Assembly: GCA_016717285.1 (NCBI GenBank)
Contig: JADKFU010000005.1
Location: 1,031,319-1,095,318, forward strand
Direction of reading: 5' to 3'
Length of the DNA: 64,000 nt
Origin: Chitinophagaceae bacterium
GTDB lineage: Bacteria > Bacteroidota > Bacteroidia > Chitinophagales > UBA10324
Part shown: in pieces, positions 1-64,000 of the stretch
Numbering within the stretch: the stretch's first letter is position 1
Layout: each line of letters starts with the position of its first letter
Made by a program: the position numbers and the translations under genes
The notes under the pieces: model-generated
Told to the model about the DNA's origin: nothing
The model's input: the letters and a program-made list of their open reading frames with translations, nothing else
The model's database searches: none

Positions 1-520
1 CTTTATCGTTGCGTAAGCCGTTCCACTGCACATAAGTCATAAAGATTTCACCCACCAACCAAATGCCCAAGAAACTGAAAATGGTTTTGAAGTTGAAGCC
101 GTTGCTTTTTTTCTTCGGCTCCGGCTTCTTTGTTTTCTCCTTCGCTTTTCCGTCCGGTATCACCACGCCACGATTCAACATATCATCCTCAAATTTTCTC
201 AACTCGGATTTTGCTCCACGCAAAGTGAGTTCTTCATCGTCTATCTCCGGTTGATAGTTTGCCGACAACCGTTCACCCTCGTTTGAAAGTTTTCCGGTTG
301 GGTTTTGATACACCAACATTTCCCGTTTGATGTTGGTCTTACGGTTGGTCAGGTGTTCAACTTCGTTGTTGTTTAGCCGTAGCTGCTTGAACTTTTCTCC
401 GTTCAAAATTTCAAGTTGCCCGTTGCACCATTTATATGTGCCATCGGGTTTGCGGTGTGGGATGCTATTAAGGCGAACATCCTTTTGCGCCTGATAATAA
501 TAATGTAGGACTTTTTCCAT
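1..520 (-). CDS. hypothetical protein, 3' end cut by window edge (MEKVLHYYYQAQKDV...; one hydrophobic helix FKTIFSFLGIWLVGEIFMTYV near the cut)
   Basis: Absent from the ORF track because it runs off the window. My translation of the minus strand from ATG 520..518 stays open to position 1 (~173 codons). Track ORF 63..254(+) is antisense to it. Confidence 0.5.
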   Translation of the reverse strand, partial: MEKVLHYYYQAQKDVRLNSIPHRKPDGTYKWCNGQLEILNGEKFKQLRLNNNEVEHLTNRKTNIKREMLVYQNPTGKLSNEGERLSANYQPEIDDEELTLRGAKSELRKFEDDMLNRGVVIPDGKAKEKTKKPEPKKKSNGFNFKTIFSFLGIWLVGEIFMTYVQWNGLRNDK

Positions 521-538
521 GTTGCTAATTTTTATTGG

Positions 539-733
539 TTAGGAATTTTTGTTTGGGTCTGTATCGTTGTAAGCCCACTCAATGTGGTGGTTGATTAAGC
601 CCTTCACAACTTCAATGTTTTCAAGCGAACCGACTATTGGTGGTTGCTCTTGTTGGCCGTTGGGTTGGCTACTGCTTTTCTTTTCCGGTGCAGCGGTGTT
701 TACCGTTTCGTTGAATTTGTTTGTAGGTTTCAT
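539..733 (-). CDS. hypothetical small protein (64 aa)
   Basis: ORF track. It overlaps the upstream ORF by 4 nt and ends 18 nt before the next minus-strand gene. No motif recognised. Confidence 0.35.
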   Translation of the reverse strand: MKPTNKFNETVNTAAPEKKSSSQPNGQQEQPPIVGSLENIEVVKGLINHHIEWAYNDTDPNKNS

Positions 734-918
734 GCGCTGTCAGTTTTGATTTTTTGAGAATTTGTTTTGAATGCGGTGAAAGTTTCTTTTAGCAGTTGAT
801 TTAAATTCAAATGCCGTGCATTTACAATGCGGTAAAAAACAGCAGGGTCAATCATCTTCACCGAAGGCGATTGCTGCTGTTGCTGCGATAAAATTTTGTT
901 TTGTAAAACTGGCTTCAT
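730..918 (-). CDS. hypothetical small protein (62 aa, Q-rich N-terminus)
   Basis: ORF track. First gene of a tight three-gene minus-strand string. No motif recognised. Confidence 0.35.
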   Translation of the reverse strand: MKPVLQNKILSQQQQQSPSVKMIDPAVFYRIVNARHLNLNQLLKETFTAFKTNSQKIKTDSA

Positions 919-1012
919 AATCTTTTTGATTATGAGCCAAAGGTCGGGTTCTTAGAGGAGGAGGGAACTGTAACTCGTATAATCTAAGCGGTGATTTAGC
1001 AGGTTACCCGAA

Positions 1013-1032
1013 AGATTATCTGAGATTATCTG
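1013..1032. repeat. perfect tandem direct repeat AGATTATCTG x2, ~95-115 nt upstream of the 730..918 gene
   Basis: Read directly: aaAGATTATCTGAGATTATCTGctt in the 146-bp gap between 1065 and 918. Confidence 0.6.
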
Positions 1033-1064
1033 CTTAAATATTTGAACCAAAAATGTAAAATCAT

Positions 1065-2483
1065 TTAGCGAAATATTGCTGTGAGTTGTGTTTTTAATGT
1101 GGTCTTTTCAGTAGCATCAATATCAGAAACACTTGACAAAAATCTGTCAAAATTTTTCTTTGATGCTTCTATTAACTCTTTTTCATGTGGTGAAACAGAT
1201 TGCATTACTTTTTCAATAGAATGTTCCTTCGCACTATCATCGTTGTTGCTTACAAGTTCATCTATGAAGTAGTTTGCCCGACACACACTGTAACAGTTTT
1301 TAGTATTACCGTGTGTCTTTCCAATTTCTTTCACCTTGTGTGTAAGAATGGAATGAATTTGCTCAATTGAATATTTGTAGTTGCAATAAAAAATTAAGGT
1401 AGCCATTCTCCCCAATAATCTATTCTTGAAAAGAATTTTTGTTTTGGAATCAGTGTGATTTTCCAGTAAGGCATTAAAACCAAAATTTTTTGACGGCAAA
1501 ATTTTATCAACCTCCTTACGATATTTTGTAATTACTGCTTCAAGATTTGACGGAATACTCGAAGTATAATTCAGTTGTATTAAATGGATAAGAGTAATAG
1601 AGTTTACAAGGGTTATGGCTTTCTCGTATAGCTCTTTGATGGTAGCTTCCGTTTCTTTGCCAAAAAATTCCTGATAATAATATATGAGTTCCTTGTCGTG
1701 TTTGTAAGCATGGTCAGCCCTTACTAATCTATCACCTTGAACTATATTCGGGAGGTATTTTTTATCACCAGCGTAAACACTCATGAGTTGTTGCCTCGTA
1801 GCTGAAATTGCTTTTTCAAGAGTTTCAAAATCCCGTATGTGCCTGTAAACTCTATTCACCCACGGCTGCACCCAAAAAAAGAATTGTGGTTTCAATTCAA
1901 AATTCGTCATGAGCATTGCAGAACCTAAAGTTTCTTTTACAGGCTCATCAGGTGCAGTGAAATCTGGAAGATGATTAAATGCCAAACTATACCAAAAAGA
2001 ATAATGCTCACCGTTACTATTTGCAATTGCTTTCTGCAATTTTTGTAAACGCTCTTTAAGTTTTTCAAAGCCCGATGTATCGGCAAAATCTATGCACTCA
2101 GTAAACCATTCAGGAATATTTTCCTTGTTCGTGTCGTGCAGTATTTTATACCAAAGCGAAACGAGATAGCCCCGCATCTTGTAAGTAGAAATCTTTTTCA
2201 TGTAGTCGCCTTCTTTGTCCTGAACATTAAGAGGCCACCTGAGTTCAGGGTTTCCTTTATTTAAGTTATTGTCAAAATGATTGTAGAGTTTTTCAACTGT
2301 ATTCAGTTTTTTGAAATCAACTTCAATGGTGAGAAAAGTAATTTCATCCTGCGGCTTTGAATTTTTCTTACCCGTAAAACCTGCAACAGGTCTAAGTGAT
2401 ATTTTGATTCCGTTCTTAAACTGGTAGCGTTGGTAATAAGAAACTGGTGTGTGCCACCGTTCAAAATTTTGTATCATCATCAT
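1065..2483 (-). CDS. hypothetical protein, 472 aa, no recognisable catalytic motif
   Basis: Long uninterrupted ORF. Its start overlaps the stop of the 150-aa ORF by about 14-23 nt. I found no Walker A, HExxH, DDE or PD-(D/E)xK signature. Confidence 0.7.
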   Translation of the reverse strand: MMMIQNFERWHTPVSYYQRYQFKNGIKISLRPVAGFTGKKNSKPQDEITFLTIEVDFKKLNTVEKLYNHFDNNLNKGNPELRWPLNVQDKEGDYMKKISTYKMRGYLVSLWYKILHDTNKENIPEWFTECIDFADTSGFEKLKERLQKLQKAIANSNGEHYSFWYSLAFNHLPDFTAPDEPVKETLGSAMLMTNFELKPQFFFWVQPWVNRVYRHIRDFETLEKAISATRQQLMSVYAGDKKYLPNIVQGDRLVRADHAYKHDKELIYYYQEFFGKETEATIKELYEKAITLVNSITLIHLIQLNYTSSIPSNLEAVITKYRKEVDKILPSKNFGFNALLENHTDSKTKILFKNRLLGRMATLIFYCNYKYSIEQIHSILTHKVKEIGKTHGNTKNCYSVCRANYFIDELVSNNDDSAKEHSIEKVMQSVSPHEKELIEASKKNFDRFLSSVSDIDATEKTTLKTQLTAIFR

Positions 2484-2913
2484 GATGCTCCAACAAATGA
2501 TAGTAAAGCAATGCCTGATTCGTAACTACTTCCTTTACCCGTTCTACTTTTTCTTTGCCTGAAATATTAAAAGCAATATCAGAGGGAATAAATTTTTTTT
2601 CAAACTTTACTTTGTGTGTTACCCGTTTTTTGTCCTTGCCTTTCATGGTGAAGCCGGGCAAAAAGGCAATTCGTTTTTTTTTCGTTTGGTCAAAATTTAA
2701 TTCCGATAGTGAAGCGACTTTACTGACTGTTGTTGCCACTTGAATAAGCACTTGCTCAAAAAACATTTCACTATCGTCAGGAACAAAATCTTTGAAGTGT
2801 TCGTGGAGAATCCCGATTACTTTTTCAGAACCCTCACGAAGAATTTCTCGGATATTTTCCTCAACCTCCGGCTTTAATCTTTGTATGTGATACCCTTTAG
2901 CCAGCATATTCAA
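2461..2913 (-). CDS. hypothetical protein, 150 aa
   Basis: ORF track. Its start overlaps the stop of the ABC ATPase gene (2897) and its stop overlaps the start of the 472-aa ORF. Confidence 0.6.
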   Translation of the reverse strand: MNMLAKGYHIQRLKPEVEENIREILREGSEKVIGILHEHFKDFVPDDSEMFFEQVLIQVATTVSKVASLSELNFDQTKKKRIAFLPGFTMKGKDKKRVTHKVKFEKKFIPSDIAFNISGKEKVERVKEVVTNQALLYYHLLEHHDDDTKF

Positions 2914-3625
2914 GGTAGGTTAGAAACTTGGTGAATAATTCCGTTTGCGGCTGCTTCAAAATAGTTTTGTTCCCTTGCTCAACAATTTTTCCTTCGTTCA
3001 AAAAAACAATTTGGTCAGCTATATTGGCTGCAAAGCCAATAAGATGTGTTGCAATTAAAATTCCTGTTCCTTTCTGTGAAAGTTGTTTTACAAAGCGAAG
3101 CAGTTTACCAATGTGCTGAATGTCGAGTGCGCTTGTAATTTCATCAAGCAAAAGATATTTTGGTTTCAACAGCACTGCACGAATAAAAGCGATGCGCTGT
3201 TTTTGTCCAACGCTTATTTGATGCGGAAATCTTTTTAGCAGAGTGTCCACCTCAAAATAATTTGTCAATTCATCAAATTCAGTTTGACTAAAACTGATGC
3301 GCTGCTGTTGCAATGGCATCAGCAAATTGTCTTTTACTTTTAAATGTGGCCATAAATGAAATTGCTGAAATACGACTGACACCAAAGGGTGAATGTGATT
3401 TGGAAAAAATTTTCCGTTCATCGGAAAATTAAAGTGCCTTTCATCAATAATAATTTTACCTGTGTCAGGTTTTTCGAGTAATGAAAGATTGCGTAGGAGT
3501 GTGCTTTTGCCACCTCAACTTGGTCCTACAAGTGCAACTACATGTCCTGGAGTGACAACAATATCAATCTCCGAAAGAATTTTTCTTCCGGCAATAGATT
3601 TTGATATGTTGATGGCTTGTAGCAT
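2897..3625 (-). pseudogene. amino-acid-type ABC transporter ATP-binding protein with an in-frame TGA inside the Walker A motif
   Basis: Track ORFs 3515..3700 and 2897..3421 are one reading frame: ...VVALVGPS-TGA-GGKSTLLRNLSLLEKPDTGK...ISVGQKQRIAFIRAVLLKPKYLLLDEITSALD. The TGA lies at 3517..3515. The likely start is MLQAINIS at 3625. Confidence 0.8.
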
Positions 3626-3630
3626 TGTTT

Positions 3631-4296
3631 TTATACTTCGGAGAAACTCCATTTTAATCGTGACTTTAGCCAGAACGCCAAAATATTCAGCACTGCACAA
3701 ACACCGATAAAGAATATTGCAAGTGCAGTGTAAATCTGCACGGGCTGATAAATGTCGCTGTTGATTTGCTGTGCTACTCTGAAAATTTCATTCAGTCCAA
3801 TCATACTGGTGAACAGTGTTGCTTGCAACACTGTAACCATTGCAAACAATAAATTGGGAAGCATCTGCCGGAATATCATAGGCAGTTGAATTTTTATCAC
3901 GATTTGCTTAGTCGTTAATCCACATGCTCTTGCTGAAAGCAAGTATTGAGTTGGGAAATCATTGAGTGCATGTCGCACTTGCTCCGAAACAATTACCGTC
4001 ATTACAACACTAAGAGCAATAGCGGAAGTAATGAAAGGGTCAACTACAATTTGCAACATGAATTGCAAGGGATAGTGCAACCAAAAAAGAAAAACTAAAA
4101 TGGGTGTTGAAGAAATAATGAGTGAAAAAACGAAGCCCGGAATACCCGCAACGATTTTCCATTTGTGTCTTGCAATCCCAATGAGTGAACCCAAGATAAT
4201 TCCAATGGGATACACAAAGCCGCAAAGCTGAAGTGTAACCTTCAGCCCTGACCAAAGCTCTTTGTGATAATTTGAAAGTATCTCGTAAACACTCAT
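3631..4296 (-). CDS. amino acid ABC transporter permease (His/Glu/Gln/Arg/opine-type)
   Basis: 221-aa polytopic membrane protein. It sits between the substrate-binding and ATPase genes of the operon. Confidence 0.8.
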   Translation of the reverse strand: MSVYEILSNYHKELWSGLKVTLQLCGFVYPIGIILGSLIGIARHKWKIVAGIPGFVFSLIISSTPILVFLFWLHYPLQFMLQIVVDPFITSAIALSVVMTVIVSEQVRHALNDFPTQYLLSARACGLTTKQIVIKIQLPMIFRQMLPNLLFAMVTVLQATLFTSMIGLNEIFRVAQQINSDIYQPVQIYTALAIFFIGVCAVLNILAFWLKSRLKWSFSEV

Positions 4297-4300
4297 GTCA

Positions 4301-5182
4301 TTATTTTATAGCGTAAGGTTTCTGCACTCGCAAGAAACTGTTCGGAAATTTTTCATACTTACTGAGCAGGTCATCCACATAACCGTTGTTAATCAGATTT
4401 TGAAACTCTGTGTTAAGCATATGTTCAAATTCGGGTTGACTGCGTTTGAACATGTAACTGTTGCCAAACATGTAAAGCGGTTTGGTGGCAGAAATATTTT
4501 TCACTTTGTAACCATTGCTCTGAATGAACTTGCTTGCCTGAAACGGCTCCATCAAAAGAAAGTCAGCTTTATTATTTACGACATCAAGGAATGAAGTTCC
4601 GAAATCAGTATTTTCAGGTAATGAAACTGCCGTTGCCTTTGGAAAACGGTTCTTGCGGATTACATCACCAGTGCCACCGTCAACAACTGAAATTTTATAT
4701 CGAGGGTCATTTAATACGCTCCAATCAGAAACATTATCGAAACGCTTTTCATCGTTGCGAACATAAATATCAATTGGACTAAAGTAAAGCGGTATTGTGA
4801 GTGTAGTCAGTTTTGCTCTCTTAGGATTTGACCAAACAGAACTGCCTATCATATCGTAACGGTCATTTTCCAAACCTTGAATTTGTGTTTCCCATCCAAC
4901 TTCTTCCACCCACTGAACTTTTAATCCTAAATCGCTTGCTGCTTTTTCAAGCGTTTGAACAAATACTCCGACTAATTTACCAGAACTGTCTTTCATACAG
5001 CCCGGAGGGTAAATAGTGTAACCGCAACGGATAACAGAATCTTTTACGACACGGTCGTAAACCGATAGATTGCTTTGTGATTGCACAATGGGCTTGCCTC
5101 CATTGGTGCAACCTGTAAACAGGTATAGCATTGCCAACACAAGTGCAGCAAAGCTGATGAACGGTGCTTTTTGTTTTTTCAT
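4301..5182 (-). CDS. ABC transporter substrate-binding lipoprotein (family 3 solute-binding protein)
   Basis: Signal peptide with a lipobox-like LFTGC, a type-2 periplasmic binding protein-like sequence, and operon context. Confidence 0.8.
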   Translation of the reverse strand: MKKQKAPFISFAALVLAMLYLFTGCTNGGKPIVQSQSNLSVYDRVVKDSVIRCGYTIYPPGCMKDSSGKLVGVFVQTLEKAASDLGLKVQWVEEVGWETQIQGLENDRYDMIGSSVWSNPKRAKLTTLTIPLYFSPIDIYVRNDEKRFDNVSDWSVLNDPRYKISVVDGGTGDVIRKNRFPKATAVSLPENTDFGTSFLDVVNNKADFLLMEPFQASKFIQSNGYKVKNISATKPLYMFGNSYMFKRSQPEFEHMLNTEFQNLINNGYVDDLLSKYEKFPNSFLRVQKPYAIK

Positions 5183-5987
5183 TTTAATTTTTTTTTTGAT
5201 TTTAATTGAATGTGATTAAGTATTGTGTCGAGAAATTTTTTTCTTGCGGTAAGTGCATCTAAAGCTGCTTCCAATGCTTCCGTTAGTTGTTGCTTGTCAT
5301 TGCCAACTACCATCTTAAACAATTTCACACTTAAAGGCCCGTGGCTGTCTGAATCAACCTCAATGTGTCGCTTTAAATACCAGTGAAAGGTGGAAAGGTT
5401 GTTTTGCAGATTTATGTTTTCAAGAAATGTGGTGAACATGCCGGGTATTATTCCCTCACGGCTTAAACAAAAAACGGAAACGGCTTTTGGTAAATCTGAC
5501 TTTGCATGTTTCAAAGTGTTTCTCACAAACTCCAATGCTGCATCAGGTATTCCTGTATTTACAACTGCTGCATCAAAACTTTTTTTTGCTTTCAAGTTAG
5601 AAATGAAAATTTCAATAGGTTTTGTATCTGCTCCTGCTTGTTTCATTCCTTTCAAATAAGTTTCAAAATGACTGCAATGACCAGAACCGGAATCAGTAAT
5701 GTCGGTTTCTTCTGTTAAAAGAATCTCATAGATGTATGCGCCCTATCCTTCCGTCTTGTGGTGGAACCCATTCAACATCGGCAACTAACAAACCTTGTTC
5801 AAGCGATTTTAATAGTGCCATAAAATCCCACACGCACCATACCTGAAACTGCATATAGATTTTTTATGTCTTCAATTGTTTTTACAGTGCTGTAAAGCGG
5901 ATGCTGCTGCAATTCGATTGTTACCTTTCTAATCTGTTCGGATAGACCTGACTTTTCGAGTTCAAGGTCGTCAAGAAATAATTTCAT
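5179..5987 (-). pseudogene. DUF3050-family (heme-oxygenase-like fold) gene broken by two frameshifts
   Basis: Three frames join into one DUF3050-like protein. The segments are ...HPLYSTVKTIEDIK / IYMQFQVWCVWDFMALLKSLEQG...WVPPQDGRIGR / IYEILLTEETD...SHFETYLKGMKQAGADT...YLKRHIEVDSDSHGP. Shift 1 is in the T6 run at 5860-5865; shift 2 is near 5737-5745. Confidence 0.7.
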
Positions 5988-6193
5988 TCTAACTCAGTTT
6001 TATTTTAATCATGACCGCAAAGGTAAAAGTCGGCTGCGTTGAACTGCGTTATCTTGGGTTATTTATGAGAGTAGGATTTGGATAACTGAATTGCGGATTT
6101 AATAGAGCGTGGGAGAAAACACTCTTGTGTCTCGTCCTGAAAAAAGTTTACAGTTTTTAAAATTAATCCTGCTATTCATTTACAAATTTATTG

Positions 6194-7114
6194 TTAGTCC
6201 TGATATGAGTTTACAGTTGGTTTTTTATTTGGGTAATAATTCTTCCACAATCTCTGTACATCAATTGGCTCTGTTGCATGATGAACTGCATCAGGAGTGT
6301 AGTTACTGATGCTCATGTGAGGTCGTTTGCTGTTGTAAAGTTTAATTGCTTTGTGCAAGTAAGCAATTGCTTCTTTCACTGTTTTGATTTGCTGTGTATC
6401 TAAATATTCTTCTTTTAAAATTCCATTTACTCTTTCCGCAACAGCGTTCTCTAATGGGTCACCTGATTCAGTCATACTGATTTGAATGCTGCTGTCAAGC
6501 AATAATTTTACATACGCACCACTGCAATACTGAAGCCCTCTGTCGCTGTGATGGATAAGATTCAAATGGCTCTCTGCCCCCAAGGCAGAGAGAGCCATTT
6601 GCAATGCCTTGATGCTTTCTATTGCTTCTAATGATTCGGCAAGGTTATACCCGACAATGCGGTGTGAATAGGCATCTGTAATAAAAGTGATGTAAACCGT
6701 CATGTTGTTCACTTTCCAGTAAGTAATATCGCTTACCCAAAGTTGATTTGGAGCAGTGAGGATAAAGCCCCGGATGAGGTTCGGATATTTCCGTAACCAG
6801 TGATTGGAAAATGTGGTCCGTATGTTTCTTCTCCGTCTGCGTATGAGCATTTGATGGGCGGACAGGAGGTCAAACAATTTATCTCTACCGATTTTTATCT
6901 GATGTTCCATCATCACCGGTGTAAGCATTTGGTAGAGCTTTCGTGTTCCGATTCTCTTGTGGTCTTTACGGATGTGCTGCACTTCTTTGAGCAGCACTTC
7001 TGTTTCAATGCCCACTTCCATTTCCTTCCACATTTCCTGGTAATATGCCTGTCTGGTGATACCAAACCATCCACATAATCTGGCAAGTCCTATGTGTGAA
7101 AAATTGGTTTTCAT
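6194..7114 (-). CDS. IS3-family transposase OrfB (DDE integrase core)
   Basis: Typical IS3 OrfB sequence: ...WVSDITYW...ITFITDAYSHRIVGY...HHSDRGLQYCS...ENAVAERVNGILKEE... Confidence 0.9.
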   Translation of the reverse strand: MKTNFSHIGLARLCGWFGITRQAYYQEMWKEMEVGIETEVLLKEVQHIRKDHKRIGTRKLYQMLTPVMMEHQIKIGRDKLFDLLSAHQMLIRRRRRNIRTTFSNHWLRKYPNLIRGFILTAPNQLWVSDITYWKVNNMTVYITFITDAYSHRIVGYNLAESLEAIESIKALQMALSALGAESHLNLIHHSDRGLQYCSGAYVKLLLDSSIQISMTESGDPLENAVAERVNGILKEEYLDTQQIKTVKEAIAYLHKAIKLYNSKRPHMSISNYTPDAVHHATEPIDVQRLWKNYYPNKKPTVNSYQD

Positions 7115-7560
7115 TTCCCTAATGGTTTGGTATTGAACTTTTTTTTAATCGGAATATTGAATTCTTTTTCAGCAATGTCAACCATTGTAGCGTAAGCAAT
7201 AGCTTTCATCTCGGCATCTTTCAATTGTTTCTCTAATTCAGCAACACGCTTCTTTAATTGTAAAACTTCAAACGGTTCTCCTTCCGGCTTTTTCTTGCTA
7301 GCCATGCCTGTAGATTTTATTTCAAATCTACGAATGCTTCTTTTGCTCACGAATTGCTTATGCTCAATCTTGCCTACATAACCCAGCTTTCGCATCCATC
7401 GCAGCACTTGCCCTCTTTCTTCAACTTCACCGGTGTAGAGCATCCAAGTGTATTGTTTGGTCCAATTGTTTTTGAGCATCTCCCGGATAATGGCATTACG
7501 CTCCGTTTCTGAATAGTGCTTCCCTCTTTTTTGAATGATTTTTCTTTTTTGCTTGTCCAT
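7111..7560 (-). CDS. IS3-family transposase OrfA (HTH plus coiled coil)
   Basis: 149-aa ORF immediately upstream of OrfB with an ATGA stop/start overlap. OrfB is in the -1 frame relative to OrfA. Confidence 0.85.
   Translation of the reverse strand: MDKQKRKIIQKRGKHYSETERNAIIREMLKNNWTKQYTWMLYTGEVEERGQVLRWMRKLGYVGKIEHKQFVSKRSIRRFEIKSTGMASKKKPEGEPFEVLQLKKRVAELEKQLKDAEMKAIAYATMVDIAEKEFNIPIKKKFNTKPLGK
7139..7146 (-). promoter_or_regulatory. probable programmed -1 ribosomal frameshift site (A8 run then G, contains A AAA AAG) producing an OrfAB fusion
   Basis: On the minus strand ATT AAA AAA AAG TTC lies near the orfA end. The orfB frame opens exactly here, with a TAA immediately upstream in that frame. 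This is the classical IS3 arrangement. Confidence 0.55.
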
Positions 7561-7704
7561 TTTTTACACTGTTTTAGTGTAAACCTATTTCAGGACAAGT
7601 CAAATTAAAAAATTTGTGCGTTGGCAAAAAAAATTAAAAAACGAATCGTTGGCTGGTCGGGTTGGTGGTCAGTCTGTCTGTAATTGTGTCCAAAATTGTT
7701 CGTT

Positions 7705-7929
7705 TCATGTCTGTTCGTTTACTGTTAGCACTGTCCTCTTAGGGTTTCCGGTAAGGTTTGTGGGTTTAAGAAGTTGGCGATTTCGGACCCGTAAACTGTC
7801 TGTTACCACAAATGTTTCATTGGAAAACTGAACTTCCTGTAACCACTGAACCGCCAATTTCTTAAACCCGCTGTTGTGTGCATGTGCTTCTCCCTCTGCG
7901 AATATTTGTATGTCAAGGTTTGTATTCAT
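7705..7929 (-). CDS. hypothetical 74-aa ORF, possibly a gene remnant next to the IS
   Basis: ORF track only. No motif recognised. Confidence 0.25.
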   Translation of the reverse strand: MNTNLDIQIFAEGEAHAHNSGFKKLAVQWLQEVQFSNETFVVTDSLRVRNRQLLKPTNLTGNPKRTVLTVNEQT

Positions 7930-8017
7930 TACTTTTTCTTTTTATTAGTGTCTGTATATTTCTCCTTGAAAATAAATCCCCTTATGTTTTCTTTGAAACG
8001 AATAATTGTGTCATCAT

Positions 8018-8119
8018 TTAACAAGATTTGCACAAAGTCTGTGTTCTGTCCCAGTCCTAATGAACTGAAATTTCTGAACCACAATCTTGGCAGTCGACGG
8101 TATACCACTTTGAAGACAT
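8018..8119 (-). other. 33-codon CxxC...CxxC zinc-ribbon-like micro-ORF interrupted by an in-frame TAG
   Basis: Minus-strand translation gives MSSKWYTVDCQDCGSEISVH-TAG-DWDRTQTLCKSC-TAA. The TAG is at 8059..8057. It starts 35 nt downstream of the ABC ATPase stop. Confidence 0.25.
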
Positions 8120-8153
8120 TTGATAATTTTTTAAAATCCGTATTTCATTTTAT

Positions 8154-8918
8154 TCAACCTCTTCTTGGAACAATAAATTTAAAGTTGTCGTCATACATTG
8201 TCTTAAATTCCATTCCATAAAGCCTTTGCAAATTGATTTCATTAATTGTAACATCGGCATTGCCAAAATCAAAGCAATCCTCTGAATACAAAATTAATGC
8301 TTGGTCAGCTATAGAGATTGCTTGGTTAATGTCGTGCATTGTAACTACGATTAATTTTCCTAATTCTTTTGAAAGGTTTTTAATTTTATTTATTACAATC
8401 ATTGCATTTTTGAAATCTAAAAATGTTGTTGGCTCATCAACTAAAATTATTCTTGTTTCTTGAGCTAGTGCCATTGCAACTAAAATTAGGCGTTTTTCTC
8501 CTCCACTTAATTCTGTATAGTATCTTTCTCTTAGATGTTCTAATCCTATATCACAAAGGATTTTTTCAACAACATTAAAATCATTCTTTGTAGGAAATCC
8601 AAACTGTTTAATATGAGGTGTTCTTCCAAACATAATCATTTCTAAAACAGTAAATTTAAAGTATGGCACATGTTCTTGTGGCACAAAAGAAATTGACCTT
8701 GAAAGATGTTTATTAGAAAAACTACTTAATGATTTTTGATTAATTGAAATATGACCAGAATAACTCTTATTTAAACCCGCAAGTGTTCTTAATAAAGTTG
8801 TTTTGCCAATCCCGTTCAAACCTATAATAGACAATGTTCCTTTTTCTAAAGAAAAAGTAATGTTCCTTAAAATAGTTTTATTTCCAATGCTTACTGAAAG
8901 ATTATTTACATCTATCAT
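8154..8918 (-). CDS. ABC transporter ATP-binding protein (FecE/BtuD-type iron-chelate/cobalamin importer)
   Basis: Walker A GLNGIGKTTLL, signature LSGGEKRL, Walker B ILVDEP. The likely start is MIDVNNLSV at 8918, next to the permease stop. Confidence 0.85.
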   Translation of the reverse strand: MIDVNNLSVSIGNKTILRNITFSLEKGTLSIIGLNGIGKTTLLRTLAGLNKSYSGHISINQKSLSSFSNKHLSRSISFVPQEHVPYFKFTVLEMIMFGRTPHIKQFGFPTKNDFNVVEKILCDIGLEHLRERYYTELSGGEKRLILVAMALAQETRIILVDEPTTFLDFKNAMIVINKIKNLSKELGKLIVVTMHDINQAISIADQALILYSEDCFDFGNADVTINEINLQRLYGMEFKTMYDDNFKFIVPRRG

Positions 8919-8919
8919 C

Positions 8920-9930
8920 TTACGAACTTTTACTTTTGTAGAGTATAAAAATAAAAAAAGGCAACCCAACTATTGCAGTTACAATTCCCACTGGAATTTC
9001 AACTGATGCAATGTTTCTTGCAATTAAGTCAACCACTTGCAGGAAAACCGCTCCCAATAAGAAAGAATTTATTATTACATAAAAATTATTAGCCCCACCA
9101 ATAAACCTAACTACATGAGGAATGAGTAAACCAATCCAACCAATAGGACCGCAAACTGCTGTTACTGAACTTGTAAGCAAGGTTGTAATTCCAATAAGCA
9201 TTATTCTGAACTTATTGGTATCAATTCCTAGAACTTGGCTTTCTTGTTCTCCGAGGGATAAAACATTAATTCTCCAACTTTGGGTAATAAGAATTGTTGT
9301 GCAAATTATATTTAATGGGCTGACAAGAACAACATCCTTCCAAGATGAATTATTAAAACTTCCAAAAGTCCAATATAAAATAGATTGCAACTGTTGTTCT
9401 TCTGAAAAATATTGCAGTAAGGAAACTAAAGAAGAGAAAAAAGCAGATATGATTACACCAGATAAAACCAATGTAATTGTGTTGCCTGAAGAAAATAACC
9501 GTGAAACAAGTAATACCGATAATACTGCTACAACACCAAAAATAAATGCAAATGATTGGAGGAATAGAAAATTGTATGATTGAAAAAAAACGATGACAAT
9601 TGAAACTCCAAATGAAGCACCAGCCGATACGCCTAAAATATAGGGACTAACAAGCGGATTTTTGAAAATAGATTGTAAGACAGATCCTGCTACTGCAAGA
9701 CTTGAACCAACCAAGGAAACTAAAACTATCCTCGGCAACCGAATGCCAGATAAGATTATGCTTTGTTCTTCAGTCCATAAAATATTAGTTGTTAATCTTA
9801 GTTTGGAACAAAACCAATTTAAAATAATATTAAAGTCAATTTTGTAATTACCATACGTTAGGGAAATTGAGCTAATGACAATTAGAGAAATGAGAATAAC
9901 AACAGTAATAGTTTTCTGTTGAGCATTCAT
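8920..9930 (-). CDS. FecCD/BtuC-family ABC permease
   Basis: 336-aa polytopic protein with typical FecCD features: ...LSGIRLPRIVLVSLVGSSLAVAGSVLQSIFKNPLVSPYILGVSAGASFG... Confidence 0.9.
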   Translation of the reverse strand: MNAQQKTITVVILISLIVISSISLTYGNYKIDFNIILNWFCSKLRLTTNILWTEEQSIILSGIRLPRIVLVSLVGSSLAVAGSVLQSIFKNPLVSPYILGVSAGASFGVSIVIVFFQSYNFLFLQSFAFIFGVVAVLSVLLVSRLFSSGNTITLVLSGVIISAFFSSLVSLLQYFSEEQQLQSILYWTFGSFNNSSWKDVVLVSPLNIICTTILITQSWRINVLSLGEQESQVLGIDTNKFRIMLIGITTLLTSSVTAVCGPIGWIGLLIPHVVRFIGGANNFYVIINSFLLGAVFLQVVDLIARNIASVEIPVGIVTAIVGLPFFIFILYKSKSS

Positions 9931-10904
9931 TGGTTGTTTTGTTTTACGATTTCAATAAACCTATTATAGTCAGCTTCGGGATTAAAATCACTAAATAATT
10001 CAGGCTGTAACCATTTTGCTTTTTCTATAATTCCGAAAATTGTTTCTAAACGATACTCTGTCCAACCTGAATGTTCTTGAAATACTCTTTTATTTTTGAC
10101 AGCATTAATATTTTTCCATCTTACATCATTGAAAATATCTTCGGGCTCAATAGAAGCCCTGTCCCGAATAATTATCACATCTGGATTGAATTTGTATATG
10201 TCTTCAAATGACATTTGCAAACTTGTAGCATTATCGCCAAGCCCATTAGTCACGAGTTGACCACCTGCTAAATCAATTATCTCTCCTTGGACATTACCAC
10301 CAAGAGATGTTAATGCGTCAGTTCGGACATAATAAACTTTTGGTCTTTTATTCAGAGGAATATTTTTAGAAATTTCAAAAATTTTATCTTCAATATTTTT
10401 AAATAATTCGTAAATCCTTAGCGACTGCTGCTTTTTTCCAATGATGTCTCCATAAAATAAAGTTTCGTCCATAATATCTTTCAAACTTTTAGGGTATGTG
10501 GCAATAGCCACATACCCTAATTGCTCTAATCGTTCGATAACTGGTTTTTCAGTTCCGCTAAAAACAATATCCGGTTTAATCGAAATTATTTTCTCATAAT
10601 TAATATTGCCATGTCCTACTTGTGGAAACTTCAACATTTCTGGGAAATTAGTATTTAGAAAAAGAGAATTTTTTTCATTTATTTTTCCTATCCCTACAAT
10701 TTTCCCTTTCCCACCAATTGCACAAATAATTTCTGCCTGAACATAATATAAAGGAATTATTCGCTCTACATTCTGTGGAATATCAATTGAACGGTTGAAG
10801 TAATCCTTTATTAATCTATCAATCTTACTTGTTCCAGCATTTTGATTACAAGAAAAAATTGTAAACAGCAAAAAAACAAAAATGATTGAAGCAATAGATT
10901 TCAT
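9927..10904 (-). CDS. periplasmic binding protein (FecB/BtuF family) lipoprotein
   Basis: Signal peptide ending FSC. Position within the TBDR-SBP-permease-ATPase string, with 4-nt overlaps on both sides. Confidence 0.8.
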   Translation of the reverse strand: MKSIASIIFVFLLFTIFSCNQNAGTSKIDRLIKDYFNRSIDIPQNVERIIPLYYVQAEIICAIGGKGKIVGIGKINEKNSLFLNTNFPEMLKFPQVGHGNINYEKIISIKPDIVFSGTEKPVIERLEQLGYVAIATYPKSLKDIMDETLFYGDIIGKKQQSLRIYELFKNIEDKIFEISKNIPLNKRPKVYYVRTDALTSLGGNVQGEIIDLAGGQLVTNGLGDNATSLQMSFEDIYKFNPDVIIIRDRASIEPEDIFNDVRWKNINAVKNKRVFQEHSGWTEYRLETIFGIIEKAKWLQPELFSDFNPEADYNRFIEIVKQNNQ

Positions 10905-12861
10905 TTTGAAGGAACTTTAAAGTCAAAAGTTAATCCAACACGAAATTCTCTCCCTGGTAACGGTTGGTCAAATGCACTGACATAGTTTCGGTCAAGGAGG
11001 TTATTTAGTTTAAACCAAAATGTAAAATACTTAATTGGCTTTGATGTAAAACCTAAATCAAAAATTGAATAAACTGGTAGTTCATACCAAATACTTTGAT
11101 TATCATAATTTCTTTTTGAAACAAATGTATATGTTAAGTCGATGCCAAAATACTTAATAGGCATGTAGGAAATAAATGTCCTTAATTGATGTTCTGGGCG
11201 ATATGCAATGAAATCCGATGTCCGATTATCAGAAGTATTTTTAGCATTTAAGTATGAATAACTAACCATTCCAAACAGTTTATCACTTGGCGAATATTTA
11301 ATCATTAACTCACCACCTGAAAATATTGCTGATTGTAAATTGATAACTTGGTTTGTTGTATCGGTGGCTTTAACTTGTGTAATAAGATTTTTGATGTTGC
11401 TGTAATAGCCACCCAATTGTACGGATAATTTGTTTCTAAAAAAATTGGAACCAATACCAAAATCCAAATTGTCACTAATTTCATAAGTTAAGTCGGGGTT
11501 AGCGACATAACCAATTAAAACATCCCCAAATAAATCCCTCATCCGGGGAAATATTGAATTGCGACTATATCCAGCATGAACTTTATATTTTAAACTTAAT
11601 GGACTATAAGCAGCAGAAAATTGATAGTTCCAAACGGATAAATCTTTTCTAATGATATTTTCATTGCTGCTTGTATAGCTTGGGTTAGTAAAGTTATATG
11701 AAGCCCCTGCGTTAATGAAAATTCTTTTAACAAATTCTCCTCTATATTCTAACGCAGATAATAGAGTATTTGCTTTGGTGGTTGCAGTTGTAAACCAAGC
11801 TTGTTCGTGAATATCATTTTTGTAGTCAATTGAGTAGTTTAATTTATGTAACTTGTTTATTTGATAAGACAAGATACTTCTTGCTCCAATTGTTTTATCA
11901 TTCCAATAGCTAAATCGTTTAATGGAAGTAAATGTTTTATCATTATACTCATTCAGAGTATCATTTAAGTATGTGTAATAAATGTTTGTTTCCAAATTAA
12001 TTTTATTTCCAAATGATGAGGTATGTCTAAGCCCAATTATTGTATTGTGCCAAAAATCCATTCGCCTATATCTCGGGTTTGAAATTGATGGCGGATAACC
12101 AAACTTACTTTCATTGTGCATTCCTGTTATGCTAATATGATGTTTACTATTTGGTGCATATGTTATTGTGCCAAATAATTCTAAATTCTCTTGGTCGCTG
12201 TTAACTCGGTTTCTATTTGTTTGACTTGAAATTGTATCAAATTCATTTGAAAGATTAAAAGAATTTCTTTTAAAATAATTAGCGGATGCTTGGTAATAGA
12301 ATTTCTTTTTTATGTTCCCTGTAATTAAGGTATTGTAGCTTTGTTTACCATTATTGCCCCAAAACGAATTAAATTTAATTCCAAATTTTTCATCAGTAAA
12401 GATTCTATTGTCTATTCTAATTACATTTCCTGATGAATTAGCCCCATAAATTAAGGAGGCATTTCCTTTCTCAATTGAAATATCAGAGTTCGTAAAAAAC
12501 AAGCCGTCAGTGCTTATTCTACCTTCCGTATTTGACCTTAAGGGAATACCATTGTAGAAAATATTTACACGATTTTGTTCAAACCCTCTGATATTCAAAG
12601 TCTGTCCACCAATTCGTCAGGAACTCTATAAATTCCTGGTAAAAAGGTTAATCCATCTGTAATTTTTTCTGGTCGTATTAAAGCAACTTGTTCAGTCAAT
12701 AAGTTGCTGTTTGTTGTGTTTGAATTTACTTGTTTGGAAAAGCCATATGCAGTAACAATTACTTGAGGCAAGTCATTAGTAGCAATTGTGTCATTCGGAA
12801 TTTGGGCATACAGTCCAAGTGTCAAAAAGCAAAAAACTAAAAGTGTTGTGAGGTGTTTCAT
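10901..12861 (-). pseudogene. TonB-dependent receptor split by a frameshift in the plug domain
   Basis: ORF 12595..12861 gives the signal peptide and the start of the plug (...GLTFLPGIYRVPDE). The frame then shifts to IGGQTLNIRGFEQNRVNIFYNGIPL... in ORF 10901..12598. The shift lies at about 12610-12625. The C-terminus REFRVGLTFDF is typical of a TBDR barrel end. Confidence 0.8.
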
Positions 12862-13337
12862 ATTTTTAAAAATTGGGTTATGTCAATGTCAATTTGAATA
12901 AACGGTTGTCCATAGTTTTGTCGGTCGGGTAGCGGTTAGCATTGCACACAACATTTGTATTTACGTCACAGTGCCGTTTATTTTTCCTATTCTATTTTTG
13001 TGTTAAAGTATTGAAAAACAATTATTGTTATTTTAATGCTGAATATGCGAATGACGCAAATATTCCAACCTCGCTAGTCTGGATTTGTAATATAAGTGTT
13101 CTAAACACTTATCCAATATACATCTTAGTTATTTTCGCAAGAGGTTATTTTGATGTCCACGTGCTGTTCTGATAATGCCGCTGATTATTTGCTGAGTAAG
13201 CATTATATAAATAGCAATTCGGGTTTAATTTAACCTTTAATTTTATTCGTTGAAAGATCGCATTAATCCGTCAATAAAGCTTTCAAAGGTTTCGAACACC
13301 TGTGTTTATAAATCCGGACTAACAACGTAAAGACTAA

Positions 13338-14030
13338 TCATGGTTTTACTTCTTCCGCATCATCAACAGGTGCTTCCGGTGGTGGTGGTGGTGTATCAGC
13401 ATTCACATCCGCATTATCATCTGTTATGGTTGGATCAGCAACCGCCGGTGGAGCAACTACTACCGGCTCATATTCACCTTTTCCATTTGCCTGATCCTTT
13501 AGTTTTTTGGAGGCGGGCCATTGTGAATGTTCTTTATCCAATATGGATTCAATCCGCTGAACAAATAGTGCTTCGCGGTGTACTCCGTGTTCTCCATAAT
13601 CTCCAATCCTGAAATCATATAAATGAATCTCCCGTTTCATCTCTTCCCTCGTGTTACGGTAGTTGACATAATTTTCAAAGTAGTTGAAGGTCTTCAGCGC
13701 TGTTGTGAGAATGGCTACCGAAGCGGTGATGATGACCACGAATATTTTTATGTGCAGCATGATCCAAAAGGTATTTGTCACTTCTATTTTAAGTCCATCA
13801 ATAGCGACCAACACCGGCGCGGAGGCAGAAAGGATGATGAGCGCCCATTGAAATTTTTTGTACTTGTCACGGTTCTCACGAGATGATTTCGCGTAGTAAC
13901 TCATTTGCTCTTCATACCGGTTCTTGATATAATCATCAAAGGCAGCTTTATTCATGTTGGTCATTTTAATGGTAAAAGCAAATCGGAAGTTATGTTGGAT
14001 TAAAGATAATTTTTTTGATAATAAATTCAA
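13338..14030 (-). CDS. DUF4231 / SLATT-like two-TM protein with a Pro/Asp/Ala-rich tail
   Basis: N-terminal Y..KSSRENRDKYKKFQ segment followed by two TM helices (WALIILSASAPVLVAI, IKIFVVIITASVAILTTAL), typical of DUF4231. The true start is probably MTNMNK at 13964. Confidence 0.65.
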   Translation of the reverse strand: MNLLSKKLSLIQHNFRFAFTIKMTNMNKAAFDDYIKNRYEEQMSYYAKSSRENRDKYKKFQWALIILSASAPVLVAIDGLKIEVTNTFWIMLHIKIFVVIITASVAILTTALKTFNYFENYVNYRNTREEMKREIHLYDFRIGDYGEHGVHREALFVQRIESILDKEHSQWPASKKLKDQANGKGEYEPVVVAPPAVADPTITDDNADVNADTPPPPPEAPVDDAEEVKP

Positions 14031-14212
14031 ACCTGGTTCTGAGAAAGTCCCAAAAGAACAATGTCGTTTAGTTAAGAGTCAAGTCTCGTTAGAGACGTTC
14101 TTTTGGTAGCAAATTGCGGAGTTTTTTTACGTCCTGATAAGGACGTTCATTTAAAACTAAATGACATTGCCTGAAAGAGAGCTAAATCTTCAAAGGAGTT
14201 ACATCACTGCTT

Positions 14213-16075
14213 TCAATAACTGATGTATTCATCAAACAATGTTTGTAAATAGGCCTTGCCTGATTTCATCTCTGTTTCGGAAAGGTGGTGGTTTTGGATG
14301 GTATTGTTTTTGGAATCGTATAGCATGCTGCCGTTGTCAGTCATCCATCCAAATGCGTCATCAGAAGTATAATAAGCAAAGTTGTTGCGGAAGGGATTTA
14401 ATAGATTATTGCTCCATGCAAATTCCCGGTAAGGGATTTTTAATTGGGCCAGCAATGTTGCAGGAAGGTCTGACTGCATTCCCAGGTTGGAAATTTTTGT
14501 TCCGCGAAATGATTCCCTGATAACAGGACCATAAAAAATGAGCGGAATGTGAAAGCGCGCCGGTTCACGCGGATTCCTGTTGTACGGTTGCAGGTGACCA
14601 TGATCTGCAACAATAATAAACAGCGTGTTCTGATACCATTCTTCTTTTTTTACGTGCTCAAAATATTCGCCGATGGATTCATCAGTGTATGCACATGCAT
14701 TCTTGAATTTTGCAGCGGCATCTTCTCCCGGAAACTTCGTTTCCATCGGCACTTCAAAGGGTTCATGGCTGCTGAGCGATAGAATCACTGAGAAAAAAGG
14801 AACACGTTCGCTGCTGATATCAGTGGCCTGCTTCTGAAAAACGTAGCCATCATGTGCTCCCCATTTTGCATTCATTTCATCAGCGGAAAAGGAATTTTTG
14901 TCAGTGATCTTTTCAATTCCTGCAGCTAACAGGTATGCTTTCATATTCGCAAACGCCGCTTCACCACCATAAAAAAATGAAGTATGATATCCGTTGGCCG
15001 CCATTCTTTCCGGAAGGAAATTCAGATGCTTGAATTTTTCCGGCTGCATAATGATGGAGAAATTTGGTTGCGCAGGAAATCCGCTCAACACATCCGCAAG
15101 TCCCTGATCAGTTCTGAAGCCCTGTGAATAAATGGTATTGAACAATAGTCCATGCTGAATAAGCGAATCAAGATTTGGCGTCACTCCATTTTCTCCGCCC
15201 AGCGCTTGCACAACATCTGCAGTAAAGCTTTCTAAAAGAAAAAGCACTACGTTCGGACGAGTTGTGGTTAACACAGAAATGGTAGAATCTTTTTGTACTG
15301 TAAATAATGTTTTCACCAAATCAATTGCTTCATTTTTCGGAAGAAACCTGTAAGGATTTGTGTACAGTGATTTATTATCCTGCATGAATTTTTTGCCGGC
15401 ATTCCAAACAGTGTTCACTGCGGCATCATTAAGTATTTGCTTTTTTGAAAAGTATGCGCTGCTTTCATTGATGGGAATTTGTTGCCATCCACCTCTGATA
15501 CCTAAAAACAGCAAGATTGATAAAATTAAATGTATGGCAACAACCTTCAAAAACCTGGCATCTCTCCAAACGAATTGATAATTGCGGGATCGGAAGAATT
15601 GACGGAAGAGCAATAGTCCAACCAACAATTGTATCAACAGCAGCACCAGCAGCAGCACGGAATCTGAGAATTTGGTAAATGCAGCTCCGTCTTTTGCATA
15701 CTTCAGGTAATGGATAGCACGGTAGCTCAGCTTGGTTCCCCAATCCGAATAAATGGCAAGATCGAATACACAGATAAATGAAGTGATGATTAATGCAATC
15801 ACAGTGTATGATAAAAGAAAATGACGATAGAAGTTCAAGCTTGTAAACTGTTGAAACAATAACAACAGCACGGGCAAGATCAATACATAACAGGCAGCAG
15901 AAAAGTCGAGCGGAATGCCATGCACAAAAGTTGTGAGCGTTTCCGTGACCGGTATGCCGGAAAATTTTTGAAAGAAGAACAGGATGAAAATGATACGGTT
16001 AACCAGGAAAATGATCCACCAGAAGAGGAACAATTTTAAAATCAACAACAGGTAATTTTTCATAGCAGCAATCAA
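14213..16075 (-). CDS. LTA-synthase-family sulfatase / phosphoglycerol transferase-like membrane protein
   Basis: Five N-terminal TM helices followed by a sulfatase domain (...LESFTAD..., ...LFIIVADHGH...). Confidence 0.85.
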   Translation of the reverse strand: MIAAMKNYLLLILKLFLFWWIIFLVNRIIFILFFFQKFSGIPVTETLTTFVHGIPLDFSAACYVLILPVLLLLFQQFTSLNFYRHFLLSYTVIALIITSFICVFDLAIYSDWGTKLSYRAIHYLKYAKDGAAFTKFSDSVLLLVLLLIQLLVGLLLFRQFFRSRNYQFVWRDARFLKVVAIHLILSILLFLGIRGGWQQIPINESSAYFSKKQILNDAAVNTVWNAGKKFMQDNKSLYTNPYRFLPKNEAIDLVKTLFTVQKDSTISVLTTTRPNVVLFLLESFTADVVQALGGENGVTPNLDSLIQHGLLFNTIYSQGFRTDQGLADVLSGFPAQPNFSIIMQPEKFKHLNFLPERMAANGYHTSFFYGGEAAFANMKAYLLAAGIEKITDKNSFSADEMNAKWGAHDGYVFQKQATDISSERVPFFSVILSLSSHEPFEVPMETKFPGEDAAAKFKNACAYTDESIGEYFEHVKKEEWYQNTLFIIVADHGHLQPYNRNPREPARFHIPLIFYGPVIRESFRGTKISNLGMQSDLPATLLAQLKIPYREFAWSNNLLNPFRNNFAYYTSDDAFGWMTDNGSMLYDSKNNTIQNHHLSETEMKSGKAYLQTLFDEYISY

Positions 16076-16219
16076 CCCTCCATCAAAAGTGATGTTGTAA
16101 AATTAACGGAATAGTTGAAGGGTTAAAAGGGCTGCCAGAGCATGTGTCCATTAGAAAACTAACTGTTCTCCCATTGAAAGAACTAACTCCGCCATCGAAA
16201 AACAATTGAATAAAATATA

Positions 16220-16347
16220 AGAAGTTGTTTTGAAATCAATCAATATAATTGTTACATCGCTTACCCTTCGGCTGCGCTCAGGGTGCGCTTCTGGCAAAGC
16301 CGAACCAAAGAGCATTGTAAAAAAATTAGTTGATTTCGAAATTCTAA
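16220..16347 (-). repeat. MITE-like ~130-bp element, copy 1 (inverted relative to copies 2 and 3; one end shortened)
   Basis: Near-identical to the reverse complement of 19049-19183. Terminal inverted repeats GTTTTGAAATCAAT; internal CCCTTCGGCTGCGCTCAGGG core. Confidence 0.85.
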
Positions 16348-16383
16348 GTGAGCTGGAAGATTTCGAGGTAGCCTTGCACTTTC

Positions 16384-16935
16384 CTATTCCGGCAAAGCGA
16401 ATTTTTCCGGGTGACAGGCCGTAATGTCTTTATAGAAATCCGCAATGATTTTAAAGTCAGCTTTGATATCACCGCTTGGTGTAAAATAAGGTCCCATGCC
16501 TGCTTTCTTTTGTTTGAAATCGATGTAGGCCATGATGATGGGTACATTGGCTCCCAGTGCCACATGGTAAAAACCTTTTTTCCATCTTGATGTGCGTTTG
16601 CGTGTGCCTTCGGGAGGAAAAACCACGATGGCTTTTTCATTACTGTTCAGATAGTCAATCATGGCCTCTACCATGCCATTGTGCTTGCCACGATCAACGG
16701 GTACGCCGCCCAACCGGATAAACATATTTTTCAACGGCCACTTAAAGAGTTCTTTTTTCGCCAGGTACTTTGCGTCGAAGCCCAGCAACTGTTTGGCGGC
16801 AGCACCAAAAATAAAATCCCAGCCGCTGGTATGTGGTGCTACAATCATGACGCATTTTTTTAATTCAGGAGGAACATTCGCACCCAGTTTCCACCCGCGG
16901 AATTTAAAATACCACATGACAAACCTTTCAAACAC
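16384..16935 (-). CDS. 1-acyl-sn-glycerol-3-phosphate acyltransferase family (PlsC-like)
   Basis: HX4D motif (APHTSGWDF) and FPPEGTR motif. Confidence 0.8.
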   Translation of the reverse strand: MFERFVMWYFKFRGWKLGANVPPELKKCVMIVAPHTSGWDFIFGAAAKQLLGFDAKYLAKKELFKWPLKNMFIRLGGVPVDRGKHNGMVEAMIDYLNSNEKAIVVFPPEGTRKRTSRWKKGFYHVALGANVPIIMAYIDFKQKKAGMGPYFTPSGDIKADFKIIADFYKDITACHPEKFALPE

Positions 16936-17026
16936 GACCGAAATATTTTTTTCAAGATAGAAAAATAATTGAAGCCATAAGGTGCATAATTTTTTTGCAG
17001 GAGCGGTTTGTTCTTACTTTGTAGCA

Positions 17027-17843
17027 ATGTTTGGTGTACCGACGAGTTTCTTTATTCCGATAAAATCTTCTTTCATACATGCCCTACGGTTTGGTGCCGG
17101 CGATCAACTGCTTATTTGTTTTCACGGCTTTGGTGAAGAGGCCGCAAAATTCAGTGCCTTACAACCATCTCTGGGCAAATTATTTACCGTGGTTGCCATA
17201 GATCTTCCGTTTCATGGAGACACAAAGTGGCAGGAGGGAGCACTTTTTTGCAGGAAGATTTAAAGGTGCTGATTCTTGAAATTCTTAAACGTGAAGGAAA
17301 AGAACGATTTTCATTATTGGGCTATAGCCTTGGAGGAAAAATTGTGCTGGCCACGATACCACATTTTCCTTCATTGATTGATTCAGTCCTTTTAGCTGCA
17401 CCTGATGGTGTGGTTGTGAATGCCTGGTACAATGTGGCCGTGTATCCCGAATGGGGAAGAAAACTTTTTAAGCGCTTCGTGGTAAAGCCATCATTTATTT
17501 TCCGGGTGGCACGGATGCTCAGATTCACCGGTGTATTGAGCGAAAGTTTTTTAAATTTTTGCAGATCCAAACCAATACAGAAGATAAAAGACGCAAAGTT
17601 TACAATGTTTGGATGACCATAAAAGATTTCGAAGTGCAATTGCAGGAAGTAAAAGATCTGCTCAACCGTTATCACATCAAAAGCTATATTTTCATTGGGA
17701 AATACGATAAGGTGATTACTGAAAAAACCGGAAAAAAATTTGTATCGGGATTGCATGATTGTCAATATGTGTTACTTGAAAAGGGTCACAACCTCATTAC
17801 TGAATCTCTAAATGAACCATTGTTGCAGGCGTTAAAGTCATGA
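17027..17843 (+). pseudogene. alpha/beta hydrolase split into three ORFs by two homopolymer frameshifts
   Basis: The protein reads through ...HGDTKWQEGALF|LQEDLKV...GYSLGGK...SFLNF|LQIQTN...EKGHNL if one T is added in the T6 run 17244-17249 and in the T5 run 17556-17560. The nucleophile elbow is GYSLGG. Confidence 0.8.
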
Positions 17844-18976
17844 TAGTCTATACCATCATTGTTCTGTTGTTGACAGTTGGTTACGTGCTCCTCTTCATTT
17901 TTTATCTCACCGGATGGTTTCTTTTACCGGAATATGTTCGCCGCGCGGATACAGCCACAACGAAAGTATCGGTGGTGATTGCAGCGAGAAACGAAGCATT
18001 AAATATTGGTGCGCTGCTGCAGGATATTACGTTGCAAACCTATCCTTCCCATCTCACTGAAATTATGGTGGTGGACGATTTTTCAACGGATGATACAGCA
18101 GCAATTGTCAGCTCATTTTCAAAAAGAAATGTAAAGCTGTTGCGGTTGCAGGATCAAATATTGGAAGATCAATTTCACGGTAGTTTTAAAAAGAAAGCGT
18201 TGGAAGCTGGCATCACAGCAACTTCGGGTGAACTGATCATCACCACTGACGCAGATTGCAGAATGGGTAAAGATTGGTTGGCCACGCTGGCTGATTTTTA
18301 TGAAAAGGAGCAATGTCACATGGTGGTGGCACCTGTTTCATTTACAAACGAAGTTTCTGTTTTTGAAAAATTACAATCCCTGGACTTTCTTGGAATGATT
18401 GGAATTACTGCAGCCACTTTGCAATTTAATTTTCCGGTTATGTGCAACGGCGCCAATCTTGCTTTTCGCAGAAGATCATTTGAAGCAGTTAACGGTTATG
18501 ATGGCATTAATAAGGTAACGTCAGGAGATGATGTATTACTGATGCAAAAAATTGCACTGCGATGGAAAAGCAGCATTCACTTTTTAAAAAACAGGGATGC
18601 GATGGTGACCACTTTTGCGATGCCTGAGCTGGAATCATTTATTCAACAACGAATCCGTTGGACTTCCAAATCGAAACATTATGTTGACTGGCGCATCAAT
18701 GCTAATCTTTTATGGGTTTACCTGTTTAATCTTTCGATCGTGTTTACTACACTGATGTGTTTTTTTAACAGCACTTACTTTTTCTTACTTGCTTTTCAGC
18801 TTGCGCTGAAAATGACGGTAGAGATTGCTTTCCTCTCCGGCGTTACCGCTTTTTTCAACCGCCGTAAGCTGATGCGCTTATTTTTGCCGGCGCAATTGTT
18901 TCATATCATTTATCTTGTGGTGATTGGCACCATGGGAAATAGCATGAAATTTAAGTGGAAGGGAAGACGCCAATGA
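17840..18976 (+). CDS. family 2 glycosyltransferase, membrane-anchored (processive type, QxxRW)
   Basis: VSVVIAARNE..., TDADC, and QQRIRW motifs, with TM helices at both ends. Confidence 0.85.
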   Translation: MIVYTIIVLLLTVGYVLLFIFYLTGWFLLPEYVRRADTATTKVSVVIAARNEALNIGALLQDITLQTYPSHLTEIMVVDDFSTDDTAAIVSSFSKRNVKLLRLQDQILEDQFHGSFKKKALEAGITATSGELIITTDADCRMGKDWLATLADFYEKEQCHMVVAPVSFTNEVSVFEKLQSLDFLGMIGITAATLQFNFPVMCNGANLAFRRRSFEAVNGYDGINKVTSGDDVLLMQKIALRWKSSIHFLKNRDAMVTTFAMPELESFIQQRIRWTSKSKHYVDWRINANLLWVYLFNLSIVFTTLMCFFNSTYFFLLAFQLALKMTVEIAFLSGVTAFFNRRKLMRLFLPAQLFHIIYLVVIGTMGNSMKFKWKGRRQ

Positions 18977-19048
18977 TAAGTCTGACTGATAAAACTGCAG
19001 ATTCATTTTTGCTTTTTAATGGATGTCACGCTGAAAAATTTGAATGGG

Positions 19049-19183
19049 TTCTAAGAATCTGTTTTGAAATCAATTAATTTTTTTACAATGCTCTTTGGTT
19101 CGGCTTTGCCAGAAGCGCACCCTGAGCGCAGCCGAAGGGTAAGCGATGTAACAATTATATTGATTGATTTCAAAACAACTTCT
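19049..19183 (+). repeat. MITE-like ~135-bp element, copy 2
   Basis: Sequence: TTCTAAGAATCTGTTTTGAAATCAATTAATTTTTTTACAATGCTCTTTGGTTCGGCTTTGCCAGAAGCGCACCCTGAGCGCAGCCGAAGGGTAAGCGATGTAACAATTATATTGATTGATTTCAAAACAACTTCT. Almost identical to 32918-33052. Confidence 0.9.
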
Positions 19184-19206
19184 AAACCTGAAAATTTATT
19201 TTTAGA

Positions 19207-19476
19207 ATGGAAGCTTTAACTGAAAATGAATTTCTTCTGTTGGATGAATTATATTTCGTTACCTCTTTCGGGGAAGTTTTACAAGAGCTTGCGATAGATA
19301 AGGATTTATTCCTTTCAACTTTAACCGGACTACTTGCAAAGGGATTTGTTATTCAATTGAATTACAATGATGTCATAAAGGATTTTGAGAAGCTGGAAAA
19401 ACCTGATCTTGCCTTTTTGGAGTCTTCGAGTTTTGTAGCATCCCGGGAGGGTTTACTGATACATAACAGCCGCTGA
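19207..19476 (+). CDS. hypothetical protein (89 aa)
   Basis: ORF track. It lies directly upstream of the phosphatase gene on the same strand. Confidence 0.45.
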   Translation: MEALTENEFLLLDELYFVTSFGEVLQELAIDKDLFLSTLTGLLAKGFVIQLNYNDVIKDFEKLEKPDLAFLESSSFVASREGLLIHNSR

Positions 19477-19523
19477 TTGCAGAACGAAGCTGGAAAGGCA
19501 TAGCTTACATCCTGATTCAGAAT

Positions 19524-20766
19524 ATGAAGGTCGCACCTGTTAATATTGAACTACATGTAGAACAACTACAACAACAGTTGTTGTTGAAGGAGCTTGAGTT
19601 GAATTCATTGCTCCGGATTACGCAGGCCATGAACAATAATATTTCATCGCAAGGCTTGCTGCTATTGTATGAAGATATATTGGTGAAGCAGATTGGTGCA
19701 GGCAAAGTGGCAGTGTTTATTTATGATGGAGATTGGTTATGCTCGAATGCGATTGGTATTGATACGGATTTCGCCGGTAAGCTCATCAGAAAGTACCTGT
19801 TGTCGTTTAAGCAGGTAACAAGACTTGAGAAAAACAATCATCCGCTTGCTGAATATTTTGATGTGGTAGTGCCTGTTTATCACAAAGAATTTCCCATAGC
19901 ATTTACATTTGTCGGTAATATTCAAAGAGATCCTCTTTTTAAGCTGGAAGAAAAACTCAATTATATACAAACCATTTCCAATATTATAGGTGTAGCCATA
20001 GAAAATAAGCGGATGTTCAGGGCGAATACCAAAGAAACCACTCTTAAATCAGAACTGGAATTGGCAGGGCAGATGCAGACGATGCTCATACCCGGAAAGT
20101 TGCCGGATGATGAACAGATATCTATTGCCGGCGTTTACCTTCCTTTCCGGGAGGTGGGCGGTGACTACTATGATTATATTGAACTGAATAAGGATGAATG
20201 CATTTTTTGTATTGGTGATATTTCCGGGAAAGGAATTGCCGCAGCCTTGCTGATGGCGAATTTCCAGGCCAGTGTGCGCTCCTATGCGGAACAACAACCG
20301 TCGCTTGGCGCGTTGATTCAGAGCTTAAATGGAAGAGTAAATGAAATTACCAAAGGGGAGAAGTACATCACTTTTTTCATTGCCAAATTCAATTTCGTAA
20401 CACGGGAAATGCAGTATATAAATGCGGGACATAATCCTGCTGTTTTATTTCACGAAGGAGAAACACGTTTGCTTCCAGGAAGGTTGTACGATTCTGGGTA
20501 TGTTTGAGAAGCTGCCTTACGTAAATGTGCAAAGTGTTACACTTGGCAATAAGTTTACGGTTTTTTGTTATACCGACGGACTCACGGATGTTGAAAGTGA
20601 AGCAAAGCAGATGCTTGAATTAAAGGATATCATCAGCCTGATTGAGGAAAACATTGCGCTCCCGCCTTCGGCAATAAATAAAAAGATTGTCGATCATCTC
20701 GTTGCGTTCAAGGGTGCCCGCCTGATTAATGATGACGTGAGTATACTGACTTGTGTGGTGTATTGA
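19524..20766 (+). pseudogene. GAF-domain PP2C/SpoIIE-family serine phosphatase, frameshifted near its C-terminal third
   Basis: ORF 19524..20507 (...GDISGKGIAAALLMANF...YINAGHNPAVLFHEGE...) continues in ORF 20422..20766 (...QEGCTILGMF...CYTDGLTDVE...). The shift lies at about 20460-20480. Confidence 0.75.
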
Positions 20767-20789
20767 TTTTCCCGGTAGGTTGAAAAAAA

Positions 20790-22289
20790 TTATTTTGAGC
20801 CTGACACCTGATTCCTCAGTTTTTTATTCCGGACATCCTGGTTCACCAATAAAGCGATACAGATAAAAAAGAAGGAACCGATCTTATCGGTTTCAATAAG
20901 ATCGCTGAGCATTGTATTCACATAAATAATTACCAGGCAAAGCAGCACCGCCATCACATATCGTTTTTCTTCCCGGTCGATTGTTTGATGATAAATGCGC
21001 TGACCCTGCATCAGCAAAACAATGGTTAATGCGAGGAAGATGAGCAAGCCGATAATACCCTGTTCCGTAAGCAATAAGAGGAAGTAGTTGTGTACGGATG
21101 AACGCTCCGGATTTTCGCTTACATAGGTTTTAAAACTCGTTACCGTAAAAGCTTTATAGAAGCCATAAAAATTTCCGGGGCCGTAACCGATCACGGGCCG
21201 GTCTAACCACATGCGCACACCTGCAATCCAGCGATAGACACGTTCCGCACTCGAAACATCTTCGCCTTCAAAAGTGGAAAGTAAATGATCTTCCAGTTCC
21301 GGATGATAAATGGTGTGCTCAAAGTCGGGTGCATAATTCAGGTAATGATTTTGAACACTCATGTAAATCATAAATCCCAACATGGCTGCCAGTCCTGCTG
21401 TCAGCAACCATCCTGTGAGTTTGTTTCTGATAATAATGTACATGAAACAGGCACCAATCAACGAGAGCCAGGCAGATCGTGTATAGGCAAAATAAATAGC
21501 CACCAGCAGCAATGCGAATGAAAACAGTAGAAATCTTCGTGCTAAAGACTTCTTCTTATACCATCCAATAGCCAACACAACAAAAGGCATGATCTGCGCA
21601 AGCGTGCAGGCATAATTTACATGGTTGCGAAAGAAGGGAATCATTTGTTCATTCACTGTCTGAAAAGAGAAATCATACCTCGAATGGCGGACTAAACTAT
21701 AAACAGCAGTAAACAACAAGGGAATCAAAATACACCAGAAAGCTGTTTTGAATGTCGTCAGCTCTTTGATCACAAGCCCTGTTACAAAAACGAAGGTGAT
21801 GATGTACCACATTTTTGCAAGAGAATATTTAACAGAAACAAGCGGATCAGCGGAATATGCGGTAGCCACCAGGATCCAGCAAAAATGAATCAGCAGCAAA
21901 AAAATGATCGGGCTTTTTAAAACTTCCTGATTAAATATTGCAGGCCTTGCGGCAACGGCGCAAAAGAAAAGCAGCATGAGTCCTGCAATCAAAGGTTCTG
22001 TAGGGAAATCAGTTGCAAAGCCGCCAGGTAAAGCAACTTCCGTGGAAAGAGGAAGCAGAAAAAGCAACAAAAAATAGATACTTCTGAAATCATTTATACA
22101 CAGGTAGATAAAAAGTATACTACCCGGAATGAGCAGCAAAAGATAATTCTCTGTATAAATGCTTGCAAAGGCACAGATAAACAACAAGCCAAAAAAAATA
22201 TAAAACAGTTTCAACCACAATTTATCAATGGGTGGTTGGCTGCCTCGTGTTAAGCTATTAAGTTGAGTGTTTGTAGTAGGAATCATCAA
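20790..22289 (-). CDS. O-antigen ligase/polymerase family (Wzy_C-like) membrane protein
   Basis: 499-aa protein with more than 10 TM helices and a periplasmic loop typical of the O-antigen ligase family. Polysaccharide cluster context. Confidence 0.75.
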   Translation of the reverse strand: MMIPTTNTQLNSLTRGSQPPIDKLWLKLFYIFFGLLFICAFASIYTENYLLLLIPGSILFIYLCINDFRSIYFLLLFLLPLSTEVALPGGFATDFPTEPLIAGLMLLFFCAVAARPAIFNQEVLKSPIIFLLLIHFCWILVATAYSADPLVSVKYSLAKMWYIITFVFVTGLVIKELTTFKTAFWCILIPLLFTAVYSLVRHSRYDFSFQTVNEQMIPFFRNHVNYACTLAQIMPFVVLAIGWYKKKSLARRFLLFSFALLLVAIYFAYTRSAWLSLIGACFMYIIIRNKLTGWLLTAGLAAMLGFMIYMSVQNHYLNYAPDFEHTIYHPELEDHLLSTFEGEDVSSAERVYRWIAGVRMWLDRPVIGYGPGNFYGFYKAFTVTSFKTYVSENPERSSVHNYFLLLLTEQGIIGLLIFLALTIVLLMQGQRIYHQTIDREEKRYVMAVLLCLVIIYVNTMLSDLIETDKIGSFFFICIALLVNQDVRNKKLRNQVSGSK

Positions 22290-22394
22290 CTAAACCTGCT
22301 TCTTATTAAAAATGATTTTGAGGGCACAATAAATTTCTCAGCTTTAATTTATTCCTGAACAGTTGTAAGAAGGTGATAACTGCCGTTTAGAAAA

Positions 22395-23387
22395 TCAGGT
22401 GGCAGGCTGTGCATTTTCATTGCTTTTCTGAAAGGCCGTTCTGAAACTTCTAAAACGTTCTATCATCAAGATGGCAAGCGCTGCCAATACAAAGCTGCCG
22501 AGCAAAGTGCCCAGCACAATCAGCCAACGGACAGGTTTAGATTTTCTTTCGGCTTTAAAAGCTTTTTCCAAAACGTATACCGTTGGCACCGTGCTGTTGA
22601 TGGTGGCTTTATATTGCTCGTATTCGATCATGTTATTATTGAGTTCACGGATAGCACCTTTTTTTTGCTCTTCGAGCACTTTCACTTTTTCAGTAGCCTG
22701 GTCAAATCCGGCACCTTTCTCAGCGCGAAGCTTACTCACCTGGTTAGGTAAATCCTGAATGGAGCTGTACAAGCTGTATTCCTGTTTCAACTTATAAATG
22801 GTATCACCGAGGGCCTGCAATTGACCTTGTTTTTCTTTCAGCTTCACTTCATAAATTGATAAAATCTTTTGCTTGTTATCATTAAGCAATGCCTGGTTTG
22901 TTTCATCAATTTTTGCTACAATGGCATTGGCCATATCTGCGGCAACCTGTGGATCTCTGTCGTATACTGTTATTTCTATAGCTCCCCGGTCGTTTTTTTC
23001 GAAGGTGTAATTACTGTGCAATTCTTTCAGTACGGCCTCCACCGGATACTTCGACTTCATTGAATCTATCTTATAGTGCTTGAAGAGGTTAAACTTCTGC
23101 ACGATGAACATTTTCAGCGGCACTGAACCGGCAATGGAAAGAATACGGTCAACATCTGCGGCGGTTCCAAAATAGCCCTGTGCATTGTCGCCGAAGAGGT
23201 TGGAGCTTTGAGTCAGGTTGGGGTTGAGCGGATAAATGAGGGACACCGATTCATAATACGGTGGCATGATGTGCGGATCGGTGATTACGATACTGCCCAG
23301 CAGGCCAATTCCCATCACTATCAATACCGGCTTTCGCCATTTCACAATAAGTTTCAGGAATTCGATCAGATTTAAGGAATTATTCAT
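22395..23387 (-). CDS. Wzz-like polysaccharide chain-length determinant
   Basis: N- and C-terminal TM helices flank a coiled-coil periplasmic region. The N-terminus has the Wzz pattern (IEFLKLIVKWRKPVLIV...). Confidence 0.7.
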   Translation of the reverse strand: MNNSLNLIEFLKLIVKWRKPVLIVMGIGLLGSIVITDPHIMPPYYESVSLIYPLNPNLTQSSNLFGDNAQGYFGTAADVDRILSIAGSVPLKMFIVQKFNLFKHYKIDSMKSKYPVEAVLKELHSNYTFEKNDRGAIEITVYDRDPQVAADMANAIVAKIDETNQALLNDNKQKILSIYEVKLKEKQGQLQALGDTIYKLKQEYSLYSSIQDLPNQVSKLRAEKGAGFDQATEKVKVLEEQKKGAIRELNNNMIEYEQYKATINSTVPTVYVLEKAFKAERKSKPVRWLIVLGTLLGSFVLAALAILMIERFRSFRTAFQKSNENAQPAT

Positions 23388-23410
23388 CCGCAGGTATTAA
23401 AAATTTTCGG

Positions 23411-23418
23411 CAAACCTA
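23411..23418 (-). promoter_or_regulatory. candidate Bacteroidota -7 promoter box TAGGTTTG (TAnnTTTG) for the Wzz-like gene
   Basis: Plus strand CAAACCTA, 24 nt upstream of the ATG at 23387, with a TTG about 19 nt further upstream. Confidence 0.3.
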
Positions 23419-23626
23419 CACGAATTCAGCCCAATTCCAAAAAAGTTACGCTTTAAGTTTTTCAGCTGGGTGTTTGATTGTAAGGGATTTAGCGCAACTT
23501 ATGCAAGTAATTTGACATTAAAGGAACTTCAATTAAGGTGCATAAAAGGCGGCAGGAATGAATTTGTCTGTTTGTTTCAGGTTAAAGCATTCTTTGTCCT
23601 TTATAGATCATCTAATTGTACAAAAA

Positions 23627-25084
23627 TCATATTGAAGTATCGGCATCAGATCTTAATAAAGGCAATATTTTGCTGATCTCAATCAGACCCAGCAAAAATG
23701 CGAGACCTAATGAAAGCAATGAAAACAGTATCATACCACTCAGCCAGTTATAATACCACCAATGTGTGGTAAAAAATATACTGTAACAACCGATAATAAA
23801 TACGAAAAGCCGCAATAGCAAAGGCCTGTTGGCTTTGAAATGAAATACTTTTATTGACAGCAGGAAATTTAGTGCCCCGATCACAAGATTGGTAATGCAT
23901 GCAGCAATTGCAGCACCCAATGCGTGGCTCATTGGAATCAAAGCGAGGTTTAAGGTGAAGTTAAGCACTACAGCCATCAATGATATAAGGATGAGTTCTT
24001 TAAGGTTGCCATTGGCAGTCAGCAACGTACCGAATATATAAACGGTGGCTGTTCCGAGAAAACTGTAAATAATTATGGAAAGAATAGAAGATGAATATTC
24101 CGTTGCATCGTGGTATAACAACTGCATGATCGGTCCTGAAAAGAAGGACAATGCCATACAGATGATGAATGAAAAGATAAAGATGACGGTGAAACTGGTA
24201 CGTGCAAGCGACTCGATGTTCTGTTGCTTGCCAAGCATGCGCGAAAAGATGGGTAATAATAAAACGGCAAACAGGTAACCGAATTGATTGAGTGCATCCA
24301 GCAAACGGTAGGCAGATGCATAGATACCGGCTTCGTGGGCGCCTGTTTCAGGCAACAATTTATTAATCATGATGCCATCAATACGCGAATAAACAGCCAT
24401 CATCAAAATGAGCAAAGCAAAAGGAAATGAACGCCTGAACAAACCGGTAGCAAAATTCCAGGAAAAGTGAAAATGGAAACGGCCGCTGACATGGATGATA
24501 TATCCAAGGGCGATAATCAGCGTCACCAGGTAGGCTATCGTTTGTGAATAAATAAAATACTCAATGCTGAAGTGCGCCCGAAGCGAAGGAACTACCAATA
24601 ATGTCCCGCATATAAGAATCATCAACGCCTTGTCCATTACGGAAATCATACTGTCCACTTTGAAATGGTGGAGCGCAGATATGTTGGAACGGGAATAGAC
24701 AATGAGGGATGCAAGTACCTGGTTTAAACCAATCACGCCAAGCAGGTATATTTCAAAGTGAGAAAAGTGTATTACAAAACCCAGCAGCAGCGTCACGACC
24801 ATGTAGATCGCTGCAAGCGCGATTTTGATACTGAATATATTGGAAAGATAATCCGGGAGTTCACTCTCATTGCGGGCAAGGTGACGGTTGTTGTAATTGC
24901 TGATGCCTGCATCCAGTAAAATCTGCGTCAGCATCGAAAGATTAAACAGCACGAAATACATTCCATAAGCCGACGACCCGACAACATTTTGTACCGTTCG
25001 GTCAATACCAAGAATCCATAAGGGCTTGATCAGGACATTCAGCGCAACAATAAATACAAGATTTCTGAAAAATAATTTTTGCAT
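23627..25084 (-). CDS. oligosaccharide flippase (MOP/Wzx family)
   Basis: 485-aa protein with about 12-14 TM helices. Polysaccharide cluster context. Confidence 0.8.
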   Translation of the reverse strand: MQKLFFRNLVFIVALNVLIKPLWILGIDRTVQNVVGSSAYGMYFVLFNLSMLTQILLDAGISNYNNRHLARNESELPDYLSNIFSIKIALAAIYMVVTLLLGFVIHFSHFEIYLLGVIGLNQVLASLIVYSRSNISALHHFKVDSMISVMDKALMILICGTLLVVPSLRAHFSIEYFIYSQTIAYLVTLIIALGYIIHVSGRFHFHFSWNFATGLFRRSFPFALLILMMAVYSRIDGIMINKLLPETGAHEAGIYASAYRLLDALNQFGYLFAVLLLPIFSRMLGKQQNIESLARTSFTVIFIFSFIICMALSFFSGPIMQLLYHDATEYSSSILSIIIYSFLGTATVYIFGTLLTANGNLKELILISLMAVVLNFTLNLALIPMSHALGAAIAACITNLVIGALNFLLSIKVFHFKANRPLLLRLFVFIIGCYSIFFTTHWWYYNWLSGMILFSLLSLGLAFLLGLIEISKILPLLRSDADTSI

Positions 25085-25216
25085 GCAGCAACTGAGGTGA
25101 TTATTTCAGGATGTTATTTGCAGTGCGAGAATAGTGCAGCGCGCACAAAGGTAAAATGTCTGGGTTTCCTGGCGGGAAAAAAAAATAGTAGTGAGTAGTT
25201 AGTAGTGAGTAAAGAG

Positions 25217-25245
25217 TCGTTAGTCATTAGTCGCTAGTTGTCTAA
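25217..25245. repeat. TTAGTC-type heptad repeats (reverse orientation of the GACTAAN family)
   Basis: cgTTAGTCatTAGTCgcTAGTtgtctaa read directly. Confidence 0.6.
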
Positions 25246-25293
25246 CTCAAGCTGATTTCAAAGTATTGTTCTTGCAAATCACCGGCTTCGCCG

Positions 25294-25353
25294 CAACAAT
25301 TTAGCAATTCAACAATTTAGCAATTCAACAATTTAGCAATTCAACAATTTAAC
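25294..25353. repeat. 16-bp tandem repeat CAACAATTTAGCAATT x3.7
   Basis: Read directly in the divergent intergenic region between the flippase and GT4 genes. Confidence 0.85.
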
Positions 25354-25423
25354 CATCCCACCATTTAGTCACCCTACCATTCAACCCAATAACAACCTAA
25401 TAACCAATAGTTATCTTTCGCCC

Positions 25424-26553
25424 GTGAAGATTGCAGTCAACACCAGATTTCTACTTAAGAATAAATTAGAAGGCATAGGATGGTTTACCTATGAATCGCT
25501 GAAGCGGATCACGCAGCAACATCCTGAGCATGAGTTTGTGTTTCTCTTTGATCGCCCGTATCCGGAAGAATTTATTTTTTCATCCAATGTCACCGCAATG
25601 GTAATTTTTCCGCCTGCACGCCATCCGTTTTTATGGTATTGGTGGTTTGAACATGCTGTGCCTGCGGCATTGAAAAAAATAAAACCGGATCTGTTTCTTT
25701 CCACAGACGGTTATTTATCTCTCCATACCAAATTGCCACAGGTTACAGTAATGCATGATCTTGCCTTTGAACATTTCCCTGATCATGTACCTGCAATGAC
25801 CATGCGTTACTACAAGTATTACATGCCACGGTTTGCAAAAAAAGCAAAACGGATTGCAACGGTTTCGGAATATTCAAAGCAGGATATTGTAAAAATATAT
25901 GGAGTGGCACCGGAAAAAATTGATGTGGTGTATAATGGGTCCAATGAATTATTCAAGCCATTGAAGAAAGAGGAACAGGAAGTGGTGAAGCAACAATTTA
26001 CAGCAGGTGATCCGTATTTTATTTATGCAGGAGCTTTACAACCAAGAAAAAATATCATCAATCTCTTTAAAGCTTTTGATTTCTTTAAGAAAAGTAATCA
26101 TTGCAATGTAAAACTGGTGATGGCAGGCAGAAACTGGTCGTATGATGAAGCGATGAAAGTGCATGCTGCTATGCAATTTAAAGAAGAAGTGATTTTCCCG
26201 GCCATTTAACACGGCTTGATTTGTCGAGGTTAATGGGTGCAGCGGAAGCGCTTGTATATGTTTCGCTCTTTGAAGGTTTTGGAATTCCTATTGTGGAAGC
26301 TATGCATTGCGATGTTCCTGTGATCACTTCCAATATTTCTTCCATGCCGGAAGTTGCAGGTGACTCAGGATTGCTGGTAGATCCTTATTCGGTTACAGAC
26401 ATTGCTGAAAAGATGGAGCTGATTCTTAAAGATAAGAAATTGTGTATGCAACTGATTGAAAAAGGAAGATTGCAGCGTAAGCAATTCACCTGGCAACGTA
26501 CTGCTGACAGATTATGGGAATGTATGATGAAGGCAGTGGAAGAGCGCAGCTAA
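25424..26553 (+). pseudogene. family 4 glycosyltransferase split by a 1-nt frameshift
   Basis: ORF 25424..26209 ends ...EEVIFPAI*. A shifted frame continues (F)PGHLTRLDLSRLMGAAEALVYVSLFEGFGIPIVEAMHCDVPVITS.... The shift is within 26194-26203 (ttttcccggcc). GTG start. Confidence 0.8.
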
Positions 26554-26669
26554 GTGCAGGACGAAATAAATTTTGGCAGTGTTCAACTATTGTAAACTCC
26601 TTGCCGTTGCCGGTTGCAAACCATGTCAAAGTTGTCAGTTCAGGATTAACCTGACAATGGTGTTGTCAA

Positions 26670-26888
26670 CTAAAATTCCTTCTTAAGTATTTCAGCAACC
26701 ACTGTTTTCAGTTCAGGTAAATCTTTTCTTATGGCCTCCCATACAATGCCGAATTCAATTGCATGGTATTCGTGAAGTATAAAATTCCTGAATCCTCTCA
26801 CTTTATGCCATGGATATTTATACTTATTAAGTATTTCATCGTCAACATAAATGATTGCTTCTCCAATTATGCTGAATTGTTCATTCAT
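26670..26888 (-). pseudogene. 5'-truncated HepT/DUF86 toxin-like gene (C-terminal ~72 aa only)
   Basis: RX4HXY motif (RNFILHEY) preceded by IIGEA. About 40 N-terminal residues and the usual upstream MNT partner are missing. The ATG overlaps the TGA of the upstream T9SS cargo gene. Confidence 0.6.
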
Positions 26889-27892
26889 CACTGCACAACT
26901 ATTTTCCCACTCACCTTTCCTGCATTGTGTTGAACCACGACATCATAATTGCCTGCGGCTAAATCAGAAACATCCAACGTTATTTGCTGATTCCCTTTTA
27001 TCAATACACCAGCATAAATCGTTTTTACAATTCTTCCGGTTATGTCGGAAATAGTTGTGGTAACAGATGAAGTGCGGTTCAAATTAAAATGGATGGTGGA
27101 GATTGAATTGGAAGGATTAGGATAGATATTCAATGTTGAAATAGCTGCTGTTGTTTCATGAATGCCGGTAATTTCATTTTGCGTAACCAGTATATCATCC
27201 ACACTCAACAGGTTATCGTCTTTTGATCCATGTACAATAGCGATGTATATTTTCTGGCCAACATAAGCGGCCAGACTCACGGATTGTGGCTGCAATACCC
27301 CAACGAAGCGTGCTGAATCATTGTGGTATTCCGTATAAGTTCCATCCTCGCCATGCACCCATCCAGACGAGAAAGTATAATGGCTGAATCCACTATCCAC
27401 ATCCAAAGCTCCCACAGAAAGATATTCTGCTGCTTTGAAGAGTGTATCGGTAAAACATTCTTCCACATTACAATCGGTTGAAACCACCACATAATAGCCA
27501 TCGAGGTAACGCGGTGTTTGATAGGGAGCGGATTTCCAACTCAGTTGTGCGCTGGCATCTTCTATGTTTAAGGGTGGGAGAATCAGGTAGTTCGCAACTA
27601 AATTGGCAGGGGAAGTCCAGGAGTTGCTGGCAAACACCAGTGTTGAAGTATCAATATCTGCAAATCCAAACGTCCAGAACCACTCACCGGGTCGTCCGGT
27701 GCCGCTGCCATCATTGAATCCATCCTGGTCGTAATTCACCCAGGTTTCATCATCGCCATTCGGGAATGTGGGTTCGATGTAAGTTGTGGGATCATTTTCA
27801 AAATTTTCAAATACAAGTGTGTCTATTTGGCCAAATACAAGTTGTTGAAAACATAAAAGAAAAATGGCGAGGATGGTGTAGCGTTTTTTCAT
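26888..27892 (-). CDS. secreted protein with T9SS C-terminal sorting domain (choice-of-anchor-J-like N-terminal domain)
   Basis: Signal peptide. C-terminal LNIYPNPSNSISTIHFNL...ITGRIV...AGNYDVVV pattern. Confidence 0.8.
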   Translation of the reverse strand: MKKRYTILAIFLLCFQQLVFGQIDTLVFENFENDPTTYIEPTFPNGDDETWVNYDQDGFNDGSGTGRPGEWFWTFGFADIDTSTLVFASNSWTSPANLVANYLILPPLNIEDASAQLSWKSAPYQTPRYLDGYYVVVSTDCNVEECFTDTLFKAAEYLSVGALDVDSGFSHYTFSSGWVHGEDGTYTEYHNDSARFVGVLQPQSVSLAAYVGQKIYIAIVHGSKDDNLLSVDDILVTQNEITGIHETTAAISTLNIYPNPSNSISTIHFNLNRTSSVTTTISDITGRIVKTIYAGVLIKGNQQITLDVSDLAAGNYDVVVQHNAGKVSGKIVVQ

Positions 27893-27970
27893 GGGTGTAT
27901 TTTAATTGTATAAAAATCCGTATTCAAATTATAAAATGCAAATCATTGGGCTACTATTATGGATCGGCGC

Positions 27971-27994
27971 AGAGACGCAATGCATTGCGTCTCT
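27971..27994 (-). terminator. perfect 24-nt palindrome AGAGACGCAATGCATTGCGTCTCT downstream of the trans-sulfuration gene
   Basis: Read directly, 17 nt past the stop at 28011. No adjacent U-run, so terminator function is inferred only. Confidence 0.4.
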
Positions 27995-28010
27995 ACGGGT
28001 GGTCATTTAA

Positions 28011-29150
28011 TCATCCGATGGCCTGTTGAATATCTTCCATCAGGTCATCAATATCTTCCACACCTACACTGAGGCGGATTAAAGAATCAACCAATCCATT
28101 TTTCTCCCGCTCTTCTTTAGGAATAGAAGCATGCGTCATCGAAGCAGGATGACCGATGAGCGATTCCACACCGCCCAATGATTCTGCAAGCGAGAATAAT
28201 TTTGTTCCGGAAAGCACCTTGATGGCATCTTCCATTTTATTTCCTTTTAACGTAAAGGAAATCATGCCGCCAAATCCGCGCATTTGCTTTTTTGCAATCT
28301 CATGATTCGGATGGCTTGTTAATCCGGGAAAAAGTACCGTCTGCACCTTAGAATGGTCCGATAAAAATGCTGCCATCTTCAATGCATTTTCGCAATGACG
28401 TGCCATTCGCAGATGAAGTGTCTTGATACCGCGCAATACCAAAAAGCAATCCTGTGGTCCGGGCACACCGCCACAGGCATTTTGCAAAAATTTCAAACGC
28501 TCATGCAATTCTTCATCCTTAGTAACAATAGCACCCATCACCACATCACTATGTCCGGATATATATTTTGTAACCGAATGCAAAACCAGATCTGCACCGA
28601 GATCCAATGGATTTTGCAGGTATGGGGAAGCGAAAGTATTGTCAACACATACCAATGCGCCCACGCTTTTTGCCGCAGCAACAGCGGCGGCAATATCAAT
28701 AATGTTCATCATCGGGTTGGTTGGAGTTTCCAGCCACAATAATTTAGTATGGGGTGTTATGTGTTTTTCAATCGTACCGGATTCATGCATGGGAATGAAT
28801 TTAAATTTCACGCCATACCGTTCAAACACTTTTGTGAAAATGCGATAGGATCCACCATACAGATCGTTGGTGGAAAGCACTTCATCGCCGGGATTCAGCA
28901 ATTTGATGACTGCATCAGTTGCAGCCATGCCACTGGAAAAGCACAATCCAAATTTGCCGTTTTCCAATGCGGCGAGATTATTCTGCAACACATTACGTGT
29001 TGGATTTTGAGTACGTGCGTATTCATAACCTTTGTGATCACCCGGCGCTTCCTGCACATACGTGGAGGTTTGATAAATAGGCGTCATGATAGCTCCTGTA
29101 GTTGGATCGGGTTCAATGCCGGCATGCAGTACTTTGGTGGCGAATTTCAT
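28011..29150 (-). CDS. PLP-dependent trans-sulfuration enzyme (cystathionine gamma-synthase / beta- or gamma-lyase family)
   Basis: Family hallmarks: MKFATKVLHAG..., ...SVTKYISGHSDVVMG (PLP lysine), and ...LAESLGGVESL... Confidence 0.9.
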   Translation of the reverse strand: MKFATKVLHAGIEPDPTTGAIMTPIYQTSTYVQEAPGDHKGYEYARTQNPTRNVLQNNLAALENGKFGLCFSSGMAATDAVIKLLNPGDEVLSTNDLYGGSYRIFTKVFERYGVKFKFIPMHESGTIEKHITPHTKLLWLETPTNPMMNIIDIAAAVAAAKSVGALVCVDNTFASPYLQNPLDLGADLVLHSVTKYISGHSDVVMGAIVTKDEELHERLKFLQNACGGVPGPQDCFLVLRGIKTLHLRMARHCENALKMAAFLSDHSKVQTVLFPGLTSHPNHEIAKKQMRGFGGMISFTLKGNKMEDAIKVLSGTKLFSLAESLGGVESLIGHPASMTHASIPKEEREKNGLVDSLIRLSVGVEDIDDLMEDIQQAIG

Positions 29151-29352
29151 GTAAGGAAAAATTTAAGTGCGCAAGTTAAAGGATTTTAAACCGCGTTGTG
29201 CAGTGGATTTGAAATAGTAATCTGCACTTTCCGGATTGCATCCTGCAGCTTGGTTACGAGGTACGAACTTCAATCAATCAGAAATATTAAGAAGGTAGAC
29301 CCGGCACTTAGCATTTTCTGCTGCTTTTAGAATGTTGTAAAAGGCAGCATAA

Positions 29353-29913
29353 ATGTTTAAAAAGGTAACTTTAGGTTTCAGTATGGAAACAGAAGTAAAA
29401 AGGAAAATAGTAACATCGGAAGAATATGAAAAACTTCCGGAAGGATCGCCCTATCAACTTATTAATGGAGAACTTATCATGTCGCCGGCCCCAAAGGATA
29501 ATCACCAGGCAATTCTTATCGAATTAGCAGCAGGTATTTTTTTGCATGTAAAGGAAAAATTGTTGGGTAGTATTCGTACCGCTCCTTATGATGTTCATTT
29601 TGATGAAGAAAATATTTTTCAACCGGATATTATTTTTCTATCCAATGAAAACCTGAAAAATGTGCTTGATGACGGATATTTTCATGGTGTTCCGGAACTG
29701 GTAATAGAAATACTGTCAACCGGAACTGCGAATTATGATTTAACAAAGAAGATGCACGTTTACGAGCATTTTGGCGTAAGGGAATATTTTGTTATTCATC
29801 CTGTTGACAAAGAGGTTCATTGTTACCGGTTACAGGAACACAAATTTAAGGAAGCGTATATTGAATCAGGAATTATAAGGTCTGAAGTACTTCAGGCGGA
29901 ATTTGTTTTTTAA
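29353..29913 (+). CDS. Uma2-family (DUF820) putative endonuclease
   Basis: ...YQLINGELIMSPAPKDNHQAI..., ...FQPDIIF..., ...PELVIEILS... pattern. The start is more likely METEVK at 29383. Confidence 0.8.
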   Translation: MFKKVTLGFSMETEVKRKIVTSEEYEKLPEGSPYQLINGELIMSPAPKDNHQAILIELAAGIFLHVKEKLLGSIRTAPYDVHFDEENIFQPDIIFLSNENLKNVLDDGYFHGVPELVIEILSTGTANYDLTKKMHVYEHFGVREYFVIHPVDKEVHCYRLQEHKFKEAYIESGIIRSEVLQAEFVF

Positions 29914-29978
29914 GTCCTTCGGCTACTCTGCTATTAAATCAGGATTTTCATTTGAAAAATCAAACTTGATGTGAATCA

Positions 29979-30695
29979 TCATTGCCTGATAAACTGAAAG
30001 TACTTGCTCTTCATGTAAAGAACAATATCATATTCCAATCCTGTTTTCAGCATGTATTCAGGAATATCACAATAATCAAGGAACGAACTGATTTCGTCCG
30101 GTTTCAGTGGGATCACATCATTGTCAATATATTTCTGTAAAATTTCCCGTTGCAATTCCCGCTGGTGTACTTTATTCATCAGCTCCGCATAGCCACGTTT
30201 GTCTTTTTCACGGTTGCTGAATTGCTGATAAAGAGCAGTGAACGGACTCTGCAAAACCTGGTAACCGTGCAGTTCATAATCTTTTTTATTGTAACCAAGA
30301 CGCAAGGCATCGCGATGAATGAGTTCAAATTCGCGGTTTGACTGAACTTCAATGTTTGGGAGTTCAATCTGAATCTTGTTGAGGAAGATCGTGATCAGGT
30401 ATTTCTCTTTACTAAGAGAATCTCTGAATGAAATTGTTTTCGAAGAATAACCTGTGGCAACAACAAAAATAGAATCTTCCGGAGCAGTGGTTAATCTGAA
30501 GTAGCCGGCGTTATCACTGAAAAAGCGTTCCTGCGTACGTTTGTTGATGAGTTGCAGATTGATAATGGGGCGTTTGCTGATCGAATCAATTCCCCATCCT
30601 GAAACCTGAATTGTTTTGTCCTGTGCGCATGCGTTGTGCTGAACACAGATGGCTGAAACGATAAGTATAAAAAGAGTGAGCTTCCTTTTGATCAA
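29979..30695 (-). CDS. secreted protein with carboxypeptidase-regulatory-like N-terminal domain
   Basis: Signal peptide followed by an IQVSGWGIDSISKRPI...GYFRL... beta-sandwich-like segment. Confidence 0.55.
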   Translation of the reverse strand: MIKRKLTLFILIVSAICVQHNACAQDKTIQVSGWGIDSISKRPIINLQLINKRTQERFFSDNAGYFRLTTAPEDSIFVVATGYSSKTISFRDSLSKEKYLITIFLNKIQIELPNIEVQSNREFELIHRDALRLGYNKKDYELHGYQVLQSPFTALYQQFSNREKDKRGYAELMNKVHQRELQREILQKYIDNDVIPLKPDEISSFLDYCDIPEYMLKTGLEYDIVLYMKSKYFQFIRQ

Positions 30696-30884
30696 GATAA
30701 AAGTGCATTGGTTGTTATAAACCGAAATAAACGAAAATTATAATAGGGAAGTCTGCTGATAAAAAATTGCATTTGATTTTAGCTGGATTTAGTTTTAGGA
30801 ATTTTTAAAATATTGTGTTGAAACATGGTTGTCTTTTCATTTTTTGTAACACGCCAAATTCATTCATTCATTTTACATTTCACG

Positions 30885-31056
30885 ATAATGTCGCTCCTAC
30901 GGAGCTTTCGGAATTTTGATGATACGATTTCTACCATAATGCCGCTCCTACGGAGCTTTCGGAATTTTGATGATACGATTTCTACCATAATGTCGCTCCT
31001 ACGGAGCTTTCGGAATTTTGATGATCGATTTCTACCATAATGCCGCTCCTACAGAG
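30885..31056. repeat. 51-bp tandem repeat x3.4, each unit containing the small hairpin GCTCC-TAC-GGAGC
   Basis: Unit starts at 30885, 30936, 30987 and 31037. Unit: ATAATGYCGCTCCTACGGAGCTTTCGGAATTTTGATGATACGATTTCTACC. Confidence 0.9.
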
Positions 31057-31057
31057 A

Positions 31058-31143
31058 CACTGACCACTGACCAATTACTAATGACCTATGACCAAGGACC
31101 GGACTAAGGACTAAGGACTAAGGACTAACGACTTACGACTCTC
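31058..31143. repeat. 7-bp-periodic tract ending in GACTAAG x3, GACTAAC, GACTTAC, GACTCTC
   Basis: Read directly: cactgac cactgac ... gactaag gactaag gactaag gactaac. Confidence 0.8.
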
Positions 31144-31149
31144 TCCTCA

Positions 31150-32700
31150 CTACCTCTTATCCACCTCAATCACCATCGCCACAGCCCCATCTTTCACATT
31201 GTTCAAAGTAAAACTGATATTCTCTCCGGGATTGAAACTTACCGATTGCAGCAACTGATTTCCCAAAGCTTTTTTTACTTTTTCTTCATACGATCCCGAT
31301 TGCTGACTGATGGCAGTATTCAATTGTTTGTAATCGATAGGTTTTTTAGTAACCACGATGGCCATAAAATCTTTGCTGCCTGCTTCATCTGCCTGCATCG
31401 AGAAATCTTTTGGAAACAAACGTGTGCCGGTGATGCCGCAATAAGGAGAATGCTTAGGTGTGTAAGGAAATAATACATAGCTGGAATTATCCGTCTCTTG
31501 TCCGAAGAGATACGTATAACATTCCAAGGTATTCGTAACCTGGATTTTAAACTTCGTGCCTTTCGCAATAGGTTTTGAAGTGTTGAATAGGATACCACCA
31601 TTATTTCTTAGTGGAATATTTTTCTGTGTGGCATTGTCTATCAATCCAAACTGCACCGACAAATTATTCGAAAGTGGTTTATCAGCGTTGCCCATTGGAT
31701 AAACGCCGTATGCTTCCTTGGTAAAATAAGCGAAGTCCTTATAACGAATCCAGGCAAGACCGTTTTGTCCCCATTCAGTTCCCCAACTGTTCATGAGTTG
31801 GAAAGCGCCTTCATTGCCATATTTAAAATCATCATAACCCACTATGCACATGCAATGACCGCCAAAATTCATCATGTTGTAATCATTGGAAGAAGGCACC
31901 CACACTTCCTGTCCCATCATAGGTTGCATAAAACTTCCGCCCACCATCATGCCTACTACTACAGGAGCACCTTGTGCAAGGTTTTGCTTGATGGCCAGCA
32001 TGTCCACTTCCTGGTTGTCACCACTTTTTGTAAGCCGGTTATAGCCGGTCATTTTAAATTGTGTTGCCGCTTGTTTTTGAGCGGAAGAAGGTTGGTTGGA
32101 ACAGCTCTGTTCATTGTATGGAAACTGTGAAAGCGGAAGCACACCTTGTCCCTGCATTACATCCATGGCCTTTTCAATGTAAGAACCCTGGCAGCCATCG
32201 AGAGAGATTTGATTATACAAATACGAAGGACTGAACGCAACCTGGTTAGGATTCTGACCTGTGCGTTGCGCCTCGAGAATGGTACGTGCTGCATATGCAT
32301 TTCCCCAACCTACACAGGAACCTTGTTCACCCTGGTTCAATCTTTTAGGGCAGTATTTTTCCAGCGTAACTCTTTCGGGCAAAGGATTCTTAACATTATC
32401 TGCCAATGGTTCAAATACTTCCGTTTTATCATACAAGGCAGGATCAAATTCAGCGCCTGTTGAAAGATATTGTGAAGCAGTGTTTGTGCCCGGAGAAAAA
32501 TTTCCACCCAAAAAATAATACGCTGCTCCGGCGATTATCAGCAATACAATGCCTGTCTTTGGATTTTTCCTGAACAATCCGATCAACATCGGAAGAAAGG
32601 CGAGGATGGAAAAACCGCCGCCACCACCCGGACGTCGCCCGCCACCGGGATAATTATCTCTTTGTTGAGGGTTGTCGTCTCCGACCATTCTGATTGGCAT
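31150..32700 (-). CDS. membrane-anchored papain-family (C1) cysteine peptidase with C-terminal DUF4384-like domain
   Basis: Catalytic Cys context QGSCVGWG, His context GGHCMCIVGYDD, and NSWGTEWGQNG. The Gly-rich N-terminus plus one TM helix resembles the N-terminal anchor of YpfJ-type proteins. Confidence 0.85.
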   Translation of the reverse strand: MPIRMVGDDNPQQRDNYPGGGRRPGGGGGFSILAFLPMLIGLFRKNPKTGIVLLIIAGAAYYFLGGNFSPGTNTASQYLSTGAEFDPALYDKTEVFEPLADNVKNPLPERVTLEKYCPKRLNQGEQGSCVGWGNAYAARTILEAQRTGQNPNQVAFSPSYLYNQISLDGCQGSYIEKAMDVMQGQGVLPLSQFPYNEQSCSNQPSSAQKQAATQFKMTGYNRLTKSGDNQEVDMLAIKQNLAQGAPVVVGMMVGGSFMQPMMGQEVWVPSSNDYNMMNFGGHCMCIVGYDDFKYGNEGAFQLMNSWGTEWGQNGLAWIRYKDFAYFTKEAYGVYPMGNADKPLSNNLSVQFGLIDNATQKNIPLRNNGGILFNTSKPIAKGTKFKIQVTNTLECYTYLFGQETDNSSYVLFPYTPKHSPYCGITGTRLFPKDFSMQADEAGSKDFMAIVVTKKPIDYKQLNTAISQQSGSYEEKVKKALGNQLLQSVSFNPGENISFTLNNVKDGAVAMVIEVDKR

Positions 32701-32830
32701 AGGTGAGGGAAGGGGTTGAAAAGTTTGAAATGTTTAAGGGTTTGAGAGGGTTTAAGAGTTTGAAGGGTTTAAGAGTTTGAAGGGTCTGAAATGTTTAGTG
32801 GTTGGTAGTGGTTGAAGTTTTTAAGTCCTA
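32701..32830. repeat. C-free (plus strand) low-complexity tract with GGGTTTAAGAGTTTGAA repeats; it forms the G-free leader of the C1 peptidase gene
   Basis: No C occurs on the plus strand from 32701 to about 32784. GGGTTTAAGAGTTTGAA is directly repeated. Confidence 0.8.
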
Positions 32831-32917
32831 TAAGTTTGAGTTATTTGAATCTTTCTCAGTAGGAAAATTATGGCTAATTGAAGATAATCCAAAAAATATA
32901 AAGTTAAAAGTCCGTAA

Positions 32918-33052
32918 TTCTAAGAATCTGTTTTGAAATCAATTAATTTTTTTACAATGCTCTTTGGTTCGGCTTTGCCAGAAGCGCACCCTGAGCGCAG
33001 CCGAAGGGTAAGCGATGTAACAATTATATTTATTGATTTCAAAACAACTTCT
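32918..33052 (+). repeat. MITE-like ~135-bp element, copy 3
   Basis: Near-identical to 19049-19183. Confidence 0.9.
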
Positions 33053-33058
33053 TAACTC

Positions 33059-33385
33059 TCAAAAGTATTTTACAAAAGCAAACCACTTCCTCTTTTTCAA
33101 ATAATTCAAGTCATGATCATTTGCGTACGCCTCTCTTTCGAAAATGATATTGCGGTAAGCCGAATAATGGTCCGGATATTTGAAGCGATTGATAAGATAA
33201 TGTAACAGGTACAAAAAGTAAAATGGAAGAATCAAAAGTTCCAACTGCTGCCGGAGATGAATCAGCTCATGGTTGAGTATGATTGAATCATTTACTAAGT
33301 AGCTATCGCGGAAAAGGATAAATGGAAACAATGCCATGCCGCGGACATGTAATTTTTTTACAATGATGATGAATGGATATTTCAA
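33059..33385 (-). CDS. small membrane protein with HExxH motif (putative metallopeptidase-like)
   Basis: NHELIHLRQQ followed by a hydrophobic helix. Function not established. Confidence 0.45.
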   Translation of the reverse strand: MKYPFIIIVKKLHVRGMALFPFILFRDSYLVNDSIILNHELIHLRQQLELLILPFYFLYLLHYLINRFKYPDHYSAYRNIIFEREAYANDHDLNYLKKRKWFAFVKYF

Positions 33386-33393
33386 CCTGCCGT

Positions 33394-34638
33394 TTATAAT
33401 TCCATCTTAAAAACTATAAGTCCGCTCATCAGCTTTGGTTCAAACCAGGTGGACTTGGGAGGCATCACTTCATTCATATCGGAAATGGCGAAGAGTTGTT
33501 CCATTGTAACCGGGAAAAGTGAAAACGCTACAGTGGCTTTGCCTCTCAATACAGGCTTTTCCAAAGCTTCAAGTCCTTTAATTCCGGGAATAAAATCAAT
33601 GCGCTTATCGATGCGTGGATCTTTAATTCCTAAAACGGGATCGAGCAGGTTGTTTTGCAGGATAGAAACATCCAGCGATTCCACCGCATCATTTGTAAAG
33701 GTGCCTTCACGCGCTTTTAACTTGTACCATTTAAAATTCAGATACATGCCAAACCGGTGAGGCTGCGACGGATCATAAGGTGAACGGTTTGCTTCTTTCA
33801 CCTCAAATTTTTCACTCACTAATTTCAAAAATTCTTTTTCAGTATGACCGTTCAGGTTTTTGATCACGCGGTTGTAGTCGTAGATGCGAAGCTGATTGGA
33901 TGGAAACAGGCAGGTGAGCAGATAGTTGAAATCATTTGATTTCAATTGGTTCAGCTTGTCTGCCATTTGATTTGCATAAATCGCAGCCGCTGCTGCGCGA
34001 TGGTGTCCGTCAGCGATATAAGAGCACGGAACATGCTGATTGAAAAGATCTGTGAGCTCATCAATTGTTTTTACATTGTTCACTACCCATACTTCCTGGC
34101 GCACGCCATATTCATTCACAAAATCATAGGCGGGAAGATGTTCATTGGTGATGAGCGCAATCACCATGTCAATTTCATCAACTGGTGTATATGCAAGAAA
34201 GACAGGATTTGAATTCAGCAAAGTGCTCTGGATGTGCAGCACATTTTCATTTTCTTTATCAGCACGGGTATGTTCATGCTTTTTTATTCTTCCTTCATGA
34301 TAATCTTTGATGTGAAGACAACTGATCAGTCCGGTTTGTGTATGCTCTTGCAAAGACAACCTGTAAACATAAAGGCAGGGTTGTTCGTCGCGCAGCAGGG
34401 TGCCTTCTGCCACCATTTTCTGAAAATAGAGACGCGCGAAATCGAAAAGTTGCTGTTCTGTTTTCGGAGTATCATCCGGAAAATTAATTCGCGGCTTTAC
34501 CACATGCGCAAAAGAATAAGGATTTTTACGTGCTTCTTCTTTCCTGTGCTGATCACTCAGCAGGTTGTTCGGATTCAAAGCTACTTTAGCTGCCAGCTCC
34601 GGGAGCGGCCTGAAACCTTTAAAGGCTTTTATGATCAC
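33394..34638 (-). CDS. DUF1015 domain protein
   Basis: 414 aa with an N-terminus typical of DUF1015. It lies immediately downstream of serA, a linkage I recall as common for this family. Confidence 0.8.
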   Translation of the reverse strand: MIIKAFKGFRPLPELAAKVALNPNNLLSDQHRKEEARKNPYSFAHVVKPRINFPDDTPKTEQQLFDFARLYFQKMVAEGTLLRDEQPCLYVYRLSLQEHTQTGLISCLHIKDYHEGRIKKHEHTRADKENENVLHIQSTLLNSNPVFLAYTPVDEIDMVIALITNEHLPAYDFVNEYGVRQEVWVVNNVKTIDELTDLFNQHVPCSYIADGHHRAAAAAIYANQMADKLNQLKSNDFNYLLTCLFPSNQLRIYDYNRVIKNLNGHTEKEFLKLVSEKFEVKEANRSPYDPSQPHRFGMYLNFKWYKLKAREGTFTNDAVESLDVSILQNNLLDPVLGIKDPRIDKRIDFIPGIKGLEALEKPVLRGKATVAFSLFPVTMEQLFAISDMNEVMPPKSTWFEPKLMSGLIVFKMEL

Positions 34639-34639
34639 G

Positions 34640-35608
34640 CTATGATGATTTTCCGGATGATTCCCATTGGGAAAAATTCAAAATGATATCCACTACTTCT
34701 TTGCCAATGCGATCTTGTGCTTCCTGAGTGGAAGCACCGATGTGTGGCGTAACAGAAACACGGGGATGTTGCAGCAATGCAATGTTATTGGTTGGCTCTT
34801 CTTCATACACATCTATGCCGGCATAAGCGACTTTCCCTGAATTTAATGCTTCCAGTAATTCCGTTTCTTTAATCGCGCCGCCTCTTGCACAGTTTATGAT
34901 ACCGACACCATTTTTCATCATTGCAAACTCTTCCATTGAAAGCACTTGCGCTGAACCAGCACTGTGAATAGTGATGAAATCGCTGTTGCGAAGCACTTCT
35001 TCTTTGGATGATGGCTTCAACGGAACAGTCACTTTCATATCATTCATCAACTGCAATTCAAGGTTCCAGTCGCGCGGAAATAAATCATAGGCAAGCACCT
35101 TCATGCCACAACCCACCGCAATTTTTGCAGTGGCTTGTCCGATATTTCCAAACCCGATGAAGCCGATGGTTTTTCCTTTCAGTTCACTTCCTTTCGAAAA
35201 TTTTTCTTTGAGTATTTTAAAATTTGTTGCGCCATTCAGGGCCATTTCACGGTTTGATTCGGGAAGAAAACGTACCAGTCCGAATAAATGGGCAAATACA
35301 AGTTCTGCTACAGATTGAGAAGAAGCAAGTGGTGTATTTTTAACGGTGATACCTTTTGATTGCGCATAGTCCACATCAATATTATCGAGCCCTACACCTC
35401 CACGAATGATAAGTTTCATTCTGGTAATTACATCAATCAACGGTTGGCGTACTTTAGTCGCGCTGCGGACAGTGAGTGCATCAAATTCATTAATACGCGC
35501 CGCTAATTCATCTTGTGGAATTTTGGTAGTGTGTACCTCAAAACCTGCTTTTTCAAGTGCTTCTTTTGCCGATGGTTCCATGCCATCGTTGGCAAGAATT
35601 TTAATCAT
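34640..35608 (-). CDS. serA: D-3-phosphoglycerate dehydrogenase (short form, D-2-hydroxyacid dehydrogenase family)
   Basis: NAD-binding GFIGFGNIG, catalytic R/E/H region (...NCARGG...TPHIGAST...), and linkage with serC. Confidence 0.8.
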   Translation of the reverse strand: MIKILANDGMEPSAKEALEKAGFEVHTTKIPQDELAARINEFDALTVRSATKVRQPLIDVITRMKLIIRGGVGLDNIDVDYAQSKGITVKNTPLASSQSVAELVFAHLFGLVRFLPESNREMALNGATNFKILKEKFSKGSELKGKTIGFIGFGNIGQATAKIAVGCGMKVLAYDLFPRDWNLELQLMNDMKVTVPLKPSSKEEVLRNSDFITIHSAGSAQVLSMEEFAMMKNGVGIINCARGGAIKETELLEALNSGKVAYAGIDVYEEEPTNNIALLQHPRVSVTPHIGASTQEAQDRIGKEVVDIILNFSQWESSGKSS

Positions 35609-35694
35609 TCCGTTTCATTTTTCGTCAGTTGCGAAAATAGCCAAAGGATTATGTTTTTTGTATGAAATAATTCTAAAGTCAGAAGACGGAAGCG

Positions 35695-36417
35695 TTATGG
35701 AAGGAGGATATTCCTGAATCCTTTCAATAATTTCTCCAGCTCTTTTTCTTTTTTGATGGAGATATATTTTCCTGCCAGCACGAGCACATTCTCTTTTTTA
35801 AATTGTGAGAAGGTCCTGATGACTTCTTCCAAAGATGCACCAATGATATCAGCATAATCCTGCCTGGATAATTTTACGGCCAGCACTTTAATTCCGTTTC
35901 GTGTTTTGGTACCGTAAATCTCTTGCACGGTAAGCAGTGCATCTGCCAGTTTTTGCTTTACAGTCATCTGCGAAAGTGAGCGGAGTTTATATTCCGCGCG
36001 GCGCAGTTCAGCAGCGTAGAACATCAGCAAGTTGATGGCAAGGGCAGGGTTCTGTTCCAAGGCTCCTAAAAAATCAACTGTTTTAACAAAACAAATAGTG
36101 CAATCTTCCATTGCGCTGGCACTGATAGGATAAATCATAGGATAACCTAATCCACGATGTCCGAGTATATCTCCGCTTTTTGCAAGACGTACAATCTGCG
36201 AACGCTGACCAGGGCCTGTGTTATACACTTTAACTTTTCCGGAATAGATGAAATAGATTCCTGAAACGGGTTCACCTTCTGTAAAAATTACAGTGCCTGA
36301 CTTATAAAGCTGAATCGTTTTATTGACCGCCAGTTTTTCTTTCCATTCACTTATCACAAACCGGTTTACGAAACAATCTTTAGAATCGCAGGTGGTACAA
36401 ATAGGATCGGCTTGCAT
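35695..36417 (-). CDS. Crp/Fnr-family transcription factor with N-terminal Cys cluster (CTTCDSKDC)
   Basis: cNMP-binding-like beta-roll plus a C-terminal HTH (SRQDYADIIGASLEEVIRTFSQF). Cysteines at positions 7, 10 and 15. Confidence 0.8.
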   Translation of the reverse strand: MQADPICTTCDSKDCFVNRFVISEWKEKLAVNKTIQLYKSGTVIFTEGEPVSGIYFIYSGKVKVYNTGPGQRSQIVRLAKSGDILGHRGLGYPMIYPISASAMEDCTICFVKTVDFLGALEQNPALAINLLMFYAAELRRAEYKLRSLSQMTVKQKLADALLTVQEIYGTKTRNGIKVLAVKLSRQDYADIIGASLEEVIRTFSQFKKENVLVLAGKYISIKKEKELEKLLKGFRNILLP

Positions 36418-36452
36418 AAAAAATAAAGTGAAACGATGAACTGGAGCACCAA

Positions 36453-37529
36453 CTACTTTTTCATATGTGTAGCTTCAAACTCCTGCATTATGCTGATAAG
36501 TTTAGCAACGCCTTCATCCGGCATGGCATTATAAATAGATGCCCTGAAACCACCTACTGAACGATGTCCTTTGATGCCGATACATCCATTTTCTTTGGCA
36601 AACTGACCAAAAGTTTCTTCGAGTGATGTATCGGTCATGATCCAGGTCACATTCATCAGCGAACGGTCTTCAGCGGCTACATTGCCTTCAAAAAGGGAGT
36701 TCCTTTCAATTTCCGAATACAGTAATGCTGCCTTAGCCTGGTTGCGTTTTTCCATCACCGCAATACCACCGTTCTCTTTTAACCAGCGAAGTGTAAGCAT
36801 GCATACGTAAAGTGCAAAAGTGCTCGGTGTATTATGCAATGAATTGTCCTTGATATGCGAACGGTAATCGAGCATGGTTGGAATCGGGCGACTTACTTTT
36901 CCAAGCAGACTTTCTTTCATTATCACCAGTGTTGCTCCGGAAGTGCCCAGATTTTTTTGTGCACCGGCATAGATCATGTCAAATTTATTCCAATCCAACA
37001 CCCTTGAAAAAATATCAGAACTCATATCCCCGATCAAAGGAACAGGTGAGTCAGGAATCAATTTCATTTGACTGCCATGAATGGTTTCGTTGGTCGTGAT
37101 ATGAAAATATTTCGAATCGGAAGGAACAGTAAATCCCTTCGGTATGTAAGTGTAATTTTTATCGGAGGAAGAGGCAACCACATTCACATTGCCAAAGAGT
37201 TTTGCTTCTTTAATCGCTTTTTTCGACCAAGAACCAATTTCCATATACGTTGCAGTTTCATTCGTGTCGAGCATATTGAACGGAATGGTACAAAACTGCA
37301 TGGTTGCACCGCCCTGCAAAAAGAGGATTTTATATTCATCTCCAATTCCAGTAAGATCCCGCACTAATTGCTGCGCTTCCTCCAATACGGCCGTAAATTC
37401 TTTGCTACGGTGTGAGATTTCAATAAGTGATAATCCGATATGATCCAGTTCAATAACCGCTTTGGAGGCCTGTTCGAAAACAGATGGAGGGAGAATAGCT
37501 GGTCCTGAATAAAAGTTGTATTTCTTCAT
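36453..37529 (-). CDS. serC: phosphoserine aminotransferase
   Basis: MKKYNFYSGPAILP..., 358 aa, class V aminotransferase pattern. Confidence 0.9.
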   Translation of the reverse strand: MKKYNFYSGPAILPPSVFEQASKAVIELDHIGLSLIEISHRSKEFTAVLEEAQQLVRDLTGIGDEYKILFLQGGATMQFCTIPFNMLDTNETATYMEIGSWSKKAIKEAKLFGNVNVVASSSDKNYTYIPKGFTVPSDSKYFHITTNETIHGSQMKLIPDSPVPLIGDMSSDIFSRVLDWNKFDMIYAGAQKNLGTSGATLVIMKESLLGKVSRPIPTMLDYRSHIKDNSLHNTPSTFALYVCMLTLRWLKENGGIAVMEKRNQAKAALLYSEIERNSLFEGNVAAEDRSLMNVTWIMTDTSLEETFGQFAKENGCIGIKGHRSVGGFRASIYNAMPDEGVAKLISIMQEFEATHMKK

Positions 37530-37808
37530 GCGTAGGTTGTTAAAAGAAGGCGCAAAGCTAAAGAATTTTCGATCTAACAGGAATTGTGAATCAATAATAC
37601 TATTAGAATAAAGCAGGAAGTTGCTGATTTAAAATTTTACAAGTTATCCAACGACTATTCACTGATGAATTTTACAGAATAATATGCAAAATCATCGAAT
37701 GACTGATTTAAATTGAACTACCCTTCGGCAAACTCAGGGCGTTCCATCAAATCAACTTCAACCAATTGAACATCACACCTGACTCAAGAATGATATTTTT
37801 GCCTCACT

Positions 37809-38705
37809 TTGGAAACTGCATTATCACGACCATTGATCTCACGAGCTGCCCGTCATATGCTGGCAGCCACATTGTGGTTCAGCATTATGAATGTATTTAT
37901 TCGTAAAGTCAATCACCTTCCGGAAATGGAAGTTGTATTCTTCAGGTGCCTTACACCAATGCTTTGGTGTTTTATCAGTCTGCACCAAAAACAAATTCAC
38001 TGGATGGGCAGTAACAGAAAATTATTGTTGTTGCGTGGCTTGTTTGGTACTGTCTCCCTGTACGCGTTTATCATGACGATTCACCACATGCCGTTGGGTA
38101 CAGCAGTCACCATTCAATACCTGTCGCCGGTTTTTACAACCATTGCAGCCATCTTTATTTTGAAAGAACACGTAAAATGGATGCAATGGTTATTCTTTTT
38201 AGTTTCATTTTCAGGCATTGCATTGATCAAAGGCATTGATGAAAGGGTATCCATGTTTTATCTTTTTGTGGGAATTTTTTCTGCCATTTTTTCTGCGCTG
38301 GCTTATAACATGGTACGTAGTCTGAAGCAACGTGAACATCCATTGGTGGTGGTGCTGCATTTCCAGATTTTTGGCGTGGTGGCAGGATTTATCTTCATGC
38401 TCTTTAACTGGCAAACTCCGCAGGGACTTGACTGGCTGTACCTTTTGCTGATTGGCGTTTGTACACAACTCGGTCAGGTCAACCTTACGCAGGCCTTGCA
38501 AAAAGAAAAAATTTCCAGCATTTCCATGCTCAATTATCTTGGTATTTTGTATGCACTCTTTTTTGGCTATATGTTTTTTGGTGAAACGTATGGATGGGTT
38601 TCCCTTGCCGGCATGATACTGGTGATTGCAGGCGTTCTGACCAGTGTGATTTTTAATACTCCAATAAAACAGAAGGTGGAGCTAAAGAACTATGCAAATC
38701 CTTAA
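37809..38705 (+). CDS. DMT-superfamily (EamA) transporter
   Basis: Ten predicted TM helices in two EamA-like halves. The track start is a TTG; the real start may be the downstream ATG (MLAATLW). Confidence 0.8.
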   Translation: METALSRPLISRAARHMLAATLWFSIMNVFIRKVNHLPEMEVVFFRCLTPMLWCFISLHQKQIHWMGSNRKLLLLRGLFGTVSLYAFIMTIHHMPLGTAVTIQYLSPVFTTIAAIFILKEHVKWMQWLFFLVSFSGIALIKGIDERVSMFYLFVGIFSAIFSALAYNMVRSLKQREHPLVVVLHFQIFGVVAGFIFMLFNWQTPQGLDWLYLLLIGVCTQLGQVNLTQALQKEKISSISMLNYLGILYALFFGYMFFGETYGWVSLAGMILVIAGVLTSVIFNTPIKQKVELKNYANP

Positions 38706-38708
38706 TGA

Positions 38709-39596
38709 TCAGGAAAGGTGATTCTTGATTCCGAATGCTGCACACAATGTGTTTGTTTTTTTACTGAACGCTTCACGATAGTATGCAGGCAATTGTGTAC
38801 CGTCAGCAAAGAGCCTTTCATATTTCTCCATCAAATGAGGATAGTGCTTTTCTATCGCACGAAATACAAGTGTTTTACTGTCGGAAGGGGTATTGCCGAA
38901 CAGCGTGATTGTTGCAGGAAAAATATATTTTATTCCTAAGTTGCTAAACGTTGAGAACATCAATTCAAGGTGTTCTGTAGTATCTGAAATATAAGGAAGC
39001 AAAGGCATCAGGCTTACTCCACTTGCAAGGCCTGCATTCAGAATTGCCTGTAATGTGTGAAGACGGAGAGAAGGTGGAGTGGCGCCGGGTTCAAAAATTC
39101 CTGCAACATGATCATCAATGGTGGAAAAGGAAAACGTGATGAATACTTTATGAGATAATTTTTCTTCGAGATCGGCAGGCAGCAACGCATTTTCGCCAAT
39201 AGCTTTTAACAGATCAAGATCGCGCAATACAAGATCAGATTTTGTAATTACATGCAAAGGGAACCGGTATTGCAGGATCAGTTCAAGAATGCCACGTGTG
39301 AGTTTAGTTTCTTTTTCAAATTGCAGGTAAGGATCTGTTGCAGATGAAAGTACAATAATACCATGCTGATTTTTCTTCGAACGGTTTTGCAATTGTTTTT
39401 CCAGCACTTCCAGCGCATTGCTTTTAATGGACAACTTTTCTTCCATGTGAATGCCGTATTTGCTTCCGCGGATATAGCAATACAGGCAATTGAAAGAACA
39501 ACCACTATATGGGTTAATAGTATAATCATCCAAAAACCAACTGTCGCGGCGTTTGGTTTTATTCAACATGGTTTTAACCTGTATATCGTGTAGCAT
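38709..39596 (-). CDS. radical SAM protein (SplB / COG1533-like family)
   Basis: CxxxCxxC cluster motif GCSFNCLYCY near the N-terminus. 295 aa. Confidence 0.8.
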   Translation of the reverse strand: MLHDIQVKTMLNKTKRRDSWFLDDYTINPYSGCSFNCLYCYIRGSKYGIHMEEKLSIKSNALEVLEKQLQNRSKKNQHGIIVLSSATDPYLQFEKETKLTRGILELILQYRFPLHVITKSDLVLRDLDLLKAIGENALLPADLEEKLSHKVFITFSFSTIDDHVAGIFEPGATPPSLRLHTLQAILNAGLASGVSLMPLLPYISDTTEHLELMFSTFSNLGIKYIFPATITLFGNTPSDSKTLVFRAIEKHYPHLMEKYERLFADGTQLPAYYREAFSKKTNTLCAAFGIKNHLS

Positions 39597-39602
39597 ATTC
39601 GC

Positions 39603-39719
39603 TTACGCGTCCAAACCCAATTCTGATTTTGTTTTGAACCATTGTTTTATTGCTGCATTGTTTTCCAGTTCATTTTGATATTGCTGAATAATATCCAGAT
39701 GAAACTTCATTCGTCCCAT
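39603..39719 (-). CDS. candidate 38-aa micro-ORF MGRMKFHLDIIQQYQNELENNAAIKQWFKTKSELGLDA
   Basis: Below the ORF-track cutoff; found by manual translation. It fills the gap between the phosphorylase stop (12 nt upstream) and the radical SAM start (6 nt downstream). Confidence 0.3.
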   Translation of the reverse strand: MGRMKFHLDIIQQYQNELENNAAIKQWFKTKSELGLDA

Positions 39720-39731
39720 AATTCCTAATTC

Positions 39732-40607
39732 TCAATTCTCCACCAACAATTCCAACGCCGCCCTTATCAGCCGGTCCACTGCTTTATGCGAATCACTGCT
39801 GAATTTTTTTTGCATCCTGTTCGCGACAATGGCATTTAGGGAAACAGCCTGGTGACCGAGCAGTCGCGACATGCCATAGATGGCAGATGTTTCCATTTCG
39901 AAATTGGTGATGCGATGACCGGAAAAGGTGAATGAAGATAAGTGATCAATCAAATCGGGGAATGCCGGTTCAGCACGTAACATTCTTCCCTGCGGACCAT
40001 AAAATCCCGGGCAGGTTACGGTAATTCCTTTGTGGGTAATTCCCTGGAATTTAGAAATCAATGATGATGATCCTCCCGCAACATAGGGAATGAAAGCGAT
40101 GTGATTATCCTGCACATGATTTAAAAAGCCAAGCAATAATTCTTTCTCAAATGGCGGATGCTCCAGGTGATAAAAATTAAGGAGGTTGTCCATTCCGATG
40201 GCAAATTCAGATGCCACAAAACTGTCGATCTCAATGTCAGCCTGTAAAGCGCCGGAAGTTCCTATCCGAATGATGTTCATGGGCGTGAGGTTTTCTTTGA
40301 TCTTGCGTGTTTGCAGATCAATATTCACCAATGCATCCAGCTCTGTCACTACAATATCAATATTATCGGTACCAATTCCTGTTGAAATTACAGACATCCT
40401 ATTGTTACCGATGAATCCCGTATGGGTGACAAATTCACGATGCTGCCTGGTTATTTCCACACGGTCAAAATATTTTGAAACCTCTTTAACCCTGTGTGGA
40501 TCACCCACTGTAATAACGGTGTTAGCAATCTCTTCCGGTAAAAGATCAAGATGATAAATGGCGCCACGCGCATTAAGTATTAATTCGGATTCGGGTATAG
40601 TTGTCAT
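39732..40607 (-). CDS. nucleoside phosphorylase (PNP/UDP family 1)
   Basis: ...VITVGDPHRV..., ...RIGTSGAL..., ...EMETSAIYG... motifs. Confidence 0.8.
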   Translation of the reverse strand: MTTIPESELILNARGAIYHLDLLPEEIANTVITVGDPHRVKEVSKYFDRVEITRQHREFVTHTGFIGNNRMSVISTGIGTDNIDIVVTELDALVNIDLQTRKIKENLTPMNIIRIGTSGALQADIEIDSFVASEFAIGMDNLLNFYHLEHPPFEKELLLGFLNHVQDNHIAFIPYVAGGSSSLISKFQGITHKGITVTCPGFYGPQGRMLRAEPAFPDLIDHLSSFTFSGHRITNFEMETSAIYGMSRLLGHQAVSLNAIVANRMQKKFSSDSHKAVDRLIRAALELLVEN

Positions 40608-40622
40608 ATTGAAGGCAGTTGT

Positions 40623-40630
40623 TACATTTG
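40623..40630 (+). promoter_or_regulatory. candidate -7 box TACATTTG (TAnnTTTG) with TTG at 40601-40603, upstream of the usp gene
   Basis: Exact match to the Bacteroidota sigma-A -7 consensus, 32 nt before the ATG at 40662. Confidence 0.35.
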
Positions 40631-40661
40631 CGAATCTAAATGTAATTCATCCCAAATAATT

Positions 40662-41540
40662 ATGAGCGAGCAAAACCATTCACCTGTGGTTATCAATAAA
40701 ATCCTTGTACCGACTGACTTTTCTGCCATCTCCTTGCTGGCACTTGAATATGCGGGATTGATTGCCAGTAAGACGAATGCAACGATCATATTACTGCATG
40801 TTTTCGAATCGTATATGCAGAATACCATGCTTCATGCCACAGTTGATTTCAACAATATCATGGAAAAGGGAATTGAAGAGAAGATGCATGAAATTGTTGG
40901 AATGGACCAACAGCTCAATGGTGTTCGTGTTGAAACAAGAGTGGCACATGGAAAAATACATGTAGAAATCGAGCAGATCGTAAAACAAGATGGAATTTCA
41001 TTGATCGTAATGGGAACACATGGTGTTTCAGGGGTAACCAACATCGGAAAGTTTATGGTGGGTTCCAATGCTTACAGAACCATGCAGAATGCAACGTGCC
41101 CTATTATTACACTTAGAAATGAACCCTCGAAAAAAAGTTTTAAAAACATTGTGCTACCTATTGACAGCAGCGCAAAGTCGACCATGAAACTGGATATTGC
41201 TATTGCCTGGGCCAAATTATTCGGCAGCACGATTCATTTATTGGCAGTGACTGCCTTCTTTGAGGAGTTTGTGGTGGATGCGAAAGCAGTAGACAGAAAA
41301 GTACATCAGGTAGAAGAGTTGTTGGTAAAGGAAGGGATACCTTATACAGCTCATATCATCAGAAATCAATCGCCTTCACTCTCCGTTTTGCACCATGCAG
41401 AAAAAATGAATGCCGACCTGATCATGATCGTGTCCGGTCAGGAATCACAATTGGGTGAAATGTTATTTGGATCTATTTCCCGCGCCGTGGTTTCAGATTC
41501 ACCTATTCCGGTACTTAGTATTCATATCAACAAAAATTGA
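40662..41540 (+). CDS. tandem-domain universal stress protein
   Basis: Two Usp domains (...ILVPTDFS...MGTHG..., ...IVLPIDSS...). Confidence 0.85.
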   Translation: MSEQNHSPVVINKILVPTDFSAISLLALEYAGLIASKTNATIILLHVFESYMQNTMLHATVDFNNIMEKGIEEKMHEIVGMDQQLNGVRVETRVAHGKIHVEIEQIVKQDGISLIVMGTHGVSGVTNIGKFMVGSNAYRTMQNATCPIITLRNEPSKKSFKNIVLPIDSSAKSTMKLDIAIAWAKLFGSTIHLLAVTAFFEEFVVDAKAVDRKVHQVEELLVKEGIPYTAHIIRNQSPSLSVLHHAEKMNADLIMIVSGQESQLGEMLFGSISRAVVSDSPIPVLSIHINKN

Positions 41541-41689
41541 AGAGTCCGGCTCATTATTGCCAGGGGTTAAATTGTTAAATGGCCAAATGGTTGCAGCTAA
41601 ACCGAAGAACAAGCTGATGATTGCTCAGTTTCTGGTTATTAAATGGTCTGCACCAGTGATTTTCCATCATTGCTTTTTCATTTCAACGC

Positions 41690-41697
41690 TATCTTTG
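41690..41697 (+). promoter_or_regulatory. candidate -7 box TATCTTTG upstream of the ABC-2 exporter operon
   Basis: Matches TAnnTTTG, 15 nt before the ATG at 41713. Confidence 0.3.
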
Positions 41698-41712
41698 AGC
41701 AGATTTTAAACA

Positions 41713-42483
41713 ATGAGCACCAGCAACAAAGTCATCATTTCGGTTAAAGACCTTGTAAAGGACTACGGAACTTTCCGTGCAGTGGATGGAATTAGTTTTG
41801 AAGTATATGAGGGCGAAATATTCGGTTTACTAGGACCTAACGGTGCCGGCAAAACCACCACGCTGGAGATCATGGAAACATTGCGTGAAAAAACCTCCGG
41901 CAATGTTTCAATAGATGGTTTGTCGGTAGATAAAGATCAGAATGAGATCAAGCAAATCATTGGTGTACAACTGCAGGCAGCAGGATACTATCCAAATCTG
42001 AATCTGTTGGAATTACTGGAATTGTTTTCCGGTCTTTACAATGTAAAAGTTGATGCACCTGGGATGCTATCAATGGTGGGTTTGGAAGAGAAAGCAAAAA
42101 GCAGGTACAAAGAATTAAGCGGTGGTCAGAAACAGCGCTTCTCTATTTCCACCACGCTCATCAATCAGCCTAAGATTATTTTTTTGGATGAACCCACTAC
42201 AGGACTTGATCCGCAGGCACGCAGAAATCTCTGGGACCTTATTCGGGAAGTGCGCAGTAAAGGAACTACTATAGTGATTACTACGCATTATATGGATGAA
42301 GCCGAACAACTCTGCGAACGTGTTGCACTCATTGACAGCGGCCGTATCAATGCCTTGAATACGCCTGATCACCTGATCGATGAATTGGTGGCTTCCGGTT
42401 TTGAACGAAAGAAAGAAGTGAAGAAAGCAAACCTTGAAGATGTGTTTTTACGATTGACGGGAAAGGAATGGCGGGATGAGTAA
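41713..42483 (+). CDS. ABC transporter ATP-binding protein (DrrA/ABC-2 exporter type)
   Basis: Walker A GPNGAGKTT, signature LSGGQKQR, Walker B IIFLDEPT. Confidence 0.9.
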   Translation: MSTSNKVIISVKDLVKDYGTFRAVDGISFEVYEGEIFGLLGPNGAGKTTTLEIMETLREKTSGNVSIDGLSVDKDQNEIKQIIGVQLQAAGYYPNLNLLELLELFSGLYNVKVDAPGMLSMVGLEEKAKSRYKELSGGQKQRFSISTTLINQPKIIFLDEPTTGLDPQARRNLWDLIREVRSKGTTIVITTHYMDEAEQLCERVALIDSGRINALNTPDHLIDELVASGFERKKEVKKANLEDVFLRLTGKEWRDE

Positions 42484-42580
42484 AGGAATTAGGAATTAGG
42501 AATTAAATTGGGACAAATAAGGTAGGATTTTCTAACAAGACTAAAGACTAACGACTAACGACTAAGGACTAACGACTAAG
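42484..42580. repeat. heptad microsatellites AGGAATT x3 (42484-42504) and GACTAAN x6 (42539-42580) between the ATPase and permease genes
   Basis: Read directly. Confidence 0.85.
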
Positions 42581-42617
42581 GAAACAACATAAACAATCTA
42601 AACCCTTAAACTCTTCA

Positions 42618-43715
42618 ATGCCGAAACCTTACAGCCAGATCCGTGCAATGCTTGCCGTAACCAAAGCAAGTCTGCGAAGCATTTTTCGCAGTCCGTCGGC
42701 TGTAGTTTTTTCTTTTGCGTTTCCGCTGATTTTTATTTTGGTATTTGGGTTTGTAGGAAACAATGGATTTAAGCTTGATGTTGGTGTTGAACAATCCTGT
42801 GATACAACCAGTGGACTCTATCATGCCATTGCAAAAAATCCTCAGTTCAGTCTAATCACCAATGAACCGGATCAGGAATTACTTGCAGATCTGAACAAAG
42901 GCCGCATTGATGGGATCCTCAATCTACAGCCAAATACATCAGGCGATGGACCACTTGTTTTTATTCATGTTAAAACTTCCGCATCATCGCGTAATGCGGC
43001 ATTACTGATTAGTATGTTGCAATCAATGGTTGATAAAGGAACGCTCACCATGATGCATCCACAGACAATGCTCGCGGAAATCAAGGAAGAACCACAACCG
43101 GGAAGAGAGTATAAAGCCATTGATTTTATTTTACCGGGCATGCTCGGTTTTTCATTACTAAGCACCGGCGTGTTTGGAACTGCTTTTACCTTTCTGAGTC
43201 TCCGGCAGACATTGGTGATCAAACGTTTTTTTGCGACACCTATAAAAAGACCTTACATTATTATTGGAGAAGGATTAAGCAGGGTACTTTTTTCGCTCCT
43301 TACTTCATCCGTTATTCTGATCCTTGGATATTTCGCATTTGGTTTCACACTGGTTCACGGACTCACGACTTTTATTGATCTTTTAATTCTCTCTTTCATT
43401 GGGTTATTTATTTTTATGGGCTTCGGGTTCATAGTGTCGGGCATTGCGAAAAATGAATCTGCAGTGCCACCGATTGCCAACATCATCACCTTACCACAAT
43501 TTTTACTGGCGGGCACTTTTTTTTCTACAGATGCTTTTCCATCCTGGCTGCAACCCATTCCTAAAATCCTTCCACTCACGTATTTGAATGATGCGATGCG
43601 CAAAGTTTCATTTGAAGGTGCAGGTTTATTGGATGTATGGAAAGACCTTGCTGCATTAGGCATATGCGGTTTGGTAGCTTATGTTATTGCCGTGAAGGTG
43701 TTCAGGTGGGAGTGA
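42618..43715 (+). CDS. ABC-2 type transporter permease
   Basis: 365 aa with one N-terminal TM helix, a large loop, then five TM helices. Follows the ATPase gene. Confidence 0.85.
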   Translation: MPKPYSQIRAMLAVTKASLRSIFRSPSAVVFSFAFPLIFILVFGFVGNNGFKLDVGVEQSCDTTSGLYHAIAKNPQFSLITNEPDQELLADLNKGRIDGILNLQPNTSGDGPLVFIHVKTSASSRNAALLISMLQSMVDKGTLTMMHPQTMLAEIKEEPQPGREYKAIDFILPGMLGFSLLSTGVFGTAFTFLSLRQTLVIKRFFATPIKRPYIIIGEGLSRVLFSLLTSSVILILGYFAFGFTLVHGLTTFIDLLILSFIGLFIFMGFGFIVSGIAKNESAVPPIANIITLPQFLLAGTFFSTDAFPSWLQPIPKILPLTYLNDAMRKVSFEGAGLLDVWKDLAALGICGLVAYVIAVKVFRWE

Positions 43716-43817
43716 TTTTTTTCATTCTTTACTTTATGAAATTGCTATTAACAACTGACGGATATCATTTTTTATAATTGCAAGTTGCCGTAATTATGCA
43801 GTCTTAAATCTCAGTCT

Positions 43818-44330
43818 ATGATATGGCTGATCGCGATATTCTCACTATTTCTTCTTCTACTTGCCTATCTTTTATTTGCTCCCTTCTTCCTTGATATTGA
43901 CAGCAGAAAAGACTTGTGCATTGTAAGGTTTCATCGCCTTGCAAGCGGCAGGTTATTGGTATCGGACGGTTCATTGCAGCTTGAAATAAGTATTGCAGGT
44001 TGGAAGAAGCAAATTGATCTGCTGTTGGAAAGAAAACCCAAAATAAAAAAGGCATCAAAGAAAAAATCACAAAGAAAACAGTCAATGTTTTCTTTCAAAA
44101 AGATATTGTCGATCACAAGAAGTTTTAAAGTAAACAAGTGCCGGTTTTCGTTTGATTCCGGCAATATGCAGTTGAATGGCTATTTATTTCCCGGCTTTTA
44201 TTGGCTGAGCAGGAAAACAGGAAAATCTTTCAGCATCAATTTTCTTGGCGATACGGAATTGGTGCTACAAATAGAAAACAATTTTGCCCGCATAGCATGG
44301 GCATATTTTCACAATCAATTCACAAAGTAA
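43818..44330 (+). CDS. membrane-anchored hypothetical protein, tentatively DUF2953/YtfI-like
   Basis: N-terminal TM helix. It sits immediately upstream of a GerW/YtfJ-family gene, as in Bacillus ytfI-ytfJ. The call rests on architecture and position only. Confidence 0.4.
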   Translation: MIWLIAIFSLFLLLLAYLLFAPFFLDIDSRKDLCIVRFHRLASGRLLVSDGSLQLEISIAGWKKQIDLLLERKPKIKKASKKKSQRKQSMFSFKKILSITRSFKVNKCRFSFDSGNMQLNGYLFPGFYWLSRKTGKSFSINFLGDTELVLQIENNFARIAWAYFHNQFTK

Positions 44331-44342
44331 AAACTCAAAACA

Positions 44343-44723
44343 ATGAACAATCTAAATGAGATGCTCAGTGAAATGACCGGATTTTTAAAATCAGAAGCAA
44401 AAACTGAAACCATCATTGGCCAGCAATTTAAATTAGGTGAATTTACCTGCGTTCCCGTAATGTCTGTCGGACTGGGATTCGGCGGCGGCGGCGGAGAAGG
44501 AAAAGGCAAAGCAAGGAGTTCAGAGGAAGGAGAAGGAACAGGTGCAGGTGGCGGCGCAGGATTGGGAATGGGACCGGTTGGGTTCCTGGTTACGAAAGGA
44601 AATGAAATTCAGTTTATTCCTACGCGCACTTCCAAAGGATTAACCGCGACGTTTGAAAAACTGCCTGATCTTCTGGAGAAATTCCTGGATAAAAACAGGA
44701 AGAAAGAACCGGAAATGGCGTAG
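44343..44723 (+). CDS. GerW/YtfJ-family protein
   Basis: ...ETIIGQQFKLGEFTCVPVMSVGLGFGGGGGEG...GMGPVGFLVTKGNEIQFIP pattern with a Gly-rich insert. Confidence 0.7.
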   Translation: MNNLNEMLSEMTGFLKSEAKTETIIGQQFKLGEFTCVPVMSVGLGFGGGGGEGKGKARSSEEGEGTGAGGGAGLGMGPVGFLVTKGNEIQFIPTRTSKGLTATFEKLPDLLEKFLDKNRKKEPEMA

Positions 44724-44762
44724 CGTTTTTTTGTGCCGCTTCTTGTAAATGATGTTTGGAAT

Positions 44763-44829
44763 TGTCGTTCTGAGCGCAGCGAAGAATCACAAAAAGTAAA
44801 GCAGATTTTTTACTGCGTTCAGAATGACA
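44763..44829. terminator. 26-bp-arm hairpin (TGTCGTTCTGAGCGCAGCGAAGAATC ... GATTTTTTACTGCGTTCAGAATGACA) between convergent genes
   Basis: Arms read directly, with a few mismatches. The core CTGAGCGCAGCGAAG differs by one base from the array core. Position fits a bidirectional terminator. Confidence 0.5.
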
Positions 44830-44861
44830 AATCAGATATTTAGCTTTCCTAAATCAGTATC

Positions 44862-45608
44862 TTATTCATGCGGCCAGTCGGCTCCTTCATCAATCCATTT
44901 CTCAAGCGTAAGGATGTTTTCTTTGGGAAGCAGGTGTGCTTCAGCAGATTTCATGTCGGGTCTTTTACCGGAAACAATTTCTATCAAAATGCTTTTGTTG
45001 CTATTGCCCGGAATGATGAAGGCTTCCATGCCGCTTTTCCCAAAATAGTTATCACGGATATCGGCGCGAAAACCGCCAAGTTGCTTCCTGGGTCCATGGC
45101 AAATGATACAATTCAGCTCTATAATAGGATAAACGTCTTTCCGGAAATCTATTTTGGTATGAGCAATCACTTCTGCAACCGGGGTGATTCCTGTACTACT
45201 ATTGGACGGCAGTGCAGCATTGCACACTACTTTGCCTGAAGCATCTGTTACTGATCGGTAAGCTGCAAAAGCGAATGCAGTGAACAAAGCAATAATTGTG
45301 AAGACGGTTACAAGACCTGCGCGAACAGTAGACTTATGGTTCGTTGTTATTCCCAAAATTCTTCTTCCGATTACTGATGTTAACCATTGCCAATGCAGTA
45401 TCAGGTGAAGGAAGAGTACAACGAGCAAGCCAATGCTGAACCAGTAATGTATAACGCCATATTCATGACGGGCAAGTCCCCAAAGCATTCTTGTTTTATT
45501 TGTACCCGGAGGTAAAGGAAACCGGATGATAAAACCCGTAAGAATCATTGCCAGGAAAAGAAGGCCTGCAGTAAGATCAAGGATGAGATTAATGATAGTT
45601 TTACTCAC
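44862..45608 (-). CDS. membrane protein: DUF4405-like 4-TM domain fused to a planctomycete-type cytochrome c domain (PSCyt1)
   Basis: CxxCH heme motif CIICHGP, followed by ...FIIPGNSNKSILIEIVSG...LPKENILTLEKWIDEGADWP. Confidence 0.7.
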   Translation of the reverse strand: MSKTIINLILDLTAGLLFLAMILTGFIIRFPLPPGTNKTRMLWGLARHEYGVIHYWFSIGLLVVLFLHLILHWQWLTSVIGRRILGITTNHKSTVRAGLVTVFTIIALFTAFAFAAYRSVTDASGKVVCNAALPSNSSTGITPVAEVIAHTKIDFRKDVYPIIELNCIICHGPRKQLGGFRADIRDNYFGKSGMEAFIIPGNSNKSILIEIVSGKRPDMKSAEAHLLPKENILTLEKWIDEGADWPHE

Positions 45609-45881
45609 CTGCCAAAGCCGGAAAATTTGCTTTTCAGACTACTGTAAAGTTAGCTTGTTACAGTTGCATTTTCGAATTCATTACAGATAATCTTTTTATT
45701 AAAGGAGACTTGATCAGCCTTTACAACTGCCACGCAGACGCTGATTATCGGAAGCATTTCTTGTAAAGCTGAGTGTGCGGATGATCGGTTTATTGGTTCC
45801 TGCACTGATGAATCAGCATAAGAATAACAAATCAAATGTTTAGCTTTCGGGAATCATTCACTTCTCGAAAATTGTTACTGC

Positions 45882-47201
45882 ATGAAACGAATTGTACTTC
45901 TTCCATTGCTTTGTGTTTTTGCCTGCTGCTGTGAAGCACAAACGAACGGCTTTCTTTATGGCTTCAGCATTTTTTCTCAAAGTAATCCGCCCAACACTTA
46001 CAAAGGTCTGGCAGAATACAATACTGCCACCAACGAACTGGCAACCTGGAGCCAATTCAGCGAACAATATTATGCCTTTGGTGATCATGCTATTGATCCG
46101 GTGCACAAAAGATATGTACAAGTAATTGGAGATTCTCTGAATATGTATTTAAAGGATATTGATTTCACTACCGGAGAAGTATTAGGTGAATTGTTTACAG
46201 TGGATTCAGTGGGAAATGGCCAAACCGGTTCTGTAACAATTGGCGGAAACATCAACGGTACTTTTTACAATTGTGCTGATGCACAAATTTATTTTATGCA
46301 TTACAAGGCCCCCTGGGAAGATTCAACACATCTTGCAAAAGTGGATCCTGTTTCCTATGAAGTAACGGAGCTTGCAAAATTTCCAATCAGTTGGTGGAGC
46401 TTCGATAATGTGGTAACAGTAAATCACCAGCAGATTTACCTTGGTTATTACAATTACTATGCATCGTCGAGCGAGATTATTACCTACGACATCAGCAGCA
46501 ACACTGTTTCGTCAGCCACGCTGTCGCAGCCGGATTTTAACATCTCACAACTATCACTCACGTACAATTCAAATGATGGAAATCTTTATGGAGTTGATTA
46601 CGACCTTGATTCTTTTGCAAACAACAATTTTCTTGGCGACCTGCGCATTGTAAAGGTAGATCCGGAAACCGGAGCGTTCACTTACCTCACCACCGACTTT
46701 TTTGCGAATCTGATCGGTGCGAATATGGTGTTCAATCCACCCACCAACAAGCTTTATTTTATTGTTCAGCAAAGTAATCCCGGATATCCTGAAATGGCGA
46801 TTTATGATCTTGGAACAAATACCGTTGCTATTCTTCCAATGGATAATCTTAATACTACCATCTTCAGCTCAGTAACGCTTGGTTCCGATTTGTATGCACT
46901 CAGTAAAGATTGCAATGTACCAACTGCTGTGGAAGAGACAGTCGTGGAAGATTGTGCCATCGCTTTACATCCGACGCTCACTTCAGGAATGCTGAGTGTG
47001 ACTATGGATTGTGATATACATCAGTATACAGCATTGCGATTGGAAATTATTGATTTCCTGGGACGAACTTTGATCAGCCTGCCTGTTGACGGAAGTTCTT
47101 TGAATGCTTCCTCTTTTTTAAATGTAGCTGCACCTTATATCTATCGTTTTCGCGACGGAAATGAAACTGTTAAAACGGGAAAGGTGATATTTATTGAGTA
47201 G
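45882..47201 (+). CDS. secreted hypothetical protein, possible degenerate T9SS sorting domain
   Basis: Signal peptide MKRIVLLPLLCVFACCCEAQ. The C-terminal ~80 aa are beta-rich (...LEIIDFLGRTLISL...YIYRFRDG...). Confidence 0.6.
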   Translation: MKRIVLLPLLCVFACCCEAQTNGFLYGFSIFSQSNPPNTYKGLAEYNTATNELATWSQFSEQYYAFGDHAIDPVHKRYVQVIGDSLNMYLKDIDFTTGEVLGELFTVDSVGNGQTGSVTIGGNINGTFYNCADAQIYFMHYKAPWEDSTHLAKVDPVSYEVTELAKFPISWWSFDNVVTVNHQQIYLGYYNYYASSSEIITYDISSNTVSSATLSQPDFNISQLSLTYNSNDGNLYGVDYDLDSFANNNFLGDLRIVKVDPETGAFTYLTTDFFANLIGANMVFNPPTNKLYFIVQQSNPGYPEMAIYDLGTNTVAILPMDNLNTTIFSSVTLGSDLYALSKDCNVPTAVEETVVEDCAIALHPTLTSGMLSVTMDCDIHQYTALRLEIIDFLGRTLISLPVDGSSLNASSFLNVAAPYIYRFRDGNETVKTGKVIFIE

Positions 47202-47224
47202 GTAATTTTTTTTCAATAAGATAG

Positions 47225-47373
47225 GACCGTTCCAAAGTTTTTGACTTTTGAAAAGGTCTTGCTTCAAATTTATATCTGAATAAATAATTGAGATTTTACG
47301 AGCCCTAAAATTAGAAGTAGCGCTGATTTTGTTTTACTAACTTTTCCAAAGTGAAATAAACTTTGAAAAGGTC
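47225..47373. repeat. two copies of a ~34-bp imperfect hairpin sharing TTGAAAAGGTCTTGC (47225-47258 and 47340-47373) between convergent genes
   Basis: Read directly. Confidence 0.6.
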
Positions 47374-47378
47374 TTGCC

Positions 47379-48842
47379 TTATTGTTCCAGAATAGTCTTC
47401 TCCAAATCACTGATCACATTCATATAAAAAATGCCGGCATCATAAGGTGAAGGAAAAGGAGAAAAATATTTATGTACATCGCCGTCAGCCCAGAATTTGG
47501 TGCTCATATAATAAAAGTGATCGGAAGTTTGCAGCTTGCTCCACACTTTTAAAAGGTCTTCATTATCCGTTGCTTTTACGGCGTGTTCCAGTGCATAAAT
47601 TTTTTCAAGTGCTTCCCGCTGTAATTCATTTTCATTCCAGGCAGAAAGATCGCGTTCTTCATCAGCCCAACTGGTGAATTCAGGTGCATCATATACATCA
47701 CGCGGAGGATGATTGGAAATTACTTCTGAAGGAGAGCGGAAATAAAAATCAGGATGATCGAGAATCATTTCCGGAAGATTATCGAGGAAATCGAAGATGC
47801 CTGTTTCTTTCCATTGATGTTCACCAAAGGTTTCATAATCCATAAACAGGTTGATGGTTTCCGCCTGTCCGGCATGGTCATGCAGCCACTTCGAAAATTT
47901 ATCGGCAGTAAGCGGCCAGTCTTCCCAATTGTGATTGCTGAAACGGAAAGCGATGTCGTCACTCAAACGGTAATTTTTCAACAACAATGAAAAATTTTCA
48001 ACACCGGGTGCAGTATAAACCTGGTTAGGTGAGCGTGTTACAAGATAACGATCGGTGCCTTCGCACAACATGCCTTTGTAACCAAGTGAAGCAACATGCG
48101 CAGCGAGATCGTTGTTAAAAATGAGTTCCGTATTCCTGAAGATGGCAGGTTCGAGATTGAAAAGCTTTTTTATTTTTTCACGGTGCATTTTCACCTGCCG
48201 GTCAAATTCATCTTTTGAATACAGGAAACTGAGTGAATGATAATAGGTTTCGTCGAGCATTTCTACATAACCTGTTGCAGCCAATGCCTGGAAAGAAAGA
48301 ATCACATCGGGTCTGTACAATTCAAATTGCTCCAGGGCCACTCCGGAAATAGAGTAGGCCACTTTGAATCTTCCCTTGTGCCGCAAAAGCAATTCGAGAA
48401 TTTTTGCGTTTGTCGGGAGGTAACATTTGTCTGCCACTTTATTCAGAATCTCTACGTTCATATCGTAGTTTTCATAGTAATGATCATGACCGATCTGATC
48501 ATAATTATAATTGCGAAGTCTGAATGGCTGGTGTACCTGGAAATAAAAACAAACGGAGGTTCCGGGCAGCTCATTCGCTTTTCTTGCAGGCGATAGGGTT
48601 ATTAATTCAGCGGGAAGAATTGCTGAAGTAAGGTTTGCTGTTTTTTCTTCAACACTTTTAATTACACCGGATTCCCCGGTATTGTTGCCGGTTGCCATGG
48701 AGTCAATAAATATATTTGCCAGGTTTTCATTCAATGCATACACCGGCACCGTGAAACCTGTAACGGGATCAAATACTTTTTCAACATCGCTTGCCTTTTC
48801 TTTGATTTTAAGTTTTTTCTTTTTCTTGCCTCGTTTCGACAT
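47379..48842 (-). CDS. glycoside hydrolase family 57 (alpha-amylase/branching-enzyme-like)
   Basis: ...FYFQVHQPFRL..., ...FRNTELIF..., ...DYETFGEHQW... GH57 hallmarks. Confidence 0.85.
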   Translation of the reverse strand: MSKRGKKKKKLKIKEKASDVEKVFDPVTGFTVPVYALNENLANIFIDSMATGNNTGESGVIKSVEEKTANLTSAILPAELITLSPARKANELPGTSVCFYFQVHQPFRLRNYNYDQIGHDHYYENYDMNVEILNKVADKCYLPTNAKILELLLRHKGRFKVAYSISGVALEQFELYRPDVILSFQALAATGYVEMLDETYYHSLSFLYSKDEFDRQVKMHREKIKKLFNLEPAIFRNTELIFNNDLAAHVASLGYKGMLCEGTDRYLVTRSPNQVYTAPGVENFSLLLKNYRLSDDIAFRFSNHNWEDWPLTADKFSKWLHDHAGQAETINLFMDYETFGEHQWKETGIFDFLDNLPEMILDHPDFYFRSPSEVISNHPPRDVYDAPEFTSWADEERDLSAWNENELQREALEKIYALEHAVKATDNEDLLKVWSKLQTSDHFYYMSTKFWADGDVHKYFSPFPSPYDAGIFYMNVISDLEKTILEQ

Positions 48843-48868
48843 AGTATCTGTAAATTAATAAGAACGCT

Positions 48869-50158
48869 TTATTCTACAACTTCCTTAGCTGACTCCACTA
48901 AATGTTTGTATGATTTCAACACTTCGCGTGCAGAATTATCCCAACTGATATTCTTAACATCGTTCGCTGTGAGCTTTATCATGGTTTCGCGCAATCCTTT
49001 GTAATTACAAGCGGAATAGAGATAATTCGCGAACTTATCAGTATCCCAACAATCAGCTTTTAAAACATTATGGAGCACTTCACTCACGCCTGATTGTTTT
49101 GAAATCACACAGGGAACATTAAACTGCGCGGCTTCCAACGCAGATAATCCAAATGGTTCAGAAACGGATGGCATAAAATAAGCGTCAGCGGAAGCAAGCA
49201 GCTCTGAAATTTTATCGCGTTTGATAAAGCCTGTAAATTCTACCTGCCGGTTAAGTCCGGCTTCGTTCACTTTTTCTTTCAACCAATCTGACTGGTCACC
49301 ATTTCCCGCAACGATAAATTTTGCCTCCTGCATTTTGCTGCAGAGTTTTATCATGGTTTCCAATAAGAACTCGGGTCCTTTCTGACGTGTGATGCGTCCG
49401 AGAAAAAGTATCCTTTTTTCATGGTCGGTTCTTGCTACTTTATAAGTGCTGTTATCTTCAATAGCATTGTAAACAGGAAAAATCTTCTCTGCGGAAATTC
49501 CATAATGATTGATGATGGTTGATTTCGTGTATGCACTTACCGGCAAAACACGGTCTGCATTTAACATGCCCTGATGTTCGATGTGATAAACAGGATTGCG
49601 CGCATCTGTATGCGCCCGATCTGTTTCAAGTGAATGAACATGCACCAACAAAGGCTTACCGGTTTTCTTCTTCAATTGAACAGCAGCAGGGAAAGTGATC
49701 CAGTCATGCGCATGGATCACATCAAAATCAATTTTCTTACTCAACTGATTGACCATTTCCGCATACGCGCGGACCTTGCGCATGATGTCGGGTCCATAGG
49801 ATTCCTGCTGATTGAATAATGCCTTCACTTCTTCACCCACCACATCATTGCCTGCATACGGTATGCGTAAGTCCGCATGATCCGGATTCAGCTCATCAAT
49901 AAATTCAGCGGCGAGAAATTTCCGGAAGTCATCCACCACCATTTCACCCGTGGCCACATCATAATCAAAATGATTGAGACCGATGAGGTTTACCCTTTTC
50001 ATTTTGAAGTGGAGATCACTTTTTGGAAGGATGATTTTAATTTCTACAAAATTGGCGAGTGCTTTCGCTAATCCGTAGCATGCAGGGCCAAGTCCACCGG
50101 TTAGAATTGGTGGAAATTCCCATCCCAACATCAACACCCTTATTCTGTTATAATCCAT
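48869..50158 (-). CDS. glycogen-synthase-like glycosyltransferase (GT4/GT5 type)
   Basis: ...VLMLGWEFPPILTGGLGPACYGLAKALA..., ...PSVSEPFGLSALEAAQ.... Paired with the GH57 gene. Confidence 0.85.
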   Translation of the reverse strand: MDYNRIRVLMLGWEFPPILTGGLGPACYGLAKALANFVEIKIILPKSDLHFKMKRVNLIGLNHFDYDVATGEMVVDDFRKFLAAEFIDELNPDHADLRIPYAGNDVVGEEVKALFNQQESYGPDIMRKVRAYAEMVNQLSKKIDFDVIHAHDWITFPAAVQLKKKTGKPLLVHVHSLETDRAHTDARNPVYHIEHQGMLNADRVLPVSAYTKSTIINHYGISAEKIFPVYNAIEDNSTYKVARTDHEKRILFLGRITRQKGPEFLLETMIKLCSKMQEAKFIVAGNGDQSDWLKEKVNEAGLNRQVEFTGFIKRDKISELLASADAYFMPSVSEPFGLSALEAAQFNVPCVISKQSGVSEVLHNVLKADCWDTDKFANYLYSACNYKGLRETMIKLTANDVKNISWDNSAREVLKSYKHLVESAKEVVE

Positions 50159-50224
50159 TCTTTATGTACGATGATTCCTTTATTTCATAAAACCGGTCAT
50201 TCCATTTAGGCCGGACGCAGCACA

Positions 50225-50503
50225 TTATTTACTGCTGCCTGCGCTATTTGCATGCAACGTTTTCTGGAGCTCATCAAGTTTTTTCTGAACCGTTTTCAAT
50301 TGTGAATTTTTGATCCAGACTTTCCGGGTTTCCAGCAACCAGCCTCCGGCAAATCCAACCACAAAAATTACGATGGTAACCAGTGACATCGAGCCTTCAA
50401 ATTTCCAGAACAGAAAGTGAAGTGACACCGTGGCAATATTTTGTATGGCGAAAATCAGCGCGATCACCAGTAAGATGATCGTAACAATGTAAATCCTGTT
50501 CAT
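50225..50503 (-). CDS. LapA-domain (DUF1049) small membrane protein
   Basis: Two TM helices with the QN..TV.L.F pattern (FAIQNIATVSLHFLFW) and a C-terminal coiled segment. Confidence 0.7.
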   Translation of the reverse strand: MNRIYIVTIILLVIALIFAIQNIATVSLHFLFWKFEGSMSLVTIVIFVVGFAGGWLLETRKVWIKNSQLKTVQKKLDELQKTLHANSAGSSK

Positions 50504-50539
50504 GAGAATTTATTTTTGGAAGGGGCGAAAGTTAGGAAG

Positions 50540-50897
50540 AAAATCGGCTTCTGAAATTCAGTCACTGAGTGCAGCCAAAAAAATTCGGTCACTGAGCGCA
50601 GCCGAAGTGCCCGAATTTTGGAAGTTGATTGATCGCGTATTTTTTTGCGCCCTTCGGCTACGCTCAGGAAGCAAAAAATTCGGTCACTGAGCGCAGCCGA
50701 AGTGCCCGAATTTTGGAAGTCGATTGATCGTGTATTTTTTTGCGCCCTTCGGCTACGCTGAGGGAGCAAAAAAGTCCCGGCTGCTGTATGAAGTCAAAAA
50801 AAATCGGTCACTGAGCGCAGCCGAAGTGCCCGAATTTTGAAGTAGACTGATCGCGTATTTTTTTGCGCCCTTCGGCTACGCTCAGGGAGCAAAAAAA
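50540..50897. repeat. hairpin-unit tandem array A (3 full units, 1 degenerate half, one 28-bp interruption)
   Basis: Full units at about 50577-50671, 50672-50767 and 50796-50889. See findings. Confidence 0.9.
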
Positions 50898-50904
50898 TCC
50901 TGAT

Positions 50905-53190
50905 TTATTCCTTCACCCATTTAATTATAGAAATATTTCCTGCTTCATCTGTGGCACGAACGAGGTATAGTCCAGGTAGTAATTCGTGAACATCAAACTG
51001 TGTTTGATCTGCTTCATCTGATAATTGCCTGTACAACTCCTTTCCTGAAAGATCGAAAACCTGAAGATTAACCATTCCTTCAAATCCATTCAACAACACA
51101 TTGATAATGTTTGTAGCAGGATTCGGATAGACCTTTACATTATTGGAAATTCCTGTTTCACTGATGCCTTCAATGGTAACACCGGACTTCGGAGGTACAA
51201 TATTCACTGTATAATCTTCTGTTTCACCTCGTGCATAGGATCCGCATGGAGAAGGCGGTACACCAAATATCATCATTACACGCATGCGGGTTAAGCCAGG
51301 TGTAGCATTTGCTGGAACGTTGAAATTCACACCAATCCATCCAAGGAAATCAGAAGAAATATTTACTGCCTGTTCGCCTGCATCTGTAAAATCATTATCA
51401 TGGTTATAGTCAATCCAGATACTGTAATTCTCGGTGAGTCCAAATGGCAACGCTGCCGATAGATACCCGGTTACAATAGAACCCTGAATCAGGTTAGTAC
51501 TAAGATTTGTGAAATCTCCATAGCCATTATTATTTCCGGTACTGTTTTGTATACCGCCAATCCAAACCAGAGAAAGGTATTCGAGTGATGCATCCAGACC
51601 GCCCACGCTACAATAACCCGTACCTTTAGTGGTGAAGTTCTTTGTATTAGAGAAGCCCGAAGGTCCACTGCTACAGACGGCCTCTATTGCATAATTATAG
51701 GAAGTGCCTGCTGTAAGTGCTTTTATTTTGATGGAAGTAAGATCAGTTGTGATAGTAGTCCAATCTGCGGCTGAACTCGTTTTATAATGGAGATGGTAAA
51801 GATAGGCACCAGCCACAGCCGCCCATGAAACCTTGGCAGTTGTGTCTGTAATGTTATTGGCCTTTAAGTTGGTTGGAATGCTACATGTTCCTGTACCATT
51901 GTGATCAAGAAAATGGAAGGCGGTCATATTCGTTCCGCTTAACACAAACAGACTGCTGTCATTGGCAAGCGTAGATGCGATGCCCCAACCTGAATAAATA
52001 TTTACGGAGTCGATCCATTGTATTGCTCCGCTATTGCTGTATTTCAAAGTAATCATTCGCAGGTAAGATGAGCCATTGGATTGTGTAAACATCGGACCGC
52101 CTTTCCCGGTTACAAAAACTTCTCCATTGGCCGTTGCAGAAAGGGCGCCCGGCGCCTCATCATTACCGGTGGTTTGGTTGTATCGTGCATTCCATAACAT
52201 GTTGCCGCTATTATTTACCTGGAAGGTTACCCAGTCAAAATAGGAAGCATTTAGATTGCCATAACCAATCACACTTAACTTGGTGGAAACCAATGTGAAA
52301 CTCCTCGCTGTTTCTTCACCGCCAAAATCATAACTCTTCTTCCAGGTCTGAACGCCGGCAGCATTAAACTTATAAATGATCATATCCATGCCACTGTTAG
52401 CTGACACCTGATTCGGATAATTGGTGAGAATGTATGAGTTTCCATTACCATCAATTTCAACATCTTGTCCCGAGTAACCTGTAAGATATTTGCTCCATAA
52501 AAATGTACCGGCAGTATCCCACGCTACTATCGAGAGGTTAGCTACATATTCAGACGTTCCTGTCACTATCACTAAATTATTTTTTAACCGCATGGATGCA
52601 AATCCGTGAATAGTTCCAAGGTTGACAGTGGTGTTTACCAACACTGTACCGGCCGGATTAAGTTTCATCAAAACAAAACCTGCGGGACTGGTGCCTGCTG
52701 TACCTATATACAGATTTCCGTTTTTATCGAGTTCACTGCGCAAGTTGAATTTCATACCTGTTGAGCTGCCTACAATATAACTGAGATCAATATTTTTTTT
52801 CCACAGCAAAGTTCCTGTTGAAGTGTATTTCAGCACAACAACAGCATTGGGATATTCCCAGGAAGAACCCCATGTATATCTGTAGCCCACAACATAAATA
52901 TCTTTGTTCTTGTCGCAGTTAATCCAAACAGGTTTTTCATAGTTGCCTGAAATACCCGAAGTAGAGATCCGTTCCCACAAGAAGTTCCCGAACTTATCAT
53001 ACTTGCGTGTGTAAGTATTCTGAGCTTGTATATAGCCGGCTACCACTACGTTATCTGATTTGTCGTGGGCAATCATCGAACCGGTTTTAAGATAACTGTC
53101 GGCTGGTTTGATCCAGTCAGTGGAATAAGTTGCAAAAGAATAGCTAGAAGCCATCAGCAAGAAAGCGATCAAGGGGATTATCTTTTTCAT
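50905..53190 (-). CDS. T9SS cargo protein: beta-propeller-like repeats + FN3 + GEVED domain + C-terminal sorting domain
   Basis: Signal peptide at the internal MKKIIPLIAFLLMASSYSFA (start moved from 53286 to 53190). FN3 (PTNLKANNITDTTAKVSW...), GEVED (ARGETEDYTV), and CTD (VKVYPNPATNIINV...GLYLVRA). Confidence 0.85.
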   Translation of the reverse strand: MKKIIPLIAFLLMASSYSFATYSTDWIKPADSYLKTGSMIAHDKSDNVVVAGYIQAQNTYTRKYDKFGNFLWERISTSGISGNYEKPVWINCDKNKDIYVVGYRYTWGSSWEYPNAVVVLKYTSTGTLLWKKNIDLSYIVGSSTGMKFNLRSELDKNGNLYIGTAGTSPAGFVLMKLNPAGTVLVNTTVNLGTIHGFASMRLKNNLVIVTGTSEYVANLSIVAWDTAGTFLWSKYLTGYSGQDVEIDGNGNSYILTNYPNQVSANSGMDMIIYKFNAAGVQTWKKSYDFGGEETARSFTLVSTKLSVIGYGNLNASYFDWVTFQVNNSGNMLWNARYNQTTGNDEAPGALSATANGEVFVTGKGGPMFTQSNGSSYLRMITLKYSNSGAIQWIDSVNIYSGWGIASTLANDSSLFVLSGTNMTAFHFLDHNGTGTCSIPTNLKANNITDTTAKVSWAAVAGAYLYHLHYKTSSAADWTTITTDLTSIKIKALTAGTSYNYAIEAVCSSGPSGFSNTKNFTTKGTGYCSVGGLDASLEYLSLVWIGGIQNSTGNNNGYGDFTNLSTNLIQGSIVTGYLSAALPFGLTENYSIWIDYNHDNDFTDAGEQAVNISSDFLGWIGVNFNVPANATPGLTRMRVMMIFGVPPSPCGSYARGETEDYTVNIVPPKSGVTIEGISETGISNNVKVYPNPATNIINVLLNGFEGMVNLQVFDLSGKELYRQLSDEADQTQFDVHELLPGLYLVRATDEAGNISIIKWVKE

Positions 53191-53437
53191 AGTATTAATT
53201 TTTGAATTTGTTAATGTAGCAGACTTATTTATTTGAAGATTGTAAAATTCTAAACTATGCTCTAGATTAACAATGACAATTGTCATGGTTGGTGGGTTTC
53301 TACCAGCATAAGCATTTTTACATGAACAAGATATTTTCGTTATTTAGTGAAGACAATTATTATTACCTCATCAGGAAAGCATTAGTGTTGAATCAGGCAG
53401 ATCGTACACCAGACAGGAAATGCTTGTTTTTTTAAGT

Positions 53438-53900
53438 AAAAAATTCGGTCACTGAGCGCAGCCGAAGTGCCCGAATTTTGGAAGTTGATTGATCGTGTAT
53501 TTTTTTGCGCCCTTCGGCTGCGCTCAGGGAGCAAAAAAATTCGGTCACTGAGCGCAGCCGAAGTGCCCGAATTTTGGAAGTTGATTGATCGTGTATTTTT
53601 TTGCGCCCTTCGGCTGCGCTCAGGGAGCAAAAAAATTCGGTCACGGCCGGGCCCCCGGGGGGGGGGGGGTTGGGAGCCTGAGCGAGCCGAAGTGCCCGAA
53701 TTTTGGAAGTTGATTGATCGCTTTTTTTGCGCCCTTCGGCTGCGCTCAGGGAGCAAAAAATTCGGTCACTGAGCGCAGCCGAAGTGCCCGAATTTCGGAA
53801 GTTGATTGATCGTGTATTTTTTTTGCGCCCTTCGGCTGCGCTCAGGGAGCAAAAAAAATTCGGCCGCTGAGTGGTGTCGAAAAAATTCGGTCTCTACAAC
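53438..53900. repeat. hairpin-unit tandem array B (4 units, one carrying a GC-only insert, plus degenerate ends)
   Basis: Units at about 53438-53532, 53533-53628, 53629-53753 and 53754-53850. Confidence 0.9.
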
Positions 53901-54070
53901 GAAGCAGCAAACTTTTTGAAAAGCAGCGAATTCAGATTGAAATACATCTTTGAATAAAAAACTGATAGATATGAATAGGTTTACCACAGCTATTCGGGAA
54001 TTCAAAGTGTCACTATCTAAGAATAATTCTTTTTTTTAGTAATTGCTAACCTAACCCAACAAATGATGAG

Positions 54071-54793
54071 ATGAAAATTAATTGTTTAGCACTGTTCATT
54101 GTTGTGATGATCTTAACTGTGATGAAATCTTTTGCACAGGCGGAGTTCAATTTTGGCCCTGTAGCAGGCATAAATGCATCAGGAGTTTATCATAATAAGT
54201 GCTATTATGAAAGTCAGACAAAAGAGCATCATTCCTTCGGGGTTCATCCTGTTTTTGGAGTTACGGCGGGAATATTTTCTCAATTGAAATGGAAGCATCT
54301 CTCACTTGATTTACAGGTTATCTATTCTCAATCCGGCAAGAAAACAGTGTATATCAATGATCCTGAGAAAACTACGGAATTCTGGTATTACTATAAGAAT
54401 GTACGTCATTATGAGTTTGCCTATTTGCAAATGCCTGTAACGCTGAATTATCATTTCCGGATCAAAAAAATGCATCCCTTTGCAGGATTTGGAATGGTGC
54501 CTTCTTACACCATTCGTGCTGAGGCGAAACAGTCCTATTCTCATGACCCGGAAATGAATTATACCAACAATTTTATAGAAGAAAGCAAAAATGATTTGAT
54601 GGGCTATACGCCACGGGAGTTGCAATTCACTTCTGTAATCGGTGCTGAACTCAACGATCACATGCAGGCATGCTTGTCTTATACGGTGGGTGGTAATTCT
54701 TTATACTTTTATCCATATAGCTGTATGGCAGAAAGCTTTACCAACAAGACATTATCGTTTCAGTTGCGTTATCTGATCCGGAATAGAAAATAA
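54071..54793 (+). CDS. outer-membrane beta-barrel (porin-family/PorT-like) protein
   Basis: Signal peptide ...SFAQAEF, alternating beta-strand pattern, C-terminal aromatic-rich strand. Confidence 0.6.
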   Translation: MKINCLALFIVVMILTVMKSFAQAEFNFGPVAGINASGVYHNKCYYESQTKEHHSFGVHPVFGVTAGIFSQLKWKHLSLDLQVIYSQSGKKTVYINDPEKTTEFWYYYKNVRHYEFAYLQMPVTLNYHFRIKKMHPFAGFGMVPSYTIRAEAKQSYSHDPEMNYTNNFIEESKNDLMGYTPRELQFTSVIGAELNDHMQACLSYTVGGNSLYFYPYSCMAESFTNKTLSFQLRYLIRNRK

Positions 54794-54896
54794 AATAACT
54801 TACAGTAATTGGTAAGAATACTTAGCTCAAGCAAGGTAGTCGCATGAAAAACCGTCCCGATGATTTGATTATTATTGCGATCATCTAAATAGATCT

Positions 54897-55463
54897 ATGA
54901 CTGCAGCGTTAAGAAAATTCATTTCAGATTATGTTGTACTCAGCAACAGAGAAATGGATAGCATTGTCAATAAGTTTAAAGTAAAAGCTGTTAGGAAAAA
55001 TGAATTCCTCTTACGTGAAGGACAGATTTGTAAGGACCTGGTTTTTGTGGAAGAAGGTTGTCTCAGGTTGTATTATGTTGCAGATGGCGTTGAAGTATCT
55101 GTTTGGTTTTCTTTTAAGCATTCATCGGCCATTGAAATTTCCAGTTTTCTCAGCGGAAAACCAACCAACTATTTTCTGCAGGCCACTGAAGACAGTGAAA
55201 TTTTGTTCCTTCCCAAAACAGAGTTGAATAAACTGTACCATTCACAACCGAAGGTGCAGGAGATGATGCGGCTATTTTTAGAAGACGTTGTATTGAATCT
55301 CATCGACCGGTTTACTGCTCTTCAAAGAGATGCTGCCGAAAAACGTTATAAAGATTTATTGAATAAACCTGCTTACCTGCAAAAAGTCCCGCAAAAATAT
55401 CTAGCCTCGTTCATTGGTGTAACTCCTACATCACTGAGCAGGATAAGAAGAAAAATGAAGTAA
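54897..55463 (+). CDS. Crp/Fnr-family transcriptional regulator
   Basis: cNMP-binding-like domain plus a C-terminal HTH (QKYLASFIGVTPTSLSRIRRK). Confidence 0.8.
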   Translation: MTAALRKFISDYVVLSNREMDSIVNKFKVKAVRKNEFLLREGQICKDLVFVEEGCLRLYYVADGVEVSVWFSFKHSSAIEISSFLSGKPTNYFLQATEDSEILFLPKTELNKLYHSQPKVQEMMRLFLEDVVLNLIDRFTALQRDAAEKRYKDLLNKPAYLQKVPQKYLASFIGVTPTSLSRIRRKMK

Positions 55464-55546
55464 TTCATTACTTGTCTTATGGCAACTTTTTTCTCTCTCC
55501 ATCTTTTTTACTTTGCATCATTAAATAATAATCAAACAAATTAATC

Positions 55547-56419
55547 ATGCAGGTAGCTTTTGTAACCTATAGCAAATTTCCTGATTTGACGGAGGACGAT
55601 CAACTGTTGATGCACTATTTAGTGCAAAAAAATATTACTGTAAGTCCTGTGCAGTGGGATGATAAAACGATCAACTGGCAGCAGTTTGATACCATCATAC
55701 TCCGTTCGATGTGGGATTATTTTGAAAGGCCGCATGAGTTTGATCAATGGCTTGATAAGCTTGAAGCGCTTGACTGCAACGTGTTAAACCCGCTCTCGGT
55801 AGTAAGGTGGAATCAGAACAAACATTATTTTAATGATTTCAGGCGTAAGGGTGTGCTGCTGCCAGCCTATGTTATTTGTTCGCGCAATGATAAGCAGACA
55901 TTAAAGAAAATAATGGAAGAAAGCGGATGGAGCAAAGCTGTTGTGAAGCCGGTTATTTCCGGAGGTGCTTACAATACTTGGGTTACAACTATTGATACTG
56001 TTGCCTCCGACGAAATACGTTTTGCAGAATTACTGAAAACCGGTGATGTGATTGTTCAGATTTTTGTGGAAGAAATTGTTACCAAAGGAGAATTGTCATT
56101 CATCTTCTTTAATAAAAAATTCAGTCATGCCATTTGTAAAAAAGCAAAGCACGGCGATTTCAGGGTGCAGACGCAATTTGGAGGAACGGCGGAAGTGATA
56201 CAACCTGATGCAGCTATTTTAATGCAGGCATCTGAATTGTTAAGCAGTATTGCAGAACCCTTACTTTATGCAAGAGTAGATGGAGTTGTAACCGATGATG
56301 GAAAATTTCTATTGATGGAATTAGAGTTGATTGAACCTACATTATCTTTTTTCATTAACGAGAATGCTTGTGAGAATTTTTACGATGCATTAGTAGAATT
56401 ATCAGAGACGAAATTCTAA
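55547..56419 (+). CDS. ATP-grasp domain protein (RimK/glutathione-synthetase-like)
   Basis: ...AVVKPVISGGAYNTW..., ...FRVQTQFGG..., ...YARVDGV...LLMELELIEPTLSF... pattern. Confidence 0.7.
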   Translation: MQVAFVTYSKFPDLTEDDQLLMHYLVQKNITVSPVQWDDKTINWQQFDTIILRSMWDYFERPHEFDQWLDKLEALDCNVLNPLSVVRWNQNKHYFNDFRRKGVLLPAYVICSRNDKQTLKKIMEESGWSKAVVKPVISGGAYNTWVTTIDTVASDEIRFAELLKTGDVIVQIFVEEIVTKGELSFIFFNKKFSHAICKKAKHGDFRVQTQFGGTAEVIQPDAAILMQASELLSSIAEPLLYARVDGVVTDDGKFLLMELELIEPTLSFFINENACENFYDALVELSETKF

Positions 56420-56422
56420 ACT

Positions 56423-56842
56423 AAAAATCGGTTACTGAGCGGAGCTCGAAAAGAAATCGGTCACTGAGCGCAGCCGAAGTGCCGGGATTTTTTAGATGAC
56501 TGGTTTCTTTTTTTTTGCGCCCTTCGGCTACGCTCAGGGAGCAAAAAAAAATTGGTCACTGAGCGGAGCCGAAGTGCCCGATTTTGAAGTTGACTGATCG
56601 CGTTTTTTTTTGCGCCCTTCGGCTGCGCTCAGGGAGCAAAAAAAATCGGTCACTGAGCGGAGCCGAAGTGCCCGGATTTTTTTAAATGACTGGTTTCTTT
56701 TTTTTTGCGCCCTTCGGCTACGCTCAGGGAGCAAAAAAAATCGGTCACTGAGCGGAGCCGAAGTGCCCGGATTTTTGAAGTTTGACTGATCGCGTTTTTT
56801 TTTTTTGCGCCCTTCGGCTACGCTCAGGGAGCAAAAAAAAAA
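56423..56842. repeat. hairpin-unit tandem array C (4 units with two alternating linker types, plus one degenerate half)
   Basis: Units at about 56449-56542, 56543-56637, 56638-56732 and 56733-56832. Confidence 0.9.
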
Positions 56843-56845
56843 TGA

Positions 56846-58702
56846 CTAAACTTTCTTCCCTTTCATAGCATCCAGGATCACCTTATCCATCACACGATGT
56901 GCAAAGGGTTGTGAATATTCATTTAGCTCCTCCATTTTGGTATGAATAAAATCTTTATCACCACTATCCAATGAATCTTTCAGAGCATTCATAAAAGAAC
57001 GCATGCCTTCAGCTTCTTCATTAGAAAGGAAACCGGCATTGCTCTTCAGAAATTTTTCGGCGGAAAGCAAAACCTGTTGCGCTTCTGTTTTTGCTTCCTG
57101 AACACTACGTGTCTGCATGTCATCTTTTGCATGGGTGATAGAATCCAGCAACATTTTTTCCACTTCCGCATCTGTCAATCCATATTGTGGTTTGATATCA
57201 ATGCTTTGTTCAAGTCCACTACGCAATTCCTTTGCTTTCACTTTTAGTATGCCATCAGCATTCAGGATAAAACTGATTTCAATTTTTGGAAAACCGGCAG
57301 GCATGGCAGGAATTCCTGATAGGATGAATTCTGCCAGCTTACGATTGTCTTTCACCACATCACGTTCGCCCTGGTACACTGCAATTTTCAGATTCTTTTG
57401 TCCGTCAACAGAAGTGGTGTATTGTCTTGCTGCGCTGGTTGGAATTTTTGAATTACGCGGAATAATCACATCCATCAGTTCACCAATAGTTTCGATGCCG
57501 AGTGAAAGCGGAGTGACATCGAGCAGTAAAATATCTTTTTGATTTCCTGCTAATACATCAGCCTGTATCGCCGCTCCCAATGCAACTACTTCATCCGGAT
57601 TTAGTGAATCATAAACGGGCTTGCCGAAGAATGCAGCCACTGTTTGATTTACCAATGGAATACGAGTAGCTCCGCCCACCATCACGATTGTTTCAATATC
57701 GCTGGTCGTCAGCTTTGCATCTTTTAATGCATGCTTTACTGCCACCATTGTTTTTTCAACAAGGTGGTTGGTTGCTGCTTCGAATTCAGTTTTTGTGATG
57801 TTGCAATTGAAGCTGCCTTGATGGCCTGAATAGCTATCGTTTTGGCTCAGATAAATTTTGGCTTCTTCCGCCTGAAGACGTAGCGATTGACTCAACGATT
57901 TATCACTAACGAGTTCCTTTTCTGATAGCTGATTTTGTTTCAGCCAGAAATCTACAATAGCGCGATCGAAATCATCGCCACCGAGAAATGTATCTCCATG
58001 TGTAGAGAGCACTTCAAATATTCCGCCCTGAATTTTCAGAATGGAAATATCAAAAGTTCCTCCACCGAGATCATAAACAGCAATTGTTTTTTCTTCGTCC
58101 GGATTCAATCCAATACCATACGCGAGTGAAGCTGCCGTTGGTTCATTGATGATGCGTAACACTTCCAGTCCGGCTAATTTTCCGGCATCGCGTGTTGCCT
58201 GCCTTTGTGAATCGTTGAAGTATGCCGGAACGGTGATCACTACTTTCTTTACTGCTGCCTTCATCACTTTTTCTGCACGTTCTTTCAGCTCTTTCAAGAT
58301 GAAAGAGGATAGTTCAATGGGAGAGTAGAAAATGTTACCGACACGAATCTTAACCAATTGCTCCGTGTCTTCATCAATAATTTTATAACCGAAATATCTT
58401 TCATGAGCCTTCACATCTTTATACGACTTTCCCATCAATCGCTTTACGGAATAAATGGTGTTTTGCGGATCGGAAATCAGATGCTGCCTTGCCGCTGATC
58501 CTACGACTAATTTTTCAGGTGATTCAAAATGCACGATCGAAGGAACGAGCGAATGCACGCCGTCTTCCTTTACGGTTTCCGCGTGGCCGGTTTCCCTGTT
58601 AACAAAAGCAATCAATGAATTAGTGGTACCGAGATCGATGCCTGCAATCAGCTCTTTTTTTTCAATCGAAGCCTCTTTAATATTTATGGAAATTTTTGCC
58701 AT
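56846..58702 (-). CDS. hscA: Hsp70-family Fe-S cluster assembly chaperone HscA-like
   Basis: ...IAGIDLGTTNSLIAFV..., ...VITVPAYFNDSQRQATRDAG..., ...DLGGGTFDISIL.... 618 aa and an HscA-type N-terminal extension. Confidence 0.8.
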   Translation of the reverse strand: MAKISINIKEASIEKKELIAGIDLGTTNSLIAFVNRETGHAETVKEDGVHSLVPSIVHFESPEKLVVGSAARQHLISDPQNTIYSVKRLMGKSYKDVKAHERYFGYKIIDEDTEQLVKIRVGNIFYSPIELSSFILKELKERAEKVMKAAVKKVVITVPAYFNDSQRQATRDAGKLAGLEVLRIINEPTAASLAYGIGLNPDEEKTIAVYDLGGGTFDISILKIQGGIFEVLSTHGDTFLGGDDFDRAIVDFWLKQNQLSEKELVSDKSLSQSLRLQAEEAKIYLSQNDSYSGHQGSFNCNITKTEFEAATNHLVEKTMVAVKHALKDAKLTTSDIETIVMVGGATRIPLVNQTVAAFFGKPVYDSLNPDEVVALGAAIQADVLAGNQKDILLLDVTPLSLGIETIGELMDVIIPRNSKIPTSAARQYTTSVDGQKNLKIAVYQGERDVVKDNRKLAEFILSGIPAMPAGFPKIEISFILNADGILKVKAKELRSGLEQSIDIKPQYGLTDAEVEKMLLDSITHAKDDMQTRSVQEAKTEAQQVLLSAEKFLKSNAGFLSNEEAEGMRSFMNALKDSLDSGDKDFIHTKMEELNEYSQPFAHRVMDKVILDAMKGKKV

Positions 58703-58825
58703 AGAAAATTAGACGGTGAATGCTGCTTAACAGCGTAATAAATTTTTGTGAGGCAAAGATAGGGGAGTCAGGGTAAAATATGATCTGCAGTTATAAAACA
58801 AGATGCAAGACCGTTTCGGAATTTG

Positions 58826-61800
58826 TCAACGCATCAGATACATTTTTCCGATGCCATGTTTAAAATACTGATCGGTGCCAACGTCATAGTGATCAATATC
58901 CTGGCCGTTGAGAATTGCATCTACGCGATAGAAATACAAACCGTTGGCCAGCTTATCGCCGTACTGATCGGTACCATTCCAGGCATAATCCGTAATGTTA
59001 TTTCCAACATGAATGGCACCGAGTTCACTCATGAATATTTCTTTGATCACTCTTCCGCTGATAGTCATGATCTCAATTTTCATAAACTGCGGCACTTCGG
59101 AACCTGTGAGCGTAAACACAAATCGTGTGGAAGTGGTAAACGGGTTAGGATAATTCATCACATTGGAGATCATCGGCTTATTGATAACTTTGAAAGATAT
59201 TCTGTAAGTATTGTTGCCGGATGAATTACCACTGCGGTCATATCCCTGCACTACCAGTTGATAGGTGCCATCGATGGGGAAATATTTTTTCAATGTTACA
59301 TGCGCTGAATTATCTTTTGCAAGATTGGAGGAATCAGCAGGATAGAAGAAGGCTGTCAACTGATCGAAGATTACATTGTGCTTTCCTCCATCCGGATACA
59401 ATAAATAAATGTCAAAGAGTGAAGTATCATTCAATGCAAGAAATTTGCTTTCATCTTTCAGCACCATATCTATCTCAGGCTTAGCCGAAACCAGGTCGCC
59501 ATCAAGAATGTGAATGCCATCAAAAGTTACATCCAGCAGCGGATTCAAATTATCGGTGGTTACGGTGAAATCGATGATGCCTATGTTATTAAAATGAGCT
59601 TGTTCCGGCTGATCGTTGTCAGGATTCGCTTCAATAAATAAATAATTAATACCGGCGTACTGATCACTTCCGGTGCTGAAATCATAGGTGACATGAATAG
59701 TGTCATTTCCCGCTAATGGCCCATACCGTTTTATGTAAGTGTGGGTTCCGTTGGTCGCATCGGTTACTTCAAATTTCATCAGCATGCTGTCCATGTCCCA
59801 TGGTGTCAGGTTTTCTATCACAGCATCCAGATGCAGCGGCAAAAACTGATGTATGGTATCGGACATTAAAAAATGCAGCGACGGATTTAATGCTGCTTCC
59901 GGCACCGGCTGATAGTTGATCCGCCAGTAATCAAGCTGAACGGGAGTCCGGTTTAAAGTATCCGTGCAAAACAGGAGCAGCTTCAGATAAGGATATTGAG
60001 AAACATCAATACCGTCAATCAAAGTGTCATTTGCTGATACATGATTCGATAGAACGGTTTCAAGGCCATCATTACTCACCCCAATTAGTTGCAGGGAAAT
60101 GCTGTCTGCTCCTGCTTCCAGCGAATGCGCTTTCCAGTGCAGGGAGGTCCATGATACGGCAGGTCCGATTAGCGGTGATTCCATAAATCCCTGATCCCAG
60201 TTTCCCTTTATCACAAAACCGGTGTCGATGATGGAGTTAAAGGTATCACCCACCACTTCATACACAGGATAGGACGGATCATTTTTTTTCAGGAATGCAA
60301 CGTAAGGCACTGCAGAATCAATCGTAGTGATTTTTGTAAGATTTAAATCTGTGAAATATTTCATCATGGTGCTGTCCCAGTTCCGGATGTTCGGATCATT
60401 CACCGACATCATTAACAGGTAATCGCCATTTGGCACTGTATCTAAGAAATTGCCGACATCAACATTAGTATAAGAGGTGTTGTAGAAAAAATTAGCACGG
60501 GGTGTTTCTTTGCATTGTATGCTGTTGTATAGACCTTGATAACCTCCAATGTTAGGATTCATCCATTGCAATCCATTCGCTGAGTCAATCACTTCAAATA
60601 ACATGGTAACTCCATAACCCATACAATCCCACACCCTGGACATTCTCACGCCATTGATAAAGTAGCCGGGATCATCCAATGGAACAGGACCGCCTATGTA
60701 AGCAGTGAAAGCATCGTACACGCTGATGGTTTTAATATCGTCGCTGAATTTAAACACGCGTGAGTCAGGTAATTCAATATTTCCATTTGGTTGAATAGCA
60801 GATTTCAGTTGAAAGAAATGCGACTGGTTCCAGCCGGGAGAGGAGCCTGGCAGATAGATGAAAGAGGCATTGTGCCAGAGGTAACCGTTGTTGTACAATG
60901 TATCAATACTGGTGCGCCAATAATACACAGTACTATCTTTTAAGATTAAGTCAGGCTTCCAGTTTAAAATTCCACCCGACTGAATAATTTTTTTCTGTTG
61001 CAATAAAGCACTGTTGAAAAGTTGCGTAGTATCAATCTGAAATACATATTGTTTTTCCGCAGCAAAAGCATCTACCGTGGCGGCTTTCAGTACCAAATCC
61101 TGACTGCTTATAATACAATAATCATAGGGAAAAACAGGTACAATGTCATCTGAACTGATAAACAGATTGGTGGTTATTTCATTGTTCAGCTCTGATATTT
61201 CATCAATCTCCCCTTGTGCGGAAATACTGTCGCCGGCATCCACTTTAATATTAAACTGGTTCAATCCGAAAGAAATATTGGGCTCTGTTTTTATGGAAAG
61301 CCGGATGGTATCTTTAAAATAGGGCGCCCTGATACGTTGGTGGTAGAGAAATTCCTGGGTGCCGCCTGGCAAGGTGCGTTTTACATCTATAAATATGGAG
61401 TCGCTCGTGGCTTCACCGATGTTGTACAGTACAACCTGAAGGAAAAAAGAATCAAGTCCTGCAGACACAGTTGGAGGATCAAAGCTTACGAATTGCGATT
61501 CAAGATCATAATCAGGTTTTGGATGTGTGTTGATCTTAATTGAAGGATCTCCATTCAGCAACATTTGTTCTGCAACAGTTCTGTCGATGTCTGCACCCGA
61601 TTGCGCAATCACGTTGCTCATCGTTTTCGCAATCAATGTTCCGAGTGATTGATTGTAGTATTTAGCAGATAAATTTTTGTAGAAGTTGGTGCTGTACAAA
61701 TCAAGCGATGTGGAAACAGAAAATTGGGAGGGTGCGAGAAAGGCGATGGCGCCTCTGTCTTTCGCAAACACAAAATCATCGCTTATGCCGTGTGTAGTGT

Positions 61801-63829
61801 TAAATAAATTACCAATCAGGCAACCATTAGTGAGAATTACAGGATATTTTCCATAGTTGTTGTATTCCTCAGGTCTGTCAAGATTGAAATCGAATGAATT
61901 GTAGGAGGAGTGTCCGTAAAAGGTAATCAGCGAAACACCATTGGAAATCAATGAATCGAGATAGGTGGAAACAATGTATTCAATCGGATCGGTGCTCGTC
62001 TTAAAAAATGAATAAATATTACCGCCGTACATCGTGTCTGAAGCTATGGATTTGTATTTATTCAGGTATCCCTGAAAGACAGCCTGATCTATCGAGTTAG
62101 ATCCTCCGGCGAGGTGCATGATATTTTTCATCCAGCCTTTATTAGCCACTGTTTGAAAGGGACTTGCCTGTGCACTTTCAAACAATTGCATTTTTGAAAG
62201 GTAAATGCCGATTTCTTCAGGTTTCAGGCAGGCAAGTCTTCCTATCGGGATGCGCGGCACCGGCGAAAAACCATATGCCGTGAGCAGCACGTCAGAGCCC
62301 GGATTTCCAAAGGTGGGCACGTGACAATACGGTCTGTTAGCCGGAATCTCCCACATGCTTACATACTCGATTGCTTTGCCGATTATAAAAATGTGCCTGT
62401 CTTGCGGTGGCCATTTTGCAAGAATGAAATCTGAAAAATGCCGGATGGAAGCAGGATGTTCATGTATGCCCCAGGCGAACTGATCGTATAGTTCACGGAT
62501 ATTTACAACGATGGCAGTATAGCCACTTGCATTTTTATAATTCTTGTAATCTTCAACGTAGTTATGACCAATACTGTCTTTGAAGAAAAAAGGATGTGTA
62601 ATAATGATGAAGTTGCCTTGATTGATTGCATCAAAGAAATTGGTGAAATGAATTTCCTGCAATGTATCAACTGCTTTGATCACCGATGAAGGATCGTAAG
62701 CAATAAGACACAAGCTGCGTTCAATTGCAGACGGCGGCAATAAAAATTTCTGTGTGTCATTTTGTACAACTGCTTCAAGCCGCAACTTGTTGGTGAAATC
62801 ATACAACACCGGCGTAGTGCCATTGGAATTGAAATTGCCGATTTCAATGTATTGATTTCCGCCTGATGCATTTAAACTGAAGGGCACCTGTGTTTGAAAA
62901 TCAAAATTGAATTCTCTCGGATATTTAAAATCAAGCCAGCCAACTGATCCCCAGTCAGTAGTAGTGGAAGTGGTAAGTTCTGTAGAATAAGTAACTGTTG
63001 TAGTGGGATGAGTGAGTAAATTGTTGCCGGGAAGGGGAAGGAAAAAGTGACGAACCAAATATCCAAAATCCGACACATCATAAATGGTGTTTCCATTCAC
63101 AGCGACGGTAAAACGATGATCTGTGTTTCCCCAACTGGTTGCCCATGATGTAAGTGAGCCTGTCGGACCGTCTGCATAAGGATAAGGTGTGTTGAGAGAT
63201 AAGGCCTTTGAAGTCTTATTGAAATAATCTCCCGAGTAACCTTCGGTGACACTAAAATCGGAATTAAACAAAGCCTGGCCGGAAAGCGCCGTAGGACCAT
63301 GGCTGTAATTATTTGGAGCGTATCGTTCCTTGCCGTAGACTTCTGCTACTGTATACCAGCAATACAACTCTTTGGGAGGATGATTGCTGATACTATTTGT
63401 TGTTTGTACAAAATGATTGTTGCTGGGCATGTTGCTCCACGTCAAAAAATAAGTCGCGGTATCATTGTACAAACTAAGGTGATTGTTGGGCTGCCAGCTT
63501 TTATCAGCATACAACACCGAATCAAGCATTCCATCATTGTGTACAGCATAAAATTCGATATAATCATTTGCTGCGAACAAACCATTTGTGCTTGTATAGA
63601 CAGGCACTTCTTCACCTTTATTAAAAACCTGGAACTGATTTCCATTTACACTGCCAAGCGGAATGCCCGCTGCAGCCAATACAGAATAATTTATTCTGTA
63701 AAATCCATCATCAATAATCTGGAATTTGAAATAGGGCTGGTTGTATTGTATCCATTCATTCCCATAAACCTGGGAGTAAAGTGAATGTGAAATCAAAAGG
63801 AAGAACGATGCGAGTATCAGTCTTCTCAT
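58826..63829 (-). CDS. 1667-aa peptidase C25 (gingipain/PorU-like) family protein with T9SS C-terminal sorting domain
   Basis: Signal peptide. C25 core (...FIIITHPFF..., ...PIGRLACLKPEEI..., His FYGHSS, Cys LTNGCLIGN). CTD (NYPNPFTTSTRFVF...GLYFYRVDA). Confidence 0.85.
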   Translation of the reverse strand: MRRLILASFFLLISHSLYSQVYGNEWIQYNQPYFKFQIIDDGFYRINYSVLAAAGIPLGSVNGNQFQVFNKGEEVPVYTSTNGLFAANDYIEFYAVHNDGMLDSVLYADKSWQPNNHLSLYNDTATYFLTWSNMPSNNHFVQTTNSISNHPPKELYCWYTVAEVYGKERYAPNNYSHGPTALSGQALFNSDFSVTEGYSGDYFNKTSKALSLNTPYPYADGPTGSLTSWATSWGNTDHRFTVAVNGNTIYDVSDFGYLVRHFFLPLPGNNLLTHPTTTVTYSTELTTSTTTDWGSVGWLDFKYPREFNFDFQTQVPFSLNASGGNQYIEIGNFNSNGTTPVLYDFTNKLRLEAVVQNDTQKFLLPPSAIERSLCLIAYDPSSVIKAVDTLQEIHFTNFFDAINQGNFIIITHPFFFKDSIGHNYVEDYKNYKNASGYTAIVVNIRELYDQFAWGIHEHPASIRHFSDFILAKWPPQDRHIFIIGKAIEYVSMWEIPANRPYCHVPTFGNPGSDVLLTAYGFSPVPRIPIGRLACLKPEEIGIYLSKMQLFESAQASPFQTVANKGWMKNIMHLAGGSNSIDQAVFQGYLNKYKSIASDTMYGGNIYSFFKTSTDPIEYIVSTYLDSLISNGVSLITFYGHSSYNSFDFNLDRPEEYNNYGKYPVILTNGCLIGNLFNTTHGISDDFVFAKDRGAIAFLAPSQFSVSTSLDLYSTNFYKNLSAKYYNQSLGTLIAKTMSNVIAQSGADIDRTVAEQMLLNGDPSIKINTHPKPDYDLESQFVSFDPPTVSAGLDSFFLQVVLYNIGEATSDSIFIDVKRTLPGGTQEFLYHQRIRAPYFKDTIRLSIKTEPNISFGLNQFNIKVDAGDSISAQGEIDEISELNNEITTNLFISSDDIVPVFPYDYCIISSQDLVLKAATVDAFAAEKQYVFQIDTTQLFNSALLQQKKIIQSGGILNWKPDLILKDSTVYYWRTSIDTLYNNGYLWHNASFIYLPGSSPGWNQSHFFQLKSAIQPNGNIELPDSRVFKFSDDIKTISVYDAFTAYIGGPVPLDDPGYFINGVRMSRVWDCMGYGVTMLFEVIDSANGLQWMNPNIGGYQGLYNSIQCKETPRANFFYNTSYTNVDVGNFLDTVPNGDYLLMMSVNDPNIRNWDSTMMKYFTDLNLTKITTIDSAVPYVAFLKKNDPSYPVYEVVGDTFNSIIDTGFVIKGNWDQGFMESPLIGPAVSWTSLHWKAHSLEAGADSISLQLIGVSNDGLETVLSNHVSANDTLIDGIDVSQYPYLKLLLFCTDTLNRTPVQLDYWRINYQPVPEAALNPSLHFLMSDTIHQFLPLHLDAVIENLTPWDMDSMLMKFEVTDATNGTHTYIKRYGPLAGNDTIHVTYDFSTGSDQYAGINYLFIEANPDNDQPEQAHFNNIGIIDFTVTTDNLNPLLDVTFDGIHILDGDLVSAKPEIDMVLKDESKFLALNDTSLFDIYLLYPDGGKHNVIFDQLTAFFYPADSSNLAKDNSAHVTLKKYFPIDGTYQLVVQGYDRSGNSSGNNTYRISFKVINKPMISNVMNYPNPFTTSTRFVFTLTGSEVPQFMKIEIMTISGRVIKEIFMSELGAIHVGNNITDYAWNGTDQYGDKLANGLYFYRVDAILNGQDIDHYDVGTDQYFKHGIGKMYLMR

Positions 63830-64000
63830 CTACGACTTGCTTGGTTTTTCATTAATGGCAATCCTGAGAGAAAATACGTTAGAATAGAGCGAAGAAGAAA
63901 GACTCCCAAGATTTGTTAAAGCGTAATCAATGCTGATACTTTTTATTACCAGTCCCACACCAATGCTAGGCTGAGCAGTCATATTCGTCGTTCCGTCAAT
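63830..64000 (-). CDS. 3' end of a probable outer-membrane beta-barrel protein (PorP/SprF- or PorV-like?), 5' part outside the window
   Basis: Manual translation gives ...IDGTTNMTAQPSIGVGLVIKSISIDYALTNLGSLSSSLYSNVFSLRIAINEKPSKS*. The stop abuts the ATG of the C25 gene. Confidence 0.4.
   Translation of the reverse strand: MDGTTNMTAQPSIGVGLVIKSISIDYALTNLGSLSSSLYSNVFSLRIAINEKPSKS

Follow-up and report, generated by a model that had tools for sequence, protein, structure and literature searches.

BIMEs and REP clusters are typically made up of inverted short palindromic units that are separated by alternating linkers and grouped in tandem (PMC3733652; PMC3116915), and REPs are known to be targeted by IS elements, according to Tobes and Pareja as cited in PMC3116915. 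At the level of DNA structure, GCGNAGC is known as an extraordinarily stable DNA mini-hairpin in which N is free (PMC13037366). Yet another repeat, SDR, has not been found outside the Nostocaceae (PMC5861425). The locus compared with these systems lies in a 64-kb window (the whole stretch of DNA analysed, 64,000 nucleotides) from a metagenome-assembled genome (MAG) of a Chitinophagaceae bacterium.

Three tandem arrays of a ~95-bp unit had been reported in consecutive intergenic gaps of the window, and Tandem Repeats Finder bore this out with a period of 95–96 bp (Table 1). It delimits array A at 50578-50900, with a period of 95 and also of 123 where a 28-nt insert parts units 2 and 3; array B at 53438-53863, with a period of 96 and the first 2.2 copies 100% identical; and array C at 56449-56840, with a period of 95 and 4.1 copies. 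Array A is flanked by the start of the lapA-domain gene (50503) and the stop of the T9SS cargo gene (50905), array B occupies the gap between the T9SS cargo gene and the divergently oriented OMP gene, and array C separates two convergent genes, ATP-grasp and hscA, and stops 3 nt short of the stop codon of the latter. Arrays A and C abut the stop codons at 50905 and 56846, in agreement with their reported position directly 3' of minus-strand genes. Within array B the units are 97–99% identical to each other, and in unit B3 a 32-nt G-rich insert (53646-53677) interrupts module 1. In array C the repeat has a higher-order period of two units, C1 resembling C3 (94%) and C2 resembling C4 (92%), with neighbours at 85–89%. 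This higher-order period and the near-identity of the array B units are signatures of unequal crossing-over, for which no nuclease is needed. The 16-mer CTGAGCGCAGCCGAAG has 24 matches in the window, against 0.01 expected: 15 exact, 8 with one mismatch and 1 with two, close to the ~15 exact and ~10 one-mismatch copies counted originally. Three of the 15 exact matches (16266, 19122, 32991) belong to another repeat family, of ~130 bp. It is also worth mentioning that within the window the 95-bp unit is confined to the hscA–lapA locus and is not dispersed.

Table 1. Features of the window discussed in the text.
Feature	Position	Strand	Details
lapA-domain gene, conserved left flank	50225..50503	-	
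Array A	50561..50897	+	left-edge degenerate module 50561-50577; 3 full units: A1 50577-50671, A2 50672-50767, 28-nt insert, A3 50796-50897
Gene block 1: T9SS cargo protein (fn3, GEVED, Por_Secre_tail)	50905..53190	-	promoter region to 53432
Array B	53437..53900	+	4 units: B1 53437-53532, B2 53533-53628, B3 53629-53753, B4 53754-53850; degenerate tail to 53900
Gene block 2	54071..56419	+	OMP-like 54071-54793; Crp/cNMP-binding regulator 54897-55463; ATP-grasp DcsG_N 55547-56419
Array C	56423..56842	+	degenerate head 56423-56448; 4 units: C1 56449-56543, C2 56544-56637, C3 56638-56732, C4 56733-56832
hscA, conserved right flank	56846..58702	-	lapA-domain gene comes directly after it in relatives with 82-84% identity
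Module 1, example	53445..53474	+	stem, T, CACT, GA, GCGCAGC, C, GA, AGTG, C, stem
Module 1, ten in arrays	50585, 50680, 50804, 53445, 53541, 53762, 56457, 56552, 56646, 56741	+	covariance model R1 37.8-39.8 bits, E about 1e-9; fold
Module 2, example	53505..53534	-	T7GC/GCA7 outer stems
Module 2, eleven in arrays	50645, 50740, 50863, 53505, 53601, 53727, 53823, 56515, 56610, 56705, 56805	-	covariance model R1 25.5-37.1 bits; fold
Second repeat family	19050..19183	+	~130 bp, MITE-like, terminal inverted repeats GTTTTGAAATCAAT..., core module at centre
Second repeat family, further copies	16220-16348; 32919-33052	-; +	

Each unit had been described as a very stable stem-loop, and the whole unit does fold into a long hairpin on both strands (-23.6 and -23.4 kcal/mol as DNA, z about -5). 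The basic element, however, is not this 95-bp hairpin, as had been assumed, but a hairpin module of ~30 nt, two inverted copies of which make up the unit. The module consensus consists of a variable closing stem, (C/T)T, a tandem G·A, the mini-hairpin GCGNAG(C/T), C, GA, A(G/A) and a variable stem; N is unconstrained (A 43%, G 23%, C 18%, T 16%). Each arm of the unit supplies both loop and inner stem to a hairpin of its own, AAAATTCGG[TCACTGAGCGCAGCCGAAGTGC]CCGAATTTT, reading T7GC[TCCCTGAGCGCAGCCGAAGGGC]GCA7 on the other strand, and together with its own A/T-run stem it folds as (((((((((.((((..((...))...)))).))))))))). The linkers between the inverted modules are alternately short (an A-run, ~20 nt) and long (~44 nt between cores), and the formal likeness to BIME/REP clusters pointed out earlier stands.

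The unit had been taken for an orphan sequence with no nameable kin. Its core is, on the contrary, not lineage-specific: a 19-mer core pattern recurs at no fewer than 120 loci in more than 10 phyla, among them Acidobacteriota, Chloroflexota, Cyanobacteria, Bacteroidota and the Gammaproteobacteria, and is present in cultured isolates (Methylotuvimicrobium buryatense 5G, Nostoc, Pedobacter suwonensis, Neolewinella antarctica and a Flavobacterium). The closing stem covaries, pair 8-23 being CG in 121, UA in 21, GC in 2 and unpaired in 3 (n=148), pair 7-24 CG in 72, GC in 37 and AU in 29, and pair 6-25 CG in 72, GC in 35 and UG in 22. The covariation score is 0.433 versus 0.169 in shuffles (0/500 reach 0.433), with slid controls at or below 0.18. 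The copies are biased towards intergenic DNA, only 20% of core matches lying inside ORFs of at least 200 aa, which make up 69% of the bases. Across genomes, 82 modules are located downstream of 3' ends and 40 upstream of 5' ends; relative to the upstream gene 39 are sense and 43 antisense, and a second count, of the strand of neighbouring genes, gives 24:16. Such a lack of strand bias fits an element acting at the DNA level. Some loci in other Bacteroidota recall the window in layout: Fluviicola (L053) has an ORF-less (+)/(-) module pair 34 nt apart, in Neolewinella (L116) a two-module unit of ~122 bp is arrayed in five copies beside a GIY-YIG gene, and in Flavobacterium (L087) module arrays flank such a gene on both sides. 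A search of 241 million metagenome records turned up no exact copy of the complete unit, and plasmids and phages gave no match to it. No Rfam family covers the module or the unit in the window and 38 other loci. No paper describing the repeat or a nuclease-plus-repeat system was found.

A statistical tie between the module and GIY-YIG nuclease genes extends across phyla. At 6 of the 120 motif-anchored loci, among the matches listed, a GIY-YIG ORF (PF01541) directly adjoins module copies, and at 114, again among the matches listed, the gene is absent within 8 kb. In the reciprocal test, with 80 GIY-YIG loci retrieved from metagenomes through the protein alone, the motif occurs within 250 bp at 53 and is absent at 27. 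Near the gene the motif occurs at 3.64 per kb, compared with 0.087 per kb at distances above 500 bp, a 42-fold local enrichment. The copies upstream of the ORF are 36 sense and 14 antisense, those downstream 45 antisense and 28 sense, and in 22 of 72 evaluable loci (for example L168, L131 and L193) the ORF is enclosed by its nearest copies, which form an inverted pair. Typically, a sense copy lies 35–80 nt upstream of the gene and an inverted copy 5–35 nt downstream; several GIY-YIG copies end in long perfect inverted repeats with the core inside them (29 nt in L168/L190). The proteins, of the UPF0213 family (PDB 1ZG2, 1YWL), are stand-alone and ~100 aa long, with the catalytic domain and a ~25-aa 'ECQN.TH' tail. 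Since the core recurs across phyla and next to GIY-YIG genes, its protein partner is likely to be a GIY-YIG nuclease, not a RAYT. No GIY-YIG ORF was found in the 64-kb window or in L127, and no GIY-YIG element carrying the array unit's own flanks or linker was detected. The association of modules with these genes is equally compatible with GIY-YIG genes homing into the hairpins.

The arrays are dynamic and are sited at rearrangement breakpoints. In the relatives L121–L124 and L126, whose HscA is 82–84% identical, lapA directly follows hscA with no unit in between, and the sequence upstream of the lapA-domain gene (to about 50560) is kept in relatives lacking the unit. L127 (GCA_040006655.1), about 89–91% identical at the nucleotide level in the shared blocks, carries the same unit family in different copy numbers; there OMP-Crp-ATPgrasp is followed by one degenerate unit, the T9SS gene, ~2.5 units and hscA. 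Gene blocks 1 and 2 are swapped between L127 and the window: block 2 (window 54409-56422) is homologous to L127 1-2016, and the T9SS cargo protein is 95% identical to its L127 homologue, which lies on the opposite side of block 2. The homology blocks stop at window positions 56422, 50903 and 53432, that is, at the array edges. No target-site duplication is readable, because the A-run flanks are ambiguous.

The reading to which we incline, with somewhat better than even confidence, is that the 95-bp units are ORF-less miniatures of a selfish GIY-YIG nuclease element whose arrays subsequently recombine. Because the module is tightly tied to UPF0213-type GIY-YIG genes, the unit looks like such a miniature, comparable to a REPIN beside its own RAYT or a MITE beside its own IS. 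A GIY-YIG nuclease with its gene at another place in the genome would recognize the extruded or single-stranded hairpin and nick there, and new copies would be seeded by break-induced copying or recombination. Where two or more copies came together, unequal crossing-over could expand and homogenize them into arrays. These may in turn serve as portable sites of homology and breakage, the segments between them being inserted, excised and re-inserted, which would account for the four genes between hscA and lapA and for the opposite block order in the closest relative. Among the roles initially suggested, that of a proliferating selfish element is best supported by the new evidence.

The modules could instead be the target and not the source of the nuclease genes, that is, an independent repeat family of unknown origin into which free-standing homing-type UPF0213 genes insert, with the arrays arising from slippage or unequal crossing-over alone. 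GIY-YIG ORFs inside inverted module pairs are what one would expect if the gene landed between the members of an existing pair, modules are much more numerous than the genes (6/120 loci, among the matches listed), the repeat structure of arrays B and C agrees with it, and the targeting of REPs by IS elements provides a precedent. Conservation of the core across phyla, however, is left unexplained unless some protein reads it, the nuclease being the sole candidate seen, and the long perfect terminal repeats of several GIY-YIG copies look like element ends. We regard this alternative as possible, if rather unlikely.

Less probable still is a host function, with the hairpins under selection between differently oriented genes as stacked terminators or insulators, or as 3' mRNA stabilizers. 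The hairpins are stable, arrays A and C start 3–8 nt from the stop codons of minus-strand genes, a T-run follows module 1 on the minus strand, and modules are twice as frequent past 3' ends as before 5' ends. Yet a terminator scan gives 3 matches in the region and none in the arrays, versus 6.8 expected; the loops are 12 nt long and the T-run belongs to the stem; module 2 has T7 on the 5' side and A7 on the 3' side on both strands; and strand preference relative to the upstream gene is absent. Moreover, hscA–lapA of relatives is free of any unit, array B lies between divergent promoters, and where a single hairpin would suffice, 3–4 tandem copies are needless. The terminators once considered possible are disfavoured by the scan and by the strand counts.

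It is very doubtful that the units are ordinary REPINs served by a RAYT (IS200-like Y1 transposase) elsewhere in the genome. The inverted palindromic units, alternating linkers and tandem clustering are those of BIMEs, but no GTAG or CGTC tag is conserved, GTAG arising only if the free N is T, and the gene found beside the modules encodes a GIY-YIG nuclease. A search at E<=10, a weak test with an approximate query sequence, gave no IS200-like Y1 transposase at 129 loci or in the window, in line with the original observation. A cis-regulatory or small-RNA motif, its tandem G·A internal loop and GNA loop read by an RNA-binding protein, seems just as hard to credit: the stem covaries around an invariant purine-rich internal loop and the upstream copy is sense-oriented in the presumptive 5' UTR of GIY-YIG genes, but strand bias relative to host genes is lacking, each unit uses both orientations, Rfam gives no matching family, and covariation is equally expected of a DNA hairpin. 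An assembly artefact or collapsed repeat can practically be dismissed, for although the source is a MAG and the G-rich insert in B3 resembles a sequencing or polishing error, the unit family occurs at the corresponding genes in the independent assembly of L127, the point substitutions between units are ordered, and the flanks are colinear with relatives.

Like the REPIN-RAYT/BIME systems of Pseudomonas and Enterobacteria, the arrays consist of two inverted short palindromic units forming a long hairpin, with alternating orientation and linkers, in tandem clusters; in both, the copies are mainly intergenic and far outnumber a small nuclease-type gene itself flanked by repeats. They differ in that the array module has no GTAG or CGTC tag, that its gene is a UPF0213 GIY-YIG nuclease whereas RAYT is an HUH Y1 transposase, and that loop and internal loop are kept across phyla whereas REP sequences co-vary with RAYT in each lineage. 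With bacterial MITEs (Correia/NEMIS, ERIC, RUP, Nezha) the unit shares small size, absence of an ORF, terminal inverted repeats and hairpin folding, and it may have arisen by deletion from an element that carried a gene; it has neither a DDE transposase parent nor a readable target-site duplication, and it forms tandem arrays in the window where MITEs occur as single dispersed insertions. Free-standing GIY-YIG homing endonuclease genes (phage T4 Seg, I-TevI family) are likewise selfish, with a GIY-YIG catalytic domain and spread thought to proceed via cleavage and repair; their products, however, have a long C-terminal DNA-binding domain and cut a unique site, while the UPF0213 protein has ~100 aa with a ~25-aa tail and a repeated structured hairpin as its presumed substrate. 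The SDR of Nostoc punctiforme, as reportedly described by Elhai et al. in 2008 (Genome Res 18:1484), has conserved cores of 21–27 nt with variable inverted repeats around them, nested in repeats and heptamer runs. The Nostoc module matches have a similar appearance; the array core, in contrast to SDR, is found across phyla. The mini-hairpin d(GCGNAGC) corresponds exactly to the apical part of the module, N being free in both, but it is a physico-chemical motif and not a genetic element, and in the module it is set between a tandem G·A and a covarying stem. The arrays, together with a cross-phylum hairpin next to GIY-YIG genes, point to a selfish system of nuclease plus miniature repeat of which no description was found.

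The window belongs to a 2.38-Mb contig of a Chitinophagaceae metagenome-assembled genome (MAG; locus tags IPO83_). The original prediction had placed three arrays of hairpin units in it, and all three were confirmed by Tandem Repeats Finder, with periods of 95-96 bp, and by reading of the sequence. The 16-mer CTGAGCGCAGCCGAAG, described there as repeated many times, has 24 matches in the window at up to two mismatches, 15 of them exact, against 0.01 expected. Folding of both strands agrees with the stable long stem-loop that had been proposed for the unit: on either strand it forms one long hairpin (-23.6 kcal/mol as DNA) with a perfect 16-bp core and flanking pairs. Within the window the units of the arrays are 81-99% identical to one another. 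Those of array B share 97-99% identity, and those of array C repeat with a period of two, the first unit being 94% identical to the third and the second 92% identical to the fourth, with 85-89% between neighbours. This period is a signature of unequal crossing-over, and the arrays were probably expanded locally by unequal recombination. No target-site duplication is readable, because the A-runs bounding the units are common to neighbours. The G-rich insert in array B resembles an error of sequencing or polishing in the MAG more than a biological feature.

Arrays, module-bearing repeats and other repeats of the window
Feature	Position in the window	Strand	Description
Array A (Tandem Repeats Finder)	50578-50900		3 full units and a degenerate left edge; a 28-nt insert separates units 2 and 3
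Array B (Tandem Repeats Finder)	53438-53863		4 units and a degenerate right edge; unit 3 interrupted by a 32-nt G-rich insert
Array C (Tandem Repeats Finder)	56449-56840		4 units and a degenerate left edge
G-rich insert	53646-53677		32 nt, ggccgggcccccggggggggggggttgggagc; inside module 1 of unit 3 of array B
Linker start	50536-50560		CGAATTTTGGAAGTTGATT
MITE-like repeat, copy 1	16220-16348	-	~130 bp; copies near-identical; terminal inverted repeats GTTTTGAAATCAAT...
MITE-like repeat, copy 2	19050-19183	+	as copy 1
MITE-like repeat, copy 3	32919-33052	+	as copy 1
51-bp tandem repeat	30877-31140		3.6 copies with their own small hairpin GCTCC-TAC-GGAGC, then heptamer runs TGACCAA, GGACTAA, GACTAAC
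Heptamers GACTAAC	42539-42579		the same heptamer again
17-nt tandem repeat	32709-32796		GGGTTTAAGAGTTTGAA; just upstream of a MITE-like copy
16-nt tandem repeat	25294-25386		CAACAATTTAGCAATT

Each 'arm' of the unit is bordered by its own short inverted repeat, and the unit can be considered a pair of inverted hairpin modules: a plus-strand module, AAAATTCGG[TCACTGAGCGCAGCCGAAGTGC]CCGAATTTT, a 33-nt AT-rich linker, and a minus-strand module, TTTTTTTGC[TCCCTGAGCGCAGCCGAAGGGC]GCAAAAAAA. Both modules fold into the same succession of a stem, one mismatch, CNCT:AGNG, GA·GA and GC-GNA-GC. The apex, GCGNAGC, is a DNA mini-hairpin (PMC13037366). Taken together, the two module hairpins (-9.1 and -11.3 kcal/mol) come close in stability to the single long one. 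A covariance model of the module, R1, recognises 24 modules in the window with scores of 25-40 bits, of which 10 plus-strand and 11 minus-strand ones lie in the arrays in strict alternation, the linkers being an A-run of about 20 nt and a stretch of about 44 nt between cores. The remaining three sit at the centre of the unrelated MITE-like repeat, and the module therefore has at least three different repeat contexts in the source genome. The 24 modules fit the core by which a GIY-YIG (UPF0213)-associated hairpin module is here defined, (C/T)TGAGC-loop-CGAA(G/A) within a covarying closing stem. It is also worth mentioning that heptamer runs, present elsewhere in the window, flank the module in other phyla (Gallionella, locus L011; cyanobacterial loci L048, L071 and L140), and that contig L125 ends in heptamer runs just after hscA.

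When a single genome per species was scanned for CTGAGCGNAGCCGAAGKGC, at least 120 loci were obtained, and the phyla among the matches listed include Acidobacteriota, Chloroflexota, Cyanobacteria, Bacteroidota, Gammaproteobacteria, Planctomycetota and others. Cultured isolates with the core include Neolewinella antarctica DSM 105096, Pedobacter suwonensis DSM 18130, Flavobacterium sp. LS1P3, Methylotuvimicrobium buryatense 5G and Nostoc spp. The base preceding the core covaries with the one following it, A being matched by T and C by G, and in 319 distinct instances the three pairs closing the core are Watson-Crick or wobble in 98%, 95% and 92%, with several pair types. In an alignment of 148 sequences the covariation score is 0.433 versus 0.169 for shuffles, none of 500 of which reaches the former value, and at most 0.18 for slid partners; the N of the GNA loop is free to vary. 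The core is mostly intergenic, with 20% of matches in long ORFs, which span 69% of bases. It was also found, as a 19-mer, in 25 stretches of viral contigs (IMG/VR, L210-L234), mostly with covarying flanks, one contig carrying four copies, and viral contigs are a possible route of its spread. In many matches from Acidobacteriota, Chloroflexota and Gammaproteobacteria (L001-L120) about 10 nt located 5' of the core (GGAG[CT][CT]T[GA][TC]C) are conserved as well, which is not explained by the hairpin alone. In Methylotuvimicrobium buryatense 5G a module (L039, 3358-3376) precedes a long CRISPR-DR4 array by about 350 nt, lying within the leader or close to it.

The full unit, for its part, appears lineage-restricted. 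Its exact pattern has no match in metagenome contigs, the unit has none in plasmids and phages, and a whole-unit nhmmer search of 209 loci gave, outside the window and the close relative GCA_040006655.1 (L127), core-level matches only.

In two loci with multiple copies, from Neolewinella (L116) and Flavobacterium (L087), an ORF of about 100 amino acids lies amid the repeats. Such an ORF is located directly beside motif copies in 6 of the 120 listed motif-anchored loci, and all six encode a PF01541 GIY-YIG domain. These ORFs belong to UPF0213, a large family with solved structures (PDB entries 1ZG2 and 1YWL) and, to our knowledge, no known role. In a reciprocal test based on protein only, an alignment of five of the encoded proteins led to 80 metagenomic loci, in 53 of which the generalised core [CG]TGAGC-N3-6-CGAA[GC] lies within 250 bp of the GIY-YIG gene; its density falls from 3.64 per kb close to the gene to 0.087 per kb at more than 500 bp from it. 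The copies are also oriented with respect to the gene, sense versus antisense being 36:14 upstream and inverted versus sense 45:28 downstream. The nearest copies form an inverted pair bracketing the ORF in 22 of the 72 evaluable loci, and among these pairs are some long terminal inverted repeats without any mismatch (29 nt in L168 and in L190). One locus, L171, contains tandem GIY-YIG genes of one subfamily (2580-2813 and 3001-3236).

The layout of the unit is that of the module pairs bracketing GIY-YIG ORFs, without the ORF, and its inverted-repeat core is common to these modules. Module pairs lacking the ORF are also present in Fluviicola (L053), and Neolewinella has arrays whose units consist of two modules. 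The evidence best supports a reading of the arrays as clusters of a putative ORF-less miniature of a GIY-YIG-associated hairpin element; the GIY-YIG nuclease would recognise and nick the module hairpin, and the unit would descend from a GIY-YIG element. According to the main rival explanation, GIY-YIG genes merely home into such hairpins. An all-against-all comparison of the GIY-YIG loci found similarity mostly confined to the ORF and no clean element ends, and a search for a parent among the comparison loci found no GIY-YIG element with the unit's own flanks. There is no GIY-YIG ORF in the 64-kb window or in L127, nor beside the core in any of the 25 viral stretches.

Another explanation, put forward in the original prediction, is that the arrays are stacked terminators or insulators. 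It appears unlikely and is not supported by the data: a scan for intrinsic terminators (GC-rich stem, loop of 3-8 nt, T-run at most 2 nt from the stem) finds no site in the arrays, and matches of the core have no preferred strand relative to adjacent genes, the ratios being 39:43 where they follow a 3' end and 24:16 where they precede a 5' end. In L127 a canonical terminator hairpin is present at 2133-2177 (caggtcgc...gcgacctg followed by TTTT), between its single unit and the stop codon of the T9SS gene; it is absent at the matching place of the window, 50897-50905. Also rejected were a CRISPR array (the repeats are inverted instead of direct, and the 'spacers' are not unique but recur, at 81-99% unit identity), integron attC cassettes (no GTTRRRY core in the unit, several units per junction, blocks on opposite strands), and the hammerhead, twister and k-turn motifs suggested by the CUGA...GAA look (the extra core nucleotides or bulge needed for them are missing, and the Rfam models do not match).

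On five contigs from relatives whose HscA is 82-84% identical, the order of genes is Peptidase_C25, (OmpA), hscA, the lapA-domain gene, glycosyltransferase and GH57. Neither the 16-mer nor the unit is present on any of these five contigs, and compared with them the entire segment 50561-56842, with its arrays and four genes, thus represents an insertion. A closer relative is L127, whose T9SS cargo protein is 95% identical and whose blocks in common with the window have about 89-91% nucleotide identity. It has the unit family in common with the window in a different arrangement: OMP-Crp-ATP-grasp, one degenerate unit with a real terminator, the T9SS gene, about 2.5 units, and hscA. The homology blocks stop at window positions 56422, 50903 and 53432, the exact array edges, which indicates that the two gene blocks swapped order without inversion; the copy numbers of the unit differ. 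Since the junction of the array with the hscA stop codon is common to the window and L127, the arrays are older than the split of the lineages. The arrays probably serve as breakpoints for the insertion and reshuffling of gene blocks. The start of the linker resembles the region upstream of lapA in a relative without units (L121, 12095-12113) at 15 of 19 positions. As 15 of 300 shuffles equal this value, the likeness may be due to chance, and no weight is placed on the idea that the linker was copied from the native lapA upstream region.

Locally, such arrays lie where gene blocks have been inserted and reordered between close relatives, a coincidence that bears on the movement of accessory genes without classical transposons. 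A far broader reading can be offered tentatively, as one that we consider somewhat less probable than its negation: the hairpins would form a widespread and undescribed class of selfish DNA of bacteria, in which the UPF0213/YhbQ GIY-YIG protein is the enzyme of a hairpin-ended element, the ends of this element (tandem G·A and GCGNAGC) have spawned ORF-less miniatures in great numbers in at least ten phyla, and arrays act as recombination hubs shuffling adjacent gene blocks; such a system would stand beside REPIN-RAYT as a second counterpart with an independent mechanism. If true, it would provide UPF0213 GIY-YIG proteins with a testable function and substrate, explain very common 'junk' hairpin repeats and their spurious ORFs in environmental bacteria of many phyla, and place a nuclease of neither the HUH nor the DDE type among the few enzymes that maintain miniature repeats. 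On the practical side, module repeats disrupt short-read assembly and lead gene callers astray.

No Rfam family covers the unit: with Rfam 15 at gathering thresholds there were no matches in the window, E-value mode giving only chance-level ones in the arrays, and none at the modules of 38 other loci. Literature searches on the sequence, its typical spurious peptides, GIY-YIG together with REP, REPIN or MITE, and YhbQ/UPF0213/COG2827 found nothing relevant, and the motif is absent from two surveys of stem-loop and REP families. As in REP/BIME clusters, the modules are alternating imperfect palindromes of 20-40 nt with distinct linker classes, and, as in REPINs, the unit consists of two inverted repeats with a short spacer forming one long hairpin. 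REP/BIME palindromes are defined by a GTAG (or CGTC) tag at one end (PMC3733652). Unlike them, the 148 aligned modules have no invariant GTAG/CGTC, 'GTAG' appearing only when the free N is T, and membership in the RAYT-type REP family was rejected on this point. The formal BIME/REP likeness of the original prediction holds for the alternating orientation and the linker classes. A search with an approximate query sequence detected no IS200-like Y1 ORF, either in the window itself or across 129 loci. Clusters of inverted, BIME-like hairpin repeats accompanied by a small nuclease gene which these repeats also flank are already known; new, at least as a variant, and with no Rfam family or paper found for them, are the UPF0213 GIY-YIG partner and the structured core shared across phyla.
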